Shown here one piece after another: positions 1 through 64,000 of a stretch of DNA of 64,000 nucleotides. Numbering within the stretch: position 1 is the stretch's first letter; every line of letters begins with the position of its first letter. This DNA is from Microthyrium microscopicum. Its lineage: Eukaryota. The position numbers were made by a program, and so were the translations under genes. The stretch spans positions 224,191-288,190 of the forward strand of contig MU004237.1 of NCBI GenBank assembly GCA_010405405.1, read 5' to 3'. The notes beneath the pieces were generated by a model. The model did not search any database, had not been told where the DNA came from, and saw only the letters and a list, made by a program, of their open reading frames with translations.

Positions 1-227
1 ACTCCATGTGCTGTGACGGATGGGTATTATGCCAGAAGGAAAGATATGAGGCTTTAAAGATGATAACGGTTGCTGAACCTCTGTTGGATCTTGTGATATT
101 GTGGTGCAGAGCTGCTGCGGGCGTCGTGGGATCGTGCTTCCCAGGTTTGGCATATGTTATCCAGAATAGAGCATACGAGCGGCGAAATCCTTTTCTTTGG
201 TGGATAGTCGTGTATGATTTGTTTCTT

Positions 228-1307
228 TCATCCTTGATCTCGCAGTTTTGAAAGCGCAGCGAGAACTCCCTCATCCATTTCTGGCTCAGCTTGTCGCTTC
301 CGACCAGCGGCTATATTAGTCGGAAGCTGGGGTTTCGGCGCGTAAAGATCATCATCTTCAATCGCATCGTTAAGGGGAACAAACAGTGGCTCCTCCTCGA
401 CCATTTGAGGCTTTGTCTGGGCCCGGACTGGTACAACATTACGCGACGCCTCACGAGACAGTATAGCGTGGGAGGTAGTAGTGTTAGCCGAAGTAGCGAT
501 AGTAGGCGTATTTGAGCCAGTGGTTGGAGTAGCAGCAGCTAGTTTCGACTTGACTTCAAATGCAAGAACCTTCTTGGATGCCCTCTCTGACCTGAAAGGC
601 TCTCTGACAGCTCCACACCATCGTTGGACCTTCTTCTCTCCCCAGCCAGCAATGAGTGATATCTCCTCGGGTTGCGCATTGATGGCTGTTCTGATTGTTC
701 CGAAGTTGGATACCAGACCAAGGGCGTCGGTCTTATTAACGCTTCGAGGTACAGTGACGAATTCGACAAGGCGATCGGAGAAGTTGGTACTTTGATGTCC
801 TTTGATGCTGGTAAATGCGGCGTTTTCATATGTTTTGTATAGTTCCAGATATCTGCCAGCCTCTGGGGCGCTCCAGGCAAGAATTATTGTAACATTGTTG
901 ATCAGAGAAGTCTTGGAGAGCTCCTTCAAACACTCTTCGTGTGCTTCAACATCTACCATGGTCAAAAGGATGCGTAAATTGTATTTCCCCTGCAAAGCTC
1001 GTATCCGCCCATAGACATATTCAGGATGAAGTTTGTGATACTTGAGAGACAGAAACAAAGCGCAAGTTGTTGCGCCTAGGACATAGTCGGCTGGGATATC
1101 AGCATATTCCCAAGGCATGTTTCGTATGTGATTCAGGATGGGATTTCCTTTCTGTCTTGTTGACACCAGAATGGATGCTGTTGAGGGTCCATTGGCCAAG
1201 GGTTGTGGCTTCGGTTGCTGTACAGCCCGTGAATTCGATGCCATGTTGGCAGCCTCAAAGTGTTGTGAAGCGTTTGCTGATATCAGATGCGTGAACCAGT
1301 TTGACAA
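228..1307 (-). CDS. RAD10: DNA excision repair protein Rad10/ERCC1 (Swi10); first in-frame ATG at 1244, true start uncertain
   Basis: ILVSTRQKGNPILNHIRNMPWEYADIPADYVLGATTCALFLSLKYHKLHPEY is the ERCC1 central domain; C-terminal HhH-like VPRSVNKTDA...GWGEKKVQR. Confidence 0.93.
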   Translation of the reverse strand: MSNWFTHLISANASQHFEAANMASNSRAVQQPKPQPLANGPSTASILVSTRQKGNPILNHIRNMPWEYADIPADYVLGATTCALFLSLKYHKLHPEYVYGRIRALQGKYNLRILLTMVDVEAHEECLKELSKTSLINNVTIILAWSAPEAGRYLELYKTYENAAFTSIKGHQSTNFSDRLVEFVTVPRSVNKTDALGLVSNFGTIRTAINAQPEEISLIAGWGEKKVQRWCGAVREPFRSERASKKVLAFEVKSKLAAATPTTGSNTPTIATSANTTTSHAILSREASRNVVPVRAQTKPQMVEEEPLFVPLNDAIEDDDLYAPKPQLPTNIAAGRKRQAEPEMDEGVLAALSKLRDQG

Positions 1308-1816
1308 AGGTGGTGTCGCAAAACAAAGAGTCAGGTTGGTCTCGATTCCAAGTCCTTTCTGTCCGATGTACTCTTTCTTTCATCTTTCCACAATTCTGTC
1401 CTAGCCTCTCCAGCACGTCCGAGCAGCTCGATTACAAGCAAAACAGACCTGACATCAAATGGAGGCGAAAGGTTTGTAGTTGCAAAGAGACTGCTGTAAC
1501 GGGTTAGCCCGCCTTTGTTTGGCGGAGGTGGTACCGACGCTAGCGTGGCTTGACCGGGGTGTTGCGCTTGCCTGCTCTTAGCGGCTGTTCCTGCCAGACC
1601 CAGCCAACGTTGCCTTCCTCAATCTTCAACCTCAACCATCAAACACCAGTGACGGTTCACGCCAACAACCCCGCCTGTCCTTATCCTCCGTCTCCAACAT
1701 ATAATCCTGTACTGCTACAAACCAGCTACACGCCCAAACCACTCAAACAACAAATATTACCACCGTCAATCTCCACTGCGTCTTGCGACTCTTATACCCT
1801 TCGTAGCACCGTCATC

Positions 1817-2929
1817 ATGGACGCGAGCTCTGCAATCCCTAAGACGGATAATAGCCCAATGGAGGGCGTAATCGACGACTCAAACAGCGCCCCACTCGAA
1901 AATAACGTACACGACTATGTCGCTAACCTCGTCGGCGATAGAAACAAAAAGCCCGCCATAGACTTTCAAAACCCAGGCCCTCTCCTACTCTCTTGCAACC
2001 GACCACCCATACGACCGACTCTCCATCCATCTCAAAACTTCATCGAGCTCTTAGGACTCTCAGAACTGGAAAAGAAATTCCGGCGCACCGATCCTGACAC
2101 TGGCGAAAAGTTGGTCAAGCTTCGCAAGTCGTATGAAGGAAAGATAAAAGAACTGAAGATTGGCGGACGCAACAAGGCTCCTGAAGCCCCAGAACAATTC
2201 AAAAGAATGCTCGAAATACCCGAAGAACACTACGTTAGCATGCATGTGCGCGGACAAGAACCTGAGGATATCGTCGGTACTCCGGAATGGGAACAAAAAC
2301 TGAATAGAGCTTTGCAGATGCTTCCTGGAAAGCTACCAACCAAGGAAGATACATTCTACAAGAACCTCATCTCACTGGAAGAGACCGCTGTCCCAACCAA
2401 GATCAACAAATCTGCGCCAATCAGCTTCGACGCAAATCGAAAGGCCAATTCAGGCAAACAAATCAGCCAAGCAGAGTCTAAACTACAACGACCTGAACGC
2501 CATGGAGCAAAGCGAAACTACGATGATGCCAGCTATGTTGGCTATGGCGATGGAGGAGAAGATGATGGGACTGGAGATGAGCGGAAACTAGGGCGAAAGA
2601 AGCAAAAATTGAACTTCTCAGGTAAGGTCATCCCACAAAAGCGCAAATGAGCAATCCATCACACCTGATGGCTAGCTTCGTATTATGCGCGATAATTTCG
2701 ATTGTTTTCATTGTTTCGATTGTTGTATTATTCATTTGCGAGATACTGCCATCTCATTTGATGGCTCTCGTAGTTTATGTTTTGTCCTTCTTAGCGTGAA
2801 CAATTGTTCTTGGTCCTTTAGCAATAGCTCCTACAACAGAAAGCGCAATATGCAATCGCGATCTCGAGCTAACGAATTTCAGGTAATTCTGTACCCAGCG
2901 CAGGAGGATTTTCTCGGAATCGCGGATAG
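1817..2929 (+). CDS. MED19: Mediator subunit Med19/Rox3; probable intron 2622-2882 and a short last exon (unspliced ORF stops at 2650)
   Basis: HPSQNFIELLGL...RTDPDTGEKLVKLRKSYEGKIKELKIGGRNK resembles fungal Med19; GTAAGG donor at 2622, CTAAC branch near 2870, CAG acceptor at 2882. Confidence 0.8.
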
Positions 2930-3817
2930 AATCCGACGAGTTCTGAAGATGACGCCCTCAACAACGAAACCCAAATACTGGCAGATATATATCAAAAGCC
3001 AACACCACAGCCTTCTCTAGAGCCAACTCTTGAGCCCATTCTCGATCCAGCCACAGAAGAGTCCCGAGACAACATACCAGGCCAAGTCCGCGGCGGTCCC
3101 GCAACCGACCCCAAAGACAGCCCGGTTACCAAGAAGCTTGCAAAAGCAAAAGAGCCTGCGATCCGTAAGCCTCGAGCGCCAGCCAGAGCCAAACCGGCAT
3201 CTGCTATAAAAACCTCGAAGAAGCGCAAAGCGTCAGATGGTGCTGCCGATAGCTTGGATGAGAGCCATACAGCCTCTTCGCCAACAATGGACAAGACGAT
3301 ATCTGCGATACACCCATCTGAAAAGCCAAAAGTAACATTCAACGTTCTTGAAAGCTCAGAAACCGCTGACGCGCACTTCAACCTGGCTTCGCCCGCCATG
3401 AAGCCAAAGGCGTCGACCCAAAAGCCCAAGAAGGGAGCTCTGAGTAGCAGCATCTCTCCGGGCCCTACACATCATACCTCTATGCCACCACTCTCTACGT
3501 CTCAAGGATCGCCTGGTGCAGCTTCTTCTAAAAAGCGTAAGATATCAGATACCGGTATCGATCCGGTAACTTCTACAGACCAAGAACATCAAGTATCTTC
3601 GCCTACTATGTCCAAGGATCCACCTACTGCAGGTGCGTCTAGAAAGCGGAAGCCGTCAGACACTGGTGACGAATCGGCTGCCTCTACAGCCAAAAAGCAG
3701 AAGGTAGTATCGTCGTCTCATATCAAGTCGGCTACGGCCGCAAAACGGGTGCAGAAGCGCCCGAAACCAACAGCACTTGAGAAGGTGCTGAAGACCAAGA
3801 CAAAGCGTGGCAAATGA
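2930..3817 (+). CDS. Lys/Ser/Pro-rich low-complexity open frame with three KRK.SD (NLS-like) repeats; start unresolved
   Basis: The frame of the 3254-3817 ORF stays open back to 2930; repeats SKKRKASDG, SKKRKISDTG, SRKRKPSDTG. Confidence 0.5.
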   Translation, partial: NPTSSEDDALNNETQILADIYQKPTPQPSLEPTLEPILDPATEESRDNIPGQVRGGPATDPKDSPVTKKLAKAKEPAIRKPRAPARAKPASAIKTSKKRKASDGAADSLDESHTASSPTMDKTISAIHPSEKPKVTFNVLESSETADAHFNLASPAMKPKASTQKPKKGALSSSISPGPTHHTSMPPLSTSQGSPGAASSKKRKISDTGIDPVTSTDQEHQVSSPTMSKDPPTAGASRKRKPSDTGDESAASTAKKQKVVSSSHIKSATAAKRVQKRPKPTALEKVLKTKTKRGK

Positions 3818-4180
3818 GCTGTTGTCTTGTAGCAGAGTCAAACAATGTTCATAATAGATGGCGTGCCCCTATCGACTTCTCTGGCTTCCATCCACCACGG
3901 CATGGTACCAATTACTTCATTTCCCATCGAGTATTCAGAAGATGTTGTGGACTATCGAATGCGATGGGAATTACTGAGTACGCTCTCTTCAACATGCGGC
4001 GATGGGGACTCACCGTATGTTTCGCTACCCAGTTACAGAGTATTGTTAATACTACTTCTTGTACATATAGAGCGCCAGTTGAAATGAACAGTATAAACAT
4101 TGTGATATATGCATAATCCTCTCTATAAACAGGTCGCCAATGCAAAACGCCTTCAACGCTCCTATAGCAGTGTGTCCCAA

Positions 4181-4933
4181 TTACTTCGTGATAACAATCA
4201 ACATTACTAAAATCAAGATAAGCCCCAAGATCACCCACATGCTCCAATTCTCCCTCGCCCTCTGCGCCACCCGTCCCAGCCGCCTTGCTGCTCCGTCTAG
4301 CTGTCCTTGGTGTCTGTCCACTGCGCCGTCCACGTCTTCCAATAGCAGTACATGGTCGTCCAGTTCATTGCCGATCGCAATGGTGAGTTCGCGCTGCCGC
4401 CCAATACTACTACCCAAATTCTCGAGTTGACTATCCTGTTCGGCCAACACATTCTTATGATATGCATGTATCTGCTCATTGCTCAAGCCAGTCTGATCCA
4501 CCCCCTCATCCTCACTCTCATCTCTATACGGCGCCTGACTACCCCCCGCGCCATCCTCATCCTCGTCCGTAAACCTCACACTCTTCCCGCCCACATGCTG
4601 CGCTGCCCTGAAATCCTCATCTAACGCGCTATCGTTCGCTTTTCCTAGCACTTTACTCGACGACCCAGCATCGTTGTAGCTAGATTTCGCATTCCCAGTA
4701 AACTGCGCATTGAGCGCAGCATATTGTTCCCGCAAGGACGATAGTGTCGCTGCATCTACAGAGCCTGCGCGCACAAGGGCGGATATGCCGGCGTCGAGGG
4801 TGTCGAGGGAGCGGCTGATGGAGGGGTCTGTCGAAGAGGGAAGGGAGAGGGCGAGAGCGCGGCGGCGTTCGAGGAGGGAGAGTTTTATGTGGTCTGCTAG
4901 GAGGAGGAGTTGGCTTGGTGATGTTGTTGCCAT
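4181..4933 (-). CDS. SYN8: Syntaxin-8-like Qc SNARE
   Basis: SQLLLLADHIKLSLLERRRA N-terminus; SNARE coil EQDSQLENLGSSIGRQRELTIAIGNELDDHVLLLEDVD; C-terminal transmembrane helix. Confidence 0.9.
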   Translation of the reverse strand: MATTSPSQLLLLADHIKLSLLERRRALALSLPSSTDPSISRSLDTLDAGISALVRAGSVDAATLSSLREQYAALNAQFTGNAKSSYNDAGSSSKVLGKANDSALDEDFRAAQHVGGKSVRFTDEDEDGAGGSQAPYRDESEDEGVDQTGLSNEQIHAYHKNVLAEQDSQLENLGSSIGRQRELTIAIGNELDDHVLLLEDVDGAVDRHQGQLDGAARRLGRVAQRARENWSMWVILGLILILVMLIVITK

Positions 4934-5845
4934 TGTGTTGTATGGTGTGGTTGTGGTTGTTGATGTTGTGCTGATATGGATTGGTGGTTGAGATGGGGGC
5001 CTAGGAGGGGGGAGGCGCATGCGTTGGGGAGTCGGACGAGAAGGTGCTGTGTGCTGGGGGATTGATTGCTGGTGGTTGAGTTCTGGAGATCGTGAGGTAG
5101 TAGTTGTCGTCTGGGTAGGAAGATGTGAGGCTTGTGGAGGCTGCTGATATGGTGTGGATGATGTAGTTGAAAGGAACTTGGCGGTTGGCTTGGGTTGGTT
5201 CTGAGACGTCGAATGAATGAGGCCTGAGGCGCCAAGGCAAGAATTTTAACATCGTGAACATCAACAATCGCTTGAACATTAAAGATAGGAGATCCTGACA
5301 CGAATCAGTGCTTCGAACTCCGATTGGTTTTTTGTCATGCTCAAGATCTTAAGAGCCATCCCCTGGTCCAACGCCTTGGTCTGAATTATTGGAGGAATGC
5401 CGCCATCCGTGGCCCCAGTCCCATGTGTAATCATTAATCAACTATCATGCTCTACCATCACTCAATCCTTATGGCTGTTTGAAGCATCTACAAATGTGAG
5501 TTCTTGCTCGCAGTCAATGGCTTAGTCGTAGAAGGCTCAATATTTCTAGGCAAGCAAAGTCGTACTAAACGAGTGTAATATGTACTACTTAGGAAGAGTA
5601 AATACATGAAAAAACAAACTGAACTGCGAAGACAAACGAAACCAGGCGTACAGAGCCCTGGTTTTAAATCCAAATCTATCGTTGTAACTCATGTTGCATT
5701 TTTGCCATCAATAGGAATTCCCGAACACTTCCTATCGATCACCGTTTTGTAGTGCTCAGCATGCCCACTGACAGCTGATCGAGGTGACCAACAACCTTGT
5801 AGCCATGCTCTTCAATGGAAACCAGCGGTAGGCTTCATTTCGAGC

Positions 5846-6196
5846 TTACAACTTTGGTCCTTTTGGTGGGTCTGGGACGGTCTTATAGCCAGGAGAGGTA
5901 TTGAGTGGGATCCAGCGGTTGGCACCAGCCTCACTGCGAGCCTTCACCTTTGGTCCCTTTGGTGGGTCTGGGACAACCTTATAGCCAGGAGAAGTGTTGA
6001 GTGGGATCCAGCGGTTGGCACCAGCCTCACTGCGAGCCTTCACCTTTGGTCCCTTTGGTGGGTCTGGGACAACCTTATAGCCAGGAGAGGTGTTTAGTGG
6101 GATCCAGCGGTTGGCGGCCTCGACGCTCTGCTCAGCAGGAGCTGGGTTGGCAAACGCAACTCCACCGAGAAATGCGACAATAGTGATGAGTTGCAT
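5846..6196 (-). CDS. Putative RiPP precursor peptide (signal peptide plus three repeats carrying WIPLNTSPGY)
   Basis: 116 aa; hydrophobic signal MQLITIVAFLGGVAFA; 32-aa (96-nt) period repeat ANRWIPLNTSPGYK(V/T)VPDPPKGPK..; adjacent to two DUF3328 genes. Confidence 0.9.
   Translation of the reverse strand: MQLITIVAFLGGVAFANPAPAEQSVEAANRWIPLNTSPGYKVVPDPPKGPKVKARSEAGANRWIPLNTSPGYKVVPDPPKGPKVKARSEAGANRWIPLNTSPGYKTVPDPPKGPKL
5852..6116. repeat. 96-nt coding tandem repeat, about 2.75 copies
   Basis: gggatccagcggttggc recurs at 5907, 6003 and 6099. Confidence 0.95.
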
Positions 6197-6362
6197 GATT
6201 GTAGAGGTTTTGGAACGGTTTAAGTAATGTTTCGTACGGATTGATGATCTTGAAGATGAGCGATGATGTGGATAATTGAAGATGTGGACAAGTGATGATG
6301 TGGATGAGTGGTGATGTGGATGAGTGGTGATGAGGACGAAATGGAGTGCGATATCTTCAGTA

Positions 6363-6368
6363 TTTATA
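6363..6368 (-). promoter_or_regulatory. Candidate TATA box of the precursor gene
   Basis: Minus-strand TGTATAAATA about 170 nt upstream of the ATG at 6196, followed by a CATC-rich leader. Confidence 0.5.
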
Positions 6369-7085
6369 CAGAACTTTCAAAGCCATGAGGCTTGAATCTA
6401 AACAGCCTCTTGAATCCATATCATCACAACTTTTCCGGTTCAGACAAGTGAAGGATCCTATGACTTCCGGCATATTCACACTCTCTGCCTGGTAAAGCCC
6501 TCAACGCAAAGGTTCGTGCGAAGGGAAGCCTTCGAAACCATGATCCAGCTGGATCATCCCACAAACAATGCAATAAATTGTGTAATCCAACCCAAGTTTT
6601 GAAGTTGTATACCTGCTCCTAAAACATGGGATTGCCTCCGTCTATCAATTTTCTGGAGTAAGTTGACAATCCTACAAGCGCCTTACCATTTAGCGTTGTT
6701 TCGGATTTATATTGCAAAGTAGATCTATTATGTACAACCGTGGGTGTTGAGGGATGTGCTGATCGTCGAAGGAAGTCGGGAGGAGGATCCTCCCAATATC
6801 TACATTATCCGCAATCCTCCCTTCTGTGAACCAACTCTATTTTAACAAGGATCAGACAAATTTAGAACATGGCTGCTTACACAGCTCGGCCGCTGGCACG
6901 ACTATCAAAAAGATCCCATAAAACTTCGCCTGCTTTGATATATCACAGTGACATTCTAGAAGCTTGTTTGTTCTATTAGAATCACTCATCATTTGAAGTA
7001 AGACACCTGAGTATTTTCAAATTTCAATACAAAAAGCTCGAGTTGTTGGCAAATAAATTAGTCTATTTTGAGAACAAAAACAAGG

Positions 7086-7984
7086 ATGTCCCAGGACAAG
7101 TCAACAGCACGAGTATTGAGACAACTCTACTTTCCAATACAGTCGCAGCAACAACGACCCCCAACAGCTCAAGACCAAAACAGCCAAGGGGAATTCGAGG
7201 AAGGCGGGTTTTCGTACTACTCTAACTCTCAATCACGCAAGAAATGGCACTACAGAGGCATCATTTTACTTCTCAATTCGGCAATCTTGGTATTGGTAAC
7301 TCTTATCTATGTCCGACCTATCCAGGACATGAGAAGTAATGATGTATCGATACCGAACACGCTTCCTAATGGTATTTGGCTGCTTGCAATTCTGCAGAAC
7401 TATCGAATGCTGACAACCTTAAACAGTGCCCTTTGAGCCCAAAAAGTTCGACTACGACAAAAAGTATATGGGCTGGCCAACTGTGGCCCGAAACAAAGCC
7501 TGGATGTCTTTACAAGGACGTAAGTTTTATACACAGGAACGAATGGAGACAGACAGTCTACTGACAAAAAGTCACAGCGCCTGATCAGCATCCAACCTTT
7601 GTAACTTTCAACAAGAAATCATACCAAATTACGATGTACCACCAGCTCCACTGTTTAGCAATGGTGCGGAAAATGCTGTGGGACGTTGTCCTTGGAAATG
7701 AGGATGCAAAGCAGCTTCTAGGTGGCAGCATTCCAGACATGACTTCAGAAGACACTCTGGGTAATTACAACACTACAGTTCATTGGCGGCTGCAGCACGC
7801 CGACCACTGCCTCGATTTTATACGACAAGGCCTCCAGTGTAATGGCGATGTTGGTCTTGAGCCCGCGATAATGGGCGAAAACAATATCATTGCCGGGGTA
7901 ATGTTTGGAACTATTTCACACCAATGTCGCAGCTGGGACTACGTCAGGAAGTTTGCGGAGGACCATAGACCTGCACCAAGTTAG
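7086..7984 (+). CDS. DUF3328/UstYa-family oxidase (exons 7086-7371, 7427-7519, 7578-7984)
   Basis: N-terminal TM helix; spliced frame gives ..ARNKAWMSL..; two HxxHC motifs YHQLHCL and HADHCLDFIRQGLQCNGDVGLEP; C-terminal HQCRSWD; canonical GT-AG introns restore the frame. Confidence 0.93.
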
Positions 7985-8235
7985 TAAGGACATTATGTTT
8001 CCACAGCCTTTTCATACAGGTGTGCTCATTTGCGTGATCCGCAGCCTATTGAGACCGAATGGTGGGCTTTTACTTCCACAACCGCGCTGAATCGCAAAGA
8101 CATAAGCAGCAGCGGTAGTCAAAAGGCTGAAAGCGATCAGGACGGTGGGAAATTACCCAAGAAGCATGTCTCCTTGAACACGTTTGATATGAACCATGTA
8201 TATCATGTACACACAACAAGATGCCTGATCATCTT

Positions 8236-8864
8236 TTATGTAGGCTTTATGTAAATGAAATAAAGAGTCGAATCTGACGGAGCAGGGTTTGATCCTGCAC
8301 CGCTAATCGCTTCCATCTCTTCCTCCTCTGACGGCTCTGAAGTTGTCGGTGGTCCAGGATATGGCTTTGGTGCATCGTGAACGAAGCCACACTTCTCTAA
8401 TACCTTTCGACTAGCATGGTTCTCTGCCGAGAGAAGAGTTTGAATACAGAGACGTTTGGGTTGCAATTTGAAGAAAGCCACCAAAAAGGCTGCCAACGCT
8501 TCAGTTGCATATCCTCGGTTCCAAAATTTGGGATCTATCATGTAATGCACCTTATCCCAGCGATTTACACCAACGATGCCAATAATCGTGGTCTCTTCTT
8601 TTTGCAATATCGTGTACATTATGCTACGAGGTCCATTTCGGATCTCTTGGATCCATTCTTCCGTTTCTGAAATAGACTTCCACGGGCCAGTCCATCTAGC
8701 TCAATCAGCGTCCTGGTGCTCAGAAGTCAACCTCTGAAACGTGTTGCTTAAACTCACATGTGTCGGTAAACTTCTTCTTGGGACCTAATAGCGTGAAGCT
8801 CTGGGGCATCAGTTACCGCGATCGGACGAAGAATCAGTCGGCTGGTATAGATTTCATTAGCCAT
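8236..8864 (-). CDS. GNAT N-acetyltransferase, RimJ/RimL type (exons 8864-8758, 8695-8236)
   Basis: MANEIYTSRLILRPI N-terminus; acetyl-CoA-binding motif FWNRGYATEAL; N..SRKVLEKCGF. Confidence 0.88.
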
Positions 8865-9252
8865 GGCTTCCACACTGAGTATCGTTTCCAGACAGCAATG
8901 CTGCTCAACGATGATGAGAGTCTCTAGCCACCTCAGTGTACAGTACGTGGTGCTCCCGTAGCGAGATACCTTTATCGTTATGCAGTAGTTGGCTAAGTCT
9001 GGGCCGAGGGTGATTCTAGTGGTAGCCGACGAGCCGTACCGTCGCTACCGGGAATGGATCTGCCAGATGCATGCAATAAACATAAGTCCCCTGCTTTAAA
9101 GCATATTCCTGCAGATCCAGCCGGATTCAACGGGCCAGGCCTGTGTGCCTGCTCAACTCACCACAAGCCATCGCTCAATGTCAGTGCCAAATGCTTCATA
9201 CCATGTATCTTAGTTGCGCAAGTCAATATCTTGAACACGAGAAACTCTTATT

Positions 9253-10089
9253 CTAACCGCTTGTTCGGTATTTATCTATGCTCATTCTGTTCTTGCTCGC
9301 CCAACGAACCACAGCATCGTAGTCTCTACATGTCCGTTCTGAGCCCCACCCACTAGCACCGCCCAAATCAGCTCCCAAAGGCTCCATATTCGTGTCTGCC
9401 GCACACATCAAAACCTGACGCAAGTAATCGAAACAGTGGCCCATGTGGCCTTCAGCACCGTGACCTTCATGTCCTCCATGGGCCATAGGTTTGGAAGATA
9501 ACGCATTGTAGTACGCTCCATGAAGAGAATACTGTTTACCCAACATTGTTAACTACATCTGGCAAGACTACGTGGATGCTTTCAAGACTTACCAGGCAGT
9601 GAAGGCTATGGAAAACGGTCATTGCAGAAGGCTCCGGTGCGATAATTGGATGCTCCACAAAGCCACCGCCCACTTGGAATCATTAGTATTTCATGTATTA
9701 AGCGAGGATGGAGCGATACCTGGAAAGAGAGAGCTCCACGCCTTGAGACCCTCGTCCGAGGGAGCGTCCGTGAATGTGTGGTTGAAGAGTAGAACACGTT
9801 TCATGGTCCCAGGCGGTGCTTTGAGCAGTTAGCCAATATCTAGGCAATTGTAGATTTCATTTGACATACGCTGAAAGTCACGATATTTGTGAACAATGGA
9901 TCCACTGTTGACGCCAGCGAAAAAGCCGAGCAAGGCCGTAGTAATTACTAGTAGAGAAGAGAGAATCCATGGACCGTGTCTCGTTCGTCCATGTCGGTGT
10001 CGATAAACATCATCTTGACCATCAATTTCGCTTGTAAGACTGGAGTCTTCCTCCGTTTCGTGTGAAACTGGCCGATATTCACTTTTCAT
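9253..10089 (-). CDS. Second DUF3328/UstYa-family oxidase (4 exons: about 10089-9870, 9818-9721, 9672-9593, 9531-9253)
   Basis: N-terminal TM; spliced KAWSSLFPVGGGFVEHP..VFHSLHCL; second motif HMGHCFDYLRQVLMCAADTNMEP; GWGSERTCRDYD. Confidence 0.93.
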
Positions 10090-11612
10090 CGTGGGCAATG
10101 GAAAGTTGCTTGCTAATGATTGAGGTATTGAAAGATCCAATGGTAGAAAATAACGTGAGTTTCGATGGCACTTAGAAGGTAGCTGTTCCAAGTGCAAGTT
10201 CTCGCCTTTAGTATTGCCACGCAATAAGGGACAGAGCTGAATGGAGCAATCAAGGAGAAATCCTTGAAGGAAGTTATGACATGATTACAGTTTTAGAGTC
10301 CACACGGTCATCAATCCCTAGGATTCAGTTCATCAGTTCTTCACAACTCCTACGACTACTTTATAATCCTTCAGGAGTCCAGGTAAGTTCCCGCCCGCCC
10401 CGGCCACAATCAGAAAGCCCTTAAGTGCCGTGAGTACAGCAAATTTCTAGAACATCGAGTCGGGTCGAAGTAGTCAGATTTGAATAGAGACAATGAAATC
10501 TAATAGGGACGCGATACCCGTTCCGTCAGAAGGTTCTTATGGTTCCTACAAGGAAGCCTTGAACGCAGCCAAAAACCATGGGCTTAAGAATGAATCTAAA
10601 CTTAAACTCAATTCTTTCAGATACAGACCCCAATGCCTTCCAGAGAATTGTAACAGAGATTGGCAACGGCATAGCAAAATAAATAAAGTTCTCCCATCGA
10701 CTCTGATGGCTGCCACCAACGCTCTTAACCAAAAGGTGCTATACTTCCCATTATATTCGATAAACTATTCGAATTGAAACATCCTTCATGGCAAATGAAC
10801 CACTTGATAAAAGAGCGTAGCGGATAAGAGGCAACCAGGCTGATGGAAGTGTGCCATTTATTTTGACGACTTGTTGACTACTACTAGTAGGAGCCAGCAG
10901 TATAACTGCACTGAGTTGATTATAATAGTGAGACAGCTGGCATTATCAATAACATGCCGCTTTATTGATTGTACTCCTATGATGTTTTACGACTATCATT
11001 TTGTCGACCGTGAAGCGTTCTACAGTGAATCCTTTGCTCGTGCTCGTTAAACTGCCCCTTTAACAACGCTACTTTTTCTGCAGCTACTTATGTAGCAGGT
11101 CTTACAATTCGTCCTACGGCTTCTCCCAAAGTGCCTCCTACTGCTCCTTCTGCTGCCCCTTTTGCTCCTGGTCGTCTGGAACGTGCTGCAGTAGAGCAGG
11201 CTTCGGCGGCGTGGGCAGGACTCGGTCCTCAAAAGCGACAGCGACGGAAATAGGCTTTCTTGTGCGGAGTTGTGTGTCAAAAGTGCCTGCTCGAGGCATT
11301 CTCATTTCTTGAAGACAAAGTTTTTTGGAATAACATTGTTTTCTGCTACTTGTGCCTACCTAATCTAAACACTCGACGAAACCAGTTCATTCTATCAACC
11401 AACGAGAGAAGAATAGCAGGTCGAAGGCTTGTAACTATCAATAACCGCCACCATGAACCTCGCTATGCACAAACCCAATCTCAAGTGCAGAGGATACTAA
11501 TAACAAGAATAGAAACAACACATCGAGCCCTCGCACAGATATGAGTGCGACAGAGCCTATCCAAAAAGTTCCCTGTTCATCCGCGAACAGCCCACGATAT
11601 CTGAGAAGCGGG

Positions 11613-14600
11613 CTATGCTCCAAAGGACTGTAGCTTGTTCTGCTCTTCAGCTGTCAACGCGCTGAAGAGATCGTTGAAACCAGGCTTCTGACTCGCTTGG
11701 TGGAAGAATTGAATCAAGTAAGCTTGAGTCTCATCATCCCGCTGGCGGTTGGCGCCTGGGTTTTCATCCGCAAAGGCCATGAGTTCCTTGATATTCGCTC
11801 CACCAAAGTCTAGAGTGTTGGGGTCATCTTCCCAATCCTCATCATCACTTCCTTCATCTTCGGCAGCTTCTAGAGCAGCGGCTTCTAGTTCGTGTTTTGA
11901 GCCGCTGGCGAATTGTAGTTCCTCTACCAGAACCTTGATAATCTTGAGATTGGCTGGTACAACAGTGAATTCATCAGGTTCTACGAGTGATTAGAATGTG
12001 ACATTGACTGCGTTGTGTTGCGAGAAAAACTTACGTAGTTTTGCACGAGATCGGGTCATAATGCGGTCGCTGACAGGCACGATCAAATCGCCTTTGACTT
12101 GAATGTGTGACAGGCGAGGATCCTCGAGTTCATAGAGTTTGGTAAGTGCAAGCACACTGAGAGAATTAGACACAACCGCAAGTTAGAGTAGACATGAGCT
12201 TACTTTTGACGGATTTCATCATATCCTGCGAAATTGACTGAGTTCTCAAGCCATTTGACAATAACCACGTCAAGACCATTATGGTCGCCAATTTGAACCT
12301 GGCCCAGAAAGTCCACGACATCTTTGGCGTTAGTAAGCGCCAATCGAGCAAAGACCAGAATAAGGCTTTGGATGAATTGAGCCTGGGTGGCACTTCCAAG
12401 GCGAACCGCTACAGCTTGAAGTAGTTGCATGAGGTATGGTCCAAGTCGTTCGGATCCAGCCTTCTCTACGAGTTCAGCAGCAAGACCACCAACTTCAGCA
12501 CCTGCGTTGTCCTCGACATGTGGGCCAAGCAGTCGATCAATGATCAGCAATATTACTTCCAGTCCATATTTGGAAGTTGTTGCATCTTGCCATTCTAGCA
12601 GCTGCTTGTGATCATGGGTTAGAATGTTTTTGACCGAAGCTGTGCAGCTCTTGAGCAGCTCGTCGTCATTCGATTGCAAGAGAATTTGAGTTAACTTGGG
12701 CATAATGGCACCAACAAAGCCATTTGGAAGTGGCTCAGAGCCGAATTTGGTCAATACCGTGAGCAGGTCCGCAGCGAGATTCAGCAAGGCATTAGCTTCG
12801 GTGGGATCGCCAATTCTAAAGGCGCCAATCACCATAGGCAAAATTTTCTCACAAAGCTGCGAGTATTGGTCTGCTCCCTCTGCCGCGATTCGCTCTGTGA
12901 CCTCTTCGAAGGTTTCGCTAACCATTGCAGAAATCATAAACAGTCCAGCGCCGTAGCTTGCAGTCCTAAACAAGAGATCTAGGCCACCGAGACTGATAGC
13001 TGCGTGGGTGTCTAATAGTATAGAATCGCGGATCGTTTGTATGAGAACTGCCATGAAGTCGTCCGATTCTGCCCTCTCTTGCAGATCCTGAGAGCTGACA
13101 AAGTTGCTAAGCATGTTGATTATGGGACCTTGCAAGGGGATAGCAAACTCGACACAGGGTTGTTCGATATAAAATTGCATAGCACGAACACATGCAACTT
13201 TTACAACATCCGAGTCGTCATTGTTGATGGCGTTCATGGTAGCTTGAAGATACACTTCGCCAGCACCAGTCAGATTGGTTCCAGCACATCTTATCAAACT
13301 CCCAGCAACCAAATACCCTCGAGCACGAAGAAATTCGTCTGACTGATGAATGGCGTTGTTGACGTATTCAACAAAACCGTTGGCCACTTCGGCACTGATC
13401 TGCTGTTCGGCCTCCTGGAAATAGAGCAGAAACTGGCTAAGTAGATAGAGGGTAGATTCCTTACTCTTCCAATCTTGTTCTGCGCCACCAAGAGACTGAA
13501 CATAAGAGAGGAGGCCATCAATCGCAGTATGCTTGAGCCAATCAGACAGATTTGTTGCTAGATCACCACATGCGGTTCTGGAGGTGTAGTTGGCAGTCAC
13601 ACCAGATTCTTCGGATAAGAAAATGTTAACATCAAAATTCCATAAACCCTCTTCCTCCGTGGTGATTTGGGCGTATGCAACAATGAGTTTCATGACTTCG
13701 GTCACCCAAGTTCCGCCTACACCAGTTGAATTTTGAAGTTGACCCTCGAGTTCTTTTTTGACTGGAGCAGCTTTGAGACAGGCCTTCATGAAATCCAACT
13801 CTTCCAGAACCAACCAATCGAGCGTGTATGGAAGTCCATCATCGTCTTCCAGCCTGTTTGGCCGCGAATCTTGAATGAACATGTTCTGATATGCATTTTG
13901 AAGAGAGGAGAGCTCTTCCCAGGTAGCTGTGAAGAGAGTTGGAGATTGTGGGGCGAGATTTGAAGGAAATATTTGTCTGATACGCATCAAAGCCTTGTAA
14001 TGATTAGTCAATGCTCATATGCAATGCTGTGGAACATCTTACCTTGACAGCTTGAAGCTTTAGTGCTACCAAGCCACGATAGCTTTGGGCACTAGGACTT
14101 CTTTGGCTCTCTTCTTCCGTGGTTGGTGGATTCGGGAGCTTTGATTGCAGGATCTGGAGGAAGAAAGGTACCCATCGTGTCAGGGTCTCATCTGCAAAGT
14201 TTTGAACAGCGTCTTTGTGCTCCTCCATGACCATTTCAAGAATATCAAAGCAGCCACGGAACACAAGTATAGCCAAGGCTCGAACTGTTGTTTTTAGAGC
14301 GTCGTTGGTTGCGACATTGTACACACTGTCAACTAGTTCTCTAGCAACGCCGAAAAACTGTTCCTCGTTAAAGCTTTCATCAATCAAATCGGCCAGGAGC
14401 TTCAAGGCACCGCCAATTTGATCTTCTGTGCCACTCTGAACTACGCGTAGGGTGGTGGGAAGCAGGTCAGGCCACTCGTCTGGGAAATCCGTACTTCCAA
14501 TCTTACTACACACGTAGCTAGCAGCCTTTCTAATTTTGCGCTCGTTGCTGTTCAGGGCGAGTTCGAGCAAAGTTTGGCGCAACTGGAGTTTTTCTTCGTC

Positions 14601-14849
14601 ATTGACCAAAACCTGGCCGCGAAACTCGTCGAAATCAGGACTCCAGGCAGCTTGCACAAACTGGCGCATATATAGAAGAGCTGCTTGCCGAATATTCAGC
14701 GGCACAGAATCGTGAGATCCGATTGAACCTAAAGCGAGAGCAAAGCCAGGAGTTGGATACATGTGGCTTAGCTGAAGCTCAGCAGATTTGCGCGGTGTGG
14801 GCTCCGCCGACTGAGTCGCCGCGAGAAGCTGAATGATTTGTTCCTCCAT
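11613..14849 (-). CDS. KAP114: Importin-9 / Kap114 (importin-beta family), multi-exon
   Basis: IBN_N-like start MEEQIIQLLAATQS; DFPDEWPDLLP; HEAT repeats; FAGYDEIRQ, RIMTRSRAK and acidic tail typical of importin-9. Confidence 0.88.
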
Positions 14850-15837
14850 TATGAATAGATCGGCGAGGACGACGGAGGAAGAGAGGTAAAGGAAGAGATG
14901 GGGACTTGTAGCTGGATCAAAAGCTTTAAGGTGGTATTTTGGGTGCTGGGTGGGGCAGCCAGGAGACGAATATTGGTGTTGACGCGCAGAGGCTGAGGTT
15001 TGGAGGGGTTCTAGCTGGTGTCCTGTAAGGATACACGCGATTTGATAGTGTTTTGGAAGATGAGAAGTCTAACAAATAGGATAGGACGCGTCTATATCAG
15101 GTTTGACGCGTTAATCTTGGGAAAGAAGATTGGAGATGAGATGGGAAAGTGGGAGAGGTGTTGCGGGCAGGTGAGTGGCCAAAAAAAATCATCAATGCCA
15201 GCAACTGGCGGTTAAGACTCAAGGTTCAACCGTAAGTTCCGTAACCACAGCAAATACTCTAACCAACACATTTTCATTATGATTTTATCGATTCTTTGAT
15301 GAGATAGCAACTATTCAAGGCAGCTGAACAAGTATATTTGCCAGCTATACAAGGTAACCATCACAGGCATCCATTGCGCCCTACCAAGTCACCTTGTGTC
15401 AGAGTACAGTCTTCTCAATTGCAACTCGCTCGCGGTATCTCTTCTCTCAATCGAGCCGAAATACCAAGTCGCGATAATACTTGTCACACCCGTCCATGAT
15501 CCCGCAGAGTGAAAACCACGTTTGACGTGGTATTCTTCCCGCGCATCATGGGGTTGTAGACTAGATCCGACCATCTGGTTCCTCTAGTCTCGGTTGAGCT
15601 TGGTTTAGATCTGGCACTATCAAACCTTAAATCATCCCCATTGGGTCCATCACGACATCACCCTAGACCACGTTGCTTTGATTATCTTCTGTCCTGGTGC
15701 CAATCCGGACCCGGTAGATCGATAGCGGGGCATCGACAATCATTCCCTCAAGTTTTTGGTAGACAGCTGGCCTTGTGGGAACCATCGTACGGTTGTAGCG
15801 CCTCGTCTCGGCCCTCGCTGCAACTCACTTCACGAAC

Positions 15838-16905
15838 ATGCCAAAACCTCCGCCTAAGAAGGTTGCAAGACCAGAAACCTACGTTCAGCTAGTCGCTCAT
15901 TTCCTCGATTTCCTCATCATTTGCATTCACACCATTTTGTACGAACGTGATGTCTATCCACGAGAATCTTTTGTTGCCATTCGGAGATACAACTACCCAG
16001 TGCGACACTCTCAGGTCCCGGAAGTTAAAGAGTGGATCAACGAGGCTATCGACTCGATTGAAGTGGAGATGAAGAAAGGCGCTGTTGAGCGAGTCTGTCT
16101 CATCATCTTCAGTCGCTTTGGCGACCCTCTAGAGCGCTTCGTCTTTGACCTCGCTAGTTTTCCAACTGTCACCAGACGCGATTGGTTCGTGCCTTTTGCC
16201 AGTACATCACCTGAAGAGCGCAAGAGAATACGAGAGGCCGGTCTACGGACAGCAAACATGGATCAACAGTTTCGTGCGGTAATGCAGAAGCTACAGTTCA
16301 TGCAGCGTGACCTGGAGCCACTACCTGAGCATGTTTCTTGGACTATTGCTATCGAAGTAAAGGATGAAGCCGAGGCTCCCGGACCTATAGAAAACAAGGA
16401 GACTCCTTGGATACCAGTAGAACCATCTCTACAGAAAGAGTCGGCTTACGGGGAGGTTCCAGCATATGTCGGTGAAGATATTGGAGGCGTCAAAACTACA
16501 CCGCTTCGACATGTTGAGGCCGGCGAGATGGCTTTTGAGATGTGGGTGGAAGAAGGTGCTGCCAAGATTGATGCGTTTGAGCAAGAGCACTTTGCAGACG
16601 AATACGAAGTTGATCACACCGTTCCCCCAGAGGGATTACCAGGTTTTCATATGGAACCTAAGATTGAGCCTTCCAAGGGTAAAGGAAGAGCGTTAGTCGA
16701 ATCCGACCCCGAAGAGGAGGACGAGGACGAGGACGCCAGCGAGGAAGAAGATGAATATGGTGAAGATGATATCGAAGATATTGAATTCGACGAGAACGAC
16801 AAACATGGAGCTGGGCATAAAGAAGAGGCGAATAAGAAAGACGAGGAAGATATAGACACTGATGATTCATTGTCACAATACAGTTTTATGCAGGGAGCGA
16901 CATGA
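15838..16905 (+). CDS. REV7: HORMA-domain DNA polymerase zeta subunit Rev7/Mad2B with an acidic tail
   Basis: FLIICIHTILYERDVYPRESF...YNYPVRHSQVPEVKEWI; PLERFVFD; TPLRHVEAGEMAFEMWVEEG. Confidence 0.9.
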   Translation: MPKPPPKKVARPETYVQLVAHFLDFLIICIHTILYERDVYPRESFVAIRRYNYPVRHSQVPEVKEWINEAIDSIEVEMKKGAVERVCLIIFSRFGDPLERFVFDLASFPTVTRRDWFVPFASTSPEERKRIREAGLRTANMDQQFRAVMQKLQFMQRDLEPLPEHVSWTIAIEVKDEAEAPGPIENKETPWIPVEPSLQKESAYGEVPAYVGEDIGGVKTTPLRHVEAGEMAFEMWVEEGAAKIDAFEQEHFADEYEVDHTVPPEGLPGFHMEPKIEPSKGKGRALVESDPEEEDEDEDASEEEDEYGEDDIEDIEFDENDKHGAGHKEEANKKDEEDIDTDDSLSQYSFMQGAT

Positions 16906-19900
16906 AGGCACACATGGCTTCATACTGCCGTGGACATACTTCCGCCATCACTCGAGTCGCAATGACCCAGCACATCATCAAATCAAATGGTCAGAGCAGT
17001 GTTCAGGCGATTCATTTCCTCAGTCCTGCGAGGATAGGCGGTATCCAGTACGATACACTTACTGCTCCCACACTCTACACCGCGTTCAATGCTTGATCTC
17101 ACCGGTGTGTTGTAAAAGGAGTTGCGAAGAGATGCGTTCAGCCTCACCGTTCTTTACGGTTCAGTTGATTCGGACTGACTTCAGACACCTGCCATCTCTT
17201 ATCATTCATCCTCCGTGCGCACTTCAGGCAACCGCTTGGTCTAAGTATATCAACCACCGATGACTCATATTTGCGCTCCACGAAGATCGATCGACACCAG
17301 TACCCCTTTATATCAACGGCATCAACTGAACGAAATAGCCTCAAAGCCTTATCGTGGGGGTTCATGTTGAATCTATAGAGAGGGGGGCGACAAAACACAC
17401 CAAGGAACACTGTCACTTTTCTTTCCATGGCAGCAACTGTCCAGCCTCTCAACTACAGGAGTATGCATGTGACATCAGCTGCTATGTTATCGAATCTCAA
17501 ACAACGGACCAGACCTATAGATCCAAGTAACAAGCAGCGTAAAGCAGATATAAAAGGAGGCGTCGCGATATGCAGGCAACGATATACAGGCATGTGACAC
17601 AACGCTCCATCAATAACAATGCAAAGAAGATCTATCAAGTCACGAGACCTCATCAAACTTGTTTAGCATCGATCGCTTGGAGACCCCATATTGGCCTTCA
17701 CTCACCAACCAATCTGCATCTCTCAACATGCATATCAATCCTAGTCACGATCTTGCCCACACTAGCTGAGCCGCATAAGGACTGCGCAGTGAACGCGTAC
17801 TATTTGGCAGCCTCAGCTAGAGAGACCATTTTTTCCAGCGATTCCTAGCACTCAGGGCGAAACGAAACAACGACTCGGAGCGCCCTTTTCTGACTCCTCG
17901 CTGCATGCATGCTCAGGCAAAATCTGAAAAGTCGCCTCTCAGAATGCGGTCTTTCCATGGATTCCAATTGGTTGGAATTATTTGCATTCGACCAATCAGA
18001 AGACGTAGAATGCATCGTGGCTGTGAATTTGCACAGCCACACGCGCGCGTATGCCCGATTTGGTAGTTGCGACCGCTGTCCATGCGATTCGACGGAACTC
18101 CCGCATGGTGACAGCTGCTTCATGCTTAGAGTGTATGGGATGTATAAGGAGCGGAAAAGCTTGGCTGGCGGATAGCTATCTTCCACCAGAGTTGGATATG
18201 AAATACAAGACTGAGGGATAATACATCATGGATGTTTGCATTGCTCTCGTATGAGCGTTCAGATTATTGTCTCCAAGCCTCTAATTTATCTGGTAGGCCA
18301 TGCCGATTCCTCCCTTCCTAAACACCGAACAATTGATCGCTATAAATTTTCTATCCCGGGAGTTCATAACTTCATACGGTTATAGTTTCCCTCAAACGCA
18401 TGTCTAGTTACTGACTTTGTCAAATAGAATATATTTCTTCCTAAACTTATGCGCCGAGGTCCAAGTTTCCTGTCAAAACTTTTGTTCCCCCTGATTATCT
18501 AAACTAGCATAGCACGGAACCTGGAAACCTTAGTCTGGAGCAATCATCCCTGAATTCTGAAGGTTCCCTGTACAGGCTACTTCTTCATGGTAGCACCCTG
18601 GAGACACTTCAGAATATGGTCAGCCTTGCGTAAACCTTCTGCTCAGTTGTTCAGAAAGGATAATGCATTGAACCGGCTGAAAACCTGACGAGACAAAGAT
18701 GGTAATTCCTTATCGTTTTTTGCGCCTTGCAGGTCCATCATCAGGCTGGGTGCCGTGACTACGAAGTATTATGGGTGGCTATCTGGCAAGTTGAGAGCTG
18801 GTTGACCATTTTTGGCCTCTCACATCAGAAGCCGAAATCTAGGAGCGGCCCGGGAAGTCTAGCGTGCAGGCTACGATGACACGTTGGCAATCAAAATACC
18901 TATTTTATCATGTTTCATCAGCTGGGGGTGGTATATTCGTTGTTGCCTTCAAAGTTGAACGGTTTGTGGCATGCCAGCAAAGCTAGTACTAGGATGTACT
19001 GGTATCAGTGAGACTCTTCTAGTGCAATTGCAATTGGTGAAACAAGAGATGCAGGCCAGGAAGTTGGTCAACAGTCAGGCCTCTTATATTCGCATCGAGT
19101 AGTATTGTGATAAAGCAAATCCAATTCATTCGGTAGTAAGGAGGGTGGATACTACGTTCTCTGCCACTTTGACGGCGCTGCAGAATATATGTATGATAAT
19201 GTATCATGATATGCAAGATTTCTCTTATGGAATTCAACTTTGATACAATTGGCTCGTTGAAGCGATGCATGAACTCATGCACCTTTCTCACCCGCTGATT
19301 CTACGATTATCAGGGCGGAATCCCGCTGCATACGAGCGGACCACAAACGAAGTCATCACAAGGCTGGACCATGAAGCCTAATAAAGAAACAACGTGGAAT
19401 CTGAAGGGGCGCTGGCGAACAGACCAAATGTATGTCCCAAGCACCGGAGCAGAACTGTTCTCAATTCGTTTAGTATACTCCAACACAACCACAATTTAAA
19501 CTTGCAAACCGCATGTAAAGTCTAAGCTCACACACACAGGGCGTCGCAAATTGTGCTTCGTGGCCCACGAACAAATTTCAATATTCTTCACGAAGCAAAA
19601 ACACTACCACTTCCCCTAGCCCTGGCGACGGATACTAAATGATCTAACGGGCACTACTAAACTAAGCCATGTCCGAATGTAAATTCAATGAAAGGTAATG
19701 CGTGCCATTTTTTTCAGTCTGGGGAAATGGAGAAATAATTTCGAACTTTCCATGCCAGCCTTGGAGGGCCAAGACTAGATGTAAATCATTCATCTATTCT
19801 CCACGCGCGGTACAGGCATTCTCAGAGTTTCGCCGACAATCCGAGATGGAAAGTATCCAAGCGAATAGGTCCAGGCTCAAAAAAAAATTGTTGAGAAATA

Positions 19901-22900
19901 TTATTTTTCCACACTCGGCATATTGATTGTGTGCCGAACCAGAAAAGTAAAAAAGTGCTGTCTCGCTTGTGAAAGAAGGCAAGGCATACCAAACTGTTTC
20001 AACTTTCGCCTGTCCATTGGAGACAGATGATGTTGCGGTCAAGACAGTCATTCACCGCTTGGTAAACTTGCTGCCCAAAACAAACAAGAATAAAATCAAT
20101 TCGATCGCAAAAACCTGGCAGCGAAAGCGACGATGCAGGCCAAGCTTAGGCAAACTGCTTTGTAATTTTCGTAGGGAAAGACTAGGATGAGTGCGCAAGC
20201 ACCACGACATAAAAATCCATTGTGGTAGTATTTTTTCGGCTGGGGAAATAAACTCAATCAATTGTATAGCAGTCTCTTGGTTGCTGCTTTACGCCCCATG
20301 GTGTGTCTGGGAGACAATGACTGTTTATTCACAGGGTATGCAATGTCTGCATGATGAGCTGGCACTGTGCGCGGAGATTGGGTATCAAGATGGACAAGGC
20401 GCACACACGCACACACAAACATTTGATAATATTGTAGAACTTTTTTGTGTAAAGCATGTGAAAATACACCGTAGAGTCGGCATTCATTTCCATGCATGCT
20501 AGGATGTAATAAAAGACAGGGAGATGTTCCAGTTTCCGAGAATTCTGATTGATGGTGCAACATTACCAAGCAGAATAAAGGGGAACAGGCAGGATCGGGG
20601 AGGAGAAGGAAAGCTCAAATAAGGTTGCATAAGAGTTGTTTTCTCGCAATTTGTGCAGTGGGATTCAATTCAGTAGGGGGCACAGTAAAAAGTCAAAGGT
20701 TGGAAAGTTCCTGGATCCTTCAGAAACGCCACAACGTTGAGCTTGGTCTATCAAATGAGCTTGAATAATGTTTTATGGAGCTTGATGGTCAACCACAATT
20801 ACCATCAAGATCACATCTCCGGAGCAAAGGTGAAATGCCTCAGTGCTCACTCGCGGTGTTGATTTTTGGTACTTGACCACACTATCATGGCACTCCCATC
20901 TTCTGATGGTAGAGTAAATAAAGCCTAGCAAAACCACGCGAGAAGTAAGACAACAACGAAGTGGACGCACAGTAGATTGTTCCAAGACAGGAGCGCTCCT
21001 TCCTCATTTGAATCATCTTTTCAACAAAAATGGCAAGAACGCAAACCTTATTTTTACCTCTTTCAAACCATCCATCTACACTCATACATCACGTCCTACA
21101 TCATCAAATCCATCTCATCAATATACATTCAAGCGACCGAGGTTATTGAATCGTCTGCAGTCGCGACTCGCCAAAGGAATCTTGTCATGATGCCAAGTCA
21201 AAACTCAGCCTTTCGCGATGCGCGCCGGCCACTAATGGAGCGGCCAGAGCCACGAACACTGCGACTGGTTGGATGCGCATCCCGATTTCCGAAGATGCAG
21301 GAAAAAACAGCCTAGTCCATCGCGGACTCACTGCTAGCTTCCACGCTCAACCAAAAACGCCCAAAAGATTTTTGGCAACATCAGCCTGACCCAATCCAAC
21401 GACACGGCAAGAAAAGCCGTGCAACGCGCCCGAGGGTTATTTGGCGACAAGAACGAATGTCCATTCAGGCCAACCATCGCAATGGTTTGAGCCTTGAGGG
21501 CGACGGTTTCTGCGCGACAAAAATGATGTAATGCTGGCGAACAATTGGCAGTATTTCCTAGACAAACTGGTTGGGCATCACGGTTGTTTTGTTACTGTGT
21601 TAGCCGCAAGGCTGCATAAATAGGTCCCTGCAAGAGCCTTGTTGGCCCGTTCCGCCAGAGTGGTTGCATGCTTCCAAGACATTTAAATGCCGGCCCCTAA
21701 ACAACAGCGCGCGTAGTTTGCGATTAGGAACTTTTGGAAAAGCACACTTCTGCATATGTGCGGCGAATCGAAATCAGATGCGAAGACTCACCGCCCGATT
21801 CATTATCGGGAGCCTCCCGTTTTTTGCAATTTCTTGTTGCCTGTTCCTGGTTCAGTTTTGCGAAAATGGGATCAGTACCGGGCGCAATTCTGCGTGGGTG
21901 AACTGATATCGTTGGCCAACCTTTCAGGGATCATTGTTGATGGATTCGTCTTTGCTCTCGTAAAGATTCGCTGGCGTGCCTGGCTCTGATAGTAGCGGAA
22001 ATTGTCAGAGCGGAAGCGCGGAAGTGTGGCTTTCTAGGAACGTTTCCGAGCGAATCATTGCAAGAATTTAAAATATGAGAGGCGTGAGTGGTTGGTCCAC
22101 GAATCTTGGCAAATTCCAAGACACAATCGTTACAGCCTCGTCTGTGTTTGTCTTGATTCCTGAAAAATCAAAACCCAAAATCCAGAGGCTCTTGAAATTC
22201 GGTCCGTTTCGTTGGGAACAACGCTTCAAAAATTGAACTACTGCAGTCGCGCATCAGAGTACCGTGATGTTTAGCTGACAGTTGTTCGAATTCTCTGTTG
22301 CAGCACAGTGCCGCCGGTTTTGCCGAGCAGTGGCATACGAGTTGTCTTACTCTACTCTCCTAACATAAGAGGATTCGTACAACGGTACATCGCGTCCAAT
22401 TCAATCTAGCCCACGCCTGGAAGGAACTCGTGGGTAGCGCAAAGCGGGCAAGATGCATCAACAGGTTAAACAGGTGTCACAGTGCAACAGCACTTTTCCG
22501 GGCTTGTGGAACCGAGAAACGTGAAAACGAAACGAGAGGGGATCATTTCGAAAAGGCAAGCGAGCAGATAACCATTATGATGACTGATAGGTTCTCGTCG
22601 AGAAAGGAGTCAAGATCCCTCTTGGGAAAATTGGCTTTCCATCAGAGAGGGATTGCCGTGACTTGCTTTCAAACATGGACCAGGCCAACATTCCAATGTA
22701 GCCAGCAGGATCTGGAAAGGGAAAGTCTGACACAATTCCAGCAGCGTGGCTCCTGGTAATTAATAATGAAAAACAGGCTAATATATTGCTCCCCTATAGG
22801 AGTTTTGAAATCAAAGCGTATAGGAGTGGTGCTTACGCTGGCGGAGCGGACTCATTGCGGCGGTGCATCAAACAACACAGCAAGCTTGCATCTTGCATGC

Positions 22901-24261
22901 ACAGCTGCCCAAAATTAGCCCAAACAAATGAATGCCGCCTCTTTACTCTGGTTATCAGTCAACAAAGCCCTGAGTTGTTTAAGGAATCAGGTTCGGTAAC
23001 AGCGAAGTGCTGCCATGGAAGATGGCACTCAGAAGGCGCAGCGCATTATGACTCCTCGCATAAGGGCATACCGCTCAACCAAGAGGCAGAGAAGATTAAG
23101 ATATCAGCGCCAGGTGATGAGGCTGGGAAGGTGCTCGTGAGGAGTCTGATGAGCAAGTATGAATGTTATGCGGCATTGCAATACTCTTATGCGTCAAGGG
23201 AAACACAACAGTAGGGCGAATTGGGCGACAGACTGTAGTCCATCAATTGTCATTCGCGACAGATGATGGTGTGCACTGTGAAAGAGGCCGCGTGGGACGG
23301 AGAGAAGACTGGCCGTTTGTAAATCGTAAAGAAGACGAAGAGAAGGAAAAAGCAAAAAGGGCAACATCCGTCTCCTATTCCACCAAGACCTCTGAACCTC
23401 TCGTCTTGGAAGCGGACGCAGCGGAGTCACAGCCTAATGAGACTAGTCTCTATAAAATGCGTTTCGTGGCTCGCCAACCCCCTCGGTATTCACGTTCAAA
23501 GTCAAGGACTGGCAGCCAACAGGACGGCTAGGCAGAGGGCGCGACACGACGGCGGACAGGCGAAAAGGAAGCCGGAGCCAATCAATGCTTCGGACTGGGA
23601 ACAAAGCAATTGCGCAGAGTCATCCCTCGGCCGGGAGGGCTTTTAGGCAGGATTGGCAGATCAAAAGCATTCTGTAAGCATGGACATGTTAGTGGACTGT
23701 CCAGTGTCTGTGTTGGGCGCAACATTGGTGGTCAACAGGCTTGAAGTCCTTTTACAGGGAAACCCATGACCGAGCAGTGCAGGGCACATCCCCCGACAGC
23801 CCAGCAGCCCCCCTGAAGTCTGGCTGATTAAAACAAAGAGTACCCGCCAGACTCTCGCACTTTCTCTCTTCTTCTCCCCGTGTGTCCTTTACACTCCCCT
23901 ACATCGATATTCAGTTTCTACCCAAAACTATCAGCTTCGGCCATTCTAACATCGTGGATTCCTATCCATTGAACTCATCTGCATCACTTGCCCTCTGCTT
24001 AGAAATTCGCCACTGGCCTATTCCCCCATAGATCCATCAAATGTTTGCTTCGAAGGTTAACGGTTCCTCCTCCTCTCCCTCTACCTTCATCCAGACTCCA
24101 GGATACAGATATCGAACACCCGAAGACGCAAGACGGCCACCGCCCTGAGATTGGCTCGAAAGAGCACCCAATTCCAGCCTCCTCGCTGGACACTTGACCA
24201 CAACCCCATTCCAACAACACAACCCAATTCACCAAAGTCTGTCTAAGACATATCAATAACA

Positions 24262-25524
24262 ATGTACCAACAACCACCACCACCATATGCCTATCCCCCA
24301 GGCGGATATGGCTACCCTCAACCACCACCAAACTATCGGTTCTCATCTGCGACTCCATCGCCGCGCGGATCCGCCCAGAAAACTCGACACTCACGATCCA
24401 CCAGCCAGCAGGTTCCTCCTGGCTATGCCTACTCTCCACGAGGTGGCCCTCAGTTTGCGGATCCACGTTATTCAACCTACTCCTCGCCCTTGCGTGGTCC
24501 TGAATTTGTAAGTGATTTCGATTACTATGGGCAGTCTCGGTACCGAGTACCTTCGTACGATCGGCCGCGCAGTAGCAAGCAGTCTCGCGAAAACGCGCGT
24601 TTCCGTGAGCACCAGCGCTTCGGCTCTTTCTATCCCTCGTTTACTCCCGACGATGTCTTCGGCGATGACTACTACGGTGGCACGCCGCCACCTCCCTACG
24701 AAGACCATCACAAGTTCGCGGCCGCTGATTACAGTTATTACTACTATCAGAACCGCGAACGCGCAAATCAAACCGCATTTCAGCCTCAACGAGATGGCCC
24801 TACCCCGATGCCCATGCCCAAAGCGAATCAATCACGCCCACGAAGGGCTTCGACGGCCGCCGGTCAGCGACCACCGCAAGAACGACCACAAACGACGCCG
24901 CCCAAACCTAAAGCTCAGCCGCAGAAGCGCAAGGCTACCGAAGAAGATCGACTCCGCTGCGGCATTCCAGCCGGTTATTCGCTAAAGAACTGGGACCCTA
25001 CAGAAGAGCCAATCATGGTGCTGGGCAGTGTCTTCGATGCCAACTCACTCGGTAAATGGATCTACGACTGGGCATGCTACGCCTATGGCACCGACAAGCC
25101 ACTTACCGACATGGCTGCTGAACTTTGGCTTCTCCTCATCCACCTTGCCGGCAAGTACAAGAGAGCCGACGAAGTCATTGACCGTGTTCGCGTCGACTCC
25201 AAGCGCGAAATGGTTGAAGACTTTCTCGAAAGCGGCGAGCGTCTCTGGGTTCGCTTCCGCAAACTCCTCAAGGTCTGCGAAGACTACATGTGGAAGGCAG
25301 CCCAACGCGAAACTGGTGAAAAGAAGCCCGCCAACATGGGAGCAAAGAGCGGTGTCGCCTTTGTCAAATGCCTCTTTGGACGCGACTGCGAACTCGACAA
25401 GACAGAAAAGCTCATGGCCAACATTCGCCTCTTCAGCATTCGATTCGAGGTCAACATTGAGCCCATCATCCGCAGTCCCGAGGCCGAAGAGTCTGAAGTC
25501 GGCGAAAGTGACGATGAAGCCTAG
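24262..25524 (+). CDS. Conserved Pezizomycotina protein, Pro/Tyr-rich N-half and conserved helical C-domain (often auto-annotated 'vegetative cell wall protein gp1'); function unknown
   Basis: 420-aa ORF with biased codons; IPAGYSLKNWDPTEEPIMVLGSVFDANSLGKWIYDW block. Confidence 0.8.
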   Translation: MYQQPPPPYAYPPGGYGYPQPPPNYRFSSATPSPRGSAQKTRHSRSTSQQVPPGYAYSPRGGPQFADPRYSTYSSPLRGPEFVSDFDYYGQSRYRVPSYDRPRSSKQSRENARFREHQRFGSFYPSFTPDDVFGDDYYGGTPPPPYEDHHKFAAADYSYYYYQNRERANQTAFQPQRDGPTPMPMPKANQSRPRRASTAAGQRPPQERPQTTPPKPKAQPQKRKATEEDRLRCGIPAGYSLKNWDPTEEPIMVLGSVFDANSLGKWIYDWACYAYGTDKPLTDMAAELWLLLIHLAGKYKRADEVIDRVRVDSKREMVEDFLESGERLWVRFRKLLKVCEDYMWKAAQRETGEKKPANMGAKSGVAFVKCLFGRDCELDKTEKLMANIRLFSIRFEVNIEPIIRSPEAEESEVGESDDEA

Positions 25525-27881
25525 ACGTACGCGTCGCAGAATGGTTTGCCACTTCCTTGCTTCGATCATCTCCAGGCACCACCATATAAACGAAAAAAGA
25601 AACAAAATGTCACCCTTTTCGAGTCATCAAAATCCATCCTATCCTCCCAACCTCCCGCTCCGGATTTCCCGGATGCGTATCTACTCCGCCCAATCCCGGC
25701 TCGAGCTCATCAATCCTCTCCAATAGAGCCCAAGTGCTCTCTGTAATCATCTATTATTGGCTCTGCAATTTTTCATTGCTCTGCTTTCATCTTTCTATGC
25801 AAGATACCCGCATCGCGGCTTGAGTCCTTAAAGGACAAGCAAAACTTGTACGATAATCTATGGACGAAGTCTGTGTTATGACACCACACCCTCGCGGGTG
25901 AAGAGTTGTCTGGAACGTTTTTCTCTTTCGCTTTTGCTATTATGGGGGTCTATCGGGGGCTTGTTATTGTTTTTTTGCACCATTTTTTTCTCGGGTCACC
26001 CAGCATCATGTTCCTTTGGTTCAGGCAAAAGGCAAAAAGTTGTTTGATCTTTGAGATATCCCCATCTGTTTTTATCTGCTTTTTACATCGTTACGCTCGG
26101 AAATTTGTGTTTTTTGGATCTCCCGTTTGATCTCGCGAGATATTTAGTTATGCGAGTAACATTCTTGTTGTTTGCGCTTGCTTCCCTGTTCACTTCTATA
26201 GACGGAATTTTTTAGGTACGGATCGCTGTCTACGGACGCGCCTTAGTTTACATGTTGCTTTATCATATAAAATCACTCAGTTTACCTCACTTATCGCTTC
26301 GTTCTTGGTGATACATCTCCTAGTTTCCATACTGGAATCATTGTTTTGATCTTAGCAAGTCCGGTAGTGAATTTCGCCGACTTGCATAACCTAGCTATTC
26401 CAATTGGCTTGCATCAGATCATGCATCATGATCGCTCTCCAAACGCGTTCGTTGAAACGACTAGGCCACTCAATTCCATCGCGCGTTTCATATCCATCGC
26501 TAACGTTCTGCATCGCGTAAAAGACAGTCGCGGTGCCTTGATTAGACGCATGACTCGCCTGTGCGTTTGCGCAATCGTCATGATTCGTTGCGGCTAATGC
26601 CGACAACCTTTTTATGTACCATTGCAGCAGAAGAAATGGATACGATTTCTCCTCACAACTTCCACACGATTGGCTTTTTCACGACACATTATTCATTGAA
26701 TATCTGGTTTACAGATTCTGTTGGCAGAAGCGACAAGGCTTTCCTGAACAACTCCACAGAACTAGTATGCGCTACGTCTATCGCTGCTAAAACTATACTG
26801 TGTAGTGTACCACCAGCATGCGGTAGTCCTCCGCTCGCCCTGTCGGCACATTGGCTGGTTCAACTTAAACTGGCTCCCGAGCGGAGTGATTGCTAGGTGT
26901 CACTTGGGCCGCGCTACATTGTAGAAGAGACCATGGAGACGTGAAGGTTGGTTTTAGCAGCACACATGCATCTTGCTTTTTACACAAGGCAAGAAACGCA
27001 AAAAAAGATGGTTTGCGCAGCGTTGGGTTCCCACACAAAAGACGCAAATCATGGGCCGTTTGTTGATGCGAACATGCTTCTTTTTTTTCCTTCGCGAACT
27101 GGCGCTACTTGGCTAGATGCATGTTCGTTTGCCATTGGTGTTCAACGTCATGTGCGTGATCATCTGGCTTGATTCTTGGTTGGGCGGAAAGCAACATCCG
27201 ATCGATTGCTCTGCATTTCAGTGTGATGTCTTGAACGTTGTGATAAGTAGAGCCAGTCGTCCCCTCGATGTGACGATGGGGTTGGCAGAAGCAGAAGTTG
27301 GGGGGTAGAATGGAATGTAGTAATGGGCTCGCTCAAGCGCTTCCAGCTTTGCGCTCATTGGAAGATGCCCACGCGAGAATTGATGCTGGTTTGGTTGGGA
27401 TGCGGGACGAACTTGTCGTAGTGGTGTGAAGCGGGGATCGGCTTCAGCCTTGTCTCCGCTCGGAGAGGTTGGGTTTGGTAGCTTACGAGAAAGGCTGCCA
27501 ATGCGTTGGCGGAACTAGTTTTAGAGAGTCCTAAGGATTCTCTATGTTGGAGGTTGCAAAGATATCGGTTGTACCTTGGAGTTAGCCTACTGGGAATTGT
27601 TGGATAGCCCCCATAACTGCTAAGCCTTCATAACATCGCAAGTACATTTTACTGGTACTCCGAGCGGATCCGGATTCGTTCTTTAAGGATTCAATGTTGG
27701 TCGCAGTGCTCAACTATAACGAGTTCTATTTTTAGCTACAATCCAACAAGATGCTCACTATCTTAAGTACTATATTGATGCTTATTATTAGCTTACAAGG
27801 CACTCCGCCTTCCTTTGAATCTTATACACATTTCCTCCCCATGCTTTAATCCATCTTCAGACCCTATCGGAGCACTTGCGG

Positions 27882-28859
27882 TCAATATTTCAGTGTAACT
27901 TCAACTATTTTTGCCGGCTCAACAATCGTCCCGTTGACAGGCGCCTTCAAACCCCCAGTAGTAGTAACATACAGAGTCTTATATGAGCGGTCAGACGGGT
28001 CAAACTGAATGGCTGTACTTCCGGCAAGTGCCAGTGACGAATTGCTGCCTGCCACAACTTTCACTTCCCCATTCTCGTTGACAGTAACAATTGTGTTGTT
28101 CACATTCGTCGCGATATAAGGTTGGCCCCATGGTGTCAGGATGAAATCGTCTTGAAAGAAACCTTTAGCAAGAATTTCGACTGGTCCAGTGGCTGATACG
28201 TTCTTGTCAACAGGTATACGACAGAACAGCTGTTGGGTTGACGATGTGTAGTACACGTAGTTTTTCCAGACTTTGACACCATTGATGCCGGGTGGTGTCT
28301 TTCCGTTTGGCAGCATTGTCGCATCTGAAAGAGCAATCGAATATTCTCCAGTGGAAATATCCACCTTCCATATGACTCCCTTGATTGTGTCCACGAATAG
28401 CAAAGTATCATCGTCAAAGGTTGTTGCTCCGTTTGGGAAGACTGCATCTGATATCTTGGCAAGTGTTGATATTGTAGGTGGACCGCCTTTGCTGGTGTCA
28501 ACTTTCCAGATGAGGAATGATCCAGGAGTGACAGATCCCGCACTAAGGTCAACATTACCGCTGATTACGGCGAATATATCCTGGCTGATTTCAGTAATTC
28601 CTAGGCTGGAATCCGTGCCGGTGAAGTTGAAAATGTTCTGCCCAGTACCTTCTTTGGGATTGATTCTCCAAAGTTCTCCGGCATCAGCTCTTGTGGCAAG
28701 AATCAAGCCGTTTTGTTGAATAGCTAGGTTTTCGAACCAGGTTCCATTTTGGGATAGTTGAAAAATAGTGCGACTCGCAGCTTGTCGATAAGGGGATGTT
28801 GGCGATGCGGTGACAGGTAATGCAATAAACCATGCAATTGAAATGATGGAAAATTTCAT
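27882..28859 (-). CDS. Secreted six-bladed beta-propeller protein (SMP-30/gluconolactonase-like)
   Basis: Signal MKFSIISIAWFIALPVTA; motifs WFENLAI, FPNG, GINGVKV, QDDF, LYVTTTGG. Confidence 0.8.
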   Translation of the reverse strand: MKFSIISIAWFIALPVTASPTSPYRQAASRTIFQLSQNGTWFENLAIQQNGLILATRADAGELWRINPKEGTGQNIFNFTGTDSSLGITEISQDIFAVISGNVDLSAGSVTPGSFLIWKVDTSKGGPPTISTLAKISDAVFPNGATTFDDDTLLFVDTIKGVIWKVDISTGEYSIALSDATMLPNGKTPPGINGVKVWKNYVYYTSSTQQLFCRIPVDKNVSATGPVEILAKGFFQDDFILTPWGQPYIATNVNNTIVTVNENGEVKVVAGSNSSLALAGSTAIQFDPSDRSYKTLYVTTTGGLKAPVNGTIVEPAKIVEVTLKY

Positions 28860-29634
28860 ATTGACTTCTTTGCTGACGGAGATATCTTGCATACCATCAT
28901 CGTTCTTATATTGTACGGCTTAACAGAGTCCCTTCTAAAAACAGGCCTGGCCAACCAGCATTCACAGGCATCTTGTGTCAGCTTACAGATGATCGGTCGA
29001 TCCTTGTAAGAAGCCACAAGTCTATCGACCTGGATAATGATTGGATTTGAGCAGATGTTATTGTCCAGTTTGTTTGACCGATTCTCCAATTGGTCATTCA
29101 GTGTCAACATAAAGGTGTGTCACGCAATTAACAATGTTTACATTGATATACGTTAGAGCATTCTGAACATTCGACTTGAAAACTAAATCTGAGAATGTGA
29201 TCAACTGAGATATTTGCATACTTGTGATTAAATCGTGAACTGATTTATACTAAGGACCTCATCTATCAATGTTCTGGGTCTTCGGCACATGCATGGACAA
29301 TGTTCCCATTTCAACATTTAAATTTATACCTGTCATATCATCTTGCTGCCAAATTTCATAAACGAATTTCTTTCAGAAGTGCAATGAAAGAAATATACTC
29401 ATTTTGAACAAATCATACTAACAGCTTTCCCTCTGTTTGTTCTAGCCACTTATCATCTTCAAGCCGGAGCCGACTTCATAGGCGGTCAAGGGCAGTACCC
29501 AATCAGGCTGAATATCAAGTCTGCATTTACCGCGACTCAGCCACGTAAACCGGTGGGGTCCAACATCTTGCTACTTTCTACCTCCGTTCAGGATTAGGTT
29601 GTGAACTTGCCCCTTCCCCCTGATAAGTGACGAG

Positions 29635-31676
29635 ATGGAGCAATCCTTGCTAGACCAGCTCTTCGAGCATGCCTCCCCATTAGAAACGACGTCTACGAAA
29701 CAAGCCTTACAGATAAGAGACGAATCTGGGCAAGGAAAGGGGGACATATTCGGGGAATTTACCAAGGCGTATACATTCGAATGGGCAGCTACTGTATGAG
29801 AGCAATTACAATTCAAGAGATGTTGTACCTAATGCCGTCAGCAACGCCACACTGGCCTTCACGTTCAAGATGGTACCGCAACAAAGCACTGTATGCAAAG
29901 TGAAGAGCAAGTCGCTGCATGGCTAATGAAGGATACTCTGAAACCTTCACCGCAGGGTGAAGTAAGTTGCCATGCTCATGAAGAATAAATGGCTGATACT
30001 ATCAACAGACACACCAATGGAATTTGAGGATAATGTAGGTATGCTGTGTTGCCAGAGGACATCCTAAGTTACAGTTGAACTAAATGTTGATCTCCAGAGC
30101 ATTTGAGGCACTCAAACCAGTGGGAGCAATGGATAGGCATCTTTTCGTGCCCTTGCCGTTGTCTCGTAAACTTTTTCTTCAAATTAGCGTGCATTTCGAG
30201 CTCTCCGCCGCATATTTGGGTGCTCTTACATCCCGTAATGTCGAGTTTTCCAGAGCTTTTGATTATAGGAATACAACTACTGAAAACTCAGGCAAGCTTA
30301 GTGAGTTGATTACTCACACTGTTGAAAACGGCGCCTACTAATCCAGTGTCCTAGAATATGTTTTTAAGCAAGACTGGTCCTCGAGTCCGAAAGTTTCTGT
30401 GGCACTAACCTATGATCCTAAAACAAGACAATCCGTAGCTGTGGTATTCGGACTCTATGAATACTATATCGACAGACTGTTCAGTACAGTTGAAGAATCG
30501 AGGAGTCTGTTACTTGCTCCAATGATTGTGCCGATAGTCGCTCTAGAACATCAGACACAAAGATACGAAAAAACTAGTGCTCATATTCGACGCACACTGA
30601 ATGAAGCAGAAAGAGCAACAGGTATGCGATTCTTTGCGAATCCTTCTTGGTTGGAAAATGGGGTAACCGACAACATACTTTACGAGCCCGAGGAGATAGC
30701 CGATTGGAGAGATGCTGACTTGATCAAAATGAGTCAAACAGTCAATACGATTGCTTCATACGTTGCTTTTGATGAAAACCAGCTAAAGAGAACGGCGTCA
30801 ATTCTGGACTTCATAGAGCAGGAAACCGCAGAGCTACGAGATAAATGCTTCGAAAATCAAGAAGACGATCTTGTATTTATGCACAACGCTATGTTATCAA
30901 AGCTCCGTCAATTACGAGCATACAGAAGTGGCATTCTGGGTCAATATCCCTATCTTGCCAAGCGAATAGGAGCACATACACAGACGGTCAGTGATTATAT
31001 TTTCAGCACAAGGAACATGCTCACACTCCCACCAGTTACTGAACTTGTTTACTTTGAAAGATAACGAGGCTATGAAAACTATGGCAGAGCTTAGTCGGCA
31101 AGACAACATTGCAATACTGAAGTTATCAGAAACATCAACACAGATTGCGGAGGACTCAAGGGCGATCGCATCAGCTACAGCTCGAGATAGTTCTTCAATG
31201 AGGGTGATAGCTAATGTCACTATTCTGTTTCTACCGGCCACGTTCATTGCAGTAAGTTATTCATGTCTAAAGAACTTCTGTCTATCATTTCATTACATGT
31301 GTGAGAACTCAGACTAACTCTCTTTAAGACGTTTTTTAGCATGTCTTTCTTCAACTTTCAGCATCCAAATGGTCCCAAGACTGTCGCAACAGAGATATGG
31401 ATATATGTGGTCTGCGCTGTGGCGTTGACACTACTGATCCAGGCGCTCTGGGTTTACATGTCACGAAAATTAGAACTGCGTATTTCAAAGATGCAGAATC
31501 AGGAGGAAGTTGCAGAGCAGATGCTTCTAAGCGCCAAAGTGAACTCTCGGCTGACTCAATACACCTCCAGAGTCAAATCCCTGACTAGAGTCAGATCTGA
31601 ACGAGCTCAACCCACCGATAGAGCTTCTCATGACCTAGCAAAGACTACCTTCCGGCCTAACAGTTTGAACGAATAA
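29635..31676 (+). CDS. Multi-exon fungal protein with a CorA-like C-terminal two-TM module; 5' exons approximate
   Basis: ATARDSSSMRVIANVTILFLPATFIA|..FFSMSFFNF..IWIYVVCAVALT; several GT-AG introns join the partial ORFs 30084, 30399, 30991 and 31341. Confidence 0.7.
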
Positions 31677-32638
31677 TACATATATCTAGGCTTTGAGCGC
31701 TCCCACAATTGAACCCCCAGTGAACCTATTGCGCTCATGTTCCATTGCCACAACCACTGCGGCTTCAATGCCCCAATGGATATTACCCATCATCATGTGC
31801 CCACCAAGACATTATCCACCGCCATTTCATTCAAACACAATGTCTAAGACAGCACTTTCCCCTCCCCTCACCAGCTATCTTCTGTAGCACTCTCAAACAC
31901 CCCAACCACACTAACATCATCCATCTTACACATCCACAGACCCCTACCAGCCTACTCAACCACCCCCTCGCTTCCAACCACGCCCCTCGCCAATCGCACG
32001 CGGGCTCCCTGTCAGACACTACTACCAGTGCCGGAATGGCCGCATGCCGTTTGTCACCCCATATATCAATGTACCCAGGGGTTCCTGGAGCCTCGCACTG
32101 TGAGCAAGCTATGAGTGGTCAGACAGGGGTATTTGACAGCTGTCAAACCTGTCAAACGGGCCAACGGCGACGGGGGTAAGGGTGCGCAGGGCTGATGGAA
32201 TCATTGTCTGACCGAGCATGGCCGAATAAGCGGGGTGTATGAGGGGATGACTTGACAGGGGGGCGAAGATGTGCTTGGATGTTTGAAGACGGACTGGGGG
32301 TGATATGGAGGGTGGAGCGGGGTGGAGCCATGGATGGGGATGGGACGATTGGGAGTATATATGGACGGTTAGTAGAGAGATATTTGTCAGTGATGTTGAG
32401 TGTGTGGTGGCGGTGGTGCTGAATAGGCGAGAAGTGTTGGCTTCTAGATGTAATGAGGCTTTGAGCATGATGTAGATCTATGATGGAATTGAAGAAGCTT
32501 TAGTACGCATAACAGTCGTGAGATCATAGAACTATAGGATTTGATGTCTAGAGCGACATAAGGTGAGATATAAAGGCGCGATCTCTAAACCATATTTTCC
32601 AACCATCACCCCAGCATGGTCATTCTCCTGGATCTCTG

Positions 32639-34544
32639 CTAGAAGAATCCGCCTTGCGCCGCACCGGCACCGAAACTCGAAGCCCGATCCCTCTTCTTTA
32701 ACGACTCCGACCCTTCTGCAGTTGTACTTTCCCGTCTAGAAGCCGGGTGGTTCGGCGTCGCCACATCGAATGGCTTGCGTCTTCTCACTAATTGGTATCC
32801 ACGATCCAGTTCTACCTCAATAGCACACCTCACCTTCAGCGCACCGACTGCTGGCCATACACTACGCTCGCCGCGCCGAATCCAATGCTCTATGCCAGCC
32901 GCTGTCGGATTCTCCAACAGCCGCAAGAAGTCGCGTGGGCCTATCTCCGGCACTAGTAACAAGCTTGCACCTGGCACACTCTCGTCAAGTAGAAAGCGGC
33001 GCACTGCCGCGGGCACCAAGCCAAGTGCGTCGAGTTGCGTGAGGCGGTGTTGGACTTCGAGGATGACGAGTCGAACGAGTGGGAGGGAGAGTTTCCAGCG
33101 GCGCTCGTGGCGTGGGTCTGCGTGGTGAAAGTCGGACCGCAGGAAGGGCGCGATATAAGGCCGCGCTTGAGAGACAATAAAGTGATTGACGTTGAAGAGC
33201 TCGCCAATACGGGCGAGGGGTGAGTCGTGATCAGTGTAGTGCGCGGAGGACCAATGACGAAAGGTGGCGTCTTCGGAGTTTGGCCAGGGCATAATGGTAC
33301 CAAACTCGTCTTTGCACTTGAGTTGGAAGGGGGAGTATATAGAAGAGGAGGTGTTGGAAGCGAGCGCGGCGGACCAGATTAGCTGAGAAGAGGTTAGATG
33401 GGTTCTGCAAGAGAAATTGGGGATTACATACGACATTGGGGGCCGTGAGATAGTTGAGAAGATTGGGGACTCCTCCGCTTGCGGTGGCAACAGTAATGTT
33501 GAGGACTCTTTTTGTCTTCATGTATGCTTCTTCAAAGGTCATGTCGCCGACATTGGCTCGAACACATTCTTCGAGGACCGACGTATCTAACAGATGACCA
33601 TCCTTGAATAGTCTCTTGAGTCTTCTAACTGTCGTAGCGAGCCAATGATGGTCTTCAAACTCATATCTAGTGACTTTGCCACCGGATACTGGTTTCTTGG
33701 ATCGTTCATTGAATGCCGAGAGATCTATTCCTTCAGCAGATAGAATGCCCAACAGCTCCTCTTCGGTATGTACGCCTACCAGCGCTGCAATCAATGCGCC
33801 AGTCGCAGTACCGGATATGATGCGAGGCAACAAGCCTCGCAGATGTAGTGCTTTCACAACGCCAATATGGCACAATCCAAAGATCGAGCCGCCTTGAAGC
33901 ACTAACGCTGACCTCCCAAAGGCCTGGCGAGTATCATGTAATACATCCATTTTGGATTGATGCGTCAAGCCGCTTTGGAAGTCAGCACCGGCTGGATATG
34001 CTGTAACATATTCCACTGCCAGGGCGACTTGCGTAACGTAGTCCTCGATGAGAAGTTTCGTACCGGCATAGGCTCGACTGAAAAGCTTGGGCTGGGTGAT
34101 GTTGCCGAGATTTCTCACCAAGCCAGAACGGAGAAGACTAACGAGGCCAAGGATGTCATCTTCCTCTCTCGCCTCGATGATTGCCTGAAGACGTTCGTAA
34201 ATCAGGCGATAATCGTAATGCTTACTTGTCGGGTTTTGTCGCCTGTCGCCTATCAGCTCCCTGCGATATGCAAGACGAAACTACTAACCATAGATCATAT
34301 CCGAGGACTTCATCGAGTTGAAAAGCTGCAGCCTCCCATTCTTCAAACAAGTTGGCCTGCCCAAGGCTCTCAACAAGCACGTCTTTGCTCGACTTGCTTC
34401 TCACCCATTTGAAAAGACGCTGGCGAACCGTTAGCTTAAAGCGGATGACGCGACGCATCTCATAAACCAACTCACCAGCCACCAGAACGTGCATACTTCG
34501 AAGATAATGGAACCGACCGAATTAAACACCGTGACAATAAGCAT
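32639..34544 (-). CDS. Patatin-like triacylglycerol lipase homologue (Tgl3/4/5 family, DUF3336 plus patatin), multi-exon
   Basis: EEWEAAAFQLDEVLG; HDTRQAFGRSALVLQGGSIFGLCHIGVVKAL; LLNYLTAPNV; ELFNVNHFIVSQARPY. Confidence 0.88.
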
Positions 34545-35317
34545 GACAGTGTGTTTATACGCGGAGCTCAGATGACAGCGCGGAGTTCATGGCTTGCTCG
34601 GCAACTAATGCAGGTCTATTCGACCAGAGGATAGGATAGGCGCTGTAGGATGGAGGCCAAAGATCGTTCCAACAATTCAGGCAGTTATGTGGCAATAGTC
34701 AATCGAAGTAGGGATAAAGTCTAATAATGTAGGATGGTTCTTGTGTACTAATAGAGTAGTTGTAGAGTAGGACGAAGTGTGGTGGCATGATGTTGACATT
34801 CTTAGGTGCACGATCCGATCTTAACATGGAAGATCCACATGAGGCTCTTCCTGGCCACTTTCACATGTCAATAACAGTATATCAAAAGCATGTGCTTTCT
34901 TACTATTAATAACGATAACGAAAAGCCATGGACTTGCATTCTCTCCAGTTCATTATTTTCGATGATTTTACAGACAGTTTCCAAGAAAAGTCTAGGAACA
35001 TTGGTGCGATTCACTAGTAGCTTTGAGCGCGGATGCCATATGATAATCATGCACTGTATTGTATGCGCAGGTAAATATGTAAATGCTTGCACAAAGCGAT
35101 GCAATTTGAACTCGAGAACTCGCCCAGTCATGCTTTAAATGCCCACGTCCTTCTGATCAACCATAATTGTCGCCAATCAACAGGACAAGCGAAGCTTTGC
35201 AATAAGAAAGGCAACACCCCAGCGCCATGCAGAATGATAAGTCATAAACAGACCACAGATTTTCATCCTATACCCCACCGGCTGACCACTTTCCTGCAAC
35301 CTATACATGATCCGCGT

Positions 35318-37039
35318 CTAAAGCTGGATACCATACTTTCTAGCTATAGTATCACGCAGTACACTTGCGGTTTTGAACGCGTCTGGTGCCTGAGCAGGTA
35401 GTGAAATAACCGCGGTCCGCATCGCAGTCATGGCCGCTTGGCCATAGAATTTGACAAATTGGTTGGCGTACCACTCCAACAGTCCCTTGATAGCCACGGC
35501 GTGGGTCTTGGTCAGCTGGTTTGCCGGAACGTTGGTGATGCAAGAAATGCTTTGCCAATAATGCCAGGCAGGAATAGCACTCTTTTGTGTCTTGTCCTGG
35601 AGCTTGGAATAGTCTCGTAAGGTAGTGGATGCCCAGCCCATGGCCATTGCGTGCGCTTTGTCAAAGTGATCTTGTTCGCTAGTGCCCCGCCAGCCCAGAC
35701 GTAGACGGCCTTCTCTAGTATTCTCTGGACCAAAGACGCCGAATAGAGGAGGGCAGGAGTGATGAAATTTGGCAATGACAATGTCGGCGAAGGAGTTTCC
35801 TTGAACTCGGTAGCCGTTGAAGGATACCATCCAGGAGATGATGACACCGTAATAGTCGACTGCATTGTAATGAGTTTGCGTAGATGCGGCGACCATTTGC
35901 TTGATAGCGGATTTAACCAGATGGTTGAGGAGAAAGACAAAAACACCAGAGACTTGCGTATTCTGCCCGGCTTGCCAGGGGTTCTGTGGATTAATGACAA
36001 ACTCTCGTGCATCGAGACCAACTTCTGTGATGTTCCACGCAGTTTGAAAAACACCCATTATTTTCTCGCGCTATCGACATATTAGTAATGAATCCATGGG
36101 TGCGAGAGAAACGTTCGATCGGATGCTTACAATGGACTTGTTTTTCTTGCCGTCATTAGTAGTCTGACCAAGAAGCTTGTTTACCTCCCGACGCATATCT
36201 GACATATTGGCAACTTGTGAGCCCGGGACCTTCTTAGCGTCCTTCAAAGCTTCACCCATATGCTTTCGCATTGCCTTTAGCTTCTGATGAAGCGCCAGGT
36301 ATTGGTCGTGTACGTTCGTCAACTGTTCCCACGGCGTGAGAGGAGTGCTACTCAACGTTGCCGATGTGGGTGCTAGTTTCTTCGCGGCAGCAGCAACTGG
36401 CTGCTGGATTGCTGGTGCTACCACGGGAGGTGGTTTGATTGGTATAGCCGCCTGTTGGCGACGGTTCGCCTCTTCCAGTTCGCGATGTTGTGTGGCCTCT
36501 CGTTGTCGCTGTTCCTGTTCAACTGAAAAGCGAGTCTGTTCCCTCCGAGTACGCTCCTCAGCTTCTGCAGTAGCTCGATCTGCGTCGAGCTTCGCCTTCG
36601 CCTCGCGTTCAAGTTGCAGAGCACGTTCAACCTGAGCTTGACGTTGTCTCGCTTCTAGCTCTGCTTGATCACGTCGTGCCTGCTCCAACGCTTCTTCTTC
36701 TTGTTGCTGCCGTCTAATGCTCTCGTTGGTGATTTGTAATTGAAGAGTTTCGCGCGCTCTCTCAGCACTTCTAAGCACAGCAGCATGCTTCTCTTTGGCT
36801 TCATCAAGGGCTTTACGGTGGGAAGCAGCGAGTATCTTGTCTTGTTCATCGAGGCGTTCTTTGAACTTGCGGTCGGATTCTATCTGCCAGCGACAGAGAT
36901 CTTCCATCAATTGGCGTGAGGGGCTGTCAAGGGAGGAACGCCTATTAGGTGAGCGCCGACTAGGAGAGCTTCGATATGAGCCTCGACGCGAGTTGCGGAA
37001 CGGCGTGTTACGGCTAGCCACCGGCGACGATGACACCAT
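35318..37039 (-). CDS. GLE1: mRNA export factor Gle1 (one intron, about 36128-36072)
   Basis: Long coiled coil followed by the GLE1 domain: DIVIAKFHHSCPPLFGVFGPENTREGRLRLGWR; MGWASTTLRDYSK. Confidence 0.85.
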
Positions 37040-38671
37040 AATGGCGGAGATTTATGATGTTGAGGAGGATGGAGCTATCATTGGGAAAGTAAGGAGATGG
37101 TAAATGCTGCAAACAAAGGCGGTGATTGCGGATGGTTCTTTAGGGCGGATAGAAGAAGTGAACAAAATATGATAGGGGAAGACTGAGGACGCGTTCTGAG
37201 GATCTGAACAAAGACTTTGAACAAAGAAAAGGCTGGACGGAGGGCTGGAGGCATGGATAAAAAGTTGACGAGGTTGAGCGAGGTCCACGTTGAGCAGGCG
37301 CCACGACACGTTGGCGCGTTCCTTCCCGCTTCGCCAAACCGCGCCAAATTAAGCGCGTATTCCAACGACTTGAAAGTTTTGAAGTTGAGGTCAACTCTGT
37401 CAACGACCCAACATAGAGTACCTCCTGCATTACTCCGAGAGGACCTGATCTGATGCAACTGTCCCGCTAAGGATATCCTTCGCGAACAGGTTTACTGGAG
37501 TTGTAGAGAGCTGCAAGCCTGTGAGCAGCACCCTAAAGGTATGCCTAAACACCTTCAAATGCAAATACATAGCATTCTATCAGTATAAGAGGCTTTCGAG
37601 ACCAATACGACGCCTTCGAGTTTTGGAAACTCCTCGTAGATAACTATTCAACACTTGATCTGAAAACATTGGAAGATCTTGTGCACGCCATTACTGGCTT
37701 GGTAAGACTGATTCAATCTCGAACCCAGGACGACTACTATGCAGGTCATTGGAGACAATCATTTGCTCGAAGCCTAAACTGGTACACCGAAAAAGGATCG
37801 GCATATGAAACAAGCTAAAGGCAGTCTTCATCTTCATCTGCGTCACCCTCCCACCACGGAATGCCATTCTATTTTGGCCCAACTTGGTCTTGGATGGCAG
37901 CTAGTTCCGTCACACACCTCTCCGAGCCATCGCAGATCTTCTCGTCCAGGATTGCGAGATTATTGACATTTCCGTGAGCAGTCTTATTACTCTACGAACA
38001 TCGACTTTGAGCGCAAGAGTTGCATCCGATGGCGAGCTCATTGTCCGGAGATCTAGTAGTAAGGTCAATAACACGCGATATCTATGAATTAAAACGGAAG
38101 AGAACAGCGGGTCTTGGATTGACCTACTATGGGATAGAGAAGCGCCCCCAAAGCGGACAGAAGTAGAGCTTGCTATCACTGTTGTTTATAACACGGGCAT
38201 TCAGCAAGGAGAGAATGAATTTCAGATCAAATTATTAGTTTTACAACGAGCTGCCAACAAGCCAGGCCGCTATCAACGCCGAGGTCTACTCACAATGGAC
38301 GTTTTTTGGGACTCGGGAAGAGAAGCTGTTCTTGTGCAGGAATTCTGGCTCCAGGATCATCCTATGTGGACCAGAATTTCGACTATAGTCGAGGCTTTGG
38401 GTCTGAAGTTTTCTGGTTCTCTCCTCAGTAGTATTTCTGTGATGTCCGCAAGTTCAAAATCACTTGATTGTGGAAGAGAGGCTAGATCGCATCTCTGTCA
38501 ATGTTATTCAATGGGCACAAATATGATGTAAATGCTTTTCAAATTTGTTTCGAGGATTTATACTTTTAGGTCTTATAAAACACTATCTACTAGGATTCCA
38601 CGTATGAATATCTCCCTCCGTCTATTTAGGTATTTACCGGTTGTCAAAACGCCCCAATGCTAATATCAACT

Positions 38672-40228
38672 TTACAATGCCACCACCAGGAGACCAAGAA
38701 GCACAGCCAAGGCAGAGGTGCTACCCACTGCCGTGCGCTTGCCGTCATTGGTTGTTTGTTGCGCTGGTAGTGCGGAAGTCGTGCCATTAGCACCCAATGG
38801 GTAGCTCATGCTAGAGGATCCAGCAGAGACTGCGGATGCAAGAGTCGTTGCAGAGGCGGTGAGTACTGAGGAGCCGCTGGTGCCGCCCACGTTGATACTG
38901 ACAACGGGTGTAGCTGCTGCAGAAGATGACGCTGCTCCATTGGCGACGATTCCGCTGCCGCTTCCTCCGCCAGTTCCAGAGCCTGTTGAGCTAGAAGCCG
39001 CTCCTACAGCGCCAGTAGCACTTGAGCCGGATGTATTGACTGAGACAGTTGCAGCGCTTGAGCCAGATGCGTTGGAGGCGACGCCAGTAGCAGCGGCGCC
39101 GGATGCGCTGGTGCTGGCAGTCTGGGGTGACTTGTAGATAATGCTGGAAGAGCTGCCCATTGAGCCATCATCGCATGGTTCCTCAGCTGTGCTGTTGCTT
39201 GCAGAGCCAGGTCCTGCAGATCCAATACCTGCGCTTCCACCTCCAGTCCCAGCTCCTTCAGTGCTAGTCGAGTTAGATCTAGCCGTGCTGCCAGCAGAAC
39301 CAGAAATAGGTGTTTGCGAGATATTAATGCTTTGCCATGATCCAGACATGTCGTTGTAGCTGTACGAGCCAGCTGGCTTATAGTTGGTCACGGAAACGCT
39401 TTGGACAATCATGTTGAACGGTCCCTTAGACATGTCTGCAATGCCACCAGCCCAGTCGATTGTGCCTTGGCTGTTTCCAGGAGTTCCAGCTACCCAATTG
39501 CCCAGACGAATGTTCATTGGGGTTTGTGGATAGTTCTTACCACCAACAGCATCCGCAAAGTTGAGAGTCCGAACGACTTGATCGTTAATGAGCCATTGGG
39601 TGCGGTCTGCTGTCCAATCGACGGAATATTTGGTAAATGTGCTCGCTGGATTTTGGACAGCATGGAATGCGCCTCGATCATATGTGGTAGTGTTGCCCTT
39701 TCCGAAGTAGTTGGATTGAACGTCGCCGGTATGGCTTCCTATCATCTAGAGCCTGTTAGTCAAAGATTATTGATTGATGCAAAGCGACCACTTACCTCCC
39801 AATCGATCTCGTCTAGATCATCACTCTCCATGACGAAGGAGGACACAATACCAGCTCCTGGGGCAGATCGCATGACAACATCGACACGCCCAAAGAAGAT
39901 ATACCAGTTGGATTGGATTGTGGGACCATCACCGAAAGCTTTGATGCTCATCTGGGCACCTTCAGGGACCCATTCCATTGCCCCTGAAGTTGTTTTCCAG
40001 TCGCTGCCCATGGTCGAAGCACCCTTAGTGAAATCGACGGTATATTTTCCATTTAAAGCAGGATTTGGCGCACAGCCAGCTATGACTCGATTAGCATCAT
40101 ACATCAAAATCTGTCTTTAATTTCAACTTACTCTTTTGTGTTGGATTACATTCTGAAAAGGTCTGGGCAGATGTGAATGGACTTAATGCCAACGATAAAG
40201 CGAAGGCCGCAGATGTAAACTTGACCAT
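38672..40228 (-). CDS. Crh-family GH16 cell-wall transglycosylase, GPI-anchored (3 exons)
   Basis: Signal MVKFTSAAFALSLAL..AQTFSECNPT; GIVSSFVMESDDLDEIDWE catalytic motif; YPQTPMNIRLGNW; Ser/Thr/Gly-rich tail; hydrophobic GPI signal. Confidence 0.92.
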
Positions 40229-42525
40229 GTTGTCTCGTTGGTAGCCTTTACAAAATCTTGGTTGCGAGTACAGGAAAAATGATAATGGAGGACAACTAGA
40301 TAGGTGTGTTTAAAGGGGATATAGAAAGGAACTGCACTCGCAGAATGCTGGGGAAGAAGAATTGAAGATGGAGATGGATGTAAACGAAGAAGATTTGTCC
40401 AGCAAACGAGCAGTGTCACAAGGAGATAAAGTTACCGACTTCAGTAACAATCGTGAATGAGTGACTGGCACAAGCCTAATGGTGTCTAGTACCTGCTAAA
40501 AGAATGTGTGAAAGGTAAGAAAACGAAAGAGTGTTGAACAGTAACAAAGAAGGAGCGAGGTTTTACGGATAGAGCCAAGGGAGGATAAAGGAGTGTGTGA
40601 AAGAGTAGGCTTGACCCTCTTTTGTCAACAGGAGCTTAATGGAATAATAAAAGAGGCATTGTTTCGGACCAGCAGGAGGAGGGAGCGAATCGGGAAGCAT
40701 AGTGACCATTGATTTACGCTTGGATAACTTTGATCCTACTCATCAATTGACAGGCCCCACATCAATCACCGTCAGTTCTGACTTCTGAGCGTTCCCTGCG
40801 CGTACCTGACATGTCTGGATTCTTCACTACTGCGAGTTACGACATGGGCATCCACAGCAGCGGGATGCATCTCCATCAAGCATCGGCGCTGACCGTCAAT
40901 CGAGGCCTGGGGTGTTCGTCCGTGTCAGCCAGTAGGATCACTACTTTGTAATGGCGTTAGAGGCTCAGGACCACGGACCGTCAATTAAGGCGGATGATCC
41001 ACATGGTCATGAATATCTAGGTACCTAGTCCAGGAAAGACTTTTGAACGTAAGCGAATTGGTTGGATGTGCAGGTCCCCTGAAACCAAAGTTTTGAAACC
41101 AGCGGTTGTCAGGGACCCGCTGCTGTCCAAGGCATGCGCTTGATTGTTAACGGTCAAGAAAGGCTGAATTTGTTTAAAGAGGACCCTTGGCCCATGCCAT
41201 CTGTTTGCTGAGTGGTTGCTTGCTGAGAGGTTGCATCTCAAGCGCCTCCTTTGATTTTTGATGCAGCCTCCTGAATTGCTGGAAAATTGTGGACCATCGA
41301 TCCAGTGCCACCATCGCCACCACACTAATTTTACCACCCGCCCTGCCATCGAGCGCCTCTCCGGCGGCTCGGACGTTCTTTTTTCGACGTCACCTCATTG
41401 AAGTTTGTCGTGATGGGTTTGCCCTTGAAGTCTAACAAAGCGTGGAGAGAGGAGAGTTTGTCAAATACAGACTGTGTGATAGGAACTAACAGTGAAGCCC
41501 TGATCATACAAACTAAATCCCTTGTTTATGATCGAGAAACGAGATCGGGGACTGTCGGCAGTCTTCGAAGATTCTTCCTCATGTCGTAATGTGGCTTGGA
41601 ATCTTTCCCGATTCAACCAGGGGCCTTGAAAACTTCAAAACATCGAACATTTAGTATCAAGTGTGGCTTGACCTCGACCACTCCTGACTCCTGAGCAGGT
41701 ACAAGCTGCCGAGATCTTAAGAAATTCATGCCGGTTACCTAAAATTGCAAGTTGGTGTGGCTCCTACTCCGCTCCAGCAGATGTTCTGTTTCGTTTGCTT
41801 TCTTTGCATCGTCAAACATGTCAGTCTGGGTGAAAGTTAAAACGACTTGCAACAATGTTTGTCATGTCAAATCGATAGCTCGCCTTTCGAGGTTCACTAG
41901 CAGTCTAGCATCAAGCAAATAAGTATTATGGTCACTGCGTTTGCTATAAAACTTCTCTCCTCAAGCCAGGATTGCTCAGTCTCAGGTCGCACCCGCATTG
42001 GTACCACACTCATGGAAACATTTCTTCACTTCATCTTCTAGTACCTGTGGCTTTGTCTGTGTTATCCATCAGCAAAGTGGTTAGCTTTGTTGTAATCCCA
42101 GGAAACAAAGAAAGCCTTGTTCGCTGACGGGCCGAGCCATGGTCATCACGAATGCTCGCAGGTTGCAGCAAAGACTTCCCAACCTTCAATAACTTTTGAT
42201 CAAACCTCGCACAAGACGCTTCACTATTCGCTCGAACTTCGACAGAGAGCTGATGGTGCCAATTTGTTGACTTCAATACCTCTACGCTAACGAGGGAATC
42301 ATTGAGGAAGCACAGTGAGACGCTCGATATGATTCCATGTAACGACGAACTAGATACAAGCACACTTGTTCATTGATCTCAATTCTGTAATGACAGTAAA
42401 CCTCACACTCTTCTTCAACGAAATTCAATGCCAACTAGACTAGACAACCCATATGTCAAACCTTCACATACGGTGAAAATGGATCTGCATAACTGTTATT
42501 TGCTGGCGATATAAAGTCGGTCGTG

Positions 42526-45500
42526 TTACTTACTGCCATATCCGTTTTGATCAGTAGCCGCTGATGAGCTCTGAACTGCCGCGGGCGGCTCAGCAATACC
42601 TGTGCTGGTCGTGGGATGAGGGATTGCCGCAAAGGCCGAAGCTAGCACTGAAGCCTTCTCGCCCTCTTCTGAGGCTGCAGATTGAAGAACTGGAGGTGAT
42701 GTATTGATAGGTGATGCTGGAACTAAACCAGATGTTTTGGCAGAAGCTGACGCTAATGTGCTTTTGGCGCAATTCTACAATGTTAGAGAGAATAAGCTAC
42801 AACTAGGATACATTGCTTACTTTGTTATCTGCAACCGGAGTCCCGTTGATAGCTATTGTAATTTCTGTCGTATTGGAACTGGAGGATGCTTGAGTTTTGA
42901 CGTCGTTGGGATCAGAGCGCTTCTCCTTCTTTGCATTACTCGGCGTTTCGTTTGCATTGCATACAGCTGCGTATCCTGGTTCCTCTTGAGCTCGATTATA
43001 AGCAACTTTGATATCTCCAGGCTGAGGCTTGGGAGAGGAATAGGGCCAGATTGGAATTGGATCGGGGTGTCGCTGCTTAGAATTGGCGATGAGGAAGGCT
43101 TTGACTTCCATAGCCACATTCCCAGGTGTCCAAGTCAAAGGTTGGCCGGCTGATGAATCCAATGATAGAAAATAAGCTGCGAGCCCGGCCTACGATCGTC
43201 AGTATTATGCACAGGCTACTACGCGGACAATAAGAGAATGAATTTGAGAACAACAAGACAACCGATCAAACATGCTGTGATGATGCAGTTCGAAGGACTC
43301 GTCATTAGTGGTAATAATATCAAGATGCGGGCCAAGGAAGAGTCAGACTTACCACAGCAGGTGCAGAGTATGAAGTTCCTTTCTTGTTGGTAGCAATACT
43401 ATCGGCAGCTTTATTATCTCCCATTGTAACGCCGTCGCCTTGCGCATAGATTGATATCTCTCCACTGCCGGAACCATCGTCGAGACTTTGGGTATATGCG
43501 TAAGCTCCGATGTCATTGACGGCCCCAACGGTGATCAGCGGATTATTTGCATGACCTAGAGCTTGAGGCACCCGTTGAGAGAGTTTGCTGTTTGAACTGC
43601 TGCCACCCGAGATCACTGTTACAACATCCAAACCCCACAGAGTGTTCAAGGCGTCATTCCAGGCGACAAGGTCTTGCGGCTTATATGGAAACCCTGTCAA
43701 TTAATGGTGAGAATCAACTCTTTGAGAAAATAGGGAATCAACTCTTTGGGAAACCGGGGATCAACTCTTTGAGAAAATAGTCAAGACTTACCTCCAGCGA
43801 AAATCATAACGGAGCGTGTTGGTTGGCCCTGAAGTGAATTCAACGATACTCGTGCGTCCACATCGCTAGCTACCAGTGTCAGTGCTTCCAATGCTTGTGT
43901 CTGATATGCACTAGCAGAGACGAAGGGGCCAGGAACCGGTAGAGGTATCCCTGGCGGCTTTGGAATGAGATTGCCGTTCTGCTTCACACAGACTATATCT
44001 GCATTAGACGCGACGCCATATACTCTTCCGGCAGCGACAGAAGTTACTTTAGTTCCATGCCCCGAGTAGTCTGCGTTATCTTGAAGTCCAACCCACGGCA
44101 ATTCTGTGGACTTCGTGACAGCAGTATTATCGTTGATTCGAAGAAATCGAAGGTTACCGCCACGGCCGGAGAACTCCTATACCAAGATTAGATACAAGGT
44201 TCATATTTTAGTAAGAAATTGTGCCGGTTTTTGATCTATCGAGGAATTTTGTTCTTCGCAGATCGTAGATTTCCAGAGCGGAGTACGCTGCTAACGGGCC
44301 TCTTCAACTTACCTGATGTCCACCGCGACACCCAGAATCAACGACATATATAGTCACGCCGGCACCATTTGAACTAAGGTGAGTATAGTCGTCCAGGGGC
44401 GTATTAGTCTGTCTTCTTGTCATTTGATCTCCATTCGAAATAATTTGAAGATGGCTTGCACTGGGCCTCCTCTGTAGAAGATAGTCGTTGGAGGGGGGAT
44501 CCCGTTTCTCCAAGTCGAGCTGTAGTGTTTCGCCGCTATAGATTGCAGAGCGTTCCAATAAAGACGAGTTAGATGTATCATCAAATTCGTCCACCTCTAG
44601 GGCGTAGTCATCATCTCCAGAAATACCGTTGCCAGTAACGAAGTCGGCCTTTTGAACTTTGGCAATCTGTGAAGCATTCAATTTGCTAGAATAAAGCTGG
44701 AAAGCCTTCTCGTAATGCGAAAGATGTGATCCTGCGCCACCATCGAGCTCCTGGACAAAGTCGTGATATACTTGAGGTGGCGTACCAAGTTTAGTCATAA
44801 ACCAGTAGGGCGTTTGCGTTGCCTGCGCAGAGCTCGAACTAGACGAGGAAGAAGAAGTGCTTGTGGTAGTCGCGGTGGTAGGCTCCGGTCGAGGGACCGA
44901 CTTCATAGTGTCAGTCGTCGTGACAGCAGCTTGCACGTCGTGATTGAAGTCATGAGTAGTGAACAGGAGAAGCGGAGGTCCAGTAGCCACCAGCGCAAGA
45001 GCTAGCTTTCCTTTCGGTACCCAGAGTGGTCTCATCTGTGTGACAAGTTTTCTGTTACCCACCTTCAAGGCATCGAGTAGCTTTTGTAATGACTGGCGGA
45101 GATTCAACTGACGGCGAGCTGCATCTTCTGCATCAATAACCACTCTATAACCATCTTCGGTTAGTTCTTTGAGCGGAATGTCAACGTCAACCCGAAAGTT
45201 GCTAAAACCGTTTATGATATCGCTCAGACCCGATGAAGCGGGACCAAGGACGTCATCAAGTGCTGATATTAGAGACTCGGAGCCGGAAAGAACGTCGCTA
45301 GCTGAGGCAGCGCTCCAGGCCGTTAACGCGGTTCCGACAGTAGATACGTCGTTAACAACCTTCCCAAGATCTTTGGTCAAAGAACATACGGCATTGAGGA
45401 AGATGGAGAAAATGCCACCGCCATGGGAGCATGAGCCACTGCCAGAGCTGTTGTCGCCTGGGCTTGAAGTGCTTGTTGGTCGGCTTGGTTTGCCATTTTG

Positions 45501-46793
45501 GAAGCCGATATTCAGATTACCGAGTTGAGCCGTTTGTGTTTGAGAAGCTGTCAGCGTAGGCACTGGGATAGTTTGGCCTCCAGATACAATTGCGGTTGAA
45601 CTAAGCGTTATAACATCGCCGGCATCGTCGAATACCTCAACGGGATCTCCAAACTCAGGCAGAACGTATGTCGCATTGCTAATGGAGACTTCAACATAGC
45701 TGAGAGAACCGCCTTGTGTCGGATAACCAGGTGGGAGACTGGTAGATGTTTGACTGTTTGAGGTTGTTGCTGTTGCTGCACCAGTGTTTGCCGGGGCCGA
45801 AGCTGTAGTAGACTGTGGGAATGGACGGGATATGACGGAAGTATCAACCGCGTTGCTAGACACTGTAGTCGATGTTGTCTGAGACAGAGCTATAGGCAAG
45901 CCCTGCTGGGATGATGTCGACACTCGAGGAGCTGATGGATCAGTGCCAAAGTTACCTGGCTTAGTGCTTGTGGACTCAATTGGCTGTGGAAGAGAGATAG
46001 ATCCAGTGCTCCTAGGCTTATTTGACTCTGTTGTAGAACTAGGCCTGCTAATGTCCTTTGATGATACCGCTTCTGTACCCGTGCTTGAGGTGGCTGTGAA
46101 GTTCTCTCGTGACTGAGTAATAGAAGAGGAGACGGCAACGGTGGCGACTATCGACGTTATCTCACTGAAAATTGGAGTAGTGATGTTACTTGCTGACGAC
46201 GAGATAATGCTTGGGGACTGTGATAATGTAGTAGTGTTTGACGCTGACTCTGTAGACTTGCTTGCTGACGCTGACTCTGTAGACGAGTTCGAAAATACTG
46301 CGGCTGTAGACATGTTTGACGATATCGAGTCAGTAGATAAAGTTAAGTTGGCGGTACTCTGTCCAGATGAAAGTGAGTTCGCAGCAGTAATAGTAAATGA
46401 TGAAGATATGGAACTGGTCTCATTGGAGCTGGCCGTGGAATATATCTGTGAAGCGCTGACTAGCGGTTCAATACTTGTAGTCGTTGTCGATATTTCCAGG
46501 CTATTGAAGGTTTCGACTGGAGAAGAGTTGTAGAGCGTATCAAAGGTTGATAGACTTGCAGCAGAGCCCGAATAATGAATTGAGGGGGCTTCGTTAACAT
46601 CAGTGGTGCTAGTGCTAGTCAAAGACAAACCAGAAGATGTAGATGCAGTGTAAGTTGTATCAAACAGACTCAAGCCGTTTGATAAGGATGTTGAACTGAC
46701 TGAATCCAGAATGTCAGCGATTGAGTATGATGTTTGATATGATAGCACAATCAGAGCGGTCATAAAAAACCGATATAAGCGTCGAGAATACAT
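42526..46793 (-). CDS. Large secreted subtilisin-like S8 protease with a very long Ser/Thr-rich N-terminus, multi-exon (3' end 42526, or 42457 if a further intron is spliced)
   Basis: Catalytic motifs IYVVDSG, GHGTKVTSVAAG and KGTSYSAPAV|AGLAAYFL lie on successive exons; I9-like prodomain and LEKR site precede the catalytic domain. Confidence 0.85.
43711..43780. repeat. Intronic minisatellite, 3 x about 24 bp
   Basis: gaatcaactctttgagaaaatagg / gaatcaactctttgggaaaccggg / gatcaactctttgagaaaatag within intron 43791-43694. Confidence 0.85.
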
Positions 46794-47854
46794 AGTGTCT
46801 CTAGCTGAGATAATATGGCTGAGAATTTGGAAGACATACGAAGAGAAGAAACAAAATGAGAGGAGAACATGCTTTGTATAGAAGCATCTTACCTTTGGAA
46901 TATACCTGTCAGTCCATTTGCCAACTCTACGCCAGGGTATCCAACATGCAACCACTTGAAGAAACACGAGGTCGAAAATAGAAAGACGCTGGTTCTGGTC
47001 CTAGGATGGCACCAGGTTGAAGCTGTTGGATGGGTCTTACTGGTTCTGATAGAGCATAAACTGATCAGAAGGTTCGTATGTTATCTGTGTAGGGGTCAAT
47101 GTTGGTGAAATGAAGTCGCATATTGGGCCGAAAAGATTGTGATGAGGAAGGGGTGTTTCAACAGCGATGTTGGTGGAGCAGTCGGCCTAGAAGGAATCAT
47201 ATCCAGCTTTATATGCGGCGTTGTTGCTCATAATAGTGAGGCGGCGATGTCGAACCAGAGAAGGATCTAGGTATCCTCAGCAGTCATCCCATGTATCAAG
47301 TACAACCTGAGCTGTATAATGTTTATCGCAGGCTATATGGCAGATCGGCGAAGATCAGTCTGTTCTTCTTACAGTAGAGTATTGCTCAATATCAACAAGA
47401 AAATCACTTCATTCAAACGTGGTATTTAAATCTAGGAGCTCGCTCAGTCGATATACTCTCCATAAGCGCCGAATGGTAGAGGTGGGCATGGCGCTGCAAA
47501 GTGGAGTCCGGTCGCGGTGTGACATCCTGGCGGTATCCAACAGTTGACTTATTAACATGAGCATGCATTGACGATTGAGGTGCCGATTACATCTGCATGA
47601 TTGGCGTTGATGGAAAGTTCCTGGGATAGAAATACTTCTCAAGTTGGAGTTGAAGTTGGACGAATTAGACGCTAGTGATTTAAAGCCCCCATAAATGATA
47701 GTCGAGCGCCCCCATACGCCCCACTCAAGCCTGTCACGCCCACATCGCAAGCACTAAATATATTCCACCAATTCCTATATTCCCCAAACATCTACCATAC
47801 ACTTCAAGCTCTCAGTATCCTCCCACTTAGATATTCCCTCACTGTAACGCAAAT

Positions 47855-49045
47855 ATGGCCGACGGCGGAATCCACAAAGTCCAGGTCGAGGCCTTAGTAC
47901 GCCATCCTCAAAATACTTGTCGACACAGCTCGCTAACCTGTCACAGGTGGTCATGAAGATTGTCAAGCACTCGTCGCAATCGTTCCCTACCGTCGCTACC
48001 GGTTCCATAGTAGGAATGGAGGTCGGAGGTACACTCGAAATCACAAATTGCTTTCCCTTTCCCACCGTAGACGTCCCACCAGAGGCTGCAACCAGCTCAC
48101 ACGCAGCCGAGTCCGCCGCGCAACTTGCGGCTGCCGCCCCGCGCGCAAAAGCGAATTTGGCCTATGGCGCAGAGATGATCAAGATGTTGAGAGAAGTCAA
48201 CGTCGATTCGCAAAACGTCGGATGGTACACGAGCACAAACATGGGCAACTTTGTCAACGCAAACACCATCGAGAACCAATACTTTTACCAGAAGGATCTC
48301 AACGAGCGGACAGTCGCATTAGTACACGATGTGAGCCGTAGCGCTCAAGGCGCACTCAGCCTTCGAGCGTTCCGCTTAAGCCCATCATTCATGACCGCAT
48401 ACAAAGAGGGGAAATTCAACGTGGAAAGGTAAATAGTCTCCGCGAAAAATTGCCGCGTACCTGCTAACAGATCGCAGCCTCCAGAAGTCTGGTCTCAAGT
48501 ATCAAGATATCCTCGTCGAAATTCCCGTCGAAGTCCACAACTCTCATCTCCTGACCGTTCTACTCCACCAACTCCCAACCCAACCACCGAAAGAAGAGCT
48601 CGAGTTCCCTACATCCCTCGCCTCATTAACCGCCGATGCTATCCCACATCCACTGGATCCCAACTTCGACTCACTCGACCTTGCTATCGATCCATATCTC
48701 GAGAAGACAGCCGACCTTCTACTAGAGTCAATCGATAATCACCACACTGAGCTCAACAACCACCAATACTACCAGCGCTCGCTCGCGCGTGAACAAGCCA
48801 AGATCACGGCATGGCAGACAAAGCGTAAAGCCGAGAACGTCACACGTGTGGCCGCCAAGCAGGGGCCATTACCGGAAGACGAGTGGCAGCGGTTATTCAA
48901 GCTACCCACAGAGCCAAGCAGACTGGAGACACTGTTGAACTCGCGACAGGTGGAGCAATACTCGCGGCAAGTCGATGGGTTTGCGGCAAATATCACGTCG
49001 AAGATGTTTGTGGTCAAAAGCAACTTGTTGCCAGGCGAGAACTGA
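47855..49045 (+). CDS. eIF3h: Translation initiation factor eIF3 subunit h (3 exons)
   Basis: [42 protein letters not shown] domain; [17 protein letters not shown]. Confidence 0.93.
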
Positions 49046-49347
49046 TACCAGGAAAATATGAGGATAGTATGCGTTATGAAGGCTTTGCATTGCTCATGAG
49101 GTCACAGCTGTATAGATAGGCATTCAAAACATTATGATTTCTACTGCTTGTTTTACTCATATGTGGAATCATCATCCCGGGATAGACAGTGACATGCTTC
49201 ATCTTTTTCGTTATCCATTCCTAGTCATTAAGCCATCGCAATGCTTCTTGTACAAACAATCCGAGGGCTATACGAACCACGCACCCAAGGCTTCACCTGC
49301 ATGAACTCATGCAACGGAGAGGAGATAAGGAGTCCCTAAAGCTAGTA

Positions 49348-50761
49348 CTATAGCTTTGAGTCGTCATCATCATCCAAATCCTCCTCCTCTTCTTCCTCCT
49401 CCTCGTCCACAAACCCTGTCTCCACCCTCGCCTCCTTCAACCGTTCCACCAATTCTCCCCTACCTTCCTCCTGCCATCGCTGCAGCGTCGCCGCCGCATG
49501 CACGCGGAAGCCAAAAACCCGCGGCTCATACCGCCGTGCGCTTTTGAGTGGTACCATTGCCGGATACACTTGGAAGAGGATGTTGTGGAAGCTTGTGCCA
49601 AAGTACGCGCCGTCAATAGCAGCGTGTCGTGAGGATTTCGGGTTGTATAGGTCTTCGCAGCGTCCGCAGTATAGCTTGACTGTTGATGTGCCGGGGTTGT
49701 CGTGGAGACCCATGGGGAGGAGAGGTTGGCCTGAGCAGAGGACGCGAGGGCATTTACCGAATTCGCCTTTTTTGTACTTTTCGAGCTGAAGGTTGCGCTG
49801 TTAGTAGAGATATGAGAGATAGGGAAGACAGTGGGCATGTACCATTTTTGCTAGACCACGGGTTGTTACGATGAAGCGGGCGTGAACGAGGCCGTAGAGA
49901 TGGCGGGCGCTCTTTTCGATTTGCTCGCGCATCTCGTCGTCGCATTCTATGTCGAGGACATCGGTGACAAGTTCGAGCGCATATTGGTAGTATTGGACTT
50001 CAGCTTGTAGACCAGTGAGATTGAAGCGGTCTGTGAGGTAGTCTTCGTCGATTTCGCAAAAGTATTCGTTGCCACGGGTGGAGATAAACTGTGAATATAT
50101 TCGATTAGCATTCGGTACAGCAAGAGTTTGCGAGTTGTCAACAGTTTGAAGCGGCATGCTAGGGGTCGGGGTCATCGTGCTTCCTCCTCATAGTAGTGGT
50201 ATCTGAACATTTCCATCTTTGACTGCCGAAATTTCCATATGCGTTCCGGATCCTTGATATTCAAGTTCTTGGATGCCGAGTCCGTGATCCAACCAGTGTC
50301 TTTGAAATTCTCACGCGGAGCATAAATCGACTCCTCATCTTCCGCTGATAAGTATTTCCCATTTTTGAAGTCGTTGAAAGAAGGACGCATATCGACAAGT
50401 GTGTCTTCCCAATCCCCCTCTAGACGTGCTGCAGGCATGGGAGTCTCTGGAGAGGATGTTTCAGGATATGCTCCAGGTAGTTTCTTGAGCAATGCAGTTA
50501 TATGAATTATCCTGGACATGTCGAATGCGAGATAACGATATGCCAAAAATGGAAGTGTTGATGCGACTGATGGCTGCGGAATCCGTTGATGAAGTAGCAA
50601 GCTGTTTGGCAGGAGCGCTGAAGACTACCAACTCTAACCGCATGCAACAAAGAAACAAAAAGAAACGAGACAAATGCAATGTTGTGTTAGGGGCTGGAAC
50701 TTACCCAGTCACGCCAGTAGCTAGTATAGTCGCTCTCCGTCTCTGTTCCGTAGTCCTCCAT
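49348..50761 (-). CDS. CKB2: Casein kinase II regulatory subunit beta (exons 50761-50705, 50088-about 49842, about 49784-49348)
   Basis: SDYTSYWRDW|FISTRGNEYFCEIDEDYLTDRFNLTGL; HLYGLVHARFI; zinc-ribbon CPRVLC...KLYCGRCEDLYNPKSSRHAAIDGAYFGT. Confidence 0.93.
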
Positions 50762-51586
50762 AATGAAGGCCAACACTCGACCACGCCGATGTGTATTAAC
50801 GTGCGCGGTGAGATTTGGTCCTAATTGTGCTCGAGTCTAACAAGTCGTACTCCGCTCTGGCGACTTTGGAAATGTTGCGCGCTCAGTGTTGCGAGATATA
50901 AGGAAAATGGTGGGACTCGGGTAGTTGCGCGGTTTGGTTTGGGGGCTTGCGAAACTGTAGATGGCCAGACGGTTCAGGAAAAATATAGGCAGTAACGAGC
51001 TGGCGCCTCAGTTTCAATGGATGTGAAGACTAGGGGATGGAAGGCGGCGGTACGGGTAAGAGTAATGTTGTTGGCGTGTTGGAGGTGGTGAACAGTGGGG
51101 TGAAGTAGGCTAAGGTTGACGAACTGTGGGAGCTGCCCCTGTTCTTGGTGTTGACATCTCGACCGCGATCCATCTCAACTGCAAGGGGCTCCAACTAACT
51201 ACATCAACTTGATCAATTCTTTCACTTGGAAAAAGGTCTTGGTCTACTGCTCTAGACGAAAACCAATTAATGGGCAATGCGACATTCAATCACACTTCTC
51301 TTCATCCCTAGCCGCACCAGCAGGTGATGAAGTTATTGTGCGGCGCGGATCCTGCTCACTCAAGACAGATATAGGCAAACCTGTCGTGTTACTGGGCCGC
51401 AATGCTAAGCAGAGAGTGTTTTTAACCAAAGTTAGAATAAGAGTTCATGTCCTTAACTGTTTACTTTTAGTCATTCGTCTTCAATTACTCTCAACCAGAG
51501 CACCTTGTGTTCCACAAACCTTCTTCAGAAGAGCAAGACTTTGAACATACTAAAGTATACGCAGAACATCTCATAAACGAGTTCTT

Positions 51587-52498
51587 ATGGCTAAACAAAA
51601 ACCACATCAGAAGAAGACTTACCCCTACGTTCTATTGAAGTACGTTGCACTTCTCCTTTCGCCTTTGATATTTGGCATTGCGATCATTTACTTTCAGAAA
51701 TACCTTACATACAACCACGACCCATCAAATGATATATCAGCCAGAATCTCACGTAATAGAACAGACCGAGGATGGCGTCGATCTGCAATTCGAAAGGAAG
51801 TGGCAGTCGGTAGATTTGAAACCGTCTTATCTCCACTTCCGACCAAACGCTCAACAATTTTCAAGTACGATGCCCGTGTTGCCTGTTGGCCATCCACTGG
51901 AGGTATCTGGATCAAACATGCCTCGCCAGTAGAACTAGACTTTTTGAAAGTCTCTCGCAGAAACGACACCGAAAAGCCCTCAGAGAGGACATATTACTGG
52001 GCTCGGCCTGGAAATGGAGATCCTGATATCTACGTGCCACCTCCTATCCAGGAAGAAGATTTCTTTTGTCTAAAGCTGCGAATGCTTGGGGCAGACTTTT
52101 GGGACTTGCCGCTCCATGAAGAGCTCCACGATCAACCTATTGAGTACACTATTTCGCCTAGATACAAAAACCATTTGGGGATATACTGGTCCACCGACAA
52201 TCATGCCCTTCCATCCATGGTCAACCTCACCGAAGCCTTCCTAAAATATGGTCCAGGACTAAAGGGTTACAACATAGTTGAGAGTTATGCAGAGCGGGAA
52301 AACATCCTGCAGGAACTTGGCGGAATACACTGCGCTCGTCAACCGCAGACCTGCAGTTCAATGTGGTGTAGCCAATATCCGGACAATTGTGATGAGAAGA
52401 TACTGCTGGAGGATTACAATCATGAGGCAGGCAGGTGGTCTAGATATCTTTCGGGAAAGGAATTTCTCTACATTAATACTAGTCCTGTTACTTCTTAG
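51587..52498 (+). CDS. Hypothetical protein with an N-terminal TM anchor and Cys-containing C-terminus
   Basis: Uninterrupted 303-aa ORF from ATG; hydrophobic YVALLLSPLIFGIAIIYF. Confidence 0.65.
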   Translation: MAKQKPHQKKTYPYVLLKYVALLLSPLIFGIAIIYFQKYLTYNHDPSNDISARISRNRTDRGWRRSAIRKEVAVGRFETVLSPLPTKRSTIFKYDARVACWPSTGGIWIKHASPVELDFLKVSRRNDTEKPSERTYYWARPGNGDPDIYVPPPIQEEDFFCLKLRMLGADFWDLPLHEELHDQPIEYTISPRYKNHLGIYWSTDNHALPSMVNLTEAFLKYGPGLKGYNIVESYAERENILQELGGIHCARQPQTCSSMWCSQYPDNCDEKILLEDYNHEAGRWSRYLSGKEFLYINTSPVTS

Positions 52499-52868
52499 TA
52501 ACCTCATGACTGGTAGGAGGCAAGACTTAACGTGGTAATTGTTCATACTCATAGGTATCAAGACATATCTCTTGACATAAACTCAGAAGTACAACCTTAT
52601 AGTTGGAGATCTTCAGTTCAAGAACTGAACTCCTGATTAGATATCAGTGCTTGATTACGAATTCTTGTAGTAACCTAGGTAGTAGGAAGCACTGATCGAA
52701 ACACTCATAATCTCAACCACCCTTCAATCACGAAGTAAATAAATGGTGAGTCACACACACAACTAGCAAGAACTCATACAGCAAGAACTCCAGCGTCGGC
52801 GTAACCTCTTCATTGATCATCATCAACTTCGACATTTCTCTAGCTACATAGTTTCCCGTCTCTAAGCT

Positions 52869-53488
52869 ATGGAACCTTGCCTAATTCTCATCAACGGCTA
52901 CCCAGGAGTCGGCAAACACACCATCGCAAAGCACATCCATACCGCCCTCGATAGCGATAACAACACCACGTTCATCCACAACCATCTCCTCATCGATCCA
53001 GTAGAGGCCATCTGCCCCGGACGAAACCCTCGTCACTATGCTCTTCGAAAGAAGTTTCGCGATGTCGCGTTTGATGCTTTGATTGCAGATCCAAATCCTC
53101 AGCTTAGCATCATCATCACCATTAGTTTAGGTGCGAATGCAGACGATATTGCCGTTATGCATGAGCACCTACGCATTGCGAGAGAAAGACGGATCAAGCG
53201 TCCATTGGGTCAACTTGACGTGTAATGAACAGGAACACAAGACCCGAATAGCTAGCGATGAGCGCAGAAATGGGGGAACAAGTAAATGCACAGATCCAGC
53301 CGTGCTAGATGCGATCAAAGCAAAGAGTGAGACCAATCTACTGGAATTCGTTGACATCAAAGAGGTGATCAAAGATTTGTCTGACATTTTCACAGCTTGA
53401 CACCAGTGGAAAGTCACCGGAGAAGTGTGCGCAGGCTTGCTTGGAGTGTATTGGACGCGTACCCAATGATGTTGCAAATGTAGAGTGA
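52869..53488 (+). pseudogene. P-loop NTPase/kinase-like (AAA_33/CPT-like) gene with two apparent +1 frameshifts
   Basis: Walker A INGYPGVGKHT and HNHLLIDP in frame 1; VHWVNLTC..RIASDER in the next frame (about 53200); QLDTSGKSPEKCA in a third frame (about 53390). Confidence 0.65.
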
Positions 53489-53633
53489 GATGGTAATACA
53501 TTATCTACAAGAGATCCGAGAATGACTATGCCATGTCAATGATATGCGAAGCGATCTATAGTTTACAGGGTAAATGAATCCCAAGCACAAACTCCGTAAC
53601 AATGCTGAGAGCGACGATGCTTGGTCGATGCGA

Positions 53634-55180
53634 CTATTGTAATGGCCCATCTCCATTATCCGCTGGTAGAACGAATTTCGACATGCGGCTTGCTATCCGT
53701 GGGTCCACAACCAACGGGTCAACCCAGAGACTTTCTTTGCCTTCTTCGTGGTCCTTTTCGGCTCGTTTCCGTACTGATTTGTGCCATTCGGGTTCTTCAC
53801 GTTTTAAGAGAGCTTCTTGCTCCCATTGTAACTCGCTCAGACTCGAAGGCGAACTTTCGGCAAAAGAATCCTCCTCATTTTCTCTCGGTAGTTGTTGATA
53901 TGATGTATGAGCAGCCAAGACGGCAGTAGCCACTTGTCTGCCAATTTCATCGGCCAACTCTCGTTGGCGAAGGAAGCGGTACATTCGTATAGGGGTATTC
54001 AAGAAGCCCAGCAAATGTGGCATTGATACTGTAACAGATGGGCCGAGTTGTTGAGGTATTGTAGCAGGGAGATTTGCAGATGCGTAGTCTTTGGTTGTGT
54101 TGTATGGGACGGGTTGCTTCCGTTTGCCTTTAGCTTTCTCCTCTTCCTTCTTCTTCTCTTCTTCTTTCTTAGCTTCTTCCGCTTTTGCGATAGTGACGGG
54201 ATCTTCTTGGTCCTCGCCAGATGCTGATTCTGAGGGTACTAACGAATCCACTAGATTTTCCACCTGCGATTCTTTCGGCTCTTGAGAGAACTCTGAGCCT
54301 GGTGTCTCTTTGATTAAACCACTTTCTTGTACGACTGCTTCCGTGTAATTTGCCCCGTTCTTAGATGCTTCTTGTAATTCCGCATCTTGTACCTCCGCAG
54401 ATTCTTGATCATCCTTTATCACTTCTTTTGGTGGAGTCAATGGGCCTAACCATCCCTCATGTAAGCCCCTGACATACTCTTTCCAGGTATTTCTTCCAAT
54501 AATAATATCCCCACCACAAGATTGTGAATTCTCATCCGTAACACCAAGCTTTTCCCTAGTCTCCCTTATAATCTCGCGATTCTCATCAGCCTCATCTTTC
54601 TCTGGAACCTCTCCAGGCTCGCCCGCGCGCATTCGAATCTCCCTTATACGTTCCGCCACCATCGCCCTGACATCACCTTCTTTGCGTCCCTCAATGGCGT
54701 CCCAATCCATGCCACCAGCCACTAATACTGGTTTGACATATTCGTGAAAGTGTTCTCGTGCCGTCAACAGTCCATCCGCAGGCGGCGCAGACAGCACAAT
54801 TGTTAGATGACGCGGCATCATCATCGGTGGAAATGGCTGTGTGGCGAGATGCGATACGCGATTACACCAGTGTTGTATAATGCGATCCTTTTCGCGGCGA
54901 TCGTACCAGTACGCGCCATACCAGGAGCCGACGATCGTAAGGAAGATGGACCAGTTTCGCGAGGGTAAACGGAAGCGGAAGTTGGGCATTCCTGAAGCGC
55001 ACAATATGTCAGCAACTGCTATCTTATAACCTTCGAGGGAATAGTGAACATACCCATCAAGCGGAAGAAGGCAGAGTAGACAGGAGGTTTTTTAGCGGCT
55101 GCTGCCCCAGCGTTCGCAGCGGAGGCGGCGCCGGAGGGCGCTGCATTGCCTGGTTTACTCGAACTCGACGCTTCATCCAT
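53634..55180 (-). CDS. TIM54: Mitochondrial inner-membrane translocase subunit Tim54 (one intron, about 55054-54993)
   Basis: AFRLMG|MPNFRFRLPSRNWSIFLTIVGSW..YDRREK; YVKPVLVAGGMDW; IGRNTWKEYVRGLHEGWLGP; HLLGFLNTPIRMYRFL. Confidence 0.93.
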
Positions 55181-55657
55181 TGCTTTATCGGGCCATGTTT
55201 GTACGATGTGTAGGTTGTGATGGAAAAAAGTTGTCGAGCTGATCTGAGCTCTAGTCGAGAAAAGTTCAATTGGCTGGGAAAATATGTTGGCACGTGCGTC
55301 AGCCTTATCTCAGCCTTGTGCTTTCTTGCATGATCCCTTGCATCGCATTGGGTGTACTAAAAGACTGTCCGAAATTGAGTTTCACGGTAGAAAGCTAGGC
55401 TCCCTTTGCCGTGATGGTATAGAAAAATATGGGCTAAAGCCTCGGGGTAGGTACCCACATGGGTAAGCGGCACTTGCATCGTTGTCCTTCAACAAGGGGT
55501 AAGATGTGGAGATAAAATGACTCAAGCTATAGGCACAACTAGATCTAGAGACAAAATGAACTGCAAGCGATACGATTTGGCTGTATATTCCATGAGTGAC
55601 TTATCACGATTCGCCGCTATGAGTATCATTGCTGCTACGACTAATACAACAAACACA

Positions 55658-56338
55658 TCAGCCCTCCCTCTTCTTGACTTTCTCTTCCCAATCCTTCCTC
55701 GTAATTCCCATCAGAACCAAATCCCTAAGCTCTCCTCTCTTCCAAACCGCATTCCTCACCCTTCCCTCCTCACGACACCCAACCTTCCTCAATACGCCCA
55801 AGCTCGCCTCATTCCCACCGAAGATCCCCGCTCCCAACCTAACCAAATCCTCGCCCTCAACACCCGTCAACCCGCCCTTCAACCCAAACAGCCAGCCAAT
55901 GAACGCATCCACCGCTTCACTCATATACCCCTTTCCCCAATACTCTTTGCCAATCCAATACCCAATCTCCGCGCCTCTTCGATGCACATCAGCCTGGATA
56001 TCCGTGCCAATACCACCAATCATGACCTCCGGCGCATCTGCCAAACAGATACAGAAATGGTGGATGGGTGGGCCGGGAGCATTGGCGGCTGCGTTGGACG
56101 AGACGAAGTTTATGAACGTTTGCGCTGACTCCAGGGTATATGGATAGGGAAAGCGGTCGGTCATGCTAGCAGAGATGGCTTCATCGTTTGCAAGAGAAGC
56201 ACTACGGGGAGCATCTTTGATGTGGTATGGCCGGATTATGAGACGGGTGGTGGTGAGGAGGGCGGCTGGCGGGTATGGCATTGTGTCCCATTGGATTGTT
56301 TTCTCCTGAGAGGTAAAGGCGGTCTTTTCGGCGAGCAT
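55658..56338 (-). CDS. GNAT N-acetyltransferase (RimJ/RimL type)
   Basis: TTRLIIRPY; FPYPYT; AEIGYWIGKEYWGKGYMSEAV; NEASLGVLRKVG..EG. Confidence 0.88.
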   Translation of the reverse strand: MLAEKTAFTSQEKTIQWDTMPYPPAALLTTTRLIIRPYHIKDAPRSASLANDEAISASMTDRFPYPYTLESAQTFINFVSSNAAANAPGPPIHHFCICLADAPEVMIGGIGTDIQADVHRRGAEIGYWIGKEYWGKGYMSEAVDAFIGWLFGLKGGLTGVEGEDLVRLGAGIFGGNEASLGVLRKVGCREEGRVRNAVWKRGELRDLVLMGITRKDWEEKVKKREG

Positions 56339-56733
56339 ATTGTATGTGGTTGGAATATTTAGGATTGTCTGTTGCCTTAGGTGGAGGATTGACGGATTCT
56401 GATTTTTGGAGTAGGAGCGTCTTGCTGCTAGGTCTTCAGGCCTATTTATTTTTGTCTGGCTGTGTTTGGATGACTGGATGATTTTAGAGTACAGTCGATA
56501 CCATGATCTTGAACTGTTCACGAGTCCTTGGCACAGGATGAATCATCTGGGGAGAAATGAGTCAAATGCGGTTGATGTAACCATGGTATACCTTCCGTAT
56601 CTTTGTACTATTTATAGGCAATATGATTGGCGAGGATCCCTGGGGTACTCAAAATCCGCCTAATAGATAAAAAGATTTGAAAGCATTGAATCTGACGTTT
56701 CTGAGAATTGAGAAATTATCCAAGACATTGACA

Positions 56734-57408
56734 ATGGGGGTTTTTATTTACCTGATCGGGTTTCCTGGAGTCGGCAAACTAACCGTCGCCAAAGAGCTAT
56801 CGTAAGGTAATTGCAGACCGTTGAAACGCAAGAAGCCTAAATCTTGTGATGTAGACAAATCATACCCAACTCGAAGGTCTTTGACAATCATTTGATTATA
56901 GACCCAGCAAGCGCAATCGTCGAGAGGAATATGCCCGAATACGTGCCTTTACGAATATCCCTGGTAGGTCTATTGTAGATCAAAATTTACTTCTGGAGCT
57001 TACAACATTATCCAGAGAAAACTATGTCTCGATGCTATAGCCAACAGTCAATCGACAAAGCACATATCCTGGATATTTACTGATTCCCAGACTTCTGATG
57101 GCAAAGGCGCTGGCAATCCTCGCGACTATCAGGAAGCAGCGATAAGTCAAGGTGCAGAGTTTATTTCCGTGGTTCTGAACTGCGATTTGGAAGAAAACAT
57201 TCGTAGAGTTGGCAGTCGAAATAGGATAGAGACTCGTGGCAAATTGACGGACGAAGCGATTCTAGAGAGCATATACAAGGGCGAGCCGATATTCCGGTTT
57301 GGGAAGGACGCCAATGAGATCGAGATTGATGTGAGCCATTTGGCAGCAAAGGATGTAGCGGAGCTAATAGCAAGTCATGTACGGATAGTTGCTTCGAAAT
57401 CGACTTGA
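56734..57408 (+). CDS. Small P-loop kinase-like protein (exons about 56734-56801, 56855-56964, 57016-57408), same family as 52869
   Basis: MGVFIYLIGFPGVGKLTVAKEL; VFDNHLIIDPA; VVLNCDLEENIRRV..R..GKLTD; canonical introns. Confidence 0.82.
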
Positions 57409-57517
57409 AATCGCGACCAGGCTTATGTCAATAACAGTCCGTGTACCGATCTTTGAAGATCTTAAGGACCTGCGGCATTCTGCTTGCGATTCGCGGCTCG
57501 TTCATGGGGTGCTGCCT

Positions 57518-58449
57518 CTATTTTGAGCACCAATCTTCAGAGACCGTTTGAAGCTCAGGTCGCCTCACCTCTAACTCTAGAGGGAAAGCCAAAGCCTCCT
57601 CGACCAGATCCATCAGGACCCTTGGGCTGTCGTTCTGGTCTCTCTTCATTAGATGGGGTGACTGAGCCTGTCTCGCGTCGTTGGATGAAAGTGGATCCTG
57701 GCTTTGGTGCGTATTCAGGCTCAAAGAGTTTTCCATTATCTTTACTCTTGTTATTGCCTGCAACACCACGAATATTCCCGCGACCCCTTCCGTTGCCACG
57801 AGGTGTGCCGCTCCTACTCTCTGGTCGGCTGGTTGGTGCCGATTTACCAGCGCTTCCAGATCGACTATGATTGTGGGGTGTATTTCCTGATTCCGGACCA
57901 AATAGACGTTCCCGAACTTCGGCGTATTTCTTCTGCTTCTCTTCGCGCTCTTTTGCAGCTCTCGATTGTCGATCAGCAAAATCGGCAGCTGCCCGAATGC
58001 GCTCTTCTTCCTCACTGTCAGGCTCGTCGTCTGCTGCTGCTACTTGACTAGGTTTCGTCGCGTTATTCTTTGGTGCTGGTCTTCGTGCTAGGACTTTGAA
58101 TGCAGGTTTTAAAGGTGCCTGAACAAGGGGTATTTCGGGTGCTCGTGCTTGAATGAAGATCGGGGTTTCGGATGGAGCTGATCTTGGTAATGTTAGCGGC
58201 GCATTCTTTCATCGGTCATGTTAGGTATCGTGCTCCCAAAGCTGTCGATTGGCTTCTTGATGAAGCAATTTACGTTCTGCACGAGATAACTTTTGTTCCG
58301 GCGGCGGGGTTGTGTCTTGAGGCTCGGCTTCTTGCTTCTAGAAGTTGAGGTTAGAGGGTGTGAAATATGAGCAGGTTGGAAATGAATCGTACATCGGCAA
58401 GGTTCTCCCAGTCGTCGTCCCAAGCACTGGGGGCAGTTGATGATGCCAT
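57518..58449 (-). CDS. SUZ-domain-like conserved fungal protein, multi-exon
   Basis: MASSTAPSAWDDDWENLAD start; FKPAFKVLARRP; charged helix ending VRERLFG; RG-rich tail. Confidence 0.65.
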
Positions 58450-58604
58450 AATCGATGCGCAGGCGTCAAGATAAGGTTTGAAGCTCTTGACGGTAGCAAA
58501 ATGGCAGGTGGAGTTTGATCTTTGAAGGTTGAGGTGTGGGGGAAGCGATCTGGGGAAGCTGTGCGGCCGGATCGGGTCGTGCGCAGTCCCACTCCCTACT
58601 CCCA

Positions 58605-60007
58605 CAGTAGATGCAGTGGTTCACGGCGCAGGGGCCACATCACAGATTTTGAGATCAACCAAAATACAATAATTAATATATCTACCACTTCTTCGACTTA
58701 ATTCGTTCTCCTTTAAGCTTAATTACTTGCCTACATCGCCATGGCATCTCACCAATCCGTTGACGAATTTATGACATTATTACTCGTCGCCATTTAGCTA
58801 AAATAGTAGCCCAAAAGTCCTCCGCAGTTTTAAACCTTCTGCCACGAAGTCTACCCTTTATGATATTCCAAACAGCCTCTATAGGATTAAGATTAAGTAA
58901 TTAAGCATAATAACGAAGTAATTAAAGCCGTTCACGTTATTTTAAAGCTAAAACAACGTTATTTTTGGACCTTATTCTATAACTTAGATCGTTATCCTCT
59001 TAGAACTAAATCTGCTTCTTATAATAGCTTTTAAAATAACGGATCTCTTCAAGGTACTTTAAAAGAACCTCCTCAACATAAAACTTCTACGTTATAAAGT
59101 TTCCTAAAGGTTTAACTTCAGCGGGATAAAGAAGCTTAGATTCATAATCTTTAAAGCATTCTTAAAACTCCTAATTAGTTTCCCGCTTTCTACGCCTTAG
59201 TTTAGGTAGTAAACGTAGTTTAGGAACCGCAGAATCTATTAGATCGTTATAAAACATAAATGCCCCCTTTTAACGATAAGATATGCCTCTAGCGATATAA
59301 AATATAATATTTAGATCCAAAGAATTAATTTCTTAAGGCAGCAAAGCATTCTCAAAATAGCCATCTCGTCTCATCTCATAATCTTGAAAGTTTACTAAGT
59401 TAAGAGAGTTCAAATAAACCTCATCCGTCTAGTAAACATTAGCCTAGAAGCCGTTAACCGTTTTGGCTTTATATTCTTCCCCAAAAGCGACCCAAATTTC
59501 CTTATTTTTAGGTGAGATTCTCTTTAAAGTTCGACGTTTTTAACAGTATATTCTAGCCTTTAAAAATCGATATTGTATTTATCTTTTATTAATATTAAAA
59601 TCTATAGCTTCATAAGGAACATTATAATTATAATTCTAAGGGTCAGCCACAGCCTAAATATCCTTCTCTTAGACCTTAAGAATACCTCCTATCTTCATAG
59701 ATTATAGCCTTATTCTTCGAATCGATTCTTCACCTCTCTTATCGAAATCCGAAGCCTATTAGCGGCCTATAAATAAAAGTATCTTAATGCCTTTAGAACG
59801 GCAGATTTCGTTAAAGGAAGAAAAGTTTTCTTTAGTTTTATAAGCTTTAATAAAACGAGCTTTTCGAATAGTATCGTATTCTTATCTTTTAGGCTTCGTA
59901 GGGGTCATAGTTGTTAAGTAATTAATGTTTAATTATTATCTAGGACTTTGGTAGAGAGCAAAAAATCAGGGGTGTGGCCCCTGCGCCGTGAGCGCCTGCA
60001 CCTACTG
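58605..60007 (-). mobile_element. Tc1/mariner-type DNA transposon, RIP-inactivated, with imperfect TIRs of about 46 bp
   Basis: Left end cagtagatgcagtggttcacggcgcaggggccacat; right end (reverse complement) cagtaggtgcaggcgctcacggcgcaggggccacac; AT/TpA-rich interior; broken transposase from ATG 59908 with F*ANVY*TDE, EDND and NLNPIEAVW (SPDLNPIE) remnants. Confidence 0.92.
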
Positions 60008-60648
60008 TGCTCCCTTCAGTTGGATCTTGGATCTGGACCCCAGGTTACTCCTTGCCGTACTACTTCAACCAATCTCGCCCTCTCTCTATATTGATGCCAG
60101 TCTCGCCAGTGCACAGTCCTCGCCTTAACCATACCAGGTCCCAAAATTGTTGTTAAAAGCCTTTCAGCTTCGTGCTTAGATGGATTCTACACGTCCACAA
60201 GTAGACATGTCTCCCTTAATGTCGCGCTTGCTCAGGAGGCAGCGACCGTTGCTTAACTGGGCCTGTTGAGGACATTTAAAAGAAGTCGCCCTTTCACCAA
60301 ATTCAGAAACATACCAGGAAAGACTATGTCTACACACTAGTTTTTATCCTCGCCCTTTCCTACTCGAGCAGATACTTGTTGAGCAGCTGCGCAGTAACAT
60401 CTATTCCAAATCCGGCCCACGATTCCTAGATAACTTCAGTCACTGAACGATTTCTGGCCTGCCAATCATTTCTGTCCCATTACAGTCTGGAGAACAAGTA
60501 CTGTATAGGTACAGCTTGGTTGCTACAGCCTTTATTCCGCATAATTCAGAGCAGCAACCGTTCAACTTCGCGTCACCCCTTTGGCAGAGTCCTTGATTTT
60601 ACTCCAACAACGTACTTCTACAAGCGTCTGTTGACCTCCTTCTCAACC

Positions 60649-61791
60649 ATGTATCTTCTGGCTCTCTTCTCCCTCTGGGTCTCTGTTGCTACAGGCCAAA
60701 GCTTCCATGATAACAATGCCAATTGTCAATGCTATCAAGTAGTGTCCAATACAACCCCAACCTTCTTCTCCAACTACCGCCTCTGGGATTTCCGATACTT
60801 TGCGAATGATACATCTAGCTTTCCTGATGCTCCTGATCCTTCAGTCAGTCTAGGCTCTGAGGGTACTCTTCAATCTCTTCTACAGGCTCCATCATTCACA
60901 GCCGATTGGAATGTTCAAACTTGGGGTACTACACCCACTACCGAAAGTCCAATCATCAAACGCAATTCCTATTCCAACGTGTTCTTTCGAGCTACCAACA
61001 ACACTGACCTGGGAGAATCGAATCCAGCAGCCCGCACCTTCTTGACGTTTCGTACCATTCGCAACGCCGCCTTTCAAAGCGCTGCTGAGATTGAGAACCT
61101 GCAAAAGAACATTATGTACGCATCCGTACGCTTTCGTGCTCGCGTCCGAGGAGACGCTGGTGCATGTGCCGGAATGTTCACCGTCTTTGATAACAACAAT
61201 GAGGCAGACATTGAGGTTCTCACCAAGGATAAAAAGACCACATATCACTATACCAATCAACCTGATGTCAAAAATGGCAACGATGTTCCGGGAGCGAGCT
61301 TGCAAAAAGACAATCTGTTAAATTGGACCGACTGGCATACTCATCGTATCGATTGGCTTCCTGGAATCGTCCGTTCGTACCTCGACGACAAGTTGGTTGC
61401 TGAGAACACGATCAACGTTCCCAAGAAACCTAGCTACATCGACATGAACATGTGGTCTGACGGCGGAGTCTGGAGTGGCACTATGGCTCCTGGAGACGAG
61501 GCCGAACTCCACGTGGCATGGGTTCAAGCCGCTTTCAACACCTCGGGCGCCAACATTCTCAAGCGCAAGGACGACCGTCTGTTCCAACCTGAGAAATGGG
61601 GATCCAACGATCACATTCTGAAGAAACGAGCCAACTCTTGCACCAAAGTTTGCATTATAGATAATGTTGCTCAAACTGGCGTGCCCCAAATGTTAGCATC
61701 CGTGTCAGCCGTAAGTCGAAGGGAACACAACATATCGAGCGTTGGGATTGCCTTTGTTTTTGCCATGACCGTTTTCATACTAATTTCTTAA
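60649..61791 (+). CDS. Secreted, possibly GPI-anchored GH16 glucanase/transglycosylase
   Basis: Signal MYLLALFSLWVSVATG; GACAGMF..NEADIEVLT catalytic ExDxE; WHTHRIDW; NMWSDGGVWSG; hydrophobic C-terminus. Confidence 0.88.
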   Translation: MYLLALFSLWVSVATGQSFHDNNANCQCYQVVSNTTPTFFSNYRLWDFRYFANDTSSFPDAPDPSVSLGSEGTLQSLLQAPSFTADWNVQTWGTTPTTESPIIKRNSYSNVFFRATNNTDLGESNPAARTFLTFRTIRNAAFQSAAEIENLQKNIMYASVRFRARVRGDAGACAGMFTVFDNNNEADIEVLTKDKKTTYHYTNQPDVKNGNDVPGASLQKDNLLNWTDWHTHRIDWLPGIVRSYLDDKLVAENTINVPKKPSYIDMNMWSDGGVWSGTMAPGDEAELHVAWVQAAFNTSGANILKRKDDRLFQPEKWGSNDHILKKRANSCTKVCIIDNVAQTGVPQMLASVSAVSRREHNISSVGIAFVFAMTVFILIS

Positions 61792-62440
61792 TTAATGTGT
61801 AGTGAGATACGTCCTGTCCATTCTTCGAGCCGAACGAGATTTCCATCATCGCGATGTAGCCAAACCGTTTGCAACCGAGTACTAACTACCTCCCCCAAAA
61901 TGTCTACTTCCAGAATGTAAATAGCCAAATTAATCAATCTACTATTGATCCGACTGGTCCGTTGATCTTCTGACAAGGCCTTTATTGGGAACTCTTGGTA
62001 CCTTAGAAGTTCAGAAATGGTCTAAATTGCGATTGTACTGCGTCACGGCCTCCAGCCCTGACCACTATTTTGGACGAATGGCCTCATGTTGAACCACCAG
62101 CTATTAATCTCAATCTATTAATACGTAGCAAGCTCTTAACTTGAGCATGAGCAGCGGTCCTTGATTAACGCGTGTTGCGAAACTTTAGTATGATCCATCG
62201 TGGAGCTCCATGGCATCCTCTTACTATACATCGACAGGTCCCATGAGGCTCAGTGCTGCTGTTATACAAACAAGACGATAGTGAGCTGTCCTTCTAATTG
62301 ACTCCTTGCAGGAGCAACAAAGATGCCAGAGCTACGAAAAACATGAAATTACAACGCTGTCGCTGATAATTTACTCGTTAAAATTACATTCACCTACCCA
62401 CTGAACAAATGCGTTCCTCCACGATTTCTAGATCAACATC

Positions 62441-63663
62441 ATGCTGCGCCCTCCCAGCTTCGCTCTTCTCACGATCTTCACGGCCATTGAAGCTCAACTC
62501 AACGCCATACCGATCCCTTCTCTCGCTCCATACATTGGCATCCGCCTCCCAAATTGGACTCTCCGCAACTTGACCTTAACATATCCCTTCCAAGGACCCG
62601 GCTCCGTACTGCCAGCCGAGCTGTACGCACATAATGCCAGCATCGACTTTTCTATAACACAACAATCTCCGTTCCCATCAAGTCTACGTAGTCCACCTGC
62701 CCACATCGTACACTGCAATGGTACCTGGGAGCCCGGTTACCCTCCCCTAGACTTCCTACGATGTAACGATGGCAGCAGCTGGCGCGTAAACCCCGACACC
62801 AATTACGAAGAGAAGGATTTCTGGATCGATGTGATCCAGCCCAGTTACGTGCGGTAATATACCTACCACAAAAACCTACACATCCACAGAATCACTGATA
62901 TTTGTAACTCCACAGACCGAATAATAGCGCCGAAAGCATCGGCGTAATACAAATCGCGCTCGCCCCAATCCACATTGAAGAAAAAGCCATGCTATGCTTC
63001 ACCATCCGCCTTGCCAACACCGTCGACACATGCTCCATTGATGCGCTCCCTCTCATCGTCAACGCTACCCATGACCCAACCAACAACGCCAATGGTAACG
63101 CCACCGACTCGAGCCGCAAGTCCGATCTTGTGCGTAATATTCCTTGGGAAGACCGCGGAATCCACATCAATGTGACGAGCATCGCGTCAACGCCTCCACC
63201 AAAAGCAGCTGGCAAGAGCGGGCGTGTACAAGATCTGGGCAATTCGCTAGACATGCGTGTAGGCGAGCGCGGGAAGACGGTCAAGTGTGAAGTGAACTTG
63301 ACGCCAGGAAGGGCGTTTCCGGACGCGCGGGATCCGACGAAGTGTGAGGGGAATGAGTATAGCTGGTATGTGTCGCGAGGAGGCATGAATGTGAAGAACG
63401 TGACGGTCAATGCAGCGGTACGGGTATTGAGGAAATTCAGCTCGTCCATTGACATGTCTTTTCTATCGAGGCCGAATTGGACGGTGGGATATGAGTTGCA
63501 ATACGAAGCGTTTGGGCTAGCAGATCGAGCGGATGAGTTTGAGTGGAAGTGTGATAAGTTCGACTATTGCTTAGGCAAGAGTTTGGAGACTGTCCAGACG
63601 AATGAGGTGAAGGCGCCTCATTTATACCATGTTGATTGGAGAAAAAGCTCGCTGATGCTTTGA
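62441..63663 (+). CDS. Secreted hypothetical protein (exons 62441-62853, 62916-63663)
   Basis: Signal-like MLRPPSFALLTIFTAIEA; a GTAATA...CACAG intron joins the 138-aa and 224-aa ORFs in frame; multiple Cys residues. Confidence 0.7.
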
Positions 63664-64000
63664 TGTGAGCGTATATCAAAACTGAGCCAGAAGATGTATA
63701 TATGGTTCGATTAATGCCAAAATATCTACTACCAATTCCTCTTGTGAAATGTTGACACAAGTTTAATATGCTGAACAGGTTCTATGATCTATAATGTACA
63801 ACTATCAACCTCTTTTGGTCTCATACTCCAGTGACTGTACCGTAAAAACGTTGAAATTGTTCATGCAGCACAACCAGTCTGTCTCGTTCTTACCACACTG
63901 CTCAGTTCTGACCCCAATGACTTTGCATACCTCAGCCATTGCTATAAAGGTTAGTGAAAATCTTCGCAGATAAAAACAAACTACCCAAAGGTCAAAAACT

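Follow-up and report, generated by a model that had tools for sequence, protein, structure and literature searches.

Dikaritin-type peptides are defined by precursors whose repeats are separated by Kex2 dibasic sites (PMC9233826 and the sections of PMC7329392 drawn on here). The available sections of the KEP survey (PMC7329392) require a signal peptide and at least three tandem repeats of at least 8 amino acids, delimited by KR, KK, RK or RR. They report that a signal peptide is combined with tandem repeats in 69,264 of 14,491,621 fungal proteins (0.48%), that 1758 KEPs have a DUF3328 neighbour and 2560 have no homologue, that 31.8% of 9399 DUF3328 genes lie within 15 genes of a Kex2-type repeat precursor, and that DUF3328 gene counts peak at the position next to the repeat-precursor genes. 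The cross-link of ustiloxin and phomopsin joins Tyr to the second residue after it, which is beta-branched (PMC9233826). The asperipin-2a cluster of Aspergillus flavus, in the part of its description used here, is composed of four genes: the precursor aprA, the DUF3328 cyclase aprY, aprT and aprR (PMC6514808).

UstYa/DUF3328 enzymes introduce the cross-links found in antimitotic and host-selective peptides of fungi. For most UstYa genes, the substrate is not known. The binuclear copper nature of the enzymes was shown only recently: as excerpted, the work on CctR assigns the HxxHC motif to a binuclear copper site of a dimer that is anchored in the membrane and faces the lumen, describes AprY, the asperipin cyclase, as behaving in the same way as a copper- and O2-dependent dimer, and notes that DUF3328 enzymes also tailor non-ribosomal peptides, e.g. 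cyclochlorotine (PMC12435403). In Parmeliaceae lichens, the predicted "Clan R2" clusters have a UstY homologue flanked by GNAT genes and are devoid of the tailoring genes usually found with dikaritins; drawing an analogy to bacterial RiPPs, the authors suggest that the N-terminus is acetylated (PMC12048977). Here we describe a locus that seems rather likely to be a compact, lineage-specific, UstYa-dependent RiPP-like cluster with a Kex2-independent precursor.

A four-gene island among housekeeping genes

The locus lies in a 64-kb window (the whole stretch of DNA that was analysed) from Microthyrium microscopicum, a leaf-litter fungus. An earlier note on this DNA had described four contiguous genes between the housekeeping genes SYN8 and KAP114, encoding a secretory repeat peptide, two intron-split proteins that each have a TM anchor and two HxxHC motifs, and an acetyltransferase. 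All four genes were confirmed at positions 5846-10089, in the order repeat protein (-), UstYa-1 (+), GNAT (-), UstYa-2 (-), each encoding the kind of protein described, and the island is flanked by a SNARE gene on one side and an importin-9/Kap114-type gene on the other (Table 1). The four reading frames are intact and the introns are canonical (GT..AG). The ORFs scanned in the window included no NRPS, PKS or other scaffold gene, and no protease gene is encoded near the precursor. The repeat protein, positioned 889 bp from UstYa-1 and divergent from it, is the only candidate substrate gene in the window. Protein searches found the locus in no other organism.

Table 1. Features of the four-gene island and its flanks in the 64-kb window
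Feature	Position	Strand	Details
Left flank: Rad10, Rox3, SNARE			Housekeeping
96-nt tandem repeat array	5841..6115	-	TRF: period 96, 2.9 copies, 93% matches, score 480
Candidate precursor gene	5846..6196	-	ATG at 6196, stop 5846-5848; 116 aa
Precursor repeat units	6115-6020, 6019-5924, 5923-5846	-	Similarity runs a few codons beyond the stop
Divergent intergenic region, precursor/UstYa-1	6197..7085	.	889 bp
UstYa-1 (DUF3328)	7086..7984	+	Exons 7086-7371, 7427-7519, 7578-7984; 261 aa
GNAT, Acetyltransf_3, RimJ/RimL-like	8236..8864	-	Exons 8864-8758, 8695-8236; 188 aa
UstYa-2 (DUF3328)	9253..10089	-	Exons 10089-9870, 9818-9720, 9672-9593, 9531-9253; 225 aa; our own splice model
Right flank: IBN_N + importin-9 HEAT repeats, then HORMA protein			Housekeeping

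The repeat protein

The candidate precursor is 100% identical to public model P0001 over residues 1-116 and is composed of a signal peptide (about residues 1-16), a 'NPAPAEQSVEAANR' spacer and three 32-amino acid tandem units of the form ANRWIPLNTSPGYK[V/T]VPDPPKGPKVKARSEAG, the last of which is shortened by the stop. The N-terminus, MQLITIVAFLGGVAFA, is hydrophobic and runs into NP (...AFA followed by NP); it is predicted to be an ER signal peptide, a call that rests on hydropathy (maximum at residues 3-21, Kyte-Doolittle 19-mer 1.65). Each unit carries one Trp, one Tyr and one NTS sequon. The 116 amino acids contain no Cys, no KR, KK, RK or RR and no adjacent basic residues at all, the sole Arg sites being N-R before W and K-A-R before S.

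No Pfam family reached threshold on the precursor and two very large protein searches returned no relatives. Since it has no homologue, the precursor provides no evolutionary evidence linking it with the UstYa genes. The statement in the earlier note that the repeat matches none of the cores it names held up, as the repeat matches no characterised cluster and no other protein. By tblastn, the repeat unit gave three hits at E < 4e-15 and nothing else at E < 0.05, which confines it to the locus. The repeats (24 shared codons) differ at five codons, four synonymously and one non-synonymously (V to T), so in the minus-strand frame of the precursor the differences are mostly synonymous; three of the four synonymous differences fall inside WIPLNTSPGY.

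Because all three repeats are nearly identical, a core peptide cannot be delimited by conservation. WIPLNTSPGY, a stretch that holds an N-x-S/T sequon, was assumed to be the core in the earlier note and is a guess, one candidate among others. A second candidate is YK[V/T]VPD, in which Tyr would come first and a beta-branched residue third, as in the ustiloxin/phomopsin cores. The N-T-S sequon in the proposed core suits a secreted glycoprotein at least as well as a small cyclic peptide.

Two divergent UstYa oxidases

Both oxidases match PF11807, as the earlier note had proposed to check (UstYa-1, E 1e-21, 78.2 bits; UstYa-2, on the last exon, E 8.7e-17, 62.1 bits; gathering cut-off 25). The exon structure of UstYa-1 reproduces public model P0002 exactly. 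For UstYa-2, whose introns of 51, 47 and 61 nt are all GT..AG, the only public model is a 97-amino acid fragment, P0015, that begins inside intron 9532-9592. UstYa-1 has an N-terminal tail, a TM helix at 58-76, HQLHC at 148 and HADHC at 200, then RQxLxC and CR, while UstYa-2 has a TM helix at 42-60, HSLHC at 128 and HMGHC at 162. In each protein the TM helix is single and lies ahead of the PF11807 domain, and four Cys are present, the C-terminal Cys pair included. An alignment with 13 relatives or domains showed that both keep all near-invariant columns: HxxHC, HxxHC-x-D-x-x-RQ-x-L-x-C, and CR. Judged from their sequences, both UstYa proteins have intact copper-site motifs and the features of type-II membrane topology.

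UstYa-2 is 40-48% identical to UstYa proteins of Trichophyton, Beauveria and Cordyceps, across the exon joints. The nearest relative of UstYa-1 is P0017, a 140-amino acid fragment with 60% identity, and all other relatives recovered are at most 30% identical; a metagenome scan with this closest relative returned only 3 loci, all spurious. UstYa-1 and UstYa-2 are only about 22-24% identical to each other, suggesting that they probably carry out two different catalytic steps. An HMM built from UstYa relatives and run against the six-frame ORFs of the window (at least 30 amino acids) gave seven matches, all seven being exons of UstYa-1 or UstYa-2. The PDB search found no solved-structure relative for the UstYa proteins.

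The GNAT acetyltransferase

The GNAT matches PF13302 through exon 2 (E 1.5e-19, 71.5 bits versus 25.4), with exon 1 giving profile positions 1-27, and has no signal peptide and no TM helix. Matches in the PDB were weak (E 3e-4 to 9e-4) and were to GNAT or ribosomal-protein-serine acetyltransferases. A second Acetyltransf_3 gene, 28% identical to the cluster GNAT, is found 46 kb off at 55661-56542. Genes for Acetyltransf_3 GNATs are frequent, and the putative tie of the cluster GNAT to the peptide is one of adjacency only.

Intergenic region and RNA contigs

The divergent intergenic region is possibly a shared promoter of the precursor and UstYa-1. It contains a 16-nt microsatellite at 6262-6336 (TRF), and no k-mers or promoter motif common to it and the other two upstream regions were found beyond shuffles.

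RNA contigs were available from one run in one culture condition; their depth cannot rank genes, and contigs drop rare variants. A single culture condition says little about a secondary-metabolite locus. The GNAT transcript is spliced, with a contig covering 8207-8695 and 8758-8945 through a CT..AC joint that confirms intron 8696-8757. A contig in which 5002-5495 is joined to 5550-5930 reaches 85 nt into the precursor CDS, and since its intron is GT..AG on the plus strand, at least part of the signal touching the precursor comes from the opposite strand. UstYa-2 is covered by a single contig, 9101-9671, which is unspliced through the 61-nt intron 9532-9592. Retention of this intron would truncate the protein after the first HxxHC, and its removal is needed to join the two HxxHC halves. 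The end of this contig coincides with the exon-3 boundary to within one base, a pattern that a mixture of spliced and unspliced forms would produce.

Proposed pathway and alternative explanations

The four genes, their families and the signal-peptide/repeat architecture of the small protein are established. In the UstYa-dependent cluster that we propose, the repeat protein would enter the ER via its signal peptide, and each repeat would become a substrate for the two UstYa enzymes, anchored in the membrane, within the lumen of the ER/Golgi. Their chemistry is likely to be hydroxylation or oxidative cross-linking that involves the one Tyr and/or Trp of the unit and an aliphatic C-beta nearby. 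Units would be freed at monobasic Arg sites (between ANR and W and between KAR and S) and not at Kex2 dibasic sites, by a protease encoded outside the locus; alternatively, the product may stay a cross-linked mini-protein. The RimJ/L-type GNAT is predicted to acetylate a free amine, either the N-terminus or Lys.

The presence of all conserved UstYa residues in two predicted PF11807 proteins argues for this pathway, as does the Tyr in every repeat, a residue found in 65.6% of DUF3328-linked KEP repeats in the survey sections used (PMC7329392). Signal peptides combined with tandem repeats are rare, which makes such a gene directly beside a UstYa gene unlikely by chance. The predominance of synonymous differences among the near-identical repeats also favours the pathway, with five codons behind it. 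Against the pathway, the absence of any KR, KK, RK or RR removes the defining processing logic of dikaritins and KEPs, and the GNAT, in which no signal peptide is predicted, would be separated from the UstYa domains by the membrane. A recognised repeat precursor is absent from the neighbourhood of about two thirds of DUF3328 genes, so UstYa genes do not in themselves imply a RiPP. The RiPP interpretation of the earlier note is thus partly supported: its term "dikaritin-type" is borne out by the signal peptide, tandem units, adjacent DUF3328 genes and Tyr, and not by the processing sites. A more far-reaching reading, which we put forward tentatively and consider doubtful, is that the locus represents a Kex2-independent branch of UstYa chemistry, in which two divergent UstYa copper enzymes would cross-link a non-dibasic repeat precursor at Trp and/or Tyr; the product would be released at monobasic Arg or remain a mini-protein with multiple cross-links, and the GNAT would N-acetylate it.

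The genes might instead be coincidental neighbours, which we regard as possible but rather unlikely. The small protein would then be an ordinary secreted, N-glycosylated, proline-rich repeat protein (effector, cell-surface or adhesion) or the precursor of an unmodified peptide, and the UstYa pair, with or without the GNAT, would act on a substrate encoded elsewhere. The missing dibasic sites, the three NTS sequons in Pro/Lys-rich units and the orphan sequence of the precursor are all consistent with this, as are the preponderance of DUF3328 genes with no recognised precursor nearby (PMC7329392, sections used) and the activity of DUF3328 enzymes on non-ribosomal peptides such as cyclochlorotine (PMC12435403, as excerpted); moreover, the RNA contigs of the one run give no co-expression support and no common promoter motif was found. 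However, coincidence would have to place a gene of the 0.48% class (PMC7329392, same sections) across an 889-bp divergent region from a UstYa gene, within a four-gene island amid housekeeping genes and with no NRPS or PKS scaffold gene in the scanned ORFs of the window. Such adjacency could still arise by chance where UstYa genes are numerous in the genome.

A former UstYa-type RiPP locus that is now a relic, or is silent in this strain or these conditions, for instance through a failure of productive UstYa-2 splicing, appears improbable. The intron retained in the sole UstYa-2 contig, the deposited fragment starting inside that same intron and the confinement of the locus to this organism in protein searches point in this direction, but all four frames are intact, the introns are canonical and every conserved UstYa residue is kept; in addition, the loss of rare variants from contigs and the end of the UstYa-2 contig at the exon-3 boundary fit coexisting forms, and a single culture condition carries little weight for such a locus. 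An alpha-factor-like pheromone precursor, that is, a multi-copy secreted peptide with a Trp start and a Tyr end that is merely near UstYa genes, is very improbable. The W...PG.Y of the unit, we presume, loosely recalls yeast alpha-factor, and a language-model look-alike search (Atlas) listed an MF_alpha precursor cluster with a score of 0.81, below the lead threshold; a third of shuffled proteins, however, also reach look-alike scores < 0.9. The Pfam search, at E up to 0.1, gave no match to MF_alpha or MF_alpha_N, the pattern of KR plus X-Ala/X-Pro is absent, and the precursor has no Cys, unlike typical Pezizomycotina pheromones. Mating-factor KEPs are also almost never beside DUF3328 genes in the survey sections used (PMC7329392).

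Significance

The cluster architecture is already known, UstYa together with GNAT has been noted in lichens, and thousands of predicted repeat-precursor plus DUF3328 loci have been catalogued. If the Kex2-independent branch is real, this minimal four-gene locus with a non-dibasic precursor would mean that the Kex2 mining rule is too narrow: miners requiring KR would systematically miss a class of substrates, which could account for some of the DUF3328 genes, about two thirds in all, that lack a recognised precursor. The locus would then also be an easy heterologous-expression target in the search for a new cross-link and a first acetylated fungal UstYa peptide. Were the genes coincidental neighbours, it would be one more secreted repeat protein beside orphan oxidases.

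Comparison with known systems

Like the KEPs, as defined in the survey sections used, the locus has a signal peptide, three repeats and DUF3328 at the adjacent position, but its precursor fails the KR/KK/RK/RR rule and would not be listed by the KEP pipeline. Clan R2 is likened to it by gene content and differs in having one UstY, several GNATs and no repeat precursor identified; the present locus combines its clear repeat gene with a pair of UstYa genes and one GNAT. CctR, the cyclochlorotine hydroxylase, tailors a non-ribosomal peptide, whereas no NRPS was found in the window; in the excerpted description of this DUF3328 enzyme, a tail at the N-terminus is followed by one TM helix and a helical domain in the lumen that carries HxxHC(x)nHxxHC, a layout shared with the proteins here, in which two further Cys are placed as in the CctR dimer disulfide pair.

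With the ustiloxin (ustA/ustQ/ustYa/ustYb) and phomopsin clusters, the locus shares the presence of at least two UstYa homologues, divergent from each other, beside a secreted repeat precursor, and the Y-K-V/T of its unit fits their Tyr-to-beta-branched spacing. Unlike them, it has no tyrosinase, methyltransferase, S41 peptidase or regulator gene, and UstA has 16 repeats flanked by ED and KR versus three repeats without KR here. Among the relatives recovered, none is more than 30% identical to UstYa-1 (bar the fragment P0017, 60%) or more than 48% identical to UstYa-2. Compared with asperipin-2a, there are two divergent UstYa genes rather than one, a GNAT in place of a reductase and transporter, and 32-amino acid units without dibasic sites in place of short KR-flanked units, and the repeat sequence is unrelated. 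The two loci are nevertheless alike, in the part of the asperipin-2a description used here (PMC6514808), in having four genes, a signal-peptide repeat precursor with Tyr, and DUF3328 as the only cyclisation machinery, with no tyrosinase.

Gene content and genomic setting

The earlier note had placed a dikaritin-type (that is, ustiloxin/phomopsin-type) RiPP cluster between SYN8 and KAP114, and the four-gene set proved to be real: the repeat ORF of the putative precursor, two genes with PF11807, the domain of the UstYa (DUF3328) oxidase family, and one PF13302 gene were found at the claimed positions. Both oxidases score above the PF11807 gathering threshold, and that of PF13302 is exceeded by the acetyltransferase (GNAT). 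The two neighbour names are correct at the family level, corresponding to a SNARE-domain gene and an importin. Base composition is unremarkable, with a GC content of 0.42–0.49 in the island versus 0.46–0.53 in the flanks. Microthyrium microscopicum is placed in the Dothideomycetes, Microthyriales, and the precursor and UstYa-1 are 100% identical to public proteins of this species, P0001 (KAF2667308.1) and P0002 (KAF2667309.1), both encoded on one 2.41-Mb contig. Beyond 16 kb, 65 stop-to-stop ORFs reach 120 aa or more, of which 47+2 were covered by the Pfam scan; the 16 left out were mostly antisense overlaps.

Features of the island and its flanks (window positions)
Feature	Position	Strand	Description
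Left flank			Rad10, Rox3, SNARE-domain gene; housekeeping
Precursor ORF	6196 (ATG) to 5846 (stop)	minus	116 aa; hydrophobic signal-like N-terminus, short spacer, three 32-aa units
UstYa-1	7086–7984	plus	two introns; same as public 261-aa model
GNAT	8864–8236	minus	one intron, 8696–8757, confirmed by spliced contig
UstYa-2	10089–9253	minus	three GT..AG introns needed; new model of 225 aa
Right flank			importin (IBN_N, importin-9 HEAT repeats), followed by HORMA protein; housekeeping

Gene model and repeats of the precursor

The precursor repeats form a tandem array at 5841–6115 (TRF; period 96 nt, 2.9 copies, 93% matches), and the unit has no other occurrence anywhere in the 64-kb window. The three units differ by four synonymous codon changes, three of which fall inside WIPLNTSPGY, the core proposed in the earlier note, and by a single amino-acid substitution, V to T; the codon differences favour the minus-strand frame and, in tiny numbers, hint at selection on the peptide. 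A 16-nt microsatellite with the consensus GATGATGTGGATAAGT is positioned at 6262–6336 (4.7 copies, 86% matches), 66–140 nt upstream of the start codon, in the precursor 5′ UTR or promoter.

The deposited precursor model, P0001, is 189 aa long (5001–5848 part, minus strand) and passes the TAA at 5846–5848 by way of an intron of ~600 nt, with its extension exon placed within 5001–5245. The RNA evidence consists of contigs from one run, X1, which derive from spliced RNA because two of them skip canonical introns. The contig that joins 5002–5495 to 5550–5930 is colinear across the ~600-nt "intron", leaving the extension unsupported in the one run examined, and the 116-aa product is therefore preferred. 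This contig extends 85 nt into the precursor CDS from the 3′ side; its intron (5496–5549) is GT..AG on the plus strand (GTGAGT...TCTAG), opposite to the precursor strand, so that what the contig records is, at least partly, a transcript of the plus strand within the SNARE–precursor spacer. This transcript contains no convincing ORF (longest plus-strand ORF, 52 aa) and may be non-coding, antisense or convergent.

Processing sites, candidate cores and relatives of the precursor

None of the dipeptides KR, KK, RK and RR occurs in the 116 aa of the precursor, which for this reason falls outside both the rule for Kex2-processed repeat proteins (KEPs), dibasic-delimited repeats according to PMC7329392, and the Kex2 step of dikaritins (PMC9233826). 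Every unit also bears an N-T-S sequon, and the units are long and Pro/Lys-rich; all three features count against a textbook precursor. The sequence does not delimit the core, for which WIPLNTSPGY and Y-K-V/T-V-P-D are candidates. The latter stretch fits the ustiloxin/phomopsin pattern, in which Tyr is joined to a β-branched residue two positions on (PMC9233826), with the phomopsin core likened to the precursor only as the motif listed in the earlier note and not as a retrieved sequence.

When 5.8 billion proteins were searched by word index (lengths 63–203 aa), only the precursor itself was recovered, as one of 136 candidates, and exhaustive HMMER against 1.84 billion representatives recovered it together with one 958-aa repetitive protein (E 2.8e-4, 25% identity), judged unrelated. 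Look-alikes from the Atlas reached a top score of 0.89 (an unnamed fungal cluster), with none at 0.9, and are leads only. As judged from these searches the precursor is an orphan sequence, a status that is not rare among such precursors, since 2560 of 7878 KEPs are stand-alone with no homologue (PMC7329392).

The UstYa-1 and UstYa-2 oxidases

In each oxidase a single TM helix precedes the domain, the HxxHC motif occurs twice, and there are four cysteines. The deposited UstYa-2 model, P0015 (9253–9546, minus), covers only a fragment of 97 aa; its starting Met lies within intron 9532–9592, and it is without the TM helix and first HxxHC. The 225-aa four-exon model restores the full domain and is gap-free at the exon joints against relatives of 40–48% identity. 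The nearest relatives of UstYa-2 come from Trichophyton, Beauveria and Cordyceps, TERG_03253 and ISF_09179 among them. An RNA contig at 9101–9671 covers the 3′ part, with intron 9532–9592 retained. An HMM built from UstYa relatives revealed no other UstYa exons across the window.

In PMC12435403, the DUF3328 protein CctR is described as a membrane-anchored, lumen-facing, disulfide-linked homodimer whose HxxHC(x)nHxxHC motif holds two coppers and which requires O2 and electrons; two further proteins, the AprY cyclase and the ApnU halogenase, are said there to behave likewise. Every CctR-type motif residue is retained in the alignment of UstYa-1 and UstYa-2, and because of this both are taken, by inference from the family, to be competent copper oxidases. 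They share only 22–24% identity, which suggests that they would catalyse two different steps and resembles the ustiloxin UstYa/UstYb pair. In a protein from Xylariaceae sp. (P0003, 480 aa), two full UstYa domains follow one another, with both HxxHC motifs in each, a natural fusion in line with the report that members of the family work as dimers.

UstYa-1 is an outlier, with P0017, an unnamed 140-aa fragment, as its best relative (60% identity) and all others at 30% or below; it has no PDB relatives (best E 0.28). An insertion of ~25 residues between the copper motifs (UstYa-1 residues about 160–195) is common to these two proteins and missing from the remaining 13 sequences or domains in the alignment, and may mark a distinct UstYa subfamily. 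A metagenome scan for synteny by way of P0017 gave three loci, with matches confined to residues 114–140; the one inspected (L002) has an ORF that by eye is transposase-like and unlike UstYa.

The acetyltransferase

One RNA contig represents the spliced GNAT mRNA. Because GNATs of the PF13302 family are common here, this gene is assigned to the cluster by adjacency alone. A second Acetyltransf_3 GNAT (55661–56542, minus; PF13302 E 2e-24) is positioned among housekeeping genes 46 kb off and shares only 28% identity with the cluster GNAT across 83 aa.

Interpretation and comparison with known systems

The description "dikaritin-type" holds for the signal peptide, the repeats, the adjacent UstYa genes and the Tyr, but not for the Kex2 sites, and for want of these the island is not classed among the canonical dikaritin or KEP loci. 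The reading we favour, and consider reasonably probable, is a UstYa-dependent peptide pathway that is lineage-specific and has a precursor independent of Kex2. That the repeat protein and the UstYa genes adjoin by coincidence is unlikely, though it carries real weight. The three upstream regions have three 7-mers in common versus 2.98 in shuffles, and no 8- to 10-mers. A silent relic cluster is less probable again, as is a pheromone-like precursor. The X1 contigs give no sign of co-expression of the four genes; they have no cover at 6027–8206 and 9672–10300 and are uninformative on expression of UstYa-1, the 5′ precursor and 5′ UstYa-2.

For the pairing of UstY with GNAT, lichen Clan R2 is one bioinformatic precedent, in which no repeat precursor was found (PMC12048977); the literature searched, supplements excluded, held no other published UstYa/DUF3328 and GNAT pairing and only passing mentions of asperigimycin, and the matches listed for Microthyrium microscopicum, again excluding supplements, included no peptide work. 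As a minimal test case, the favoured pathway would address UstYa substrates of the kind overlooked by present KR-based miners. In its architecture the island resembles the asperipin-2a and ustiloxin clusters (PMC6514808; PMC9233826), and it is a variant of a kind of locus that is already well catalogued.

Follow-up and report, generated by a model that had tools for sequence, protein, structure and literature searches.

A UstYa-linked tandem-repeat protein of Microthyrium microscopicum that lacks dibasic sites may be a peptide precursor cut after single arginines

The minus strand of positions 5846-6196 in the window, a 64,000-nucleotide stretch of the genome of Microthyrium microscopicum, a fungus of leaf litter, contains a single open frame of 116 codons and a stop. 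It is predicted to encode a secreted protein with three tandem repeats and no KR, RR, KK, or RK pair, and two intact UstYa/DUF3328 genes lie within 4 kb of it. We propose, with a probability that we put at about 55%, that this protein is a dikaritin-type multicore precursor that is modified by UstYa, cut at V-K-A-R by the single kexin of the genome, and trimmed by Kex1. The initial annotation of this DNA took the lack of Kex2 sites to imply non-canonical processing. This is overstated because the specificity described for Kex2 includes cleavage after a single Arg, so that an unusual enzyme need not be invoked. Such cleavage by Kex2 has already been published and the enzymology is unsurprising. 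What is new is a second candidate UstYa-linked precursor in this genome that has only x-A-R boundaries, and a metagenomic one that alternates between single Arg and KR. Both large catalogues of fungal precursors require a dibasic site, so such precursors are excluded by construction. If single-Arg processing holds, a filter for aliphatic-x-x-R beside DUF3328 genes would add substrates for orphan UstYa proteins and new peptide chemistry.

Results

Structure of the precursor gene

The repeat units and the KARSEAG linker read as the initial annotation had described them (Table 1). The repeats have a period of 96 nt (TRF; 2.9 copies, 93% matches), and the 116 residues include 20 Pro, 11 Lys, and 5 Arg. 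With a slash marking the bond that would be cut, the five Arg are in the contexts EAANR/WIP, KVKAR/SEA, AGANR/WIP, KVKAR/SEA, and AGANR/WIP. When the 32-aa unit was shuffled 20,000 times, 31% of the shuffles were free of dibasic pairs and 70% were free of KR and RR. As a mere sequence pattern the absence of such pairs is unremarkable; it matters only given the neighbouring genes, being unusual among repeat precursors beside UstYa genes.

In the NCBI annotation this locus is BT63DRAFT_456613, a protein of 189 aa with a differing C-terminus that arises because the model splices out of the final codons to an exon far away (intron 5848 to about 5224). This model likewise has no KR, RR, KK, or RK. 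We set it aside, and in any case it adds no dibasic site. A contig from run X5, which is RNA by guess (its contigs skip two introns), is unspliced across 5848 but contains a plus-strand intron and is therefore no test of sense splicing. The spliced antisense RNA of this contig looks non-coding and starts near the 5' end of the SNARE gene. The NCBI model's second exon overlaps with this RNA, which may account for the 189-aa prediction. The X5 contigs cover 5000-6026, 8207-8945, and 9101-9671 with no piece over 6027-8206, which holds the 5' part of the precursor gene and the first UstYa gene (UstYa-1); contigs of this kind cannot show absence, strand, or level. A plus-strand frame at 5753-6097 that contains RR pairs has no start codon and was rejected as a shadow of the repeat. 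The presumed 5' untranslated region of the precursor gene contains a short tandem repeat of 16 nt (6262-6336, 4.7 copies).

Table 1. Features of the precursor gene and its neighbours in the window, with a second candidate precursor from another locus of the genome
Feature	Position	Strand	Details and basis
Precursor gene	5846..6196	-	Single-exon gene for 116 aa; signal peptide, then leader, then three 32-aa repeats; 0 dibasic pairs
Predicted signal peptide, aa 1-16, ending A-F-A	6149..6196	-	Hydropathy 2.0-2.7 in 9-residue windows starting at aa 1-8; cut point inferred
Leader, aa 17-30, ending E-A-A-N-R	6107..6148	-	Translation
Repeat 1 core and K-A-R, aa 31-55, one Trp and one Tyr	6032..6106	-	Translation
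Proposed main Kex2 site 1, V-K-A-R/, aa 52-55	6032..6043	-	Inferred from Kex2 rule and site comparison
Spacer 1, 7 aa, aa 56-62, ending A-N-R	6011..6031	-	May be a second site or belong to a recognition sequence
Repeat 2 core and K-A-R, aa 63-87, protein identical to repeat 1	5936..6010	-	2 silent differences
Proposed main Kex2 site 2, V-K-A-R/, aa 84-87	5936..5947	-	Inferred from Kex2 rule and site comparison
Spacer 2, 7 aa, aa 88-94	5915..5935	-	Translation
Repeat 3 core, aa 95-116, with the stop in the position of the K-A-R Lys codon	5846..5914	-	Unit codon 26: AAG vs TAA
Decayed fourth repeat, 3' untranslated region	5791..5850	-	Identical at 46/60 aligned bases, with a 6-nt and a 4-nt gap
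Spliced RNA antisense to 3' part of precursor gene, no long ORF	5002..5930	+	Run X5 contig, intron 5496-5549 GT..AG
Putative TATA-like element, about 165 bases upstream of precursor start codon	6361..6368	-	Read from sequence
UstYa/DUF3328 gene 1, three exons; hydrophobic N-terminal segment and two HxxHC motifs	7086..7984	+	PF11807, E 1e-21
GNAT acetyltransferase (Acetyltransf_3), 188 aa with an intron at 8696-8757; signal peptide not seen	8236..8864	-	Intron skipped in run X5
UstYa/DUF3328 gene 2, 225 aa in four exons; hydrophobic N-terminal segment and two HxxHC motifs	9253..10089	-	PF11807, E 8.7e-17
C9 UstYa-linked secreted repeat protein, 21-aa His/Lys/Ala/Gly-rich cores without Tyr or Trp	L044:3590-4353 = G000:C9:1835189-1835952	+	

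Neighbouring genes

UstYa-1 (BT63DRAFT_456614 in NCBI, 261 aa) is divergent from the precursor gene with 889 bp separating the two start codons. Read through their introns, both UstYa frames and the GNAT gene are open with all motifs. These three are the only genes between 6196 and 10300, in agreement with the earlier statement that no protease gene lies inside the cluster; beyond them, four small open reading frames at 10484-11541 and one at 11616-11990 gave no Pfam match. Among 24 further open reading frames scanned in the window, the sole match to a protease family was a JAB/MPN domain with an eIF3h tail approximately 38 kb from the cluster. The flanks are occupied by housekeeping genes for a SNARE, Rox3, and Rad10 on one side and for importin-9 and a HORMA protein on the other. 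Membership of the GNAT gene in the cluster is uncertain because no signal peptide was seen on its product. GNAT genes adjoining UstY homologs are reported from lichen clusters (PMC12048977). The window contains a second Acetyltransf_3 GNAT gene at 55661-56542 (-), 47 kb from the cluster.

Other UstYa loci in the genome

A search of the M. microscopicum genome with PF11807 gave 22 matches that we grouped as 14 genes at 12 loci. Within about 9 kb on each side of the other 11 loci, there were repeat-type secreted candidates at five, short Tyr-rich secreted open reading frames at two, and no recognisable precursor at four (C8:843.8k, C1:3957.9k, C2:670.8k, and C14:515.1k). Three of the five repeat-type candidates have KR or RKR at every boundary, one has scattered RR and KR, and one, at locus C9, is of the single-Arg type.

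The C9 gene is about 1 kb from a UstYa pair and divergent from it. Its product reads H-A-A-R, a 7-residue spacer, and V-E-A-R at every boundary, and all 10 Arg encoded by the last exon are in an x-A-R context. This layout, in which an Arg is followed by a 7-aa spacer starting with Ser or Asn and then by another Arg, is also that of the 5846-6196 precursor. The C9 protein is not dibasic-free, having KK inside the unit and one KR in the leader. Its motif was confined to that locus in the genome (3 matches, control 0) and its exon had no homolog among 8000 scored candidates. No homology was detectable between the two precursors (shuffle p 0.46-0.55). A tree of 14 UstYa C-terminal fragments, one row of which was mis-anchored, gave support to 0 of 11 branches and is silent on the kinship of the two monobasic clusters.

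Canonical KR-type precursors adjoin UstYa genes at L042:2277-3269 (+), L029:6553-6946 (+), and L045:3819-4876 (+). The first of these contains several differing cores and a run of non-dibasic six-residue repeats, and in the last the repeats are at the end of a longer secreted protein. A multi-exon secreted protein with R-D-G-G-R-D-G-(H/Y) repeats is encoded at L026:3023-3790 (+), 2-3 kb from the C6 UstYa gene. The short secreted Tyr-rich frames (L027:4262-4537 (-), L027:6735-7188 (-), and L034:2249-2473 (+)) are Y-G-x-Y-like and have no internal dibasic pair. They adjoin the UstYa genes C5 and C7:185k, whose fragments group weakly with one another (83/68).

UstYa-linked precursors in metagenomes

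A metagenome survey with one UstYa pattern led to 178 confirmed stretches out of 207. We analysed the best 80 of the 178, which formed 52 groups, 25 of them under 5 kb. Nine groups from these best 80 stretches had a recognisable repeat precursor, and eight of the nine were strictly dibasic, one was mixed, and none was dibasic-free, a count that may be biased towards KR-bearing precursors by our omission, by eye, of other repeat frames that looked like low-complexity sequence or parts of other proteins. Together with two of the six repeat-type candidates in the M. microscopicum genome, these numbers (0/9 dibasic-free and 1/9 mixed among families from the best 80 of 178 stretches) suggest that single-Arg precursors are a minority class.

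The units of one metagenomic precursor, L077, end in I-D-S-R, L-D-N-R, G-E-K-R, L-G-D-R, and L-V-K-R, a single Arg in 3/5 and KR in 2/5. This is our best evidence from sequence that a single Arg with an aliphatic P4 and KR may be interchangeable in this class. The five W-Y-x-D repeats of this protein (L077:7706-8760 (-), found also in L075) continue in frame into a C-terminal region that has two HxxHC-like motifs and no Pfam match. This frame is 1.4 kb from a UstYa gene; a fusion of precursor and DUF3328 is possible.

At L118:2-361 (+) there is a KKR-bounded unit of 31 aa with A-A-N-T-R, W-I, and a Tyr nine residues past the Trp, an echo of the layout at 5846-6196. The likeness between the two units is not significant (p 0.12 and 0.67) and we claim no homology. 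The lowest p among 26 such tests was 0.038 (L108).

Which arginines would be cut

Kex2 accepts almost exclusively Arg at P1 and has Leu or Ile, Val, Ala, or Pro at P4; P2 is variable with a preference for Lys, and Arg, Thr, Pro, Glu, or Ile is next best (Outram 2021, PMC8528282). Its LXXR preference is restated in PMC6258133 and PMC12141369, and four effector pro-domains with LxxR junctions were removed in vitro (SnTox3 preprint). In Pichia, products from three KEPs were cut after a single Arg (Vogt 2022, PMC9769878). Acidic or small residues are favoured at P1' and P2' (Bader 2008, PMC2515848).

The M. microscopicum genome encodes one P-domain kexin in an intact frame of 869 aa, with an E of 5e-174 against yeast Kex2 and conserved active-site segments. 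The Asp-Asp pair that precedes its catalytic His presumably lines the P2 pocket. Epichloe differs in having a second kexin (PMC10540207).

Across the five Arg of the precursor, P4 is Val at two, Ala at one, and Gly at two. None of them combines Leu at P4 with Arg at P1 as in K2PP/LxxR proteins, and Val and Ala are within the wider aliphatic rule. V-K-A-R/S-E fits the preferences of Kex2 at P4, P1, P1', and P2', with an aliphatic P4 and small then acidic residues at P1'-P2'. A-N-R/W-I fits poorly, its P4 being Ala or Gly, its P2 Asn, and its P1' bulky. The initial annotation had put forward cleavage at KAR, ANR, or both; as Kex2 sites, the first agrees with these preferences and the second does not.

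We took 13 other UstYa-linked precursors and compared these sites with their 44 distinct KR/RR sites. At those sites W was absent from P1', which was D, G, S, E, A, N, Y, or T; P2' was D or E in 22/44, and Val was the second commonest P4 (7/44). A canonical precursor in the same genome has V-S-K-R/S-E-A and V-S-K-R/N-E-A, and the S-E-A and N-E-A of these sites match K-A-R/S-E-A of the precursor and A-R-N-E-A of a decayed repeat copy behind it. In the last repeat here, a stop takes the place of the K-A-R Lys, and L062 and L108 likewise have a stop where their last repeat would have the Lys of KR; other UstYa-linked precursors end close to a cleavage site and not exactly on it. V-K-A-R should be a slow Kex2 site because Ala is outside the listed P2 residues and the Val at P4 is not the preferred Leu.

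We propose that the precursor would enter the ER by way of its signal peptide and that one or both of the membrane-anchored UstYa/DUF3328 oxidases, given the known function of this family, would oxidise or cross-link the Tyr that occurs once per unit, the Trp, or both. A single ordinary Golgi kexin would cut after the Arg of V-K-A-R, the aliphatic P4 substituting for a basic P2, and Kex1 would take off the Arg, with the release of units of 29-38 aa. A second cut at A-N-R/W could give cores of 22-24 aa with Trp first. If the rest of this proposal is right, we think that such a cut would less likely be made by Kex2, although with a minority chance that is far from negligible. Counting against the proposal, we found no ortholog with KR at this position, eight of the nine metagenomic families are strictly dibasic and none is dibasic-free, and the C9 precursor has no detectable homology to this one; moreover, other proteases would find many targets among the 11 Lys and 5 Arg.

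A-N-R stands before all three cores, the leader end included, and the decayed copy keeps an Arg before Trp. Both would fit cleavage after single Arg or Lys by another protease encoded elsewhere in the genome, either an aspartyl protease of the yapsin type or a secreted enzyme resembling trypsin or subtilisin, in which case A-N-R/W would be a real site. There are precedents in that Yps1 is able to replace Kex2 in part (PMC12141369) and that removal of the epichloecyclin follower requires an unidentified protease (PMC10540207). We nevertheless regard this as unlikely. V-K-A-R/S-E already suits Kex2, which a secreted precursor would meet first, and there is no linked protease gene. In addition, an Arg of the A-N-R type need not be a site because the A-A-N-T-R of L118 lies within a KKR-bounded unit (likeness not significant, p 0.12).

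Repeat history and homolog searches

Between repeats 1 and 2 there are two silent differences and no replacement. Counting all three coding repeats, we found 5 silent changes against 19 sites and 3 replacement changes against 56 (P = 0.029), a silent excess based on just 8 changes. The decayed fourth repeat, which the initial annotation did not include, follows the stop and aligns with a score of 55 compared to a maximum of 39 among 1000 shuffles. It reads A-R-N-E-A and retains the Arg before Trp. To judge from the alignment, the array was formerly of four units, a stop truncated the last, and just those that are translated have remained intact. Constraint appears to have outlasted the stop because the coding repeats are still in frame with a silent excess while the non-coding copy took two gaps and 14 substitutions in 60 bases. 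The Ala of K-A-R predates the decay because the old copy boundary reads stop-A-R.

In a word-indexed database search with the precursor, its own NCBI model was the sole match (1 of 136 candidates). No ortholog emerged from HMMER over 1.84 billion representatives; the matches were the precursor itself and one protein of 958 aa (E 2.8e-4) that was rejected as unrelated on reading. A metagenome scan confirmed 0 of 172 pattern matches, and the M. microscopicum genome gave one match. Searching with the C-terminal exon of UstYa-1, among longer proteins only, returned itself (1 of 55 candidates) and no close relative. The best feature score in the ESM Atlas (0.89, in ascomycete clusters) was below the reliable level and was not used.

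These searches bear on the possibility that the locus is decaying, an ancestral KR having been lost and the array shrinking with no useful processing now. The fourth repeat that was cut off by a stop and then decayed would agree with this, as would the lack of a precursor relative and of a close UstYa-1 relative in the databases searched and the antisense RNA over the 3' part of the precursor gene. The repeat pattern argues against a dead copy, on small numbers: the damage is in the untranslated copy. Both UstYa genes and the GNAT gene are open with all motifs, and the Ala in place of a basic P2 is older than the decay. We consider loss of function at this locus to be improbable.

Discussion

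The least probable of the alternatives that we weighed is that the precursor escapes cleavage and is secreted as a small repeat protein rich in Pro and Lys, perhaps Tyr-cross-linked by UstYa as a surface or matrix component; it has no canonical site, is rich in Pro and Lys, and has parallels in the Tyr-rich neighbours of C5 and C7:185k, which indicate that UstYa neighbours without Kex2 repeats exist, but an unfolded Pro-rich chain would leave both V-K-A-R sites exposed to Kex2, and the core-spacer layout and stop position resemble those of cleaved precursors.

Cleavage of V-K-A-R by the resident kexin is the reading that we prefer. A more far-reaching form of it, which we hold to be doubtful, is that there is a subclass of UstYa-linked precursors with a grammar of two single-Arg sites (core, x-A-R, 7-residue spacer, Arg) that occurs twice in this genome without shared sequence. 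Both Arg would be cut, and the product of the 5846-6196 locus would be a Trp/Tyr-cross-linked and possibly acetylated peptide of 22-24 residues, longer than described dikaritin cores. If this is true, the subclass has been hidden from every screen with a dibasic filter and could supply the missing substrates of many orphan DUF3328 genes.

Comparison with known systems

We found no description of a DUF3328-linked repeat precursor with single-Arg boundaries in the literature covered, which holds few subscription journals; figures and supplements of Nagano 2016, Kessler 2020, and Bevan 1998 may hold cases. Neither the species nor the peptide was found in the supplements of the two KEP surveys, and the species may simply not have been surveyed.

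The precursor shares a signal peptide and three tandem repeats within the range of 8-100 aa with KEPs (PMC6339444, PMC7329392) and fails their dibasic filter. Umemura 2020 (PMC7329392) required at least three repeats between KR, KK, RK, or RR, and Le Marquer 2019 (PMC6339444) used KR, RR, then KK. KEP screens would therefore miss it, as the initial annotation held. It is not a KEP by definition and may work like one. According to Le Marquer 2019, almost all ustYa-linked precursors of Nagano carry Kex2 sites. Exceptions were anticipated there because that paper allows for unusual Kex2 sites in fungi in which no KEP was found.

With the K2PP/LxxR effectors (Outram 2021, PMC8528282) it has in common a proposed cut after a single Arg with an aliphatic P4. 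In those effectors P4 is mostly Leu and a single folded domain is released, whereas the precursor has a repeated site with Val at P4 and would give short peptides. An alpha-pheromone-type precursor would have KR followed by runs of X-A or X-P dipeptides and no DUF3328 neighbour; here the spacer begins with S-E and there are two UstYa neighbours. Clan R2 of the lichen RiPPs (PMC12048977) is similar by gene content, with a UstY homolog and adjoining GNAT genes, but no repeat precursor was found there.

Cin3 (g7830) of Venturia inaequalis, a related Dothideomycete, has been called a dikaritin precursor (PMC9632046) and has 38-aa units with Trp and Tyr. The Tyr of its YKVV is 15 residues before the Arg of VEKR and, by eye, the Tyr here is 15 before the Arg of VKAR. 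Cin3 uses KR and the rest of its unit is unlike; the match was made post hoc at 6/16 positions and we claim no homology. We take it only as a hint, as an R-anchored 16-mer from C9 reaches 7/16 by composition alone.

The dikaritin precursors (UstA of ustiloxin, PhomA of phomopsin, those of asperipin-2a and victorin, and GigA of epichloecyclin) share with the M. microscopicum protein a predicted signal peptide, tandem cores that contain Tyr, and an adjacent UstYa/DUF3328 protein with two HxxHC motifs. It differs from them in lacking dibasic separation of the cores and in an unrelated core sequence. Its cluster differs from theirs in having no adjoining tyrosinase, methyltransferase, transporter, peptidase, or cluster kexin, and in the GNAT gene that sits between the two UstYa genes. 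Compared in this way, it is plausibly a monobasic variant of the dikaritin-type precursor.
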